64,000 bases of DNA. Source: Eledone cirrhosa. Taxonomy: Eukaryota. The position numbers were made by a program, and so were the translations under genes. The stretch is taken from positions 2,666,001 through 2,730,000 of the forward strand of contig OZ024753.1 in the NCBI GenBank assembly GCA_964016885.1, given 5' to 3'. The notes below the pieces were generated by a model, which was not told the origin of the DNA, did not search any database, and worked only from the letters and a program-made list of their open reading frames with translations. This document shows, one piece after another, positions 1-64,000 of the stretch (positions within the stretch are counted from its first letter, which is position 1; the number at the start of each line of letters is the position of its first letter).

Positions 1-1077
1 TATGTATGACTATACTAGGTTGGGTTAGTTGAAACAAGCTTGTAATAGTGTTAGGAGTATTATTAGATAAATTTTAATTATATGAACGTGAAATCAAAGC
101 ATATGTGCTAAGGTTAACAAGAAAGTCAATATATCTGGGTGGATATTGGATATAAAAAGCAAGTAGAGGATGGGAGGTCATATGAACAAAGGCAAGATGT
201 GTTGAATCATGAAAAAATGTTCAAACAAAAAGCATAAAGTAAAACTACCATTTCATTGATGAAAATGGGTTTTCTCTATAAATCCTTTCATTATATTTCT
301 AATGACACTGCTTATGATTTTCAAATAATTTTGAAAATAATAAAGAACTTTGAAGGAATTAAGACTATAATTAACCTTCTCATTATTAAGATGATTTTTA
401 ATGGGAAATTTTTAGATAAATATAAAGACTTTAAAATAGAACCACGATCAGTTTCAGGTGGTTTGGTATCAAAACAGCTAAATGCTTGCTGATATGTTTT
501 CTGATAATCTAATAATCTGAAAGCATGCATCTAAAAACACTATATATATATATATATATATAATATATATAATATATATATATATGTATATATATATATG
601 TAGATAAATCTGAAGATTATTTATGAAGATTATTTCTGAACACAGCATATATATGTGTAGGTATGTATATTCCCTCTGATAGTTTGTAAAAACTTTACAT
701 AGATCTATATGATATACATACCAACACACACATATATATCCTAGAAACGATCGTAAAATGATGAATTTTTTAATATAAGGAACTGTTTCTTTGTTTTTAT
801 TCATTATTTTTATTAATTTATGTATATATATATATATTTGCTAATCTAGCCATTTCATATAAATATTTAAATATGTATATGATGCAACACTGATTCTTTG
901 TTCCCTAATTATTATTATCGCTACTCTGCTCCCTAATAGCTTCAGATGCTCATCTTGGCACATACCGCCTGTGAACACAATCCAATTGCATCTTTACTAC
1001 TATATATATATAAATATACATGTACATGCGCGTGTGTATGTGTGTGCATATATACATATATATCATCATCATATATA

Positions 1078-1600
1078 TATATCATCATCATCGTTTTACA
1101 TCTGTTCTTCCATGCTAGCATGGGTTAGACGGGTTTTCCTGTTGTGAGCAGTGTCCAGTCGGCTGACCTTGTCTTTCTCATACAGGAACTGATTCTGGCT
1201 TGATTTCTACAGCTGGATGCCCTTCCTAACACCAACCTCATTTACAGTGAGTGCTGGGTGCTTTTTTCCGTGGCGCCTACACATCTACTTTACAGTGTGG
1301 GCTGGGTGCTTTTTTGCCATGGCACCTCCACATCCACTTTACAGTGTGGGCTGGGTGCTTTTTTGCCATGGCACCTCCACATCCACTTTACAGTGTGGGC
1401 TGGGTGCTTTTTTGCCATGGCACCTCCACATCCACTTTACAGTGTGGGCTGGGTGCTTTTTTGCCATGGCACCTCCACGACCACTTTGCAATGGGAGGGT
1501 GTGGTGCATATTGTCTATATGCTTCAGCTTCGGCTTGTTCCTGTGGGGGAGGGGTCTTCTGTGTTACTGCGTGACACCAGAGGTAACGGTAGTGTGTCAT
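1078..1600 (-). mobile_element. RTE-clade LINE 3' end (ORF C-terminus, 3'UTR, (TGA)n tail)
   Basis: MTHYRYLWCHAVTQKT resembles the RTE C-terminus. The UTR contains ggttggtgttaggaagggcatccagctgtag, and the tail reads cccatgctagcatggaa..gatgatga. Confidence 0.7.
1238..1488. repeat. 49-bp minisatellite, about 5 copies, inside the LINE 3'UTR
   Basis: Unit ctttacagtgtgggctgggtgcttttttgccatggcacctccacatcca, with tacag at 1243, 1291, 1340, 1389 and 1438. Confidence 0.95.
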
Positions 1601-2577
1601 ATATATATGTATGTGTGTGTGTATACATATATATATAAGCAATGACCCATATGTGTGTGCACATGAATGTACATGTAAGTTTTATGTGAAGAGACAGATT
1701 TAATTTTATTGCGTAACACACACACAATACATATATAGGATATGGATTTACTGGTTTGGTTATTTCATGAGAAAGGAGAGATATAGAAAGCGAAAGGAAA
1801 TATGTGTTTGGTTATTTACATATATTTTCAGTATATATTTCAGAAATTGATCAAATAGATAAAAAGTCTAGAGCTGTAAATACAGCTCAACCAGAAAAGC
1901 AAAATGGAAAACTGAAATAAAAATCTTAGATAAGGGCTGTCCATTGCAACAGATTCAATGTATTTTGTACATTATCATATGTTGTGAGACTGATATGATG
2001 TGAAAATTCTACATTGTTAGGGCAAGGAGAAGTGGGTAAAAAAAAGAGGAGTTGATCGTCAGATCAGACCAAGGAAATTGTTTTCATTGTTTTTTTTTCA
2101 TTGTAAATGCTATCTGATACTTGCAACTCCTGGTTGAAGTAGGGCAGAGCTGCACAGCATTTCATTAGGCATTTAACAATTCTGCCAATCTTCCACCCCT
2201 GGACTGGTACTTTATTTATCGACCCAGAAAGGATAAAAGGCAAAGTTAACCTTAGGAAAAATAAGATTTACTATGATTTCTTATATAGAGACCATTATGT
2301 TGCAACAATTGTTAAAGCAGATCCTGAATTGAAAATGTTAGGAAGCAGAAAACACAGAAATCTTCTACAAAGCCTTAAAGTTTCTTCTTGCTTAGAGTTT
2401 GTAAGGTAAAGGGTTCTATGAGACTAAGAAATATCAATCATATCTGCTGAGGACTGATTGATTGATCACTCGTTATACTGACCAGCAGATACAAACAATT
2501 CAATAAAGAAGTTAGAAAAATGAGAAATTATGAAAGACAACTGCTGACAGTCGAACTGACTATACAGATTAGTAGCT

Positions 2578-3193
2578 TCATATATATATACTATATATAT
2601 ATATAGTATATATGTATATAGTATATATATATATATATATACATATATAGTATATATATATAGTTAGTTTCAGAAGATCCCATTAAGGGTGAAAGCAGCA
2701 ATTCTTTACTTAAACTTTAATCTGTTATTTTAATAAATATATATATATATAGTATATATATATATATATATTTGGTGTATATATATATATATATATATAT
2801 ATATTTGGTGTATATATATACTATATATATATACTATATATATACACACATATATATATATACTATATATACACATATATATATACTATATATACGCATA
2901 TATATATATATACTATATATACACATATATATATATATACTATATATATATACACATATATATATACTATATATACACATATATATATACTATATATACA
3001 CATATATATATATACTATATATACACATATATATATATACTATATATATACATATATATATATACTATATATACACATATATATATATATACTATATATA
3101 TACATATATATATATATATTATATATATACACTATATATTATATATATACACTATATATATATTATATATACACAATATACTATATATATATA

Positions 3194-3233
<40 letters not shown>

Positions 3234-3249
3234 CACATATTATATATAC

Positions 3250-3283
<34 letters not shown>

Positions 3284-3532
3284 CACATATATATATATAT
3301 ATACTATATATATATATATATACTATATTTACACATATATATATACTATATATACGCTATATATATTATATATATACACTATATATATATACTATATATA
3401 CACACATATATATACTATATACACACACACATATATATACTATATATATATATATTATATATACACACATATATATACTACACACACACACTATATATAT
3501 ATATATACTATATATACACACATATATATACT

Positions 3533-3577
<45 letters not shown>

Positions 3578-3604
3578 TATGTATCTTCTATATATATATA
3601 TATA
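2578..3604. repeat. ~1-kb compound (TA)n/(CA)n microsatellite. Others at ~540, 9476, 12190, 12543, 16480, 31320, 34900 and 59280
   Basis: Direct inspection. Confidence 0.98.
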
Positions 3605-3903
3605 GCAATGTTATATTCTAAGTAATCAGGTGCTACTGACTTTGATGTTTCAGTCAGGCCACTTTGAAATGGACATCTTGCATGTGAGTTTAAGATATGA
3701 TAATACTTTAAATATTCAAACATTAACAAATTGACCATTCTAATACTGGTTGTTAGAGGGTAAATTCTATAAATTCTAAGTAGAAGAGTATCATTGACTT
3801 TGAAGGTTTTGTTTGGCTGCTTCACAGAGTTGCAGCTGTATTGACTATTAAATCAGTTAATCTGTGAATGTTTTAGATACTTTCCTATTGTAAACAGACA
3901 CTC

Positions 3904-3935
<32 letters not shown>

Positions 3936-5844
3936 CCCATCAAACTCAGCAAGAAAAAGTAAATGAGCAACAATTATTTTTATCAATTTGGGAAATATGT
4001 CCATATTTGAAACTGACTTACCTGAGTGGTCCAGAACAAGAGCAAGTTAGAGCAGCAGTACTTTGCAAAATCAGGATAGAGTTTAGTGAAAGAGAGAGAG
4101 TAAATAAAGAAATATACAGATTGGTAAGACCACCAGGTAGAATTGAGAAAAAAAGCTATTGCACTCCAACAAGCACTCCAACAAGCTGTAAAATATTTTC
4201 TGCTTCCCTGCCTTCTACTTATAAATTAGTTGCTAAAAAATACTAGCATGTTACATGCTCACTATTTTATATTAGTGGACATGTGACATCAATAATGAGA
4301 GCAATAGCATTGAACATATTAAATTTCTTGAGTCCAGGATTGGTATGCTATTTATACCATATACTGGGTATATGACCGATCATACAAATGGGAAACTTGT
4401 GTTTTGATGAATTTCTGTTTTGTATGAGAAAAACCCTGTAGCTTATGTCAATAACTGATATGTGGAAATGATTAAAAATAATAATGATATTTCAGTAATA
4501 TATTTCTAGGATATAATTACATAACTCTTTAGCATATATGTACAAATGACATACAAAATAATATATTTCTAAGTCATATGAGCAAGATGATATGATTTGA
4601 TTGGTCTAGCCTCAGAACACAAAAACTTGACTAAACCATGCATGGAAAATAGACGTTAAATGGTAATGATGGTTATGATGATGGTGACAATGTATTATTA
4701 TGGTTAATTCTGTATTATCAAATGAATTGGCAGAATCGTTGGAGCGTCGGAACAAATGCTTTGCAGTATTTAATTATGGTTCATTACATTCAGAGCTCAA
4801 ATCAAGTTGAGGTTAGCTTTGCCTTTAATCCTTAGGCGGAGGGTGAATAAAATCACTGAGGTCAATTTAATTGACTTTTCCTCCCTTAAAATTGGTGGCA
4901 CTGTGCCTAAATCAGAAACTATTATTATTAGTGATAAAATGGAAGAATTATTAGATTTCCAGACGAAATGCATTCACATTTTCTTTAACATTTTGACTTT
5001 AAATCTTGTCAGAGTCTAGACTATATTTCTCATCGTTCTGATTATGTAATATTTATAAAATGATTTTCAATTTCCAAGCAGTCATTTTTCTAAACTAATT
5101 TTTCACAAGTTACATATTCACTATTCTATCACATGAATATCTATAGAAAACTAAATGCTCTTTAATTTTTGTTAGTATTATATCTATTATTAGGATGGTG
5201 GATTGGCTGAATCAATAAAGAAGAAATAAAAATTCCTTGCTGTGCTGCGTTATGGCCTATTACATTTTGAGTTCAAATCCTGACATGGTCGACATTCCTT
5301 TTCATACTTCCAGGGTTATATACAGTTGATCGACAAGATCCCAGACATCACTCGCTTAATGAGTCGGGTGGAGCTTGTCAAATCAGACCAATTGCTAATA
5401 CTACCTACTGGTCACAAATCCAGGCATTAAGGAGTAACATGAAACAAAGTGTCTTGCTCAAGGACATAACGCACAGCCCAATCTGGAAATCGAACTCACA
5501 ACCACGTGATAATCAATTCTCTAACCACTCAGCCATGTGCATTCAACTCCAGGTTAAAATAGTACTAGTCAAATACTGGGGTTGATTTAATTGGCTTTCA
5601 CTTCTCCCTGAATTTGCTGGCTTTGTGTCTGAATTAGAAATCATTACTATTATTATCACTACTACTACTGATGTTAAATTATGTTCCATAATTTAACATT
5701 TATGTTCCCTAATTTAAAATTATGATGGAAGAATTTTAGATAAATATAAACACTTTAAAACAAACAGAATGGTCTCATAGAACCAGAAGTGGTTTCTGGT
5801 GGTTTGGTATCAAAAGTTGTTAAATAGACTGACTATATTTTCCC

Positions 5845-6315
5845 ACTTGAGGCAAGAGTGATTGTCTTGCTCACATAGGACTGTCTGGCGGGTTTTCTAC
5901 AGCTGGATGCCCTTTCTAACACCAACCACATTTACAGTGTGGGGCTGGGAGGTTTTTACCGTGTTGCCTACACGGCCACATTACAGCGTGGACTGTGTGT
6001 TTTTTTGTCGTGACACCTACACGATCTCATTTGTTTTGGCCTGGATGTTGTGGCACCAACATAACTTTATATTGAAAGGGGCGGTGTGGATGGGGTGGGG
6101 GTGGTGGGACGGGGGTGTATTTTGTTAGAGATGCCTACTGACTGTAATAGGTTTTACTTTGTATTTAGGTAAGGCGGGTCTTCTCTATTACTGAGTACCG
6201 CCAAAGGTCTCAGTCCAGTGACATTGTCTTGGAGAGGTCGGAATTTATTAGCTCGTCCCAGGTTTTTCTGGGTCTGCCTACTCCGTAGCTACCGTCTATC
6301 TTTATTGTTCTTCTC
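5845..6315 (-). mobile_element. RTE-clade LINE 3' fragment
   Basis: Translates IKIDGSYGVGRPRKTWDELINSDL..DLWRYSVIEKTR. The UTR is homologous to 1078-1600. Confidence 0.75.
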
Positions 6316-9300
6316 AAATTAGCAGTCATACTCTGAGATGGATTCAGTCAGCAATGACACTTTCCTACAAACATGTGGACCTGAGCTTTGGTAAGGAATC
6401 ATTATTGTAGAAGAGGAGGAGGGGAGGGGGAGAAGAAGAAAAAAGAAGAAAGAAGAAGTGAATCTAGAATTAGAGAGAAACAAATAGAATCCAAAGAAAG
6501 TAGTAATCTGTATCAACAAAGTATGCCACAAGAAAGAGAATGAAGTGGAATCAATGATATTGGCTAGGGAACATGTCCTTAATTTTCTATGATGGTAGAG
6601 AAGTAAGTGATTAAAAAAAATGTTAATATTATGTCAAATCCCCCTGGCTGGCCACATAGTCCATCTATGCAATCACTAGCATTGGAAAATGGTGATGACT
6701 TGGACTCCATTCCTCCAGGAGGCAAATGAAAAAGTGATAAACTAAAGATCACTTGTCGGCAGATATTTCAAGATGTCCAGTAGGCTATCGATATCACTTG
6801 TAATAAATCAAAAGAACAGCATTGGAGGATCAAGTGCATTGGAGGAAGTTTGTTGCCCAATGTGCTACCCAGCACTGGTGAACTTAAATTTAAGTAAAAG
6901 TAATAAATGAAGAAATCTGATAGATGATCCCCCATTGGTTTTAATCCTTTAGCATTTAAACTGGCCATATCTAGCCACAATTCTTTCACCTCTTAATGTT
7001 CAAACCAGTCATAACCAGCTACTCATACTTATATCAAAATAAATAATATCAAAATCTCATAGATTCGATATTATGTAAGATAATTATGTGAGATAAAGCC
7101 TTTACCATGAAAATACAATAGTAAATATAGAGTAATGTAAATGCTAAAGGGTTAATCAGAAGAATTGATAATTTGTTGATTGGTGGTAAAAATTGTAAGA
7201 TTTGTATCTTACACAATGACAATGATGATGACAATAAAATGAAAAGGTATTATCTGAAAACTGCAGATGTGGTTGAGTTAGCAGATAATACATTTAATGT
7301 TTACTATAGATTATGCTTAAGTTAGTAATATTTACAACGTTATATAAATCTGAGAATTATAGTATATCTGAGAATTATAAACATGATTAGTGAATTAAAG
7401 TGTTATAGCTCAAACTTGAATAATTTTCAAATATCTAAAGAACATGTCCCACCATGTTACTTGACAATATAAGCGGAGAGAAAACTGTCAAATTAACTGA
7501 CTAATCAAAAAATAATTGATTAATCAACAATCTTTAAGATTCTCCAAAATTAGTATTATGACTGTCAGGAAGTACAAATCCCTTTCGTTAAATCCACTCT
7601 TATTTCTATGTGATCACACTTCTCCTAGTCTTTCTTCTTGTATCATATCTTTGTATGGCATATATTTCTAAACTATATTCTGTGTCATCACTTTCTAACT
7701 ATTTTCATTCTCTTGAATCCTTGTAGTTTAGATGGACACAAGAGACGATAAACACAACTCTTTCTCTCTCTAGCAAATAAAATGTACTCAGTCTGTGGTT
7801 AAATGCCTAAAGTCTGAATCCAATTTTTTGTGAATGCCTATGGAAAGATCACATGATTGAGTGATACTGAAGTATAACTTAAGCTATACAAAGTTAATAA
7901 AACTCTAAATCCTATCTATATCCTTTATATTTTGTCTTTTTACTCCAGAAAATATATCTGTCTGATCCATATTAACATAAGCTGTAAAAGATTAAAATCA
8001 TATGTAAAAAGGTTGAATAGTCAGTTAATAGTAATCTAGTAAGAGCTGAAGCAAGGCATATAGCTGAATCTTAGAAAAGAAATACAAGCAGAGAGAAAGA
8101 GAGAGAAGGAAAAAGTAACAATATGAATATTTTTCATTGTAATAAGTGAATAAGAAAGAAAACTTCGATTTTGACTTAGTCTTTAACTCATAAAAATGTT
8201 GTTATAAAAATATAAACATATTTCAATACAGCTTTGTGAAAGAAAGTTCTTGTATTGTGAGTGCCTGAAGGAAAGTACAGTGAAACAGAGATACTTAATA
8301 TTCATTTCCCACTAACCCAGCACAAGTGAAAAATTTATTACAAAATAAAATATTTACAAAATCATATTTGAAAATGATAAAAGTAAATTATGAATATTTT
8401 AACTAAACAACAATAATATTGAATTCAGTTCGAAATGAAAGTGATTTAATATATGGACTTATTCTAATTAATCACAAGACCATTTTATAGATAGTAGGTC
8501 ACATGAAGTAATATCAGTTTTGTATTAGTACATATGTTTTCCAATACAGAAGAAATGAAAGCAAAAGTGATCTCTCTGATTTGAACTCAAAACTGTAAAA
8601 GTAAATAAAATAAGGTATATTAAATGATTCATTTGTTTAGGTTTATTTGCTTATGTAAAGGGGTTGGTGTTAAGAAGGGTTTCCAGCTCTAGAAACCATG
8701 TCAAACAGGGATTGAAATGACCCTCATAGCAGTCTCTCTAGTGTTGGTGCGAGACAAAAATACACCCAGTACAACCTGCAAGGTAATTATTGCTAGAAAG
8801 GGCCTTACAGCTGTAGAAACGATACCAAAAAAGGTTTGAAAGGGTTTAATTGTGCCAAGGACTCAACAAAATTTCTAGTGTTGGTAATCTAGATGATAAA
8901 AGCGTTCAGTATACTCTATAAATGGGTCAGTTGGGGAAAACCCACCAAACAAGCGGTCAGCTATGTCAAAGAGGATATAGCCTCCGTAGTATTGGTGCAT
9001 TGGAGTACAAGAAAGTTGTAAGCAAGAAATGGACGCTCAGCTCATCTAAAAGGTCAATATCTCTGATTGTGTACAAAAAAACTGATATTAGAAACTTCAT
9101 ATCAGTATTACACAATAAATATATTGTGCGTTGTTGTTTAGCTATATAATGATGGAGAAGAATATGTTGAGAATGTTCTGGCTGAAGGACCGGGGAGATA
9201 AGTAAATAACTAAATGTTAAAAGACTGGTTGTTTTTTGTAAGTGACACTACTGCATTGGTATGGACATTGAAGTCAAATAAAGGATATTAACTAAAGGAG

Positions 9301-9474
9301 CAAAATGGTGTGAGCTGATAAAGACGGGTGCTCATGTCAGAGTAATATTCAGGAATATGTAGGTCTCATAGCTTAAATGATAGATGATCAAGGAGAATAG
9401 CAATATACTCAAACCCATACAACCCATGCAAGCATGCAAAAAAAAAAAACACATAGAAACACAGATGCTGATTA

Positions 9475-9571
<97 letters not shown>

Positions 9572-9672
9572 AAGAGAGAAAGAGAGAGATAGAGAGAGAA
9601 AGGCAGAAGAAAGGAAGGGAGAGAGACAAAGAACATAAGGATTTAAATTTTCACAGCTTCACTACTCCAGTT

Positions 9673-12069
9673 CAGGGTTGCCAGATTAAAACCTAACCAC
9701 GAAGCCATACTATGCATGAAAATAAGAAAGCAAAAAGAAAGTAAAAAGGCAAACATATTTAAATATGGTTCTGATACTTACGTCATATGAAAAGCTTCAG
9801 ATCTTCTTAAACAATATCATCCACATTGGAACAAGTAGAATCTACAGCACAGACTTTATGAGATATAAAATCTTTTGGCATGTTTGGAGATGGAGTGAAG
9901 TTCTCACAACATTTCTTTCTATGCAGTAGTTCTGCCCTAAATCTCACAATAGCATCAACGAGTTTAAGCCGCATTTTATTTCGGTTTTATTGTTTCCTTT
10001 GTTCATTTTCTCTGATGATTCAAATGAGAATGGTCAACTGTTTGTATTGCATAATGGCATGTCATACTCACAGCAATTCGCAGCCATCTGGCTTTGACTT
10101 TCTCATCATTTCAAATTGAAGTATGTCTCACATTAAGTTGTGTTTGGCCTTGAGATGGAGTTCTCATACAGTGCTTCTCAGATTTTTCAGGATTTCAGAG
10201 GTTGTGCATTCTTGGAACAATATTACAATGGCAGAATTTCCAAGGCAGTGCCCCAGCATGGCCACAGTCTAATGACTGAAACCAGTAAAAGAATAAAAGA
10301 ATATGCCAAGTCTGAGATGTCAACAACCTTTTCACCCAAACAAAAAACCACTCCCCATTTACAATTGTATTTACAGCTGCTATCATAAGATGGTTTTCAT
10401 TTCTTTGGTGGCATAGTTATGGGTAAAGCACACAAATTCACAGCAAAGAACAAAGCACACACTTTTATAGTCACAGGTAATAATCAGAATAACCACAACT
10501 AGAATGTTACATGGGCATTTATCCACTGTTTGTATGCATATGTATAAATGTATTGCATCACTGTAAACACAAATGACGTTTCACTTTGTGTGTGTGTATT
10601 TGAGTATGTTCTTTAAAAACAAAAATAGAAACTTTTGCTGTATTTTTTACTATCAGGCTAAAATTTATTTAGTCAAAAATACAGCAAAAGCTTCTATTTC
10701 TATTTTCAAACTCGCTCGCTGTTTCAAAACAAACTTACTTCTTTAAAAACGTGGAGTACGTGTGTGTTTGCAAGTGTATCTGTGTGAAAGCTTCATCAAT
10801 GGAAGGGAAAAGAGTCACAGATTCCTCTGAAATCGCCCCTACCCCCGCTATTCTAAATATCAGAGAAAGGACATATGAAATATAGTTGTATCTTAAATAA
10901 GAGCTGATATGATTTCGATCATGAATCTGCTCAATAAGAATCGACTTGATATTAATCAACAACAACAGAACTACCACTTACAATATCACCACCACAATCA
11001 ACAAAATCAAATCAATACGATGGTCAACAATGACACTGTCACAACCTGCTGGTTGGTAGTACCAACAAGATAGCAATTTCAATTGTCAATGTATCTCTAG
11101 CTACATATTGTCTATGCTAAGCTGTTACACTCACAACACAATGTAACTGAACACTGACATGTGTATGTGGAGTGCAAATATTTTATATTTTAGTCAGTGT
11201 AGTAAAAGTAACATGATGTCATCGACATTATGAATATGGTGGTATTTGGTTTCAACATGGAACTTAACTTCATTTATATATCTTATGACTTAAGTATCAT
11301 TACAAACAACTTCATTTCATATCCATAGTCCAAGCTGGCATAAGCTGGATGGGTTGTCAATGTCTGAGTCAAGACAGGACAGATAAGCTTATCTTACTCA
11401 TACATTCAAATTTTTAACATGATTTCTATGACTGGATGTCTTTCCTCATGTCAACCACTTAACAGAGTGTATGGGATGTATTTTATTGTGACACCCATAC
11501 TAGAGATGTAGTTATGTATTTGACAAGACTGAAGTGTTTTCTCTACCCTATATTTCTATTCAATCATCAACCACTTTACAGAGTGTAATGGTATATTTTA
11601 TCATGGCACCAACACTAAAGGAGTTGACAAGCCCCTGACAAGAACAAAGAATCTTCTCTACTCTGTATTGTCTTGGTGTGTTCGTCAAGAAATTTACAGG
11701 GGGTACTGAATGCAATTACTCATACCACCAAAACTATAGTGGTTTTCCCACTCACTGCAGATTCTTCACCTTGTGCTACAAACTCCTATCTTTCATCATA
11801 TTTACTTTTAGTCTTGCAGTGCTTGTACTGCTGGGCAGGTGTTTCTCTAGTAAACAAGTAACCTGTCATAACAATCCTGTCATCTTTGCCATGAGATCAA
11901 ACAACAAACTAATATTCCATAGCCATCCAAGTAATAAAGAAAAAAGAGAGGAAAATAATACACAGAAAAAGCCAAAAAGCCAAACTAATATTACCAAGTC
12001 AGCTAAGTGAAAAAAAACAACAACTAAATTCCGGGTATTTGGCTTAAAAAAGCCAATCTGGCAACCCTG
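9673..12069 (-). mobile_element. Decayed hAT-superfamily DNA transposon (Blackjack-like termini)
   Basis: 15-bp perfect TIRs CAGGGTTGCCAGATT (9673) and AATCTGGCAACCCTG (12055-12069). The 8-bp flanks ctccagtt/ctcctatt match 6/8. A transposase-like C-terminal relic lies inside. Confidence 0.8.
9807..9984 (-). pseudogene. hAT transposase C-terminal (dimerisation region) relic
   Basis: Translates RNKMRLKLVDAIVRFRAELLHRKKCCENFTPSPNMPKDF...*, resembling the hATC K..RN+M....+DA+ motif. Upstream sequence is frameshifted. Confidence 0.55.
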
Positions 12070-12190
12070 CTCCTATTTCATGCCAACAGAAGATGATCAT
12101 TTTTTGATTACTTTGGCCAGCATGAATGAAACTTTGGATAACAAAGCTACAAAGTTTTAAATCCTAACACACAGACACACACACACAGAG

Positions 12191-12250
<60 letters not shown>

Positions 12251-12251
<1 letters not shown>

Positions 12252-12421
12252 CGAAGGAGTTGTGGTAAGGAACGAGATGGACCAACCATAATGCACCAGA
12301 GTACTCAATACTTAGGGTAGTAGAGTGGGTAATGTAATAGGAGAAAGTATTTCTGGACTTTAGTCCAGAAATAGCCGTCGAAACAGCTTGAGCTCTGCCG
12401 TCGGCGTCATACTTTCTCCTA
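12251..12421 (-). mobile_element. Family B element in (TA)n with inverted segments and a half-hammerhead remnant
   Basis: Shares gagtactcaatact..gtagtagagt with 28984-29160, and gtactcaatac with 16648-16863. Carries the IR taggagaaagtat/atactttctccta, the hairpin tatttctggact/agtccagaaata and GAAAC...GTC, but no CUGANGA. Confidence 0.5.
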
Positions 12422-12540
12422 TATATATATATGTTACAAACTTAAGATGATCACTGGGTAATTACTTTGGCCAGTATGAATGAATCTTGGATAAGAATGC
12501 TTACAGAATTTAAACAAAAAATCCATACACAATAGTACAT

Positions 12541-12591
<51 letters not shown>

Positions 12592-15432
12592 ACACTCTAC
12601 TAAAGGTAGTTTGTTCTCTCTTTCTGTTTTAATACGATACAACATGGAAAATGTAGGTCCAAATATAGGAAATTTCATTTTAATCTTGGAAAGAAAGAAT
12701 TGTGTTAACCATTTCTAACATTAAGATAATGGTTTCTGATTTAGGCACAAGTGAACACCACAAATTAGAATGGCTATTTCAATGCATTTCCATCACTATT
12801 CTATTGGCTGGAATCATGAAGCAGCATGCACCTGAGATTCTGCATACCAGGGAACACTCTACCATGTTGACCAGGCATATACCATTGTGGTAATGATGGT
12901 GTTTTTTCTGCATATTTATATATATATACCAGACATATATCCTTGTCGTAATGGTGGTGGTCTGTGTACTTAGATATATATACACTTCTCCACAACGACA
13001 ACTGTTAACTTGATCCATAACCATGTTCATTAAATACTGTGTAACAGTGTAGTGATGTTATCTGCTTCTATTTAGTCATATATAGAAATACATTATAGCA
13101 AAGATTGTGAGCATTCAATTTTATAATATGTATCTGAGTGTGTTACTCTACATATTATCAGTATGTATGCATATATGTGGTATGTGTGTGTGTGAAGCTG
13201 CCTAAATAAATATCAAGAAATCAATTACTGTTATCTGTAGGAGGGAGCATACTGTTGAAAGTTTTCTTCACGTTACTTAAATTTTCAATATTTGTTTGCA
13301 GTCATCCATAACTGGATTGAAGTTCAAACACCTCAGCACCTCAGGGCAATGTATATAGCTTAGCTAGCGTCAATCAGATTTCCCGATTAACAAAAACAGG
13401 TTACAATTCAGAGAAAATGGGAATTGAAGCCAACTATAAAATACCATTTGCTCTATCAAAAACCTTACCATTCACAGAAGCATAAGAAATGGATGTAAAG
13501 ACACAAATTTAATGTTATAATGCCCTGGTTGACATTATGTTCACAGGAAAACTAATATCATTAAGAATCACGATATATTCATTAACCACCATCTATCAGA
13601 GGCATAATCTCCCAGTCATGAGGTTGTGAATTCAATTCCCAGGCAATCATATAGTTGAGTCCTTTAGCAATTCACTTTATTTTACATTACTTTAGTTCAT
13701 TCAGATGAAGCAAAATGAGTTGTGCTATAATTTGTACCAAGCTGTATAGGTCTTTGTCTTTTCTTTGGATAACATCAGTGGCATGGAGAAAGGAACCTGG
13801 CATGCATGGGCGACTGACGGACTTCCACAAAACACCCAGCCTGGGCTCATTCCACAGAAAGGAATTTTCTAAGTGCAAGCTTATGGTCAGCTATGATAGA
13901 AGGGAGCCTTCATCTATTAAAAGAAAATGTTTCCTTTCATATTTGACCCCAGTTTCCTACCATAGAACTAGTTCTAATTCTGTTGACTCTGAAGTTGTTT
14001 TATATTAGATTTGAAATAAATACTAATAAATGTTAATGTAGGTTACAGTGAAGCAGTAAAGTACTCAAACTGGTTTACTTCTCTTTACACAGTCAAATTA
14101 ATTCTTACGACATTAACAAAAGCAAAGAAAATTATTATAGTAGTAACTAATAGGGACCTTTTAATCAACACAAGTTTTCAGAAGTCAAACTATTTCAATA
14201 ACGCTAATTAAGAGCAATACACTTATTTCAACATGTCAAAACATACTTGTTGGTATCTGCAAATATTTATAGTATTCAAAGAGGACATGACTTAGATTTT
14301 TTGAAAAAGCTGAATGAAAGACACAACAAACGTGATTACAGTAAAATCAATAAAATTTCTTATGCTAAAGTCGTTTACAAAATACATATTAATCAAGAAA
14401 TAGATATATATTATCTCTTTCAATTACAACACACTATTTGTGCTTGCTCCAACATCTCACATACCCTTTTTTTTATCCTCTGAATATATTTGTTTGCTAT
14501 ATGTAAACATAAAGAAAATAGCACAGTTTTGTACTGAAGGGTATTTTATCTCAAAAGAGTTCAAAAAGGATAAATAGAAGAAATAAAATGAAACCAAACA
14601 AAAATGGTAAAATGAAAATTGTGATACATCTTCTGAGTGTATAGCATACATAATTAACGAACTGTTGACAATTATCGTAAATACTGACACTATGAATAAC
14701 CTTTAATAATGTGGAATAGAAATATTACCTACAAAGAATATTAAGATAGATATATTATTGATTTTGACTTAACAGAAATACAAACTACCAACAACACCAA
14801 TAATATAGTTATGTATTTACATATGTGTAAAACAAAGTCTTTTCTTCCCTTTTTTTTCTAATTTACCAATGATTTAAGGGAATTTTCTTTATGTTTTTCA
14901 TAAAAAACACATACCTTATATTTTTTTTTCTACTACATCTTTTGTTCAGTATATTTTCTATCATCTTCCAATATATTATTGATTCTTTTCGACTAAGTGC
15001 AAGGGTAACTTGTACTAAATTCATTGATCCTACATGAGAGAAGCATAAATTTGATTCTGAAGAGACTTGAGTATAAAACCCCAAGAGATAAAGCTAAATA
15101 ATCCACAGACACAACCACCTCTACCCAAACATCCAACTTTTACTAGTATATTTTCTATCATAACAATTATATAAGAAATTAGCTGCTGGAGTGGAAGCAG
15201 ATATATTTCACTCAATACTAACTACAGCATCTTAGGTCAACTAGTTTTTATTTGAATAAGATCTTGGATGAGACTATCTGCATGATTGAAGTGCAATATT
15301 TCACATGACTAAGGGGTTAAAAGGGCTGAAACCATCATAAAGTTAAAGATCTCTAAGCAGCAGCCATCTATGGATTAGTCATTTGTATTTCTCCATGAAA
15401 GATTAAATGTGATGCGACTGATCTCATTTGTA

Positions 15433-15707
15433 TTAACCTTTTAATATCAACCCACCCAATACCCAGCTATTATCATCATCACATATCAACGTCTGTTTTT
15501 CCAGCTTCTTTGAAATAAAGCCACACATTTTAAAGAATTCCTATTTAAATCAAAATCTTCAAACATAATTTTATATAAAAACCATATATTAAATTATCAC
15601 TGTCTTAGTAATGTAATAATTAATAATTATAGGAAATTTTTTTAATCTTCATTAATTAATTGAAACTTTGTGTAATTCCATTAGAAATATGGCCACAAAA
15701 GGGTTAA
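15433..15707. mobile_element. TTAA-flanked MITE-2. Also at 24576-24816, 57445-57683 and ~55015-55240, with reversed relics at ~250-482, 5670-5823 and 49270-49423
   Basis: ttaacc(c)ttt ... aaagggttaa termini and shared internal cctatttaa..taaaatcttc..cattaattaattgaaa. Confidence 0.7.
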
Positions 15708-15927
15708 TAAAATTAAGACAAAACAAATCGTATTTATAGTAAACAATAAGTATGTTGCTGAAAGCTTTTTTCTCTAACTTTGTTTCTTTTATTTAGTGTA
15801 CAATATTTTGTTAAGTGGTATGGGGAAGCATTCTATTTTTGATACCTGGCTAAAAGAATTTCAATTCACTAATTCTACATAATTCAATCTTTCTTCCCCA
15901 CTTACTCTCTCTCTCTCTCAATCTCTG

Positions 15928-15963
<36 letters not shown>

Positions 15964-16569
15964 CATATTATATATAACTGACTCTTTTCCTATATATATA
16001 ACTGACTCTTTTCCTATATATATATACACCCTACAAACATTGCTTGGTATGGCTTGATGAAGAAACTGAATATTACTTATTCTGTGTATAGAATATGCTA
16101 TGTGTTAATTTATTTATAAATACAAATAGAATAGAATGTTGTTTATCTTAAGTAGAAGACTAGACATATTCAAAAAGGAAGACAATGTTAAAGAGTTAAA
16201 AAATGGATACCCACTCTCAGTTGTTTTACATCTATTTCTATATTTTCTCAGTCTTCTTTCTATCTATCTGCCTTCTTCCCAGTATACCCCCTTTGTTCAC
16301 AGTTTTCTTACTTTATCACATTTCTTTCTTGTCATTATGTAAATATATTTTATATTTTATATTAAATGTTAATTTATTTAACTTTTAAAACTATTAACTA
16401 TTATATATACGCCCGCAATTAAATATAATTTAGTCGTATTGTGAAATATGTTATTGTAAAAGTCTGAATTTGCTATTAGTATATATGTATATATATGTAT
16501 ATATATATATATGTATATATATATAATATATATATATATATATAATATATATATATATATATAATATAT

Positions 16570-16647
<78 letters not shown>

Positions 16648-16863
16648 CGTTATTCCGGGTTGAATCGGAGGTAACCACAGTAAGTAAGGTACTCAATACA
16701 TAGCAGAGTATAACAGTTTTAATATAGATGAGATTCTACAGGACTAGAACTGTTTCATTCATTAGAAATCATCAGGAATCATCAGAAATCATCAGGAATC
16801 TCCTGATGATTTCTAATGAATGAAACAGTTCTAGTCCTGTAGAATCTCATCTATATTAAAACT
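16648..16863 (-). mobile_element. Penelope-like pLTR/retrozyme-like short element (family B) in a (TA)n array, with a 63-bp perfect inverted repeat
   Basis: (TA)n lies on both sides. Arms 16715-16777 and 16801-16863 are exact reverse complements. On the minus strand the hammerhead core is followed by ATTAAA and the gtattgagtac motif. Confidence 0.6.
16732..16780 (-). ncRNA. Minimal type-I hammerhead ribozyme motif
   Basis: Minus strand reads gattc CTGATGA t-ttc-taat-gaa-t GAAA CAG ttctagtc CTG TA gaatc. Stem I is gattc/gaatc. Stem II is ttc/gaa with a U.U at its base (atypical). Stem III is ACAG/CTGT, followed by a GUA triplet. Confidence 0.7.
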
Positions 16864-16983
16864 ATATATATATATATATATATACATGAAAAAACCTTGT
16901 AACAGCATTGAGTGCTTCTTAAACTGATAAACTGCCTGTAACTCAAGTTACACCCACATCCACCATATTATATATAAATATAT

Positions 16984-17016
<33 letters not shown>

Positions 17017-17383
17017 ATACATATACACATATATAAATATATACACATATATACATATACACATATATAAATATATACACATATATGTATGTGTACATAT
17101 ATATATATATATACATATATATATACATATATATATACATACTAGTAGTTGTTTTACAATGTCTACATAGCATTGATGATATAAATTTAGAAATAGAATG
17201 TAGAAAGGGACAAGAGACTAACAGCATTAACATAGAGGACAACAACACCATAAGAAATAAAAGGCAAAAAATCAACTGTCTGACACTCTATCGATTCCTT
17301 CAAACCACCACCATCAATCAGCTCAATGATTTGAAAATAATAAGCTGTGTCCTTCCTTAGAAATATGATAATAAAAGAGTTAA

Positions 17384-17560
17384 TAATGGTTTCTACTTTT
17401 GGCACAAGGCCAGCAATTACTCCAGTGCATTACTGGTACTTTATGTTATCTATCCTGTAAGGATGAAAGGCAAAGCTAACCTTGGTAGGAGTTGAACTCA
17501 GAACGTAAAGGGCCAAAACTATGTTGCAAAGCATGGTATCTGATGCTCTACCAATACTGC
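17384..17560 (-). mobile_element. SINE-A copy
   Basis: Matches the reverse complement of 49991-50180. Confidence 0.85.
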
Positions 17561-18049
17561 TCTTGAAAGAGTTAACAAGATACTTGCTGAAAAGAGAATC
17601 ATGAATATGAGGAGAATAGTTTGATGAACTTATGCTACGTTATCATTAACATATAGTTACTGAACTTCAAAATGAATGTCTAGGAGACAACTGGACAAGT
17701 AGAAGAAAGAGGATTATATTTATATGTAAGTAGAATACAATAACATTTGTTATCTGAATATGTTTCTGTCAATAATAGTATGGAATATTTGTAAAAGTTG
17801 GCAAACTCAGCTGTTATGAATATGAAATGTGAATGACAGAATCATTGAAAAGTGAATTGTATGTTAATAACCTGAGTTTGTTGGTAGCCATGGTGGACGA
17901 GATAAAAAGAACTACCTTCTCATATATAACATAATATACAGCTAAACAAATAATTACCATATATCAATAATTATACAATAAAGAATATATAACTGACTCA
18001 TTGTAAATATGCATAAAACCATATACATGCATAAAATCATATACATTCA

Positions 18050-18627
18050 TATGTACATGGAATTTTTGTATGCCATGTATCTGTGTGTGTGTATATATGT
18101 ACATATATACACACACACACATGTACATGGAAATTTAGTATGCCATGTATCTGTGTGTGTGTATATATGTACATATATACACACACACACATGTACATGG
18201 AAATTTAGTATGCCATGTATCTGTGTGTGTGTATATATGTACATATATACACACACATGTACATGGAAATTTAGTATGCCATGTATCTGTGTGTGTGTAT
18301 ATATGTACATATATACACACACACACATGTACATGGAATTTTAGTATGCCATGTATCTGTGTGTGTATATATGTATATATATACACACACACACATGTAC
18401 ATGGAATTTTAGTATGCCATGTATCTGTGTGTGTGTATATATGTACATATATACACACACACACATGTACATGGAATTTTAGTATGCCATGTATCTGTGT
18501 GTGTATATATGTATATATATACACACACACACATGTACATGGAATTTTAGTATGCCATGTATCTGTGTGTGTGTATATATGTACATATATACACACACAC
18601 ATGTACATGGCATACTAAATTTCCATG
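18050..18627. repeat. ~68-bp hairpin-containing minisatellite, about 8 copies, ending in an inverted unit core
   Basis: Unit catgtacatggaa(a/t)tttagtatgccatgtatc(tg)n tatatatgtacatatata(ca)n. The array ends catggcatactaaatttccatg. Confidence 0.95.
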
Positions 18628-18887
18628 TTGGAGTTTTTTCCTTACAAAATGATTTTGTCTTCTACAAAATGTCCTTTAATAAGCAAATACCAGCAGTTGA
18701 TCGGTCATTTCTTGTTTGTGCCATAGTCAATGTCACTTGTATCCTTGCTCCCCAAATTGCCATTGTCTTTCACAAAATTGGCAAGAATGCATCACACCTG
18801 AGGAAGTAGACCCATGAGGTGAAATAGCTGATGTAGTAAGTGTCAATGTCTATTCTCTTCCGCAATGCCTATGTCATTTTGTGGACA

Positions 18888-19455
18888 AGGTGCAGCTAAA
18901 ATATACCACAGAGACTGAGGTGCCCACAGGGTGCAGCTGAGATATATCGCAGAGACTGAGGTGTCCATAGGGTGCAGCTGAGATATACCACAGAGACTGA
19001 GGTGCCCATAGGGTGCAGCTGAGATACACCACAGAGACTGAGGTGCCCATAGGGTGCAGCTGAGATACACCACAGAGACTGAGGTGTCCATAGGGTGCAG
19101 CTGAGATATACCACAGTGACTGAGGTGCCCATAGGGTGCAGCTGAGATACACCACAGAGACTGAGGTGTCCATAGGGTGCAGCTGAGATACACCACAGAG
19201 ACTGAGGTGTCCATAGGGTGCAGCTGAGATACACCACAGAGACTGAGGTGTCCATAGGGTGCAGCTGAGATACACCACAGAGACTGAGGTGTTCATAGGG
19301 TGCAGCTGAGATACACCACAGAGACTGAGGTGTCCATAGGGTGCAGCTGAGATACACCACAGAGACTGAGGTGTCCATAGGGTGCAGCTGAGATATACCA
19401 CAGAGACTGAGGTGCCCATAGGGTGCAGCTGAGATATACCACAGAGACTGAGGTG
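18888..19455. repeat. 41-bp minisatellite, about 14 copies
   Basis: Unit gggtgcagctgagatacaccacagagactgaggtgtccata with strict 41-bp periodicity and no unique spacers. Confidence 0.97.
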
Positions 19456-19825
19456 TAGATTCTGATGCTCGCCACCCCTGTTTTCTTAATATTTAGTATT
19501 TAATTTGTTTTTTTTTATATTTTTTATTGCAAACATTATATCATCGTATTGATATTTGTCCACAGAAAATGTTACATTTTTGTTTGTTTGTTTTGTTTCT
19601 GTTTCCAAAGTGTATGGAGTAATAGTTATTAACTTACAATATTTAGACATAGGTAGATAATTCTAGCTAGTAGGTGTTTACAAAATCATAATATTTCTAG
19701 AGGCATTGTATAACATAATGATATATAAACAATATTAATTTTTGTTGAATAAGTTGTCACTCATCTTAAATCTATATTGTTTACAAATGTAAATTTCAGT
19801 TCCCTTTTACACTGAAATATCAATT

Positions 19826-20012
19826 AATTGTTTCTACGTTAGGCACAAGGCCAGCAATTACCCAGTGCATTACTGGTACTTTATTTTATCGACCCCGTAA
19901 GGATGAAAGGCAAAGTTAACCTTGGCAGGATTTGAACTCAGAATGGCAAGGGCCGTACTCTATACGTCAAAGCAAGGCCTCCGACCCTCTACCAATACTG
20001 CCAATCCACCGC
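19826..20012 (-). mobile_element. SINE-A copy
   Basis: Matches the SINE-A consensus. Confidence 0.85.
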
Positions 20013-20202
20013 ATTAATACAGATAAAATATAGATGCATGATGTCACTCAGCCTTTGTTACTTTCAAAACCAGCCATTCTTAAATAGGACTAAATTTCCT
20101 ATCAGAGACTCGATGGGGCAATTTGAAATTTCCAGTGGGTAAATTGATTTTAAGTTGAAAATTGCATTGTTTTTGCTATGTCAATTTTCCTTAATACTGA
20201 TT

Positions 20203-20431
20203 TTAACCCTTTAGCATTTAAACCAGCTGTATTTGGCCAGTATTCTCTCACCTCTTTCTGTTCACACAAGCTGTAACTGGCCACTAATACTAACATTAAG
20301 GTATTGTTCTCAAAATCAATAATATCAGAATCTCATAGATTCGATATTATGGGAGATAATTATGTAAGATAAAGCCTTTACCTCAAAAATAGAATAGTAT
20401 ATATAGAGTAATGTAAATGCTAAAGGGTTAA
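20203..20431. mobile_element. TTAA-flanked piggyBac-type MITE-1. Also at 6941-7155, 25739-25933, 37456-37668 and 56724-56944
   Basis: TTAA|CCCTTTAGCATTTA ... TAAATGCTAAAGGG|TTAA with a shared internal sequence. Confidence 0.85.
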
Positions 20432-20670
20432 GTATGATAATCTGAAAACCTTTAAATATTATGCAATAACTTATGTTATATACAAAGTAATATTTTTACT
20501 AACATTTGTAAGGCTTGGGAGTAATTTAGGATAGTGAACCGGTAAAGTAAATATGGAAAAAAAAAGAAAAGAAACAATAATCAAAATTATCATCACTACT
20601 GCAAGCATTTCTACTATTTTAGCTGCTACTAGAGTTATTAAAACTAGCAAATGGAAGTAGTGATGATGGA

Positions 20671-20843
20671 TACAGGTAACATTTTGTTATAACAAATACT
20701 ATTATAACAAAATTTTCAGTATAACGAGTTAATAACAAACAAATGTTCAATTTGTTTCAATCAATCTCGTTATAAAGAATTTTCCGTTACAACAAATTTT
20801 TTTTTATACGCCATGAATTTTGTTATAACAGAATTTCACTGTA
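20671..20843. mobile_element. TA-flanked pogo/Tigger-like MITE
   Basis: Left end tacaggtaacattttgttataacaaa versus right-end reverse complement tacagtgaaattctgttataacaaa. Internal gttataac repeats. Confidence 0.6.
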
Positions 20844-23800
20844 TATGGCTGCTGGTGGGTTCTTGCTTTCTTTCTTTTCTTTTTCTGCAGTAGAGATAGA
20901 TGACAAATAGATCACTGCAGAAAATGTATTGTGAACGAAGATTTGCAAGTGTACCCTATGCTTAAATATAATTATAATGCACAGGAAGAAATTAGGAGCC
21001 AACAGTATATAGGTCTTACTGAGTAAGAAGGAACAGATATGACAGCGGGTGTGTATCAGAAGAAAAAGCAGTTGAACAACAATATCAACAATAACAAAAA
21101 TTACAATAATAAAGCTGTAAAAGAAGAAGCCAAAGTGTAAAATATAGGAATCCTGTAAAAAGAAAGAACAATAATAAAATGAAAAACAACAACTTCCACC
21201 ACATCTACAAACACCATAACCATTATCATTATATATAGCAAGGTTTTTTTTTTTTTGGTTTTTTTTTGGTAGAATGATGGTTGTTGTTGAATAATGAAAA
21301 TTTTACTTTGAATGTGACTAAAGATCAATATATTTTCAATAAGTTAAAGAAACATTTCAAAGTTTTTTTATGTGTATTTTAGTAACCTATAATTGAAAGA
21401 TTGAAAGACAACCACTAAATTCAGAGACAGGGAACATTGCAAAGCAAAAAAAAGAAAGAAATATAAAGAAAAAAAACTGGATGATATAAAAACAAACTAG
21501 TAAAATGACTATCTATCAACAACATTGGTTAATATATGAGAATTACTGATATATGACTATATGGCTATAGCAACTATTATTTACTGGGCACCCTCCACAT
21601 TCACTTTTTAATCACTGCTCTCTTTTATAATAACCTACTGCATAAGATTTAATGACTTTATGTTTTCTCATAGTAATTCTAAAGAGTAAGCTAATAAATA
21701 ATTATGACTGGCTATCAGACATGAAGTTGGTATTGATTGTGACTTTAAATCTTCTTAATTGTGTTTTAGGGATGAAATGAAAATCTCCAATATAGTATTA
21801 CTTTAGGAATCAAATATGCTAACATTGGTGTAATTACTAGTTAGAGGAAATAAGTTAAAAAGTTTTCAAACATAAAAACCCTCTCCTATAAAGACATCCA
21901 CTTAAATATGATATAATCTGAATGTGTATGTAAGCACCTGTACCATCTGATGGAGTTGTAGAAGCACCATAAGGATATATGGCATGACTTGGTTAATTTA
22001 AACCAGGTGGAAACCATCTCCTCTTAAGGTCTGGACATGACCAATTTATTCAAGAGAAGGAGAGAGTGAAAGACAGGAAATCAGAAGGAGATATAGAGGA
22101 CAAAACGACCCCAGTACAGGACTGGTACATTTTCTTTTATCCACCACAAAAAGATAATGAGCAAAGTTGACTTTGATGGGATCTTAATACAGAGATCCAG
22201 AACCAATACTGCAAAGCACTCCATCCAATTTTCTAATGGCTCTGCCAATATAACTTGAAACAACTATGACAGAATAGTGTACTTATGTTTATTGTTAAGT
22301 TTTTCTTTGCATCATATGTAAAAAGAAAAAAGGCATGTTATGAATAATGTTGAAAATAATGTCAAGAAAGGTATGATTGTAAGTATAAGAGTTTCATCCC
22401 ATGCCATTCATTTATGTTTTGCTGAAAAGACTGACAAAAGTTATTAGAGAAAATGAATGCATTTGTTTGTCAAAAATAGAGTTATAGATTTCGTCAAATA
22501 TTTGATTTGAAACTACATTCAAATCTGCAAATAATTCATAGAAATTGAAACAAAAAGAATTGTGACAAATTGATGAAGCAAAATTGTGAAGTACAGAATG
22601 TTTGTGAAGATATTTTGTACGAAAGTTAGACAGATGGTCTAATGAAGCAATTGAAGAATTTATGTCATATGTATCTAATTTGTCTCCCCTCTCATCATAT
22701 GCATCCCATATGTCCTTTCTAAATCAACATTTCAGAGAAAGGTCATTTAACTTCCATACCTACTGTCTCCATATTTTCCTGTACTGTATCGTGCTGTGTT
22801 TATTCTGAGGTCACTAATACCTAACATGTTAGGTGGCATATTTTTCTCCAAGTAAGGTCCTTAGCATGTGTGTGTCTTAAAATTATTGTCACTAACTTTG
22901 TATGCATTATTAAATTAAACACATTAACCTATTACCTAATCGTTGATTCCCATTTTTCATTATATTATTAATATTAAGCAAGCTACTCAGTTGCAAATAC
23001 TATCTGGCAGATGTATAAATACTAAACTTGCATGGCTAATAACTATTTCAATACAGTTAAAATATTACCTATGGAGTATCATTTTCTTTAAAGATATCTC
23101 ATTTGCTAATGGAACTTAGTTTTGGATATCCCTTTATCCTCAGCTTTTCATACAGTAGATATCATCTTAAGTTTACTTTTCTGTAGTTAAGCCATCACCC
23201 TGTTTAATTTGTCCTTGATAGAACTAAATGAAAATATATTACATATCTATATCAGAAAATAGTTTTCACTCGTATTGGATAGCTAAAAACACTGGCAATT
23301 TCATGAACAAGTAAAATAAAGATTAAGATAAAAATCCATTTTTAAAACAGAAGATAAAACAATGTTCCAGAATACTGGCAACAAACAGAATGAAAATGGG
23401 AATTCCTGATGATGATTGAGAAAATAGTAATGGCACATTGCATTAATTTCCCAGAATTGCTTCCACTTTGTTTGATTAAACATTTCTTGACATTTGAAAA
23501 CAATGAACACTTCCCCCCTCATGTTGAAGATCTTTTAAAGATAGAATCTATGAATGGGAACGCAATAAGATAAAATAATACAATAAGATAAAGCAATTAA
23601 GCAAGGAAAGACGATGGTTGTATAGTGAAAGTGGTTTGAAATTTCAACATGTAAGGAAAATGAAATATTCTCTTTGACTTGGGTCAGAAAAAAAAAGATA
23701 AATAAAATGAAACCATGGAAACATTTGTTTTAGCTGCTATCATTAAGAGATAAGCTTCATGCTACCATTTTTAGTTGCAGGAAATAAATAATTGTTTCTA

Positions 23801-26800
23801 TGGTGATTCACATAAGCACAAAGGTGAGCTATATACTCTGGAAAAAATATTTGGTGGTCAAAACATTTTAGAACACTTAATAATATATTGCCTTGATAGA
23901 TCACTAATAATGATTCCTTTTGATAAATAATTTATAACATTTTGATCTAGGTGTTACATCACTGTATAACTGCCACATTTAGAAATATATATCAAGATAG
24001 ATTTTAAGATACTATGGTGGGGACACATTCAAATCATGCCAGCACGAAAAAATGCAACTGAGTTAAAAATTCTGAATAAGGGAACAACTAGAAATAGCAG
24101 CTAAATCTCCTCCAAAAATATAGAAATTATGAGGATATAATTTACATGATATATTTTATAAAATATATTTCCTTCAGACATTGTATCTGAGACTACATTT
24201 TAAGATGGACTGGTCATGGCTGGACTGGTCATGACTGGACTTCTTTCGATCATAGCTCTGTTTTAACAGAACCAATACAGTATAAACACTAGCAGTTGAA
24301 TTATAGATTTTTACGTATTTAAAGTTTGATTCATTTGTGATAAGTTAAAAGGTATAAATGCCATTTGTATGCATTATGGTGAATCCTTGGGAAATATGCT
24401 TCACTATACCTGTAGGTCACTTTAACAAATATTTCATTAACATCATAAAGAGCTTGCAGCATCAAGAGTTACACACAGAAATAGCATACACATTCTATGA
24501 TATCAGTGAAATAGTTTCTAAATATGAATATATCATTCCATGTAAAAGTATATGGAATAGTCTACAACATTCTCTTTAACCTTTCCATTACTAACAAGCC
24601 CAAATCCGTCCTGTATTCTATGAAACAAAACCGCGCATTTTAATGGCTCCTATTTAAATTTAACTCTACTAACATCATTTTATATAAGTACCATATAGTA
24701 AGTTATTGTCTTAGTAATAAGATAATTAATGATTTTTAATAAATCTCTTAAAGTTCCACATTAATTAATTCAGATAGAGTATATTTCATCAGAAATATAA
24801 TCAGAAAAAAGGTTAAAATAGATTGGGGCATCAAATCTAGCTTGTAAACCCTAAATAACATACTATACTAATTGTTCAAAAGTTTACTCAAGCAGAGGTG
24901 ATTCTAGCTTTTTAAAAACATCAGAAAATCCTGAAATTTGTATTTGTAATCCAAACATATAACCCTGAGATTAGCAAACTAAATATTAAACAAATTATAT
25001 ATTTCTAAAGTTTGTTGACAAAAGGAGTAATAGAAGAGATTAGATATGAGCCTCCACCTAATTCTGAAAATAAATGTTCCAGTTGTTTGATCAATGGAAT
25101 GGTCAACTGGTGAAATTAGAGAGTAAGTGGCTGAGCATTCTATAAGCAAATATACAGTGATATAGTGTGACCAGGGTGGCTCAAAGAATTACACGTACAG
25201 CCTAGTTGACAGGCTTTTAGACAGTTTCTGTCTATCTAATTTCACACTCAAACCTTGAGTCGACTTGAGACTGGTAAAAATATTTACTCAAGAGGACAAG
25301 CTATGGGATCAAACCCAATGATTGAAAAGCAAACATTGCGAAACAATTGTCCAGGCATATGTTTATATATTCAGTGTCTTATATTTCTGTCTTTATATCT
25401 TCCTATAGTATAAATTTGGCATCATTGTAATGGATAAAATGACTACTAGTGATATAGACAGGTTGATTTCAACACCTGAATGATAAATCATTATTAATAT
25501 ACTTATCAAGTGTCATGATGTGCTGGATGTAATTTTATCTATTAGAAATGATACAGTTGAGAAATATTCCTTCTGGTTGTAATGCTATTTGTCACAGCAT
25601 AATTTGTCCATGAAAATAGTAGGACTTGCAGTGCAAACAAATTAAATATTTAACAGATATATAGTATTTCTGACTACAATTATAAATTGTACTGATATAC
25701 TGATATTGTCTTTAATAGTGTGGAGTTTAGTCACATGCTTAACTCTTTAGTAATTGCATTACTCTATATATACTATTGTATTTTCATGATAAAGGCTTTA
25801 TCTTACATAATACCGAAGCTATATTTTAATATCTATTTTAAGAACAATACCTTAACTGGTTATAGCTGGTTTGAACAGAAAGAGGTGAGAGAATTTTGGT
25901 CGGATATAGCCAGATTAAATGTTAAAAGTATAAGAACTTTGCTAATTGATCACATGATTAAAGTTCTCATCATATTGCATGACATCTTGGGCAGGTCTGT
26001 TTTAACATAGCTTCAGGTTGATTAAGCATTTTGTGTGACATTGAGTAGACAGAAACGTTGGGATAAATTTTTTTAAAGGTTGATACACTTAATTCATTGG
26101 ATAGTTTAGCACCACCTTTAGGCAGAGTATAATATGCTGCAAGTATTTCTAAACTGGTCACCAATCTGATGATAACTCAATATCTCAATGTACAGCTTTT
26201 GATTGCAGCAACACATTGGGTTCTTGCTTCTTCTTCTTCCCTTTCTTTCATCAGATTTAGAGACACTGACAAAGCTATAAAAATGGATATGAACCTTTAG
26301 TGACTGTTGGCCATAACCATTTCATTACAATAATTTTAATGAAATACACTGTATTTGAATTAATTAATGATTTCGGCACAGCAATTTTTGGGAGAGGGTA
26401 AAATCGATAAAACCAACCCTGGCACATCACTGGTGCTTTATTTTATACCCCCCCCCCCTCCCAATAAGGATGAAAGGCAAAGCTAACCACAGCGTCATCA
26501 TTTGAATTAAGAACGTAAATGTACATAACTATATGTTGCAAAGCATGTTGTCTGATTACTGCCATTCATCACCCTTTTTTTAAAAACTATTTAATGAAGA
26601 ATTTTGAGGGATTTACTAAATTAAGATGGTATTTGTAACATAACAAAAGTTTCTAATAAAAAATTATGAAACTTTTAAAAGGAGTAATTACATTTGATAG
26701 AACTAGAGGCAGTTTTCAGTGGGTAACAGGCACTAACTAATCTAATATTTTAGGAACAGCTTTCAACCACTCACTTGACATGATTCTATATAAGATTCAT

Positions 26801-28754
26801 CATTATCATCATCTTTACATTCATTTTTTTATGCTTGCATTTTTTTAAATACTAAGCTTCTTAATATTCTTCATATCATATCTTTAACTTACCAATCTAT
26901 ATAATTTGTTCAAAGGTATATAGATTACCTTTTAAAATAGTAGTAAAGGGTGGAGAAATGAAAGATATAATGTTGCTGTTTTGTTATATGCTATGAAATT
27001 CAAGTGAAGTACATCATCGTAATTTCTAAATTATCTTGACATTTCATTATCATTCATAAGGTGTTGCAATGATTGAGTAGATAGATTTCCAGCTTATTGG
27101 CTGAAGAATCATGACTTTCAATTCAGTTTTTGTTATGCTGTACATTGCCAAAGTATTTACTAAAATATAATGCACAATAACAAAAGATAAGAACAGAGAA
27201 AGAAAGATTTCATAGTGAAACAGAAAATTATATATTGCTATGATATTTGGTGGGTTACAAATTGTCTGTGCAGAAGTATTAAATAAAATGGTATCTTTAC
27301 GTTTGATGAAATTTAAAATGATATAATTTTTAGATATTCAATTATTATTTAAAAACATTTAAGAAACAAAAATAGAAATTGAAAAATTAGGATGAACAGA
27401 AACTGATTCTTAAATTGGTTTTTAACTGATACAACACTGAATATATACCCTTTGAAAGATTGGATATAAATGGTTGGCATAATAAATATATGGCCATGTT
27501 GAAACCTTAGGTAAACACACAGAAATCCAAGCTTAATGGTGTAGATTGAATATCTAAATCTTTCATCTTTACAGTGCATCTAGACATGTTATAACTGTTA
27601 ACATAGGCAAACAACAAATAGAAATACATTAACAAAGGCCAAAAAGGAACGTTCAAATTACTTTAGAGCAGTACTATTTTATGGTATAACTATATATTTT
27701 AGGTGTATCTCTTAAATCTGTACCATGGTGTTTTTACATTGCAATTCACTATGATATTTTAAAAGGAAAAAGAAAATTGAAAATAATGTAATTATCCTGA
27801 AAATGTTATGCGTAATCTTCGCAGATTTTATTTCCTCATATTTACTCCATCAGTATTTTAAATTATTTTTTCTTGCTTTCATTTTGATAGCTGAAGGAAA
27901 TTAAATTTTTAAGTAATAATTTAAAAAAAGTAATATCACAAGGTTTCTGTCATCCTACAGATTGGAGTTTTGGTTAATTGCAGTTTGAATTGCTTTGCTT
28001 ACTGCAATAAAGGAAGCAGAAATGACAAGAGTAATAAAATAGACCTAAAAGTAATTTGTAATATAGGTTCATACAGAGAGAAGTGTTTCATTGTTTTATT
28101 TTATTTTCCTAAAATATTTCATACAACACAAATGAAAGGCCTTGTCTTTGCTCTAAACACACACACGATTTAAAATCATGTAATCAATACATTAAAACAG
28201 TACAATGAAAGATAGTTTAATTTGCATTCATATCGCAAGCAAACATTTTTTCCTTGTGCCGGAATATTTATGCATGCTTTACATTGAATTTATATAAAAA
28301 TTCTGAACTAAAGTAATATAGGCATAGACATGGTTAAGGTGTTCACTTCACAACCATGCAATCCCACTACAAGTGCTTGCTACTATAGCCTCAGGTTCAC
28401 CAATGTTTTGTGAGAGAGATTTGGTAGACAGAAACTGTGAAAAAGCCTGTCATATATATATATATATCATCATCATCATTTCATTTCCGCTTTTCCCTGC
28501 TTGCAAGGGTGGAACGGGAACTGATTCTGGCTTGATTTCTACAGCTGGATGCCCTTCCTAACACCAACCTCATTTACAGTGAGTGCTTGGTGCTTTTTTG
28601 CCGTGGCACCTCCACGACCACTTTCTACAGCTGAGTAAACTGGAGCAATGTGAAATAAAGTGTCTTGCTCAAGGAAACAACACATCACCCGGTCTGAGAA
28701 TTGAACTCACAACCTTTCGATTGCAAAGCTCTAACGACTAAGCCATATGTGCCT

Positions 28755-28789
<35 letters not shown>

Positions 28790-28791
<2 letters not shown>

Positions 28792-28965
28792 AATGTTAAG
28801 TATTTCCGCGGAAAAGGTAAAGGAAAGAAGAGTGCTCTATGTATAGTACAGAGCTATTTAATTATGAAATAAACAACACAATATAATTATTCCATTACCC
28901 AAAGTTTCACAAAGTTAGACGATTCTAACAGAAAGGTCTGATATCGCTCATCAGAAGGAATCTTT
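28790..28965 (-). mobile_element. Family A pLTR-like element in (TA)n
   Basis: TA-flanked and collinear with 29204-29441 (ggaaaag..aagagtgctct.tgta..cagagct..attattccatt.acc..gtttc). Carries a hammerhead. Confidence 0.6.
28889..28961 (-). ncRNA. Minimal type-I hammerhead ribozyme motif
   Basis: Minus strand reads attcctt CTGATGA gcga-[31 nt including a gttaga/tctaac hairpin]-ttgt GAAAC tttgg GTA atggaat. Stem I pairs 6/7, stem II is 4 bp with G.U pairs, stem III is 2 bp. Confidence 0.7.
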
Positions 28966-28983
28966 ATATATATATATATATAT

Positions 28984-29159
28984 GAATGAGTTAGGATCCC
29001 AATAGCTGAGCTCTTGCCATTTCCTAGAACTAGCTGTTGAAACAGCAAGAGATCAACTATCAGGGTCTTGACTCATTCATATAACCATACTCTACTACTC
29101 CAAGTATTGAGTACTCTGTTGAACAATGGACGAATCAGTTTCTTACTGAATCCATCTTG

Positions 29160-29160
<1 letters not shown>
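28984..29160 (+). mobile_element. Family B element in (TA)n with a ~40-bp imperfect inverted repeat
   Basis: tgaatgagttaggatcccaatagctgagctcttgc pairs with gcaagagatcaactatcagggtcttgactcattca. It is followed by actctactactccaagtattgagtactctg. Confidence 0.5.
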
Positions 29161-29203
<43 letters not shown>

Positions 29204-29208
<5 letters not shown>

Positions 29209-29437
29209 AATGAAGTAATTCCATCGGAAAAGTCCAGGAAAAAAGAGTGCTCTCTGTAGGTAACAGAGCTTAATAGTTATGTAATAAGCAACATAAGGCA
29301 ATTATTCCATTTACCAGTGGTTTCTTAAAAGCAAAAAATTTTGCTTTCAATCCTCAGAATGAAAAAAGAGACCAACATTTTTTTGCTTTTAAGAAACCAC
29401 TGGTAAATGGAATAATTGCCTTATGTTGTTTATTATA

Positions 29438-29441
<4 letters not shown>
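29204..29441 (-). mobile_element. Family A pLTR-like element in (TA)n with a ~65-bp inverted repeat
   Basis: Arms ~29273-29339 and ~29377-29444 are near-perfect reverse complements. Carries a hammerhead. Confidence 0.6.
29305..29364 (-). ncRNA. Minimal type-I hammerhead ribozyme motif
   Basis: Minus strand reads tttcatt CTGAGGA ttgaaagcaaa-attt-tttgcttttaa GAAA CC act GG TA aatggaa. Stem I is 7 bp and stem II about 11 bp. Stem III is near-palindromic (accactggt) and is followed by a GUA triplet. Confidence 0.8.
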
Positions 29442-29480
<39 letters not shown>

Positions 29481-30210
29481 CTAACTGTGTCTGTGTGAGT
29501 GTCTATATATATGTCTGTGTGCGTGTGACCCAATGTCTGTAAGTAGGTTTTCTGTTTGTTTATGTCTTGTAAATGAGTAGTTTGACAAATGGATGATGTG
29601 ATCAACTAAACCAGTGAATGTAGGCCATTCAGAATAGTCACAGTCTAATGACTGAAACCAGCAGAAAAATAAGAGAATCAATGAATATCTACTTTTGTTT
29701 ACATGGTTTAGTAACAGGCAATTCACATGTTGGTCTATCTTCACCACTTCAAACTCATAATCATACAAACATCACTCATTTCTCCCTTCTGTATCTTTTC
29801 TTTCCCACATTTCTTTACATGATTCACTTAAAATTCCAATAAATTATGATTGTTGTAGTAAATACCATGAAGCACAGTGGAAAAAAAATCAATGCAAATC
29901 ATTGATCGCCTTTCACCCACTCTTTACTGAGCACTACTATACTAAGATCTGATTTGATCCCTACTTCTTTGGGATTCTTCAACTCTGGGCCCTAATAGGT
30001 AAACACTATTTTTATTAGGATGAACCTATTTCATTGTCTATATGTATCATATGTCGATACTAGTATCATTGTCTCTCCTACAAAAATAACAACTCCAGAT
30101 AAAATACAGATTTCTTTTGGTCTTTGTCATGTTATCATCATCATCATAATTTAATGCCTATCTTCACTGCTAGGCCCATGGCCTAGTGGAAGGGTGATAG
30201 ACTTACAATA

Positions 30211-30405
30211 ATAATTGTTTCTACTTTTGGCACAAGGCCAGCAATTATACCAGTGTATTACTGGTACTTTATTTTATCGACCCCGTAAGGATGAAAGGCA
30301 AAGTTAACCTAGGCGGAATTTGAACTCAGACCGTAAAGGGCCGTAACTCTTTGCTGCAAAGCATGGCGTCCAACCCTCTACTGATACTGCCAATCCATCA
30401 CCCTT
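30211..30405 (-). mobile_element. SINE-A nested in a CORE-like SINE
   Basis: 19-bp TSD atagacttacaataataat (30197-30215 and 30406-30424). The host SINE spans ~30170-30590. Confidence 0.9.
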
Positions 30406-31530
30406 ATAGACTTACAATAATAATGTTGTGAGTTTGATGCCTGGAATGGGTTGTGTGTTGAGTTCACATTGCTCCGGTATACTCAGCTGAAAATGAGTAC
30501 CAGTAATAGCTGAGGGTTTTACACTGCAATGGACTTAGAACTGAGATAATCACTGGCCTGATGAGCCGCCGGCTTTGAGACAGACTTTAAACTTTTTCCC
30601 AGCTTACAAGTGTTGGATGTCTCTTCCCAGATCAAGTAGATACTTGAGTGGTGCCATCAACCTACACATAGGCCTACATATCCTCAAGAACAATAACAAC
30701 AAAAATGATTAAAGTACTTTTGTTAAAAAGAACAATAATTTCTAATATATATTTACAGCTAAATTATTAACATTTCAAACTAGAAATGTCTATCATACAT
30801 TCCCCAATAAGCATCAAAATAGCTCTAACAAAATTTACAGACTTCGTTATTTATATCATTTCATTGTTAAGTATTCAAAGATTGATGACCATTATGTAAA
30901 TAAATAATAATAAATAATAATTGTATGAAGCAGATATTTCATTTGTGATCCATTCCTAATTAATCTTTTACTAAGAAATATGGAAAACTGCTCCAGTCAT
31001 TTCTTAACTCATGGAAAGAAAGAATAACAATGAAAATAAACAATCACAGAAAGTACATACACATAAAGTGTTCAACTAAAGCTAATTTTATTATTGTTTA
31101 TTATAATCTTATAATATTTCTTTTATTATAATGGCTAATATTGCAACATTTCTTCCGTTTTCTCCCAAGTTTTTTTCTTTTCTTGCCTTACAAGAGTAGC
31201 TTGAATCAGCTGTGATGATAATCTTTTTGCTTTTACATTCCTAGAAATGTAATTAGGTTATATCTCTTTCAACAACTTTTGCCTTTATTCAACTACTTTC
31301 ATATTCACTTTCAAACACTTGTACACACACATACAAACACGTACACATATACACAAACACACATACAAACTGCATACAGACACACACATACAAGCACACA
31401 CGTAGACACAAGCATACAAACTGCATACACAAATATATGTACACACATGTTGACACAAACACACACACAAAAACGCATACACACACACACGTTGACACAA
31501 ACACACACATAAACACAAAATCGCACGCAC

Positions 31531-31567
<37 letters not shown>

Positions 31568-34565
31568 GAAGAAAATGATAAACCGTTCAATAAAATTCTT
31601 AATTTTCTATTTTTATTAAATTTTCGTTCCAGTTTCTTTCATTGTCACAATTATGAATTATGTAGAACATTTTTGTGTTTGAAGTCAACGATGTAGGAAC
31701 TTAATTTGGGGAATGGAGAGAAAAAAATCATTGTGGAAAATAGCAGCCAATACAAATAATTCATATATGTTTCTCATTCTTTCCCTATCTTATATTATAT
31801 GATAGAGTTAAAAGTAATTGAAGCAAAGCTGAAATATATGATTATTTGAAACATACCCAAGAACTTCATAGCAAACAACACAGCAATTTAGAGACACATA
31901 CTGATTTATATTCATTCTACTCTTTATTAGCATTTTCCTATAACCTAGCAATTTCTAAAATGTTTAACCTTTCTCTTGCAGAAAACAGAAGAAAGTATTT
32001 TTGACAGTGACTTGCATAAAAGGAAGTGCCTAAGATAACAGCCATAAACATTTCATTTGCATGGCTTCTTTTTTTATGTTCAGCATGTTTTTTTTTTTTT
32101 ACTGATAGTATATCCGGTAGGAGACAGAATGTACAGGATGTTCATACCAAATTGGAATAGCAATCAAGTCTCAGATCTAGCTTTACGTGCAAAGGTATAT
32201 CTCTGAAAGCAGATAACTGTCTGTAGATCTAGAATATTGTTTTCAATACTTATTTCTTTTAAAAGCTAAATGTGTTTGTCTGCATGAGCAGTAACAAATG
32301 CAAAAATTACATCCTCTGTTATAAAATGTTTTAACCAATAAAGCACAGCAACAATTAGGTTTTCTACAAAGCCATTCTTTAGGTTTTGACTTCTTGAAAG
32401 CCTATAAAACATTTCCTGTATGTAATAGCATCATTCGACCAAGCTTTGACTTTCTAAACATACTCTCTTTAGATCTTGCATAATCTTTTTAAAATTCAAT
32501 CATAAATATTTGTATGTGAATATATTATTATATCCCTAAACTTATATTTTTTGTTATTATATTCGATAGCTTCCATAAAAGAAAGCATTTAATATTAATG
32601 AAATTAAAAAAATACCATATATGATGTGGGTGTGCTGTTACTATAAATATCAATAAATATGGGAATGAGAGTTCTATCAATCTTCATCCATTGTCATTTT
32701 TTCATCAGCATCTTCTCTAAATTTGATGCTTCAAATCTTTTTTTTTTGTATAAGCTCTATTTAGTATCTATGAAAATCTTATTATCCATACTTGTGAGAC
32801 AATCAAACCAAAACAGCAAGTTTAGTTCATTTTATAACAAATGAAACCTTATATAGAAGTGAAAGATGGCCTAAGTGTAAAGTTTGCCTCACATCTAAAT
32901 TAAATGTCTGGAGCAAAACATGCTAAATTGCATAGAGTAACTAGGCTACAAGCTAGGCGTCAATTAAATAACTTCTGGTAACAAACACAGTAGCCTGGAA
33001 GCGTTATCAGTCAGCTACATTGAAGAATCTTAAGCCTGACACATATACATGCTTTGCCTGGTTTCTCCTTTTAGACTAGAACAATGTTGGGGTATAGTAC
33101 TCAAGGGGTTAGGCCATCATATGGATCTGATTACTTATTTATCAGTCTATAGTTGTTCAATTGCCAAGTTACACTTTTTAATACACACCATGTTTTATAA
33201 ACACACACACATACGTTTTATGTCCATTTTTCCATGCTTGCATTCGAGCAGAGTTGGCCCTCTGCAGGCATAAACCCTGCAAGTTGGAATAACTGTTTAA
33301 CTCTGTGTCTCGTGTTATCCTTCAGGCTAACACTTTCTCTATTCTGTCAACTGAGACCATGAAGCAATATGTGTCTGGGGTTCTGCACATATATAGGAGA
33401 GCATTCTACAACATTGTTCAGGCATAGATCATTGTGGTAGTGCTAGTGGTCTGTGAATATATGCATAAAATCATGCATACATAATATTGTTCTTTTAGAA
33501 TTTGCTGATATATTTTTAAAGTAAAATATGTCATAAAATCTTTTTCTAATATATTACATGAACTAAATTTGTGGGTCTATCTTTTGACAATTTATGTCAT
33601 GTCAATTTATGTCATGTTAAGCCTGGTCCCTATGGCAACACACATTTAATTTTAAATAGCTCTGTCAACAAGCGTGGTAAATAACTATCAATATGAAATA
33701 CTATTTATTGCTACAAGCAACAGGAGTGCTGTACGATCAATGATGTATTATCCAACTCAGTGATGAGCTAAACATATATATTACAACATATATAAAACAT
33801 ATATTACAGCCTCGCAACTTTCTCTTTAAAAAGAAGATACTTCTTAAATTCAACAGTTTGAAAAATACTGAGACACATTCTCATAAACATTAAGGAATAA
33901 AAGTGATATACATGTTTCTTTAACAGCAATATATGTGAACTATTGAATATATATAATGTATAACATAAAAAAAAACGAGAATTAGAACAGAAATAAAAAT
34001 TTAAAAAGAAGGGGATGAAATATCTGCTGTACAAATGTAACACATGCTTGTTCTGACAAGTTTCTGTTGAAATTTTTAACCATTTTCCATTGTTCTTTAC
34101 TTATATTATTTTAGTTTGATATACCAATATAGATTTTGATTTTAATCTGTACATTATAAAATCATAAATCAAACAAGCCAAGCTCAAACTGCTTGAACAG
34201 AAACTTGAAAAAAAAAAAATCCAACTAAATTTTCTTTGTTAATTTGATATATTAAAATGAATTACTTTTATAGCAATGAAGTGAATTGTACAATATTTCA
34301 GAGATTTCCATAGAAAATGAATTATTCTAGCGATCTTCAGCAACCAAAGAATTCTTTTCTTAAGTATATAAACCTATAATATGCAGTGATAACAAATGTA
34401 ACGTTCTGACCCATTCATTCAGTATGTTAGGCAACTTTAGCTATCAAATTTTATGATGCAATTTGTATTGTAACTTTTGTTTAGATATTTTGAATGTAAG
34501 ACTAAGGAATAGCCTTTGGTTTTACATGTAAGTTATTTCATAATGGTTCCTGGTTATAAGTATTA

Positions 34566-34597
<32 letters not shown>

Positions 34598-34921
34598 AGT
34601 GTCTGCATGTGATTTTATCATTTGATAGCTATTTTTCAGGTACCACAGATAGATATATATATATATTTGAACTATTCCATTTCTTCTATATGCTGCTTAA
34701 AAACAGTCTTGAAAGTAGTACAGTAAGAATGTAAAATAAATGAAGAGAGTAATATCTAAGAGTGAATATAACATCCCAGGTTCATCTCTAATCTTATTGA
34801 ATGATTTACAAACACAGCATGCTTTTGTCACAATACAGAATATTTGCATAGAGATAACCCAATTTCTAGCTGACTATATGTCTCTGTGTGTGTACACGTG
34901 CCTTTATATATATACTTATAC

Positions 34922-34978
<57 letters not shown>

Positions 34979-35756
34979 CATACACACACACATATATATA
35001 CATATATAATTCCTGATCAGGTTTTCATTTATTTATACAGAAGTCTTCACTAATCCATTAAGAACATAAAGAATAATGGAAATAGAATCTTTATTGTCCA
35101 ATATCACATAGTGAACTCCATAAAAGGAGAAACAATTGAAAAACTAAAGTTTTGAGTGTTTATTTTCCAGTCAGGCTTTCGTTTAGAGAAGAGCATATGA
35201 GTAGGAAATTTTATGTGATGAAAGGAAAGACTGTGAATGAATGTGCTGGATTATTCTTTTTTATAAGCATAGTGGTTAAATCTTCAGAATTTGAACTTTG
35301 AGAAAACTGATGTGTAACACCGACTAAAAGCAGTAAATTAGCTGAGTCATTAGAACACCAGATAGAATGCTTTCCAGTATTTGTTTTGGTTCTCTGCTCT
35401 CTGAGTTCAAATCCTGATGAAGTCAACATTGCCTTTCATCCATTCAAGGTTGATAAAAAGAATACCAGTTTAGTACTGCGATCGATTCTTCCTCTGTATC
35501 TCCTTCACAATGACATTCTTTCACTCACACTCTAGCCTTCTCTGGAAGAAATTTGCTATTGTCAGACCTTGAGAAGAGATGGGTTCCACCAGGTTTAAAA
35601 ATACCCTAGAAACATTGTATGTCAATATAGCATCCCTACGATGTTACGGGACCATACATACAAATATAACACGGACTAAATGATTCTAAAAATACAACTA
35701 CTTTAGGAAACAGAAGAATGTATCTTTATTTTTAATTTTATAATTTTTATTTTGTT

Positions 35757-36156
35757 TTATATATAATAATTGTTTCTACTTTTGGCACAAGGCCAGCAAT
35801 TATCCCAGTGTATTTCTGGTACTTTATTTTATCAACCCCGTAAGGATGAAAGGCAAAGTTAACCTCGGCAGGATTTGAACTCTGACCGCAAAGGTTGTAA
35901 CTCCATGCTGCAAAGCATGGCGTCCGACCTTCTACCGATACTGCCAATCCACTGCGTTTTATATATAATAATTGTTTCTGCTTTAGGCACAAGGCCAGCA
36001 ATTACCCACTGCATTACTGGTACTTTATTTTATCGACCCCGTAAGGATAAAAGGCAAAGTCAACCTCGGCGGGATTTTATATATAATAATTGTTTCTACT
36101 TTAGGCACAAGGCCAGCAATTACCCAGTGCATTACTGGTACTTTATATATAATAAT
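35757..36156 (-). mobile_element. Three stacked SINE-A copies (full, medium, short) separated by the same 15-mer
   Basis: tttatatataataat occurs 4 times, bracketing each copy. Confidence 0.9.
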
Positions 36157-39100
36157 GAATGAAAATGATTGTGTACATTGCTCAGGTGCAATATAATTCA
36201 TCAAATGTGCTTGTATAGTACATAGAATAATGTAGAAATGTCAGGAAAGTGAACAGTGTATGAGTCATGATATACACAGATATATTTCTTGTTTTTTTTT
36301 GTTATGCAGGTATTAATTGGAATTATGTTTTCAATATCCTGCATTTGTTTAGATCTCACTCTCAAATCACTGCATGCATATGAAGAAGTAAGGATAAAAA
36401 GCAAAGCTAATCTTGACGGGATTTGAAATCAGAATGTAAAGGGCTGTACCTTCATGCTGCAAAGCATTGTGTCTGATGCTCTACCGATTACTTTAATCCA
36501 CCACCCTCACCTTGAAATAATGAAAGGCAAAACTAACATCATCCAGATTTGAACTCTAAAAGAACAAAGAGCTAGAATAAATACCACTAATGACTTTGCC
36601 AATTCACTGCCTACACCTATCAATGTAATAACACAAATTACATGTTATCTTTCATTTTTTTTTCTGAGACTAGTGATACACGTATATATATATACACGAT
36701 ATCATAAAATCTATAACTAAAATACTATGACTATATATTAGGCTTATCACACTGTCATTTATATTTTTTGATGAGACAAGTTTCTAAGAGAGAATGGGGT
36801 AGAATAGAAGAGATACCAGTGGTGATATTAAATGCAGATATGGCTGTATAGCATCCAATGTAGTAAGAATTAGAACAAAGGTATGTATGAAAGTAGTAGA
36901 TTAATTATAAGTTCCACTTCTAATTAACTCTAACCAGTCAAATTCACACTATATGCAAATGTGTCACTTCAGCCAATGTTTTATTTGCACCATATGCAAA
37001 TTAGGATCTTCAATGTTTAATATATAAATAAGGATATTCAATGTTTAATATATAAAAAACATATGTTTTAGTCTATTCTCTTGTCCATACCAAGTGAGTA
37101 AATTTCACTGATAACAGATAGAAATCCAGGAAACAACTGTCTGGAATTCTCACCATTACTAAGGTAGCTGTGACATGGTCACATCTCTACAAAAATAATA
37201 AAACTTCATAGCATGATTGTCCTATCTTTATTATACATGAATATATCATATATGCTTTCATATACATCCCTATTAAAAATAATAGATGCTGAGTTGATAA
37301 TAAAATAATGGTAAGCAGCATGAATTAAGAAGCAGCCTAGTTGTTGTTGCTGTTTGTTAGCCCATAGGGAGCCTTCATCAAACATATGCATGTAATTCTG
37401 TTTGTAAATCACTATGGTGTAATTTGATGGAGAATTTGCTGCAATTCTACACAGGTTAACCCTTTAGCATTAACATTACTCTATATTTACTATTGTATTT
37501 TCATGGTAAAGGCTTAACCTCACATAATTTCGAAGCTATGAGATTTTGATATTTATTTTGAGAGCAATACTTTAATGTCAGTATGAGTGGCCAATTACAG
37601 CTGATTTATACAGAAAGAGGTAAGAGAATTTTGACCAGATACAGCCAGTTTAAATGCTAAAGGGTTAATGAAAATAGCCATCTAACACATTTGATCTAAT
37701 GAAGGAAAACAATAATATTTAATGCAGCTATTTAAATATCTCTTATGTTATAACAAAACAATTCTTAATGCATGTAAAAGTATGGGATAAGAAGATATCT
37801 TTAGAAGATTGTATGCCAATTTGATAATAACTTTGGCAGAGATTAATAATTTCAACTTAAAGTGAAATAGTAATATATGATTACTTTACAAAATGATTGA
37901 CTGGGAGCAGGACAGTTGGATAGATTCAATATTACTAACACTCATTCTTGTGCCAGTATAGAGATTATTAAGGTGATGATGATGATGATGGCACAGCAGT
38001 GATATTAGTGTCGAGAATGTTTAATCTTGGAAATGATAAATCAGTTTTATTGATGAAAGAGACAGGATAATTTATTTCTTGCCATCATTTCATTTACTGA
38101 AACATATATCTGTTAACATGCATCAACATTTCAGTTGAGGTGTGCAGGAATTTTATTTAAGAAATCAGCAGTGAAGAATAAGAAATGCCTGAAGCCAAGA
38201 TGAAATTAAGAAGCCAGCAATGTCAGTTGATCATTCATTACTTAATCTAGTATCAGTGGATTGGAAAATAAACCAAGATATTCTATTTGAAATATACTCA
38301 ATGCTGCAATTCTATAAGCAATTTTATTATTTTGTTAAATAATAAAGTATTTATAGCTATTTTCTTTTTGATATTGTTATTGGTTTTGTTATTTATTTGT
38401 TGAACCTGCAGCTCCTGTTTAATTACAGCATATTACAACAGATGATTGGTATTATACTTTCAAGTGATTGCCATTAAAGATTATGCTCTTAAGTATTATC
38501 TAACTTAACAGCTAATCTAGTAAACTGGTTTATAAAAGATGGATAATTCTGAAATACTTTTCATTTGATTTCAAGCTCCACTGAAATGATAATCAGGTAT
38601 TGCAATTATATCCTTGAGCATAATGTTTAGCATAACAAAGCCAACAGTGATTCTTGCTACGTTCTGAATATAAGTGAATCTTTATTGGAAATCCCAAAGT
38701 AAAACAATCCTACAACAATACCATAAAGTGAAACCCTTCAAGTAATATATAAGAATATGCAAAATGATTAGGAAATATCAACTTAATGCCCTTTCAAATA
38801 AAATTGAAATATTTCTATTCTAATATGCAATGGACAGCATATAATTGATATAATTGTTTTTACTTTTTGGCACAAGGCCAGCAATTACCCAGTGCATTAC
38901 TGGTACTTTATTTTATCGACCCCGTAAGGATGAAAGGCAAAGTTTAGCAGAAGAGTAATACAATCATGACAATCATCATCATCATTCTGATCAAGATGAT
39001 GATAGGAATAAGAAAAATCTGTCAACAATATTACAAACATGTGGACTTGAGCTTAAGTTAGGAATCATTAAAGAAGAAGAAGAAGAAGAAATAACAATGA

Positions 39101-40587
39101 TATTGATGTATATTAAGGCCAACATGGACATGTTTATAAATTGGGGTTCTTCAAATTAGTTGATTTATAAAAAAAAATCATTTACATTCATCAGTAGTGT
39201 ATAAAATCTAATGGTTCTGAAAAATATACACAAGGGAAACTTTAAACTATTTGTTTATTATATCGTGCTCCTAATACTTAGAGCAACAAGTTGTACCTCC
39301 TTCTGTCACAGTCAGATGAAATAGATAAGCTATAGTTAAGTATCTTAACCACAGATAAAAAGAAAAAAAAACATCATCTGTAAAAGACTAAGATGCTATG
39401 GCTCTGCAATTAGTTTTGTGGCATTCTACTGACATTGCAAGCTATGACTATTCTCAAGATTATGAAAGAAAACGAAACAAATATTGTGTTTAAACTGACA
39501 TTTAAACTTGATACTCAAATATTTAATACTGACTGGCAATGCATACAATTGCTTGTTATTTAGAAAGAATCTATAAAAATAAACCTTGTTTGAATCATCA
39601 AAATATCACAATGTGATAAGCTTGTTTAGTAACAATTGTTTAACATGTATTTCTTTGATTTGTATTTCTTTGTTAACAATGTCCTTGTTTTAGTGCAGAA
39701 TTTAGATATATGCAAATTTTATAAGAAAGAGAATGGATTGCATGCACTGGCATTATATGAATCAATGTAGATTCCTTAGTGCCATTGCAATAGAAAGTAG
39801 AATTGTAAATGTATAACAGAAAATGAAGATCCTACACAAAAACACAGAAGTTTGTAAATGTGAAAATTCTCACAAAACAAAACATATCATTATTAACGAA
39901 ATCAGAGTGAAAACAAAACAGATTTTCTATTTTTTCTATTTTATTCTTTTTTGCTGTTTATTCTTCTTCAGAAAAATCTGAACTAAAATCTCAATTTCAT
40001 GAGACAAATGGCTCATGTTTCCTTTAAGATGAACCATTTATTCGACAAAGTGTTAGTATAACAATCGTTTATTAAAGTGCCAAAGAAAATAAATGAAAAA
40101 AAAAACAACATTCTACACCATTTCTGATATCACTATGCTTGGGCTAGTTTAATGTTAAAAAATATCTGAAAAGAAATGCTTTGTTATATAAACTGGAGAG
40201 AAAATTTCCATAAATAAAAGTATATTATTTTTTGATAGTTGTCTTCACTTTCTGAATTAACTTGCCAAATTGATCATTCTCCTGTGTTATTCTGTATTGC
40301 TTTCTAGTGAAACAGTTAGTGTATTGATTCAAAAGTTAGTGTCTCCAGCAAGCAAGAATGTTTACTGAACCATGGGGAAGAAATTCATTATGATTTGACG
40401 ATGTACTTTTACATATTCCTCTACCATATCTTCTAAGAAGACTATTGTTACATTCTATGTTGGCAACAGTTAAAGTATAAAGATTCGAGGGAGAAAATGT
40501 GTCAATCACTGTTAAAGATGCCATCAATCTCTCAAAAAAATGTAAGCAAGTTAATTGTTTTCCATTTAACATGTATATGGTTTTTGC

Positions 40588-40960
40588 TGATCATCATCAT
40601 CACTTTCACATCCATTTTTCCACACTTGCATGGGTTGGACAAGTCTTTCTCAGCACAGCATCTCTCCACTTGCCACTTTCCCATGTCATCTCCTCTGTGA
40701 ATCTCAGCGAAAAGAGGTCAGCTCTCACCACCTCTACCCAGGTCTTCCTTGGCCTTCCTCTACTGTGGCTTCCTTCCACTGACATTTCCTGGCAATTCTT
40801 CACCCATGAATCATCATTCATACGCATTATTTGTCTGTACCAGTACAGTCTTCTCTCCTGCACACCACCTTGGATTCCACTTCAATCCAGCTTCTCCCTC
40901 ATTTCATCCAAGCTCTGCATTTTTCTCACACTTACATTGCACATCTAATGAAGGATGGTG
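40588..40960 (-). mobile_element. RTE-clade LINE 3' end
   Basis: QERRLYWYRQIMRMNDDSWVK..EGSHSRGRPRKTWVEVVRADL..WRDAVLRKT, then cccatgcaagtgtggaaaaatggatg and (tga)n. Confidence 0.9.
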
Positions 40961-41283
40961 GCTATATTTCTCTCTGATAGTTCTGTTTTTTTCTTGTATT
41001 TAGCAACATATATGAAGTATTTTATTAATCAATGTTATGGTGAATCTTTACTGGCAGGTTCAGGGTTTAGCATATAATGTATATTATATTTTACTTCTAT
41101 TCCTAATGAAACAAAATATCAATCGATAATGATTAAATTTGAACTATCTTCACATAATATTTCAATGTATTGATGTATGAGTTTGTGTATGTACATATGT
41201 ATCTTATGAGGTGTATATATAAAAGTGTGTAGAGAAATGTGTAAGCTACTATATAAGTGTCTGTGTCTGTGTACAGATACACA

Positions 41284-42258
41284 GCTATAGACATACACCC
41301 ACACACAAACATATATATGTGTGTGTGAGTGTGTGCATGTATGTGTGTATATACACATACACACACACATATATATATATATACTTCCTCCTAAGTGTGA
41401 TCCTAATAAGATTTTGTTTTTGCATTGCTCTTTGTGTTGTTTATTCAACTACATATATATACATATATAAATATATATACATATCGGCGTAGCCAATCCT
41501 GTCCAGACTTGTCTCTTGATCCATCTGACCCATGCAAGCATGGAAAAATGGTGTAAGACAGTGATGATGACGTTGATATATATATATATACAGGGTGCGG
41601 ACGATATTTGTTTGCAATTTTCAACTGCTAATTTTATGCAAAATTTTTTTACTTCCGTTGTCACTTGTCTTCATAAAAACAGTGACTATATTTCCATTAT
41701 TTTTTGGGGGGAATAATTGATTATCAATAATTTTGAACCTCCAAATTTATGGAAGAGACACAAATTTCTTCTTGAAATCCGCGCCAGGAGGACAAATAAG
41801 ACCAGAAGATCAACTCCCAGAACAACAGGTGGCTCACTGTCTCATCCAAAGACGTGCCCAGAGTCATGCAGACAAAGTTTCCAGCGACAACATTGGTCTT
41901 AGGTGTCGTCAGCAGTCAAGGTGACGTCATACCACCTCACTTTCCCTAAGGGCCTCAAGCTGAACACCGATGGCTACATCCGCGTTCTGAGCGAGGTAGT
42001 AAAGCCCTGGATCAACCAGGTAGCTGCAGGTAGGCTGTACGTGTGGCAGCAAGACTTAGTGCCCTGCCATACCAGCCAAAAGACCCAAGCCTGGCTGTCA
42101 GAGAACTTTGTTGACCACACTTCACCTGACATCTGGCCTCCCAGCTCGCCTGACTGCAACCCCCCTTGGCTTCTTTGTGTGGGGCGCTATAGACATACAC
42201 CCACACACAAACATATATGTGTGTGCGAGTGTGTGCATGTATGTGTGTATATACACAT

Positions 42259-42302
<44 letters not shown>

Positions 42303-42535
42303 TTCCTCCTAAGTGTGATCCTAATAAGATTTTGTTTTTGCATTGCTCTTTGTGTTGTTTTTTCAACTATATATATATATACACATATATATACATATAT
42401 AAATATATATACATATATATATCGGCGTGGCCAATCCCGTCCAGACTTGTCTCTCGATGCAGATGACCCATCTGACCCATGCACGCATGGAAAAATGGTG
42501 TAAAACAGTGAGGATGACGTTGATATATATATATA
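41284..42535. repeat. ~310-350 bp direct duplication (41284-41590 and 42186-42535) flanking the mariner fragment
   Basis: Both copies run gctatagacatacaccc...acttcctcctaagtgtgatcctaataag...catggaaaaatggtgtaa..gacgttgatata. Confidence 0.9.
41591..42192 (+). mobile_element. Tc1/mariner DD37D (maT-like) transposon, internally deleted and right-truncated
   Basis: Starts TA|CAGGGTG. Encodes frameshifted NSQNNRW..QTKFPA..LGVVSSQGDV..VVKPWI..YVWQQD-x37-[G]FFVWGAI, including [10 protein letters not shown]. The third catalytic D reads as G after a +1 frameshift. Confidence 0.9.
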
Positions 42536-44614
42536 CAATATTTGGACATTTCAAATGGATGGCTGAACAAAACTAGTAAACTTTTCCACCCAGCAGCTAT
42601 TTCCCTGGGGCAACCTTGATATTTTGGTGGTAAGATTAGAAAGCCTTCACTCAATACACAACCACAGTAAGAGGCCTAAAATAGATCAGTTGCTGCATGG
42701 AAATTGTGAAACAAAACACGGAACAAATGAATGAAGAAACAGTAGACAAAAATAAATAAATGTAATGTTAAAAGTAAATCAAAAAGTCTTTCCCAAACCT
42801 GGAGAATAATCAGGCCACTACATATCCTGGTATCATTGCTGTTAAGTGACTTAGAGGATGCTAATTCATTGCAGGGTCAATTCTCAGCTATTGCTGATAC
42901 TAATTCTCAGCTGAGTGTATTGGAGCAATGTGAAATGAAGTGTTTTGCTCAAGAATACAATATGCTATTTGGCCCCACAACCAAACCCTTGACATGATGA
43001 TTCTGAGTTCAACACCCTAAACACTAGATCATGTGGTTTCATATATATATATATAATACCCAGCCCACAATGTAAAGTGGTTGTGTAGGAGTCATGACAA
43101 AAACCACCCAGCATACACTGTAAATGTGGTTGGCATTAGAAAGGGCATCCAGCCACATAAATCTAGCCAGAAACAGTCCAATATGAGCATGACACAGTCA
43201 CCTGACCCAATTTGCTTCTAATGGAACAACCCATCTAACCCATGCTAGCATGGAAAATGGATGTCAAACGATGATGTTGATGAGTGTGTGTGTTTTTTTG
43301 TACAAAAGATATAGACAGCATTTGTAAAGGTAAAACCTAGAAATAATACATATTCCATCTAAAACAATTTAGTAGAAACTTAGTACATTTTACAAAAAAA
43401 CAACTTTGAATTTAAAGAGAACAAACCATTTAACATTGCAGCAGTATCTGTACTATAGAACCTTGCCAAAATATCTGATTACTTTTATTTCTTACATAGA
43501 AGAAAATCTAAAAGTCATATTGGTGTTACAACTAAGTTTTATAGATAATTAAAACTCTACATCTGATGTGTGTTATATATATTATGCTATCTACTTAATA
43601 CATACTTAATTATCAAGATAAAATGATGGAGGCGGTGAAGGTAGTTGAAACAAATTAAGAAAAACATCAAAGTGCCATATAAACAAACAAAACTTCTGAA
43701 TCAATGCAGAATTTCAATTCTGTGTTGAAGTATTTGGCAATAAATACAGTTTGGTTGAATCCATTAATTGGAATGGCAGGTAATATCTCAACGAGTGAAA
43801 CTTATGGAAATCCGATTAGAAGAGAAGTGAAAAAGGAACAGTTACAAAGAACATGGAAGGAAATTAAATAGAATAGAATAAAACACAAACATGAAGCAGC
43901 ACTGAAATATATTTATTTGAATATTTTGGACTTTAAGTTAGTCAGACTATTGTAAGACATTAAAGCCTCATTTTAGTTAGGTCACGTACAAAAATTATAT
44001 CTTTGAGCTGGCTTAAAAGAAGTAAAACAAGAGAAGGAAAAAAATACCAAAGTGATCAGACCATCACAGCAACACTCATTAAGAATGAAAACTAATATTA
44101 ATAAAAGTAAATAACACATGCAGACCCAAAATATAGTCTGAGCTCAGCTTTGGAGAATAATCTTATCAATATTGATTGACAAGACAAATTTTAATAGGAT
44201 TCTTCAGCAGAATAATTAAATCCTAGGCAGCTGAGTGATTCCGTTTAGATTTTATTCCCATCCAGCCAAATGTTTCTTTGTCATTTTTATTAGCAGAATT
44301 GTATTTCTTGAATAACTACAGAGCTTGTCAGTTATCGTTTGCTCATTCTAACCCTTATAGGTCCTTAATGTATGAACTATAATAGTTGCTATTAGTGTTC
44401 CTAAGTAGCACTTAAGACTAACTCAAAGATAGTCAAACTATACACCACTTAATAGTTCAGTATGTGTTAATGTGAGGCCTTAATGCCAAAAGACAACGTA
44501 AACATATATATGGAGATTTTATAGGTCGGGTTATATATACTTCATGGCAAATTTCATGGGAGCTGACACAATAAATTTTGGATGAATACTATTACTACTA
44601 ATAATAATAATAAT

Positions 44615-45020
44615 AATTGTTTCTACTTTTGGCACAAGGCCAGCAATAATCCCAGTATATTACTGGTACTTTATTTTATCAACCCCGTAAGGATGAAAGG
44701 CAAAGTTAACCTCGGCGGGAATTGAACTCAGATCGTAAAGGGATGTAACTATGCTGGAAAGCATAATCCAACCCTCTACCGATACTGCCAATTCACCAAT
44801 AATGGTTTCTTATATAGGCACAAGGCCAGCCATTTTGGGGGGAGGGGAAAGTCAATTAAATTGACCGCAGTGTGTTACTGGTGCTTTATTTTATCGACCC
44901 AGTAAGGATGAAAGGCAAAGTTTACCTCGGTGGGATTTGAACTCAGACCGTAAAGAGCCATAACTTTCTGCCGTGAAGCAGGGTGTCAAATGCTCTACTG
45001 ATACTGCCAATCCACTGCCC
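44615..45020 (-). mobile_element. SINE-A pair (short variant plus long variant)
   Basis: Two adjacent same-orientation copies. The second has an extra ttttggggggaggggaaagtcaattaaattgac segment. Confidence 0.85.
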
Positions 45021-45169
45021 TTTTAATAAATAGATAATAATAAATAGTAATAAAATTATAGAACAACTGAAAATTATATTTAGATAAGGACAAAACTGTA
45101 GAAAAGGTAACAAAAGTCACCTAAATATTAAACAAAAATGGAACTCTAAAATATACTAAAGTAAAATAA

Positions 45170-45515
45170 AGACAAATAAAACCTTGCCAGTATCAATATC
45201 TTACAAGATTCAACACAGAAGTGAGTCAGCCTGAAAGTCAAGAATGGCTCAAAGGCTCAGGACTAAAATCAAAAACAAAAGATTTGAACTTAGCTGTAGA
45301 AGATCAATGCATTGCCACAAGAAAATAAAAAGAAAAGCAACTAATAAAATAAAGAATAGTTTACATATTCAGCACTACAAATAGATGAAACAATAAAATA
45401 AAACAAATATATAAATAAACCTAGGTACATGTGACATAAAAACACCATCCCACGCCCATGAAAGAACTACACATGAAATTATTCCGAACAAAAGATACTA
45501 ACGAAAATAATAATA
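45170..45515 (+). mobile_element. Dong/R4-like non-LTR retrotransposon relic with a (TAA)n tail
   Basis: QYLTRFNTEVSQPESQEWLKGSGLKSKTKDLNLAVEDQCIATRK resembles the R4 S..WL...LK.ETEG.I.A.QDQ.L.TR motif. Confidence 0.65.
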
Positions 45516-45516
45516 A

Positions 45517-45950
45517 TAATTGTTTCTACTTTTGGCACAAGGCCAGCAATTACCCAGTGCATTACTGGTACTTTATTTTATCGACCCCGTAAGGATGAAA
45601 GGCAAAGTTAACCTTGGCAGGATTTGAACTCAGAATGGCAAGGGCTGTAACTCTATGCATCAAAGCATGGCGTCCGACCCTCTACCAATACTGCCAATCC
45701 ACACACCTTTAATAATAATAATAATAATAATAATAATGGTTTCTGATTTAGGCACAAGGACAACAATTTTGGCGAAAGGGGAAAATCAATTAAGTTGACA
45801 TCAGTCCATTACTGGTACTTTATTTTATTGACCCTGTAAGGATGAAAAGCAAAGCTAACCTCAGTAGGATATGAACTCAGTATATAAAGGGCCATAACTA
45901 TATGCTGCAAAGCATGTTGTCTGACACTCTACCAATACTGCCAATCCACA
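45517..45950 (-). mobile_element. SINE-A pair (short plus long variant) joined by (AAT)n
   Basis: Same arrangement as 44615-45020. Confidence 0.85.
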
Positions 45951-46117
45951 ATAATAATAATAATACTAACACTGTTCATGTTCTGAGAAGGGGATTATCA
46001 ATTTAGATATTTGTAAAGGCATTTACAGTAGTTGTATGATAATTGATTATACCAGATTTTGTTTAAAGGGTCAGGATGACACTTGGCAAGATATAGGAAA
46101 GAAGCAGAATGACAATA

Positions 46118-46298
46118 ATAATTGTTTCTACTTTTGGCACAAGGCCAGCAAATACCAGTACATTACGGGTACTTTATTTTATCGACCCTGTAAGGATGAA
46201 AGCAAAGTTAACCTCGGCGGGATTTGAACTCAGACCGTAAAGGGACGTAACTATGCTGGAAAGCATGGTGTCCGACTTTCTACCGATACTGCCAATCC
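46118..46298 (-). mobile_element. SINE-A copy. Further minus copies or fragments at ~26365, 36385, 38851, 47250, 50729, 56945 and 63019
   Basis: Consensus match by eye. Confidence 0.8.
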
Positions 46299-47800
46299 TT
46301 TTATTGTCACGAGGAATATGAAGGGATATTGCAAGATGGATGAATGAAAAATGATTGAATACAAAATATAGAAATGCGTCATATAGTCCTCAGAGAGAAC
46401 GACTGATACTTAGGAGCCTTTCAAGAAATGGTATAAGTCTAGGATTACTCTGACTACCAAATGGAAATGTCCTTCTTCAGCTCAACAACTTTATTTCAGG
46501 ACAAAAATATCCTCTCTCCACTCATTTTCCTGTCCAAGCTGAACTTAAAAAAAGTTGGGGAGGGTTTTGCTGAAGAGGAAGGGGTCTGTGCTCAGTCACA
46601 TCCACTACGCCTTTTACCATAGCCACCAGACACAGGAAAGTAGCCTAACCTTTTCATCAAAAGAAAGTTGGCAGGATAATCTTTATGATAGACCCAACAG
46701 ACATATACTATACCATTCATTTGTATAGTGCATATACCATATTCTTTCATTTTGTTTTTTGCAATCATCTGATTTCTCTGACCCCCACCCCTTCACTTTC
46801 TGTATCCTTTCCCTGTAATATTCTCTCATTTGATGATTCTGATATTTAGGTAAGTAAATATCTTCAAATTTACTTAATTTTCATTCCACTCATATTCAAT
46901 ATACTCAAGCTGATAGACTTAACAAACCCCTAATGAAATAAAGGAAAAGTTTTGAAAATCTGTAGTTTTCTGAAGTAAATAAACAGATTTAATACATATT
47001 TAGCCCATGGACATCGGTATCATCATATGTTTTGTAAACTTCCCTGACTATTTAATAAAAACATTATCCACTCCTAGATATATAAGAGCCCTTAATTCCT
47101 GATGGATTCGTAGAAGCACTGTCTTGACACATGGCGTGTCTTGAATAACTTTAACTTTGCAGAGCCCACACCTCTACAGATCTGAACATGGCAAATTTCT
47201 TCCAGAGAAGGAGAGAGTGGGAGAAAGTGATAAAGAGATATAGTGGAAGAATCGATTCTAGTACAGGACTGGTCCTTTATTTATTACCATCAAAAGAATG
47301 AAGGGAAAAGCTGACATTGGCAGGATTTGAACAGAGAGCATGGTGAACAGAAAGAAATATCAAAGAATTTAATATGACAACCTAACAACTTTACCAATTC
47401 ACCACCTACTCCTAGATATACCATCGATAAAAAACAGAAAAAAGTCTATGATTATGGCTAGAATGCCTTTGTTTATAAGTCTACTTGATCCGAGGTGATC
47501 TGGAACTAACCAACTTCAGCGGCTAGATGAAAAACCAACAACCATTGCTGTAAGTTCATTCATGAAGATTGATTGTTATTGGTTTGTTTCACAAAACTAT
47601 AGTAAATTGAAATAAGTTCTCAATTAGCACTACTCCAGTTATGTTCTTTTCAGTCTGATGGATATGAAATGTTATAAGAATATTACGATCAACTAGATCA
47701 ATAATTTAAAGATTAACAAAACGGTTTTCATTGTAAATGTAATTGAAGATAAATCTTATAAAAACAATTAGACTATTTTTAGACTGATATTGTTTTTGTT

Positions 47801-47993
47801 TAGCCCAAGGTCATCTTTTATTGAACAGTCATACAATTGAAAGTATTTAAAGGTAGTTGTTCTTTAGTATATAAGCCCAAGGTCAGCTCTTACTGAACAG
47901 AGCTATAATTGAAAATATTTAAAGGTAGCTCTCCATCAAAATTTTAGCCCAAGGTCGGGTCTTACTAAACAGAGCTATAATTGAAAGAGTTCA
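47801..47993. repeat. Three diverged tandem ~72-bp units
   Basis: agcccaaggtc...ttactgaacagagctataattgaaa occurs three times. Confidence 0.8.
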
Positions 47994-48129
47994 GTATATC
48001 TAGGACTTTAATGACTGGAATTCTATTGTTCAACTTTATAAGGTGGTAGAATGTGTTTGAGGAAATTTGATTACTATTTCTTGCAGATTGGTAAACTTTG
48101 TAGAGGTTTAGTAAAGACTCCCTTTGGTC

Positions 48130-48410
48130 ATAAACAACCATGGGATTTACACCTAGAAAATTCCCCATTGAAGTACAAGTCTAGGCAAGGTTGTTTGTGG
48201 AAGACCAGCAGTCACTCATACGAGTCTCCGCTTTCCACCAATATTTTCCAAGGGAAAGGGACCAGTAATATTGCAACTCATTTCTACAGCTAAGTAAACT
48301 GGAGCAACGTGAAATAAAGTGTCTTCCTCAAGGACACAACACACTGTCTGGTCCAGGAATCGAACTCACAACCTCATGATTGTAAGCCCAACACTATAAC
48401 CACTAAGCCA
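48130..48410 (-). mobile_element. tRNA-derived CORE-like SINE-B. Other copies at ~5430, 13590, 28620, 30170, 42905 and 58288
   Basis: Minus strand reads tggcttagtggtt..gttgtgagttcgattcc..ccttgaggaagacactttatttcacgttgctccagtttacttagctg. Confidence 0.8.
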
Positions 48411-48894
48411 CAGATGCTTAGTAGTTGTGCTAGAAATGATAACTTAAAGTAGAATATGATCAATTCTTTCCTATTAACTTTGTATTTTCATTGCTTGGTC
48501 AAGCCACTACTTCAGTTATATCTCCCATTTAAAGGATATCAATGACGAATATCTATAGAGGATCAATTAAAATAATAGAAATCTAATTAATGAACTGAGA
48601 AGATGTGATTCTCATAAGTTCACATTCCCATCCCATTACTTATAAGACTTCTTACTTAATATGGAAAGCAGCACATGGCAGCGTTGTCAGAGTGCTTAGG
48701 TCAAACATCTTATGTTATTTGTTCTGGCTCTCTGCACGATGAGTTCAAATTCCAACAGTGCCTTTCATTCTTTATTCTTTCAGGATTGATAAAATAGTGT
48801 GAGAGTCCAAGATGAGGGATTCAGGAAAGTGGAATTGTTACAGTGTTCAATGAGAGGCGTTGCAGTAGAATCATGTTTCTTTCATGCTAAATAA

Positions 48895-49170
48895 AATTAA
48901 TGTCTTTGCTAAGTTTACTTTGAGGCATCTCAAGTCAAGGCTCTATGTCCAAATTTGAGATTTCTTCAATAAATTTTTGACAGAGTTGGGTCTGAGAACT
49001 AGGTCAGTAGTATGCAGTAGCTCCCATAGTTAGCTGTTCTTAAACTCCCCTTGGATTGGAGAAGTATAATAAACAGGAAGGGACTGAAAACAGATCCTTG
49101 GTGGAGACTTACCAACACTGTTTTCAGTAAACTAGTGTTCCCCACTGCAGTCTGAAGCTGATTCCTTTTA
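48895..49170 (-). mobile_element. RTE-clade reverse transcriptase relic
   Basis: LHQGSVFSPFLFIILLQ..LWELLHTTDLVL (YADD position)..LKVNLAKT. Confidence 0.8.
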
Positions 49171-49874
49171 CTCATGTAATTAATACAACTCCAATTTTAT
49201 CCTGGCTCAAGTAAAACTTCTGCTTATAATTTTCAAATAATTTTTGAAATAATCAAAAATGTGGAAGGATACCTAACATTTTCATTACTAAATTGATATT
49301 CAGAACATAGTTCTTTCATGAAATTATGGTAAAAGGTTTGAATTTAAACATGACACTTTAAAAAAATGATTTTTCATCTTAGAACCAAGGGTGTTTTTAG
49401 GCAGGCTGGTATCAATAAGCTTAATGACAATTGTCTATCGAAGAAACTTACTGATTAAGAAACACTAAGTCACTTATAACATTACTTCAACTTATACCCA
49501 AAGGATTAATAAAACATTGATCAAGCAATTAAAGTTGTTTGGTAAGCTGAAGTTGTATATGAACAAACTTAACTTTTATGTTTTTAGTGTTAATAACATA
49601 GACAGCAGTGCACTATATCATACATGTCATAGATACTGGATTTATAAGTCAGAAAAACAAACATTTAGTTGGCTAAATCTCGGGCCATCCATCATCATTA
49701 AACCAAATATTTCAGGAAAAGGGGATCATTTGTTAGTAGTAATAATGATGACGATGATATAAAAGACTTTATAGCTATACATCAATCATTTTATTTCATC
49801 AACATGACAATTTGAAATCCATCACAGAATACACAAATATAATGGAAGTTCATTATGAAAACCCATTTTGAATA

Positions 49875-50290
49875 ATTGTGTGATGTTGCCTAGCAGTGAG
49901 ATATGGGTGGTAAATGAAGAGAATATATGGAAGATGGAGAAAAAGGAAACAAGCATGTTCTGTTGGATGTGTATTATTAGTGTTCATAAAGGGCGGTGGA
50001 TTGGCAGTATCGGTAGAGGGTCTGACGCTATGCTTTGCAGCAAAGAGTTACGCCCCTTTATGGTTTGAGTTCAAATCCCGCCGAGGTTAACTTTGCCTTT
50101 CATCCTTACGGGGTCGATAAAATAAAGTACCAGTAATGCACTGGATAATTGCTGGCCTTGTGCCAAAAGCAGAAACAATTATTAGTGTTCATAAACGAAC
50201 TGAGAGAAAATCTGGATCAAATGTTATGTGCAAGAGAGAAGACTATACTGGTATGGATATGTGATGTGTATGGATGATGAATGGTGGCCT
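49875..50290 (+). mobile_element. RTE LINE relic interrupted by a SINE
   Basis: SSEIWVVNEE..ETSMFCWMC lies before the SINE and VQERRLYWYGYVMCMDD after it. Confidence 0.75.
49991..50180 (+). mobile_element. tRNA-derived SINE-A (Meta/Nin-like central domain), full length; representative copy
   Basis: A-box-like tggcagtatcgg and B box gagttcaaatccc, central gcctttcatccttacggggtcgataaaataaagtaccag, and an 18-bp TSD attattagtgttcataaa (49973-49990 and 50178-50195). Domain name is from memory. Confidence 0.9.
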
Positions 50291-51747
50291 TCTTCTCTTG
50301 ATGCCTTTAAAATAACTTTGATAGGTTTTGGCCAGTATTGGCCCAAGTCATGTCTAAATTAATAGCACCATGCATATACTTATTTTGCTTAATGGTTAAT
50401 CCAGCCTTACACCCTCACCCTCCACCATTTCTCTTACTACCTTTATTATATATTGTCTTTTACTGGTTTCAGTAAGTAGACTGTGTCCATGCTGGGGCAC
50501 GATCTTCAATAGTCTTTGATTGATTCTATCAACTTAAAATCTTAGTTTAGTCTGCTGTTCTTTTAATTGAAAAGCTTTAAAAGTTAAAATTTGTCACATG
50601 AAGGGATACAACGCTGATATCACATTGGTCAAAATAAAAACAGACATACATTAATTTGGACAATTTTGTATAGTGACCATTGTTCACCAGTTTTTTGGCG
50701 TTTCTTTTTCTTTTTTCTTTTCATTTCTAATAATTGATTCTACTTTTGGCACAAGGCCAGCAATTATTCCAGTGCATTACTGGTGCTTTATTTCATCGAC
50801 CCCGTAAGGATGAAAGGCAAAGGTAACATCGGCGGGATTTGAACTCAGACCGTAAAGGAGCGTAACTCTATGCTGCAAAGCATGGCAATGACCAAGAAAA
50901 AGATCAACCAACATATATTGATTCCATTTTTCAGAAAAAGAGTGTCAGCTCCCTAGACCTATGAACAGCTTATTATAAAAAGAAATTGAAATAAAATGTT
51001 TAATGCAGTAAATATGTTAACTAAGATTCCTCCTTGCTCAACTTCAAACAGAAATATCAAATTGCCAGTTAGATAAATTATTCATTCTTTCAGCTAATTA
51101 CTGTAAGAGGAATGGCAAGCAACACCTACACTTAGCTTTTTGCTAACTTTTACTTCTGCCATATGCTACCTGATTCAGAGTAATTCATTATTCTTGTTGC
51201 AGTAAGAGATGCAGATGTGTGTTGGGAATTTCTGCAGTCATTATCCAATTTCACTTATCGATCCCCAAGTTAGAACATGGTAATAGTAGTAGTGGTGGTA
51301 GTTGAAGTAGTAGTAGTAATATCAACAGTAGTGTTAGTAGTAGTAGTAGTAGTGGTGGTGGTGATGACAGTGGTAGTTGTAGTAGAAGTATCAACAGTAG
51401 TAGTAGTAAAAGTAGGAGGAGGGGGCTTATGACAGGAAGAAACACAGATATCTCTACGCCATTTTCCTTTCCTTTTCTTTTTAGATAGTCTGATGTTTCC
51501 TATTGATTTGGCAGGCAAAGATGTGATGGCTGCTCTCACACAAGAATCAACAGATCAACTAAGTAAGTAGGAAATGTGAAAAGGAAAAAAACGAACAAAA
51601 AGAACGTCACTACATTTCACCAAAAACAGAATAATAACCTAAAGAAGAAAAAAGAAAAAAACATCCAGGTCAATTTTTCCATTCATACTACTGTTCTCTA
51701 TAACACTAGTACAATCTTATTGGTACACTGAACTAATTTACTACTAA

Positions 51748-52155
51748 TAATTGTTTCTATTTTAGGCACAAGGCCAGCAATTACCCAGTACATTACTGGT
51801 ACTTTATTTTATCGACCCTGTAAGGATGAGAGGCAAAGTTAACCTCGGCGGGATTTGAACTCAGATCATAAAGGAATGTAACTCTTTGTTGCAAAGCATG
51901 GCGTCCGACCCTCTACCGATACTGCCAATCCACCGTCCTTCAATGGTTTCTACTTTAGGCACAAGGCCAACATTTTGTGGGAGGGGAAAATCGATTAAAT
52001 TGACCCCAATACATTACTGGTACTTTATTTTATGAACCTCATAAGAATGAAAAACAAAGCTAACCTTGGCAGGATTTGAACTCAGAATGTAAAGGGCCGT
52101 AATTCTATGCTGAAAAGCCTGTTGTTCGACCCTCTACTGATACTGTCAATCCACC
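51748..52155 (-). mobile_element. SINE-A pair (short plus long variant)
   Basis: Same arrangement as 44615-45020. Confidence 0.85.
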
Positions 52156-53263
52156 ATAATAATAATGGGAGATGATAGAAGGATTGTATAACTAAGCAAA
52201 GAGTAGAGTATTCAGTACTATATAGTATAAAATAATGAAATAATAGACAGCTAAGACAATAACTTATTGTTATATACAACTATGGTTTTTATGTTTGATG
52301 TCCTCAGGAATAATACAAGACTTTTAATTGAAAACATTGTTTATATATAAAATCAGTAGGTAAGAAAACCATCTTACAAATACTGTCAACACAAACTAAA
52401 ACTGTTAACATAGTGAAAAACTATATGATATATAAAAACAACTAAAAAGTAGACAGAAATAATTAAAAAAAATATATTAATGAATAAATAAATATAAACA
52501 TAAAAAGTTAACTTATTTGAAATTAAAAATAAAAGCTACACAAAACAATATATAGTTATACGTATTTAAAGGCACAACACAAATGTCTTATTTCATTAGA
52601 TATTTAAACATTAGAGAGATGATGAAAACAAATAAAACAAACAACAAACATTTAAGCTAACTAAATTAATACTTTAATGTTTGTTTAATTCAAGGTCAAA
52701 CTTGCTAGAATAACATAAAACTATGGTTTCAAATTAACACAATAACAACATATATATACTTTTCAAAATTTTAAATACTTAATTTGTTTTATGATGCAAC
52801 CGTCTTTTTAAGTTGTTTCATTTATACCATCTGAGAAATATTGTTTAGTATCATTTATGGAAAAAATAATATGATGTAGAATTTGAAACTAAAGTTATTG
52901 TGATTATTCTATTCATATTACAACATATCTTATGCTTAAGTGATCACAGCTGCAGAAGGAACGATAATTAAAACAAGAATAAGAATTTTTTTTTTTCTTT
53001 TCTAGATTAAAATGGCTGCCAGGGCATGGAAAATGGTAATTAAAATGTTGTATCTTCCAACTGTAATTAAAAAGTACTCAATAATGTTTTGGGGGAAATA
53101 GGCATCTTTTTACAGAAAAGCTATGTAGTAAAGGTAAAATAGTCTACTGATATATGCAGAAAATTAGTAATAATGAGTAAACAATTAATAAATTATATGT
53201 AAAAAATGATTAAAATTTAGCTATTAACATGTTGCAGACAACTTTGAACTCCACTGTTGTCTT

Positions 53264-53447
53264 GTGGATTGGCAGTATCAGTAGAGGGTCGGACGCCATG
53301 CTTTCCAGCATAGTTACGTCCCTTTACGATCTGAGTTCAAATCGCGCCGAGGTTGACTTTGCCTTTCATCCTTACGGGGTCGATAAAATAAAGTACCAGT
53401 AATGAACTGGGTAATTGCTGGCCTTGTGCCTAAAGTAGAAATAATTA
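53264..53447 (+). mobile_element. SINE-A copy. Older plus copies at ~4727, 5193, 35340, 48675 and 53906
   Basis: Consensus match by eye. Confidence 0.85.
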
Positions 53448-56400
53448 TTTATATCATTTCTGAGTGCAGTATCAGTCCTTTCTTTCCACAAACACTGTGC
53501 ATTCTGTTCTCATACCCACTTTCTCTCCTAGCTCCATTTCTCATTATAATTCCCCTTGATTTTTGAAATTTATATACGAAGCTAACTACCTATATTATAT
53601 TTTATAACATCACTATTTAAAAGCAATGATAATATCAATTTCTAAAACACAAAAAGATCAACTATAGAAAGTAAGAGAAGAAAAAAATAAGACACACATA
53701 TGCATGTATGCTTGACTGCTGTCAGTTGCAATGATGAGAGTTCCAGTTGATGAGAGTTCATACCATTACTTTTTAAGTGACTGAGCATTCCAAAGGCATA
53801 TATCCTTAATGTATTTCTCAGAGACATTCAGTTTGACACTGTGTGACATGTCATTTTTGCTAGCTGAGTGTACTGGAAAAACGTGAAATAAAGTATTTTG
53901 CTCAAGGATTGGCAGTATCAGTGTTGGACAACATGCTTTGCTGCATAGAGTTACTCCCCTTTACATAAAGTACCAGTAATGCACTGGAATTATTTTAATT
54001 GAACTCCCCTCCCACCAAATTATTGGCTTTGTGCTTTAATCAGAAACCATTATTGGGAATCAAACACATGACAGGGTCCACTATATCACAGGACCAAATG
54101 GAATGAAAAGTAGAACAAGGCCAATACCTCAAAGACTCACAACAATGTTATTTTGTTTATCTTTTACTTATGTTTTTATGGTATGTCATAGTTGAAATAT
54201 GATGTTTAGTTATACTTGAAACAAATTTAAGAAAAATGTAGCAAAGTAAAATAGCTTAGGTTCTGTTTTGACAAGAAGCCTCTAAATCTAATATGCAGGA
54301 ATATAATATGAGGTATGCCATCATTGTCATTTAATGTTCATCTTCCCAGATAGCAAGGTTTGGATAGGACATCACAGAGTCAATACTGAAGCTGAGATAC
54401 AGTTAGATGCTCCCAATAACTTTACAGTGTGTGCTGGGTGAATTTATTGTGTAGATAACCAACACTAGGAAAGTTGTCATATCTTTGACCCAAAATTGGG
54501 CAAGGCTGGTCTACTCTATCTCAATAGCTAAAACACAGTGGGCCATATAGCATCAGTGCGAAGTATTTAAGTTACTAGTGAAGTTAGGTTCTACAATAAA
54601 TCGTTCACGAAGAACTTCTTTTCTTTTTCATTCAATTAACAGAACCATCATCTGATAAAATTGCTTCTGTTAACAGATAATGTTTGAAGTGGAAAATTTA
54701 AAGTATTTTACAGAATTTAGAAGTGATGGAAAAATGAGATTAAACTCAGATTATGGTTAATTAGATCAATGGTAGAAATTCCTTGCCGTTTTTGTGGCAT
54801 CGTTTGTATGTAGTAGGTTTTGCAGTTTTCTTTTACTGGGCATATTTTAATGAACTTCAATGGAACATATATTTTTCTTTTTGTTTCTAACTGTCATATA
54901 TTATAAATATATATGTTTATAATTTTTAAAGAAAACATCTAAGTTTATGTATCACATGCAGAGAATAAGTTTAGTTTCACTGTTTCATCACCTTGTTTTA
55001 GATGTGTGCCATCTTTTGTCAATATAATACCAATACACCTGAAACTATGCTATGGTTCTATGAAACTAAACTTCCTATTTTACAGGATTCCTATTTAAGT
55101 TAAAATCTTTCAACAGAATTTTGTATAAGAAACAGATTTTAAGTTACAATCGTAGTAATGAAATAACTGATAATTTTAGTAATTCATCATTAATTGAAAT
55201 AAAGTGTATTTCATTAGAAATATGGTCATGAAAAGCATAAAGAGGAATAAAACTGCAGATGACACACTGACATTTGCTTGGCTCTATTCTGGTTAGGACT
55301 AAGATTGTGTTCACATTATTTGTATCATGACATTTCTCCTGGATCTTTAAATAAGGACTTCTTTTTTAGGCATAAGACCAGCAATTTGTTGGGTAGAGAA
55401 AGTCGACTGTATCAACTCCAGTACTTCACAGGTACTTTATTTTATCAACCTAGGAAAATGAGAAGCAGTCAAAATAGACTGTAGCAGGATTTGATTGAAC
55501 TCAGTACATAAAAAACTAGATCAAGCACTAGGAGGTAGTTCGTCTAATGCTTTGACTGTCTGCCAATCCTTGGATTTGTTTAACTATAAGGAGAGACTAC
55601 AGGAAGATGAGAAGCATTCAAAATTGACTGGAGCAGGATTTGAACTCAGTACATAAAAAGCCAGATCAAATACTAGGAGGTATTTTGTCTAAGGCTTAGA
55701 CTATTCTGCCAATCCAGCAGCCTTGGATTTGTTTAACTATAAGGAGAGACTACAGTTGCTCCTACATTTACTGTTGTACTTTTGCTTGATAATCATAGCA
55801 GAGAAGATATTTTATTTATTCTTTTTGCAGATTTGTTTGTATTTGTGTTAAAGTCTGAAACTTGCAGGGAGGAAAAAGATGAAAAAACAAACAAAACAAA
55901 ACAAACAAAAACGCAAAAATAATTAATCCTTTAGAAATACATTAATACCTGGTTATCTGATTATATGGTAAGAATGCAAAAAAAAATGTTGAGAAAGTTT
56001 TGATATTTGACATGTAAACCAATATGATCTCTATGGTCTGTTGGAGGGGAAGAGTAAATAATAAAACTGTTATTCTGCTATGTGATTCTTAAGATTTTCT
56101 GTACACATAAACTGAATAAAGTATTACATTATTTTTTTATCTTTTTATTGTTTTACATCCAATTTTTCATGCTAGGATGACTAACATAGATTTTCATTGG
56201 GGAATTGTTTTTGTTTATTTTTGTCCTTTTTTGCTGTTGTTTTTTTACAGGATGTGTGTCCTGCTGATAACCAATCAACTGTGAAGTAAAAGTAAAACTA
56301 TTTTGTCATTCAGATAAATTGAAACCAAGATGGCTATCTACCTCACTAAAATACACAAGACATGGCTGAAACGAGGATTGAATTAATAACTTTCCTGTCA

Positions 56401-58560
56401 GTATTCCATCACTTTAAACATTATGCCCTATTTTATCAAACAAAATACCGGCTCCTCTCCAGAACTTTTCTTACAAAGCCACTATAAATAATTTAGCTAA
56501 AAATCTCAGTGTGTATTGCAACATGTTAACTATTTTCTTACCATATTTCTAATGAAAGACATTGTCAATGACTTTCAGATACTGTTGAAAATAAAGAATT
56601 TGGAGGAATTTATAAATGTAACTAAATGTTTCATTATTTTGAACCTAAAGATAAAAATATATACTGAAACAAACAGTTTTGTACCAAAGAACTAGGAGCA
56701 GTTTCAGGCAGTTTGTTATCAGGTTAACCCTTTAACATTTGCATTACTCTACTCTATATATACTATTGTATTTTCATAGTATAGGCTTTATCTCACATAA
56801 TATCAAATCTATGAGATTTTGATATTATTTATGTTGAGAACAATACCTTAACATCAGCATGAGCAGCTGGTTACAGCCAGTATGAACAGAAAGAAGTGAG
56901 AGTATTCTGGTCAGATACAGCTGGCTTAAATGCTAAAGGGTTAAATCAACCCCATTACTTTACTGGTACTTTATTTTATTGTCCATGGAAGGATGAAAGT
57001 GAAAGCTGACCACAGTAGAATTTGAAATCAGAATGTAAAGACTTATAACAGAAACTGCAATGGCATTTCGTCCAATGCTCTACAAATTCTGTCAATCCAC
57101 CTTCCTACAAAACTTAATTCAATTGACTATACCCAACTTACACAAATTTATGGTCTGGTGCCACTATACGGAATCAATGTTAAATAAATCTTTACTATTC
57201 ATCAATTATTTTCTTTTATAGATTAGATTATAGACTGTATATTTAGAAGTGAATATTTATGGTTGGATTCACAATATTAGGAGTGGCAACAATTTTCAAA
57301 CTAGGAAGACATAGTAAGTAATATTTGATATGATTACTTCCTGTTAATAATGAACTAACGTAGACACCAAATATGATATTAAAGAAATAAATGCATTTTA
57401 TACTAAAAGATACTTTTCATGGAATCCAGATATAAAAGAGAACTTTAACCCTTTTGATACCAACCAAGCTAAAATCAGCTTTGGTTCTATGAAGCAAAAC
57501 ACCTACTTTGAAGAGTTCCTATGTGAATTAAAATCTTCCAACATAAATTTATATAAGAAGCATATGATAAGTTAGTATCTTAGTAATGAAATGATTAATA
57601 CTTTTAGTAAATCCTTCAAAATTCTACATTAATTAATTGAAATAGAAAGTATTTCTTTAGAAATGTGGTCATGAAAGTGCTAAAACTAACAGAATTCAAA
57701 ATTGTATTCAAAATGAAATTCTTTGAAAGTAACTGTAGTTTCTTATGAATTCACTTTCAAAGAGTCTGACATCATGAGGTTTCAAGCAATAAACATCAGG
57801 AACTTTTGTTCAGAATGCAATATATTTTCTAGAAAATCACATTAGGAAAGAGAACCACTGTAGATTTCTAAAAGGTCAGTAAGGAATTCATAGCAAGCAA
57901 TATTAATGCAGTTACTAAAGTAGCCATTACATTGCTAGTGTGTAGTTACAGCTTGACAACTTAGTATAAATGGACTCGGATACAACTGTACATATTGATG
58001 TGATTTATCAACTACTATATTCATTAACAATGTTTGGTAGTCCACAAAGGCTATGAAGAGCGGCATGATAAATTCAGTAGTTTTCTTAAGACTGGTGCTA
58101 ATTTTATCAATCTATTTGTTGAACTGCTAAGTTATGTGACATATAATATAAGCAGACAGTGATGTAAACACAAACAAACACATATGTATATATAATATCA
58201 TCATCATCAACATCTAATATCTATTTTTCATGCTTGTATGAGTTAGACACACATATATATATATATATATGTATATGGATGTATAGAGTCACTAATGACC
58301 ATGGAATTTGCACCTACAAAGTTTTCCTTCTGACGCACAAGTCTGGGCAAGGTATTTTTGTGGAAGACCAGCAGTCATTTATGCTTCCCAACCTCCCCTT
58401 TACATACCACCAATGGTGTCCAAGGGAAAAGCAAAGGCTGATACAGCTTGGAACCAGTGATGTTGCAACTCATTTCTACAGCTGAGTGAACTGGAGCAAT
58501 GTGAAATAAAGTGTCTTGCTCAAGAATTCAATGCATCACCTGGAACGGGAATGGAACTCA

Positions 58561-58936
58561 CTGATCCTCAGACCAGTGTTGACACAACAAAGATCACATC
58601 AAATCTGGGGACGAACCAGCAAAAGCACAAATCATTATAAACAAAAAAAAAATTAACGGATATAAATAAAGAAATATATCCACATATACATGATGACTAT
58701 ATAAACACACATGTGCATAAAATGCCTACACACACTCTCACACATCGAAATCGTACAAATACATACATATACACATCCACACACACTATAATGGTATTTT
58801 CTTGTAATGTTCGAGATGGGTGTGTGTTGAATTCTAGGCCCCTGTTTGGTCATTCTATATGCTTGTTTGTGTTTTTGCATGTTTGTCCACAGATTTGAGG
58901 TGATCTTTGTTGTGTTAACACTGATCTCTGGATCAG
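58561..58936. repeat. ~75-bp diverged inverted repeat pair (58561-58637 and 58858-58936)
   Basis: ctgatcc..cagtgttgacacaacaaagatcacatcaaatctg versus cagatttgaggtgatctttgttgtgttaacactg..ggatcag. Confidence 0.8.
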
Positions 58937-59060
58937 GCAGTCTTGGTGTCTGGTCTGGGGGTGCCATCGCAGATCATAAACCAGCTGCTTGGGAAAGATT
59001 TGTAACCAGGATTAAGCAATAAATCTCCAGTGTAACATCTCCACTTTGTTCTTATTATAT

Positions 59061-59280
59061 ATATATATATGGTGGCTGCCGACTCGTTTTCGAGTACGGC
59101 CACTACCTTATATCCATGTAGGAGAACCCCTACCAATGCGCTGAACGAGTGTGACTTTTTAGTCCAGCCAGCGACTTGAAAACTCTGGTACAAACACTAC
59201 ACTTGTGACAATTATTGACACATAGTGCTGGGGCCATGGTACCATGTGACGACAAGTGCAGAGAGATCAGAGATCTCCAG
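59061..59280 (-). mobile_element. 5'-truncated RTE/BovB-like LINE end with a C-terminal C2H2 finger, in (TA)n
   Basis: CSVCTRVFKSLAGLKSHTRSAHW*, then a short UTR with an actcg-aaaa-cgagt hairpin, then (TA)n. Confidence 0.65.
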
Positions 59281-59430
59281 TATATATATATATATACACC
59301 AACAAACATATATACATACAAATGTATACATACATCTACATATATGTGTGCATATGTATATATATATCTACATATATGTGTGCATATGTATATATATATC
59401 TACATATATGTGTGCATATGTATATATATG

Positions 59431-59466
<36 letters not shown>

Positions 59467-59540
59467 GGTTGTCTGATTATCTGTAAAGGCTATATTTATT
59501 AGAATGCTGTTGAAGTGTCTATACATTTTTTTGAACACCC

Positions 59541-59592
<52 letters not shown>

Positions 59593-61919
59593 TGTGTGTG
59601 TGCGTGGGTGGCTGTACATTGTAAAATAAAAATAAATCTACATCTGTTGCCTTGGAAGATACCAACTGCAAAAATTATTCGTTTAACCTACTTTGTTGTC
59701 TGATTAATGACCCATTCATTGTTATAGAGAGAGAAAAATGTCTGCAGCTGTTATGTGATAAACTGACAATATCATTCAAATATAGATTTTCGTGTTTGGC
59801 TATTATTATTATTTGTTGTCAAACATAAATTTGAATAAATATGCAAATAATAAATAACTATAAATCTTGCAATACTAAAATTTGAAAAACCAGCCTGCTG
59901 GCAACTTATTTCAATTAAAGCCAGTGAGCAGAAGGGATTTGGGATTTAGTTTCAGTCTTGTAAACATAAATGTGTTGAAATATAATAAATTATCGAGCAG
60001 AAAAAACAATTGAGAATGACATTTAAACATACATGTGTGTATACACACGTGTGTATAAACATGTGTATACACACATATGTTTATACACATTCACTAATGC
60101 ACACACACATATACATATGAGCTGAAATAAAAAAGAAATTGTAAAAAGCAAATAACAAACCTCTCCTGTAAATTGGTGTAGATATGGCTGTCTGGTTAAT
60201 TTACCTGTTTTTTAGCCATATGATTCTGGATTCACTCCCACTATATGTACAGAAACTGCAGAAGCCTATTTCATATGTATATACATATATATATATCTGT
60301 ATATGTATATATATATATTTGTATGAATATGTGTATCATTCACTGATATATATTGTCAAAAGATTTATACATCAGCAAGAAAAACTAATAAACCAGTGCC
60401 TTTGAACAAATATACCATGAGTAGTATTTGTTCCACCCAATTTGTACAAATGTCCCCTTCTTGTTGTCATCATCATAAATGCATTGAACTAGTAATTTGA
60501 CTTAATGGAAACCTGTAACTTATGTTAGCTATTGTTCACAAAATTCAATATATAAACAAATAAATAAAAAGGAAAATAATAATAATAAAATCAAGCAATA
60601 TATAAGTATTAAGAAAGGTAGATTTAGAGATAATGATGTGATAGAAATCAACCCAGGGAAGAAATATTCATTGACAGTTAAATTCTGAGAAATTTCAAGC
60701 CATGATATATATATATATATATATATATGAGGGGGGTTAGTACTTTGTTAGAGGAGCAGAGGACAAAGCAGGAGGGGTAGAGAGAAGTGTTGTTAGGTCA
60801 CTGAACAGAAAATATATTCGAAGGGATGTCAACACTCTTCTTTTAACTATCTACCCTGCTTTCAATCAATATCGTATGTGTTCGAATGATTTTATAGAAA
60901 AAATACTTTGATCCTTTTAACCTCTTCTTAACTCCTATTTTAAAAAAAATGACAAATGATGCCATGTGTATGTATGTATGTTTAGTCTGGAATTGAACCC
61001 ATACCGCATTTTCTATATATAATTTCTTCCATATCCTACTAATGTAACAGACATGTAGTACAGATACTAGTCAATTTCATACAGGTATTCAACACACTTA
61101 TTGGCTACGTCAGAGACAAGTAGTACACATATAAGTCAATTTAATTAATATATAATCTATTTTCTACAGTGACAACAATATTGCACTGAGCCTGGAGTAA
61201 GCTGTACTGATTAAGTTTTTACCTAGTGAAGAGTAAAAGCAGAAATGCATATATCAGTAAGTCAACATCTAGTAAGTAAATCTATCATCAAGTCCAGCTT
61301 AATATGGCTGTCACTGTAGGTAGAAAATAAATTTACACATCATTTAAATTAACATTTGCACAACTTGAATGTGGCATAGCAGATACAGGTGTTGAAAGAT
61401 TGCATAATATAAAATCTAAATTTATGCTCGGTCATAGGTAGACATACACAACACCTCTTACTACTATATGGACATATGTACCTCATAGCACCTTAGGTAT
61501 ATGTCAAGAAATAGAATTCCTAATGATGGTTGAAGTATATACCAGTTGAAATGTAATTTATCTAGATATATTAGATAAGAACATGGGCTAATATACTTGA
61601 AATATAATGAAAAGAAAAATCATTAGTGTTAATCACTGTGATGACGTTTCTTACATTGTTAGACATCTCTGTTAAGACTGTGAATGTATGTGTCATTGTA
61701 ACAGACAATATAACACTGTAGACTAAGACACTATATTAAAACACTACAAAACTAAAGCGTATTCAACTTTTTATATAACACACACAAATATCAACATATC
61801 TATACAGAAACACAATCACACCAAAATCATTAATTATATATAGTATGTATATACATCAATACAAACTCGCAGAATTCCATAGTTATTCCGTAAACTATAA
61901 GAATGTTGGAAGTTTTTAG

Positions 61920-63900
61920 AGAATCATATATTCTTTTGAAATTGTATTTCTTTGAAGCATTTCATTCTTGAGATGGTGTTGAGTCCACATAGGCAGAACT
62001 ATGCTATATTCTTACTTATATATTTGTCACCTCTTCTAACTTAAGTGTTGTTATCTATTATATTTATCTTTAAGTCAAGAAGCGAACATACTCGAGAAAG
62101 AGCTACATGTAATTGGCTGTGAGAAAATACTCATTCAAGAAGAAATAATGCAACTTTCTCAAATGAGAATGAATAATTGTTGTTCAAAACTCTAAATGTA
62201 TTACAAAACTGACTGATCTCTCTCTAACATGAGAGGCAATTTGGCATCACATGAGCAGAATGTGGTCCATGGAATTAAAACCTTTGATCCTGATTTTGCA
62301 TTATTAATCAACTCTTTTCAGCAGGAATTGTGTAGGTTAGTAATCTTCATTCTTGTTCCATTGTATAATTCTTGGAAGCCTAACTATTGCATCATGCTTT
62401 AAATTCAATTTATGAGGTGACATTCCAGATGGAGTCAGCAGGATCAAAAATTCAGAAGAATGGTTAGTTCTCTCTTCATCACTTCCTCATTTAATTAGAT
62501 TAACACTTAGATATGGAACTATTTCTCTCAGAAATGATTCCAGAACTTGCTCATTAAATATTTACTAGTTGCTGTTTCTTATAGCCAATATTATTTGTGA
62601 CACACAATATTGTAGTGTTGCATTGTAGAATAGCTTATTTATGAGAGAATATTTGAGTAAAGTCTTATTTAGAATCTTGATGACTTCAGATTCAGAAGTG
62701 ATGCCTTCTGTAATAAGTCTTCTATCCTCAAGCTCAAACAAAAATGTGACAAATTCTCATTAGTCTTCTCTTGCATGTATATTTTGAATAAGTTTATATG
62801 TTTTACTAAATGTCAAATAACAGGTTTCTTTTTTAGACACAAGATTTAGTTATTGCAGCTTTAGTATTTCAACATGAAGATAATTGACAAAATTTACCAA
62901 ATAAAATCAGTTTTACAAAATTAAATCAGCTTGCAAATTTTGTGTTAACACTAGTGTAATCTCTTAGGCATCTATAAATAGCACTGTGAGGATGCACTGA
63001 AATGATGGACACTTTATCAATAATTGTTTCTAATTTTGGCACAAGGCCAGCAATTACCCAGTGCATTACTGGTACTTTATTTTATTGAACCCGTAAGGAT
63101 GAAAGGCAAAGTTAACCTCGGCATGAAGAAAGATACCTAAACTGAAGTTGAGGATATGCTGCAAACATTTATATGTATCATAAGGACATGCAGCTTTAAT
63201 TTAATAAAAATATTGAATGTTTCTTTTTCTTTTTTTGCCTTACAAAAGTAGATTGGTCGTAATTTCAATCTAGACTGCTCAAGAAACTAAATAATGTACT
63301 TGCTCTTACATAGTTGCAAAGGAAATTAAAAGTGAACATTTTCCTTATGGCAACACTAAAACAATTTGGCTGTATGGTATTACAAGTGTTGGCTCACAAA
63401 GCAGTGCTTATAATTGCAGTCACTATTTCTCTATGTGTGTTGGTTAGCTAATTCATATTGAATATTACTTGTACTTGTATCTTAGATATATTTGCATTTC
63501 CAAATCGCTCAGGTAAACCCACTCTTGAACTAGTTTGCATTTTCAATGAGAATATTATTAATTACATACAAAGCACCATTTTCCAATCTCACATAATCTT
63601 CTTCTTGTGATCCTCTTCAACGATTCTGTTTGTGTTTATTTGTCTTCCATTGCTAAATATTGTTTCCTTTTGTTCTCTATTCATATTTTCTCTTGTTTCA
63701 ATCAGCTACAGGTAGCACTGCCTCTCGTCTTCATTCATGCTAGAATGCCTTTCTTCTCATATTTGTAAACTGAACTGGTGTCAAATTTTGAATCCTTCCT
63801 CTTTTATTAATATTTCTCTGGATTTTCTAATTCATTTCTCTCCCTGTTTCTTTTTACATTTCCATTGTCAATATGTTATTAAAATTATTTTAAACTTGTT
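61920..63900 (-). pseudogene. Decayed Helitron RepHel (PIF1-type helicase) coding region
   Basis: Ordered minus-strand motifs: ALYVINNILIEN..GLP (~63510-63580), YFIDA (~62970), LFGKFCQL (a GGDFRQ relic, ~62880), EFLILLTPSGMSPHKLNLKHDAIVRL (62376-62453), NGTRMKI (62342-62362) and VFSHSQLHVALSRV (62089-62130). Many stops and frameshifts. Boundaries approximate. Confidence 0.85.
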
Positions 63901-64000
63901 GAAAAAATAATGTATTATAGCAAATGCTTTAAGCAATCAGAAATATGGAATAGAACTGAAGATATAATCTATCTTTAATATTATTCTACAACAGTGAGGC

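Follow-up and report, generated by a model that had tools for sequence, protein, structure and literature searches.

A hammerhead-bearing repeat in a (TA)n tract of Eledone cirrhosa with the layout of a PLE-type insertion

Introduction

According to PMC8557442, insertions of Penelope-like elements (PLEs) comprise an inverted 5′-truncated copy and a one-sided tail of 30-40 bp, and they show a bias towards (TA)n targets. Palindromes at head-to-head junctions, for which self-priming was proposed, are described in PMC3846280, and PMC11167929 reports two internal starts of reverse transcription, nicking of both strands and the use of uncleaved RNA as the template. Hammerhead ribozymes occur in pseudo-LTRs (pLTRs), where dimers and opposite-strand pairs have been reported (PMC4209133). 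The axolotl hammerhead HHR_Amex2, whose helix II has a basal U.U, reached 22% cleavage in one hour (PMC7229834), and retrozymes have been tied to PLEs (bioRxiv 10.64898/2026.07.22.740005).

Here we analyzed an element at positions 16648-16863 of a 64,000-nt stretch of the Eledone cirrhosa genome (assembly GCA_964016885.1, contig OZ024753.1, positions 2,666,001 to 2,730,000 of the forward strand), referred to below as the window. The element shares with endonuclease-positive (EN+) PLE insertions (PMC8557442, PMC3846280) the head-to-head inverted 5′-truncated copy, the one-sided tail, the junction palindrome, partial tandems, a (TA)n target (as in Neptune, Naiad and Hydra) and a hammerhead in the repeat, but it has no ORF and its arms have shrunk to the hammerhead itself. 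As in the hammerheads of metazoan PLEs (PMC4209133, PMC6765202), the motif is of type I, has a palindromic loop III and a predicted dimer, and occurs in many solo copies and in opposite-strand pairs.

Metazoan non-LTR retrozymes (PMC7229834, bioRxiv 10.64898/2026.07.22.740005) are likewise non-coding, low-GC repeats with a type I hammerhead, for which mobilization by PLEs has been proposed. They form tandems of ~300-nt units, whereas the present element is a sub-monomer, and the tandem hammerhead units of about 200-500 nt that mark retrozymes are absent at this locus. Poseidon_Ac (PAc, PMC11167929) resembles it in having two element ends separated by the tail, an AT-rich target and copies that run through an uncleaved hammerhead. 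PAc, however, starts in an AC-rich stem-loop within an ORF, whereas the inner end described here, a putative start, sits 4 nt ahead of another hairpin. Neither this octopus hammerhead family nor joining at the helices of a ribozyme was found described in the main texts of the literature available without subscription.

Structure of the insertion

The element is a 216-base insert set between two (TA)n tracts. The left tract (16480-16647), which has a periodic extra A, stops at 16647, and (TA)n restarts at 16863 (right tract, 16863-16884). Within 16522-16647 the extra A recurs at roughly regular spacing, possibly owing to slippage at the target. The insert contains an inverted repeat with arms at 16715-16777 and 16801-16863, which lie 23 nt apart and are complementary at all positions (63/63, 100%), just as the initial annotation had described a perfect 63-bp repeat inside (TA)n. 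None of the 200 shuffled sequences equalled its fold (z ~ -20).

The inverted repeat adjoins (TA)n on the right only. The left side is occupied by a one-sided tail of 67 nt (16648-16714, minus strand), which we take to be the 3′ end of the element RNA; the outer end of the family lies near 16650. The tail carries a hairpin with a 5-bp stem and an 11-nt loop (16690-16710, minus strand), placed 4 nt behind a second, inner fixed end of the family (16712-16719, minus strand). This inner end is marked by TA-type loose ends, by tandem joints and by the mirror point of the outer end of the inverted arm, and is a putative second start of reverse transcription.

The left arm (16715-16777) holds the sense copy on the minus strand. 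The right arm (16801-16863, plus strand) is an inverted 5′-truncated copy without a tail, which retains the core, helices II and III and the GUA but has no 5′ strand of helix I. The spacer between them, read in the initial annotation as short duplications of the CUGAUGA region, is composed of ATC and an exact 17-nt duplication (16764-16780 = 16784-16800) that is confined to one arm. The second copy of this duplication gives rise, at the junction (16781-16801), to a 14-bp hairpin whose loop has 3 nt. No second copy of the element was found by blastn against the window, where only a 28-nt piece was detected at 56058-56083. Elsewhere in the window there is a 71-nt inverted repeat (58561-58631 / 58866-58936) of 86% identity, with 235 nt between its arms, which is not bounded by TA.

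The hammerhead motif and its computed folding

The minus strand from 16780 to 16732 reads as a type I hammerhead, with the core CUGANGA and GAAA, an NUH site and helices I-III, and with the cut predicted between 16737 and 16736. Helix I has 5 bp (GAUUC/GAAUC) and is followed by CUGAUGA. Helix II, of 3 bp plus a U.U at its base, precedes GAAA; the corresponding helix of PLE hammerheads has 6-8 bp (PMC4209133, PMC6765202), but the U.U is shared with axolotl HHR_Amex2 (PMC7229834). Helix III (16738-16753, minus strand) has 4 bp, compared with 0-2 bp in PLE hammerheads (PMC4209133, PMC6765202), and is closed by an 8-nt loop that holds the palindrome CUAG; a GUA forms the cleavage site. The minus-strand stems, the GUA site and the U.U had thus been read correctly from the sequence beforehand, as had the lack of a cis partner for stem I in the plus-strand copy, which has the core but can form in cis no more than two adjacent pairs of helix I.

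Only this element and that of another family, family A (29357-29312), match a type I descriptor in the window, for which the chance rate was a mean of 0.04 loci per 64 kb (100 order-3 Markov sequences). An Rfam search of 16648-16800 gave five matches at E up to 10, with no hammerhead model among them, and no hammerhead appeared among the 150 of 187 matches listed for the whole window. Many of the spurious microRNA matches in Rfam are caused by a minisatellite at 18021-18628 (palindromic unit of ~70 nt); another minisatellite, with a 41-nt unit, lies at 18889-19456. An exact-motif search of metagenome, viral and prokaryote genome contigs found the motif in 0 stretches.

The active fold of the isolated motif is weak by computation (-3.7 vs -5.6 kcal/mol for the MFE structure, probability 0.008). 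Helix III with its palindromic loop, a predicted dimer interface, gave a computed -12.8 kcal/mol as a duplex vs -1.4 kcal/mol as a hairpin, and the active dimer -17.4 kcal/mol vs -11.2 kcal/mol for two MFE monomers. In the source RNA, the dimer is predicted to be the form in which the ribozyme cuts best. With the antisense arm present, the computed pairing probability of helices I-III was 0; the 63-bp hairpin would, by this model, sequester and silence the ribozyme of this copy.

The repeat family in independent reads

Sequencing runs were searched by 13 sampled words. Half or more of the words were present in 4 of 20 runs, which come from one organism and one study; the other 16, which had fewer than 5 words or belonged to other organisms or metagenomes with a small share of them, were left out. 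There was no RNA run among the matches listed, and reads were placed from 4 of the 23 listed runs. The data on the family come from two raw-read runs (X21 and X22) of the same species and a different study, together with X1 contigs. For a read to be placed on the 216 nt it had to be at least 80% alike, which favours apparent conservation.

The repeat family is abundant, since 7115 reads of one run and 7409 of the other match the 216 nt. Reads at least 99% alike (347/7115 and 635/7409) point to a young subfamily. The recent origin that the initial annotation drew from the perfect repeat was overstated, for 63 identical positions bound the divergence between the arms only to <4.6% (95%); the part of the claim that survives is the one suggested by these near-identical reads.

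TA-type loose ends were recorded before 16650 in 489 (X21) and 494 (X22) reads. Before 16715, the exact mirror of the right end of the locus, they were found in 508 reads, in X22 only, among the 24 of 524 loose-end rows listed. Loose ends behind 16780 (762 and 806 reads) indicate that many copies continue upstream of the ribozyme. The first letter upstream of 16780 in these copies would lengthen helix I to 6 bp, so that the family helix I probably has this length. The upstream part of the family is visible solely as 30-letter loose ends, and the short tandem joints vary in length.

Joints within the family were considered for 15 of 113, those listed. Thirteen of the 15 are head-to-head, with breakpoints unlike those of the locus, and three turn exactly at helix II: 16758->16819, 16760->16818 and 16761->16819 (5, 6 and 4 X1 contigs, respectively). 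A tandem joint, 16780->16719, was supported in X21 by 54 reads (13 starts) and in X22 by 18 reads (6 starts); among the X1 contigs, re-entry also takes place at 16712 and at 16717. Because tandem copies re-enter at 16712-16719, the inner end is used also where TA is absent. Among the contigs and reads listed, none spans the junction of the locus itself.

Variation among the copies is uneven. The variant rows listed, 40 of 81, show strong variation at all four positions of loop II, and none of these rows falls in 16734-16760 or 16765-16785, the segments that contain both U.U bases. As neither base is among these rows, the U.U is probably the state of the family, with the reservation that the reads placed were at least 80% alike. 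A change at 16733 (A>C) was present in 915/2380 and 816/2472 reads. Together with loose ends behind 16778 it fits, unphased, a compensatory swap of A-U to C-G, which a sister subfamily would carry in its helix I. A core change, 16805 G>A, which mirrors G5, was seen in 86/368 and 122/436 reads; core changes of this kind occur in some decayed copies.

Other TA-bounded elements and features of the window

A hairpin like that at 16690-16710, placed 47-56 nt from the outer end, is found in the tails of four other elements of the window that are bounded by TA. The long-armed elements can be compared directly: in addition to the element described above (arms 63/63, tail 67 nt), these are the family A element (29203-29441, minus strand; arms 64/66, tail 70 nt), lying in (TA)n, and a decayed element at 28983-29162 (plus strand; arms 36/45, tail 79 nt). 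In all three the inverted arm mirrors to 3-4 nt before the tail hairpin. The hairpin pattern itself is permissive: it matches the window 12 times, 5 times within the TA-bounded elements under consideration, and it is therefore the position of the hairpin, not the pattern, that carries the argument.

In a MAFFT alignment across families the tails align and the ribozyme parts do not. The initial annotation proposed that at least two lineages share one architecture of ribozyme, polyA-like signal and conserved tail. The data bear out a second hammerhead family besides family A, laid out in (TA)n in the same way, but the polyA-like signal is not shared; the tail hairpin is shared instead. ATTAAA occurs in the present element only and no common hexamer was found, so a shared polyA-like signal was rejected.

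The hammerhead of the family A element has a long helix II and a minimal helix III, and the inner end of its inverted arm lies at helix II. A TA-bounded relative of family A (28790-28964, minus strand) has the core and a very long helix II region; with the decayed element and the family A element it forms a cluster of three insertions in one TA tract. The TA-bounded element at 12251-12423 (minus strand) has the same tail hairpin as 28983-29162, and no hammerhead core was found in it. Its short inverted arm was recognized by eye only, was unrecovered in two script checks and was not counted.

Some other repeats were distinguished in the window. A SINE-like family of ~200 nt occupies at least 13 places (17381-17560, 19815-20015, 30199-30424, 35744-36146, 44590-45050 and others), in some of them as partial tandems, often beside (TAA)n. 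The minus strand of 59070-59399 contains what remains of a reading frame, with a C2H2 zinc finger at its end (Pfam E 1.5e-4, below the cut-off). A short hairpin comes next and abuts (TA)n; the whole is possibly the 3′ end of another retroelement.

Origin of the insertion

The element has a two-armed layout and two fixed ends that abut (TA)n, and the family shows variable head-to-head and tandem joints. We consider it likely that the locus is one short insertion of a high-copy hammerhead repeat, written into (TA)n by a PLE reverse transcriptase with a GIY-YIG endonuclease. The published features of PLE insertions found here are the inverted 5′-truncated copy, the one-sided tail, two recurrent 3′ ends, partial tandems and the microsatellite target; since the layout matches them, the element likely works like a PLE insertion. 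Its tail of 67 nt exceeds the published 30-40, which counts against this explanation, as do the core changes in some reads and the weak computed fold of the monomer. The element would be a pLTR stump or a retrozyme fragment, assigned to PLEs by layout and not by a linked RT or GIY-YIG protein. A Pfam search of 56 of the 154 stop-to-stop frames of the window gave no RT. A LEM-3-like GIY-YIG match at 37209-37463 (E 0.002, below the cut-off), far away from the element, was rejected as spurious.

In the proposed course of events, the RT/endonuclease of the PLE would nick both strands of (TA)n, and both cut target ends would prime cDNA synthesis on uncleaved element RNA, one cDNA starting at the end of the tail (16648) and the other at the inner site (16715). 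Both cDNAs would halt where the hammerhead has its 5′ edge, and their 3′ ends would then be joined to each other, one of the two cDNAs having slipped by 17 nt. On this view the 63-bp hairpin is likely to be a by-product of insertion.

The main rival retains the PLE origin but derives the second arm from a single cDNA that folds back, by snap-back at the hammerhead helices or at an AGGA-ATC-TCCT tip. The endonuclease would then resolve the hairpin at the AT-rich 16715, and the 17-nt duplication would arise later, by repair at the tip. The 14-bp hairpin with its 3-nt loop at the junction, the identity of the arms and the three of 15 listed joints that turn exactly at helix II all speak for such a course, and PMC3846280 interprets palindromes of this sort as self-priming. 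However, loop II is variable and alignments would break there in any case, and fold-back during library preparation can mimic helix II joints. The 17-nt duplication is present on one arm only, which argues against simple fold-back from the final cDNA end, as this would copy the duplication, and the tandem joints re-enter the same inner site uninverted, for which an RNA start site is the better fit. Dual priming is favoured over single-strand fold-back because the tandem joints reuse the inner site and the duplication is one-sided. It has to be said against dual priming that the same junction can result from fold-back or from subsequent repair at the tip of the hairpin. Taken together, we regard fold-back as unlikely, though it deserves to be kept in mind.

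Much less probable is an artefact of assembly or library fold-back as the source of the inverted arm. No listed record spans the stretch, and the best runs (0.92, 0.85 and 0.77 of the 13 words) represent one sample, which is possibly the source of the assembly. Nevertheless, the arm ends exactly at the inner end of the family and adjoins (TA)n, as do 508 reads of another study, and two other elements of the window have mismatched arms (64/66 and 36/45), unlike an artefact.

It is also highly improbable that the hairpin is a selected device, in which the antisense arm switches the ribozyme off or supplies dsRNA to small-RNA or editing pathways. Although computed pairing of helices I-III falls to 0 in the presence of the arm, and a perfect 63-bp duplex would form on either strand, the breakpoints vary between copies, no second copy of the junction 16781-16801 was seen among the listed joints, and inverted arms are a general footprint of PLEs. 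Equally hard to credit is a MITE or fold-back DNA transposon with a chance hammerhead-like sequence: the insert is short, non-coding and TA-targeted and has a perfect inverted repeat, but its repeats are not terminal (given the 67-nt one-sided tail), fixed termini are not found at both ends, the inner breakpoints vary, tandem joints occur, most matching reads continue into unlike sequence, and the hammerhead motif is far above chance.

Implications for the PLE insertion mechanism

Within the preferred reading, a PLE-type insertion primed from both cut ends, a further proposal can be offered tentatively, as a possibility that we consider less likely than not. It may be at the hammerhead helices that both cDNAs stall and then anneal to each other head-to-head, with the PLE enzyme priming at two fixed sites on sense RNA from both (TA)n cut ends and with the inner site 3-4 nt ahead of a conserved hairpin that unrelated families share. 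If true, the ribozyme fold would be the joining point of the insertion, whether it cleaves or not, and head-to-head palindromes would be explained without the antisense template invoked in PMC3846280.

The single locus matters little, being one stump among many copies. The element is a real, ordinary product of a known element class and has modest value for the PLE mechanism. It offers a compact readout of how PLEs build inverted, one-tailed insertions. Since its 216 nt contain both putative start sites, together with the tail hairpin and a junction that lies in the ribozyme, it would be a convenient in vitro template once the driver protein is found.

Follow-up and report, generated by a model that had tools for sequence, protein, structure and literature searches.

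A TA microsatellite in the window (the whole 64-kb stretch of Eledone cirrhosa DNA that was analysed) is made up of four (TA)n tracts, at 28757-28789, ~28966-28983, 29163-29203, and 29443-29470, with three inserts between them, as a preliminary description of this DNA had stated. The first tract adjoins the 3' end of element 1, the second separates elements 1 and 2, the third is common to the 3' ends of elements 2 and 3, and the fourth closes the cluster. Element 1 (family A1, 28790-28966, minus strand) reads as the 3' end of a 5'-truncated Hydra-clade Penelope-like element (PLE), and consists of a hammerhead and a ~62-nt tail without an inverted arm. Element 2 (family B, 29024-29162, plus strand) reads as the 3' end of a third PLE family, with a ~79-nt tail; upstream of it lies a tail-less inverted arm (28983-29023, minus strand), recognized as an inverted-repeat match, and the resulting hairpin has a folding z-score of -5.9. 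Element 3 (family A3, 29204-29444) combines a sense part at 29204-29378 (minus strand), carrying a hammerhead and a ~63-nt tail, with a tail-less inverted arm of 66 nt (29379-29444, plus strand) that is 97% complementary to 29273-29338. The homology proposed earlier for elements 1 and 3 extends over a 104-nt segment at 75% identity.

The type I hammerhead was defined here by the core CUGANGA / GAAA / NUH together with stems I-III, all of which are present in elements 1 and 3. On the minus strand of element 1, the motif (28889-28961) has CUGAUGA at 28954-28948, a long stem II, GAAA at 28908-28905, and GUA at 28898-28896, with stems weaker than those of its family. That of element 3 (29305-29364, also minus strand) has a 7-bp stem I, CUGAGGA at 29357-29351, an 11-bp stem II, GAAA at 29324-29321, a near-palindromic stem III, and GUA at 29314-29312. 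The predicted cut sites, 28896/28895 in element 1 and 29312/29311 in element 3, coincide with those proposed earlier. Only these two inserts had been thought to fold as hammerheads, and this holds for complete cores; the middle insert is nevertheless a stub of a hammerhead family too, on the plus strand, which keeps the 3' half of the motif (GAAA at 29039-29042 and AUC at 29059-29061, with a decayed stem III) and lacks CUGANGA. Longer family B copies have a complete hammerhead, and the core is intact in 14 of 24.

Two further PLE-end stubs with inverted arms lie beside TA tracts in the same window, at 12251-12422 and 16649-16863 (families B2 and C). In addition, the 5' end of a tRNA-headed SINE-like repeat (~28470-28756, minus strand; weak Rfam tRNA match at 28752-28700) adjoins the first TA tract of the cluster, and this junction recurs at three other loci (L017, L026, and L107).

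Each insert was then used as a genome query, and the best 40 of 2522, 2348, and 2366 first-look candidates (elements 1, 3, and 2) were scored. It is important to remember that these candidate counts, although above 2,300 for every insert, are not copy numbers, and that loci chosen as best matches to short queries are biased toward short copies. The best other copies are 95% identical to element 1, 98% to element 3, and 92% (partial) to element 2. The TA flanks expected of genome-wide copies are indeed present: a microsatellite lies within 30 nt of the 3' end in 25/29 (A1), 29/29 (A3), and 24/28 (B) loci, compared with 6.9% of window positions, and copies of all three families are inserted in (TA)n. 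An inverted arm is found within 450 nt upstream in 21/29, 23/29, and 20/28 loci, respectively; these flank and arm counts exclude the window's own three loci and the duplicate L088, and include the near-duplicates L006, L011, and L012 (A1). The 3' end points are discrete and of two kinds, either ~35 or ~100 nt past the cut site. Sense homology at the 5' end is ragged: across 30 A3 loci it reaches between 9 and 550 nt upstream of the core, and across 30 A1 loci between -4 and 337 nt. Most best-matching loci contain only the last 150-300 nt. The end of another family lies within 500 nt of 22 of 84 loci, compared with 7 of 84 in the band from 1000 to 1500 nt (six own or duplicate loci excluded).

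A separate observation concerns the tails. The motif GAGYRC occurs 18-25 nt into the tail in all six PLE families that were checked, and in the window at 28831-28837 and 29245-29251 (minus strand) and 29109-29116 (plus strand). Among distinct tail copies it was counted in 36/43, 23/25, 24/35, 22/27, 29/30, and 10/13, compared with 1-2% per shuffled tail; the motif was picked after inspection. It is shared even though the tails of the four groups barely align, and it recurs in A-type elements within their 5' UTR, as well as close to the end of the coral element Hydra-2_Amil. This is possibly a recognition site for a protein.

The protein-coding parents of these ends were approached through an inverted endonuclease piece adjoining an A3 copy (L042), which as a query gave 30 A3 endonuclease loci. 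An A3-type hammerhead follows on the same strand within 1.5 kb downstream in 26 of these 30, and at nine of the ten loci chosen for extension, the ORF and a terminal GUA hammerhead point the same way. At L299, the A3 end is fused directly to the 5' end of the next copy (a tandem junction), and L300 holds a 704-codon ORF with one stop. The endonuclease region (96-98% identity) and the A3 ends (95-98%) match in age, and a family member measures ~3.8 kb, including a 1.6-kb low-complexity 3' UTR. Similarly, 18 of 30 family B endonuclease loci continue on the same strand into the B 3' UTR or the B end, with the B end itself in five, and the family B ORF pieces include YRDD and the endonuclease. The link to a Penelope reverse transcriptase (RT) and GIY-YIG ORF, which the preliminary description had listed among its proposed checks, was confirmed in A3, B, and A1.

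The A1 case is thinner, and the linkage of element 1's own subfamily to an ORF rests on L121, where the order is endonuclease end, UTR, LINE insertion, a close A1 end, and an inverted arm. An A1 end on the same strand within 1.5 kb was seen at none of 30 A1 endonuclease loci, and five had an inverted one upstream. Of ten extended loci, two have an A-type end further downstream (at 1.9 and 3.2 kb) that is 80-84% identical to element 1; an A-type end stands directly before the ORF at L290, and L284 and L291 are likewise A1-linked loci. The A1-linked ORF pieces share 65-79% identity with the A3 protein. Among 5,569 candidates, the latter has 1,768 relatives at an E-value of 1e-20 or better (best 57%), with no informative names among the 120 matches listed, and a Pfam scan of the ORF halves (P0001) gave nothing above the cut-off. 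None of the loci examined has an uninterrupted ORF, and the ORFs seen thus lend no support to present activity of the parent families.

Several repeats came to light alongside these parents. H0 (L122-L151), the genome's commonest PLE with 49,682 first-look candidates, was considered as a parent and rejected because its own end has a different hammerhead; it is a Hydra-type family whose protein is 52-55% identical to that of A3 and whose end has a compact hammerhead with a palindromic stem III, a GUU site, and a 62-67-nt tail. A 595-bp unit (L152-L181, e.g., L174:700-2500) is arranged in head-to-tail tandems and in inversions, with (TA)n on the flanks. It is very young (40 of 40 scored matches are 100% identical over 161 nt), no hammerhead was found in it by a loose pattern, and it looks like a PLE-mobilized non-autonomous repeat. 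A pyrimidine tract followed by AG lies 55-60 nt upstream of the terminal hammerhead (A1: 20 copies AG, 3 AA; A3: 18 AG; e.g., L294 ~2735-2700, minus strand). It resembles a 3' splice site, and an intron that is retained may account for the low-complexity 3' UTR; in Drosophila virilis Penelope, an intron end lies beside the hammerhead (PMC4209133).

The families can be placed by comparison with the Hydra clade, as defined in PMC8557442 by RWK, DKT (for DKG), a CxCx5C linker, CxxC and CxH, the absence of CCHH, canonical hammerheads, and insertion into (TA)n. Hydra motifs are present in P0001 and P0002. RWK and DKT are found in the A3 ORF and in the A1-linked L293, the N-terminus of family B lying outside the coverage; CxCx5C, CxxC, and CxH, with no CCHH, are found in P0001 (A3) and L293, and CxCx5C in the B-linked L313. 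An initial assignment of the ORFs as Nematis-like was dropped, as the motifs fit the published Hydra definition. The general layout of endonuclease-bearing (EN+) PLEs, that is, 5' truncation, an inverted pLTR, and a one-sided tail (PMC8557442), is likewise recognizable here in the linkage of RT and GIY-YIG ORFs (A3, A1, and B), the hammerhead in the pLTR, the 5' truncation, the inverted 5' copy, the optional tail, and the tandem junction at L299. Hydra elements are generally shorter than 3 kb (PMC8557442), which is a tendency and not a rule, and the A3 family departs from it at ~3.8 kb owing to its long 3' UTR. By motif rather than by RT tree, two of the families are Hydra clade, and the third (B) is likely so.

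A hammerhead-bearing member of this clade has already been reported from a cephalopod, so the suggestion that such elements were undescribed in cephalopods did not survive. Hydra-1_Obim of Octopus bimaculoides is 2,507 bp long, inserts into (TA)n, and carries a hammerhead (Craig et al. 2021, PMC8557442 Files S1 and S2). It shares with the families described here the protein motifs listed above, the target, a single type I hammerhead ~100 nt from the 3' end, and a stem III that, like that of element 3, is a 4-bp palindrome closed by a 1-nt loop. The families nevertheless differ: the protein is roughly half identical by eye, and five 10-11-nt motifs of the Eledone elements are absent from the PMC8557442 supplement as consulted, in which line breaks could hide matches. 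Element 3's family, moreover, has a second, internal GUG hammerhead, whereas File S2 gives one sense hammerhead per Hydra family. By these sequence comparisons, the Eledone families are sisters of Hydra-1_Obim and not the same family.

Taken together, the inserts are very probably the 5'-truncated 3' ends of three protein-coding PLE families that likely landed successively in one TA microsatellite. The family structure, fixed 3' ends, inverted arms, ORF linkage, TA flanks, and clustering are direct observations, and the link to Penelope and the targeting of (TA)n had been correctly anticipated. By analogy with known PLE biology, the RT and GIY-YIG protein would nick (TA)n, and reverse transcription would be primed at one of two fixed RNA sites, which follow the hammerhead cut site by ~35 and ~100 nt. 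Synthesis would often halt once 150-250 nt had been copied, short of the low-complexity 3' UTR; priming of the other end at the upstream site would give the inverted, tail-less arm; and TA left on both sides of each insertion would renew the target. As the cut site lies inside the inserted DNA, the RNA that served as template would not have been cleaved. The hammerhead would be part of the parent element, where its near-palindromic stem III would let it act as a dimer.

A measured precedent is Poseidon of Anolis, for which two reverse-transcription start sites were mapped and the template RNA was found to be uncleaved (Frangieh et al. 2024, PMC11167929). As proposed here, the choice between two starts sets the optional tail. 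Poseidon belongs to another clade, however, its tail is given as 30-40 nt rather than ~62-79 nt, and its hammerhead overlaps the start of the ORF (PMC11167929), whereas in the tandem arrangement seen here ~210 nt separate the cut site from the start codon that follows it.

The preliminary description had instead favored a dedicated non-autonomous family. On such a reading, a retrozyme- or SINE-like lineage derived from PLE ends would be transcribed as a short RNA and mobilized in trans, perhaps through circular RNA. Short copies are certainly very numerous, with the last 150-300 nt being all that most best-matching loci contain, and a preprint derives animal retrozymes from PLE ends (10.64898/2026.07.22.740005). 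Animal non-LTR retrozymes also share with the inserts a type I hammerhead, PLE ancestry, and a short unit without protein (PMC7229834; 10.64898/2026.07.22.740005). They are, however, 150-450 bp head-to-tail tandems with a hammerhead in each unit and a circular RNA (PMC7229834), whereas the inserts here are single, belong to three families, are separated by TA, and are ragged at their 5' ends; no head-to-tail tandem of a short hammerhead unit was seen at the cluster or at the loci examined. Retrozymes have no linked ORF, whereas identical sequences end ORF-bearing copies here, longer copies run into the RT and GIY-YIG ORF, and the A3 endonuclease is as young as the A3 ends. The inserted DNA also runs across the cut site and does not end there. 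We therefore regard a dedicated non-autonomous family as improbable, and retain truncated PLE ends as the explanation.

The state of the hammerheads themselves bears on whether they do anything at this locus. A type I descriptor scan of the 64-kb window gave three matches (elements 1 and 3, and a loose one at 46480 on the minus strand that is probably due to chance), compared with 0-1 per shuffle in 20 shuffles. The Rfam search that had been recommended was negative: it gave no hammerhead in the window at the gathering score nor in the cluster region up to E=10, and below threshold returned only microRNA matches driven by the hairpins. All 21 modelled pairs of the element 3 hammerhead can form, and in isolation it lies 2.3 kcal/mol above the minimum free energy (MFE) fold, but this difference is predicted to rise to 49 kcal/mol when the 66-nt arm shares the RNA; the model thus has the hammerhead buried by the inverted arm of its own 3' half. 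In element 1, stem I contains a U-U, and stems II and III contain G-U pairs, at positions that are Watson-Crick paired in most copies of the family; its hammerhead lies 6.2 kcal/mol above the MFE alone and 14.7 kcal/mol above it in the whole insert. Folding z-scores for the hammerhead-bearing elements are -0.3 and -0.8. The cores and pairing reported earlier are thus present, but "intact" was too strong a word for either fold, and the stubs found in the window probably have no activity. The assignment to type I with a short, near-palindromic stem III and a likely dimer mode stands as a prediction, with stem III self-dimers modelled at -9.6 kcal/mol (element 3) and -4.0 kcal/mol (element 1).

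Published PLE hammerheads are similar in having a long helix II, a small palindromic helix III, and a dimer mode; most are also single copies from truncated PLEs, with opposite-strand pairs 100-700 bp apart. Stem II begins here with A-U, G-U, or U-A, rather than the usual G10.1-C11.1, and family B has a longer stem III of 5 bp. Those metazoan PLE hammerheads that have been assayed to date show poor cleavage, and none as monomers (PMC4209133).

Pairing kept in unrelated stems II had been taken as a sign of selection on structure, and for the parent families we consider this probable. At the base of stem II, A1 has A-U/C-G/G-C/A-U and A3 has U-A/U-A/G-U/A-U; in stem III, A has C-G as its third pair and B has G-C. 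Core columns are more conserved than the rest in all four families compared (0.956 vs 0.891, 0.973 vs 0.948, 0.911 vs 0.812, and 0.973 vs 0.921; not tree-corrected). The covariation that was to be looked for is seen between families, whereas changes within families are mostly one-sided, pair-breaking, or absent (again not tree-corrected). The stems of the families differ yet pair, and within-family changes are mostly one-sided, so selection probably acted on the parents. The copies in the window and in the families are themselves decaying; the core is intact in 56/83 and 79/96 copies of the families of the two hammerheads.

These figures also weigh on the idea that both hammerheads are selected as functional RNA at this very locus, for example to cut host read-through, either singly or as a pair separated by 403 nt. 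All core nucleotides are kept in both, and both lie on the same strand. With so many family copies retaining the core, however, two intact cores are expected from youth alone, and a destabilized element 1 and an element 3 outcompeted by its arm by 49 kcal/mol argue further against it; we consider such a role highly improbable. That the folds are chance matches in AT-rich, MITE-like foldback DNA hardly deserves credence: the hammerhead is not the MFE fold, the z-scores are near zero, and Rfam is negative, but descriptor matches exceed those in shuffles, four families keep the core with different pairing stems, published Hydra hammerheads share the layout (PMC8557442), and the arms, unlike those of MITEs, are unequal and linked to ORFs.

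Element 3's family offers a feature of its own. In full-length A3 elements, a second hammerhead follows the ORF at a distance of ~300 nt; it is 92-95% like the terminal one and is bounded like a tail-less self-insertion; the two occur together at L294 (3760-3857 and 2481-2641), L295, L299, L301, and L303. Classed by downstream sequence, the cut triplet is GUG in 30 of 32 internal copies, compared with GUA in 23 of 23 tail-bearing terminal copies; classed by position, it is GUG in 17 of the 18 first hammerheads that could be matched, while 9 of 30 loci gave no match. Hammerheads do not cleave at NUG (PMC3138052). At L294, the modelled double hammerhead reaches -27.2 kcal/mol, compared with -18.2 kcal/mol for two monomers, and the MFE fold in this model forms a site joining the internal core to the terminal GUA. 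The internal copy, uncleavable at its GUG, might then serve as a catalytic partner, in a double hammerhead in cis that would cut only the terminal GUA, 1.1-1.9 kb downstream, without a tandem neighbor. We think this unlikely. A plainer reading, in which a harmful self-insertion survived since GUG silenced it, explains the GUG equally well, and because the internal copy is young, its intact core says little about a role. No internal copy was seen in the A1-linked loci L284 and L291. We found no published report of a PLE 3' UTR with two hammerheads, or of these families, in a search with limited coverage of the subscription literature.

The cluster is an ordinary PLE footprint, of a kind previously reported in an octopus, and as found its significance is low: new families of a described clade have left a described footprint. 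These families may already be catalogued in repeat libraries such as Repbase, Dfam, or that of PMC13282606. The outcome is the fallback that the preliminary description had itself allowed, in which known Penelope pLTRs lower the novelty and the ribozyme call stays, here as a prediction. The cluster does show several TA-targeting retroelement families piling into common microsatellites and seeding the genome with thousands of hammerhead stubs and hairpins. The common tail motif offers a starting point for asking how the protein locates its two start sites, and the two-hammerhead family would provide a clean natural test of what PLE hammerheads do and whether they act as dimers.
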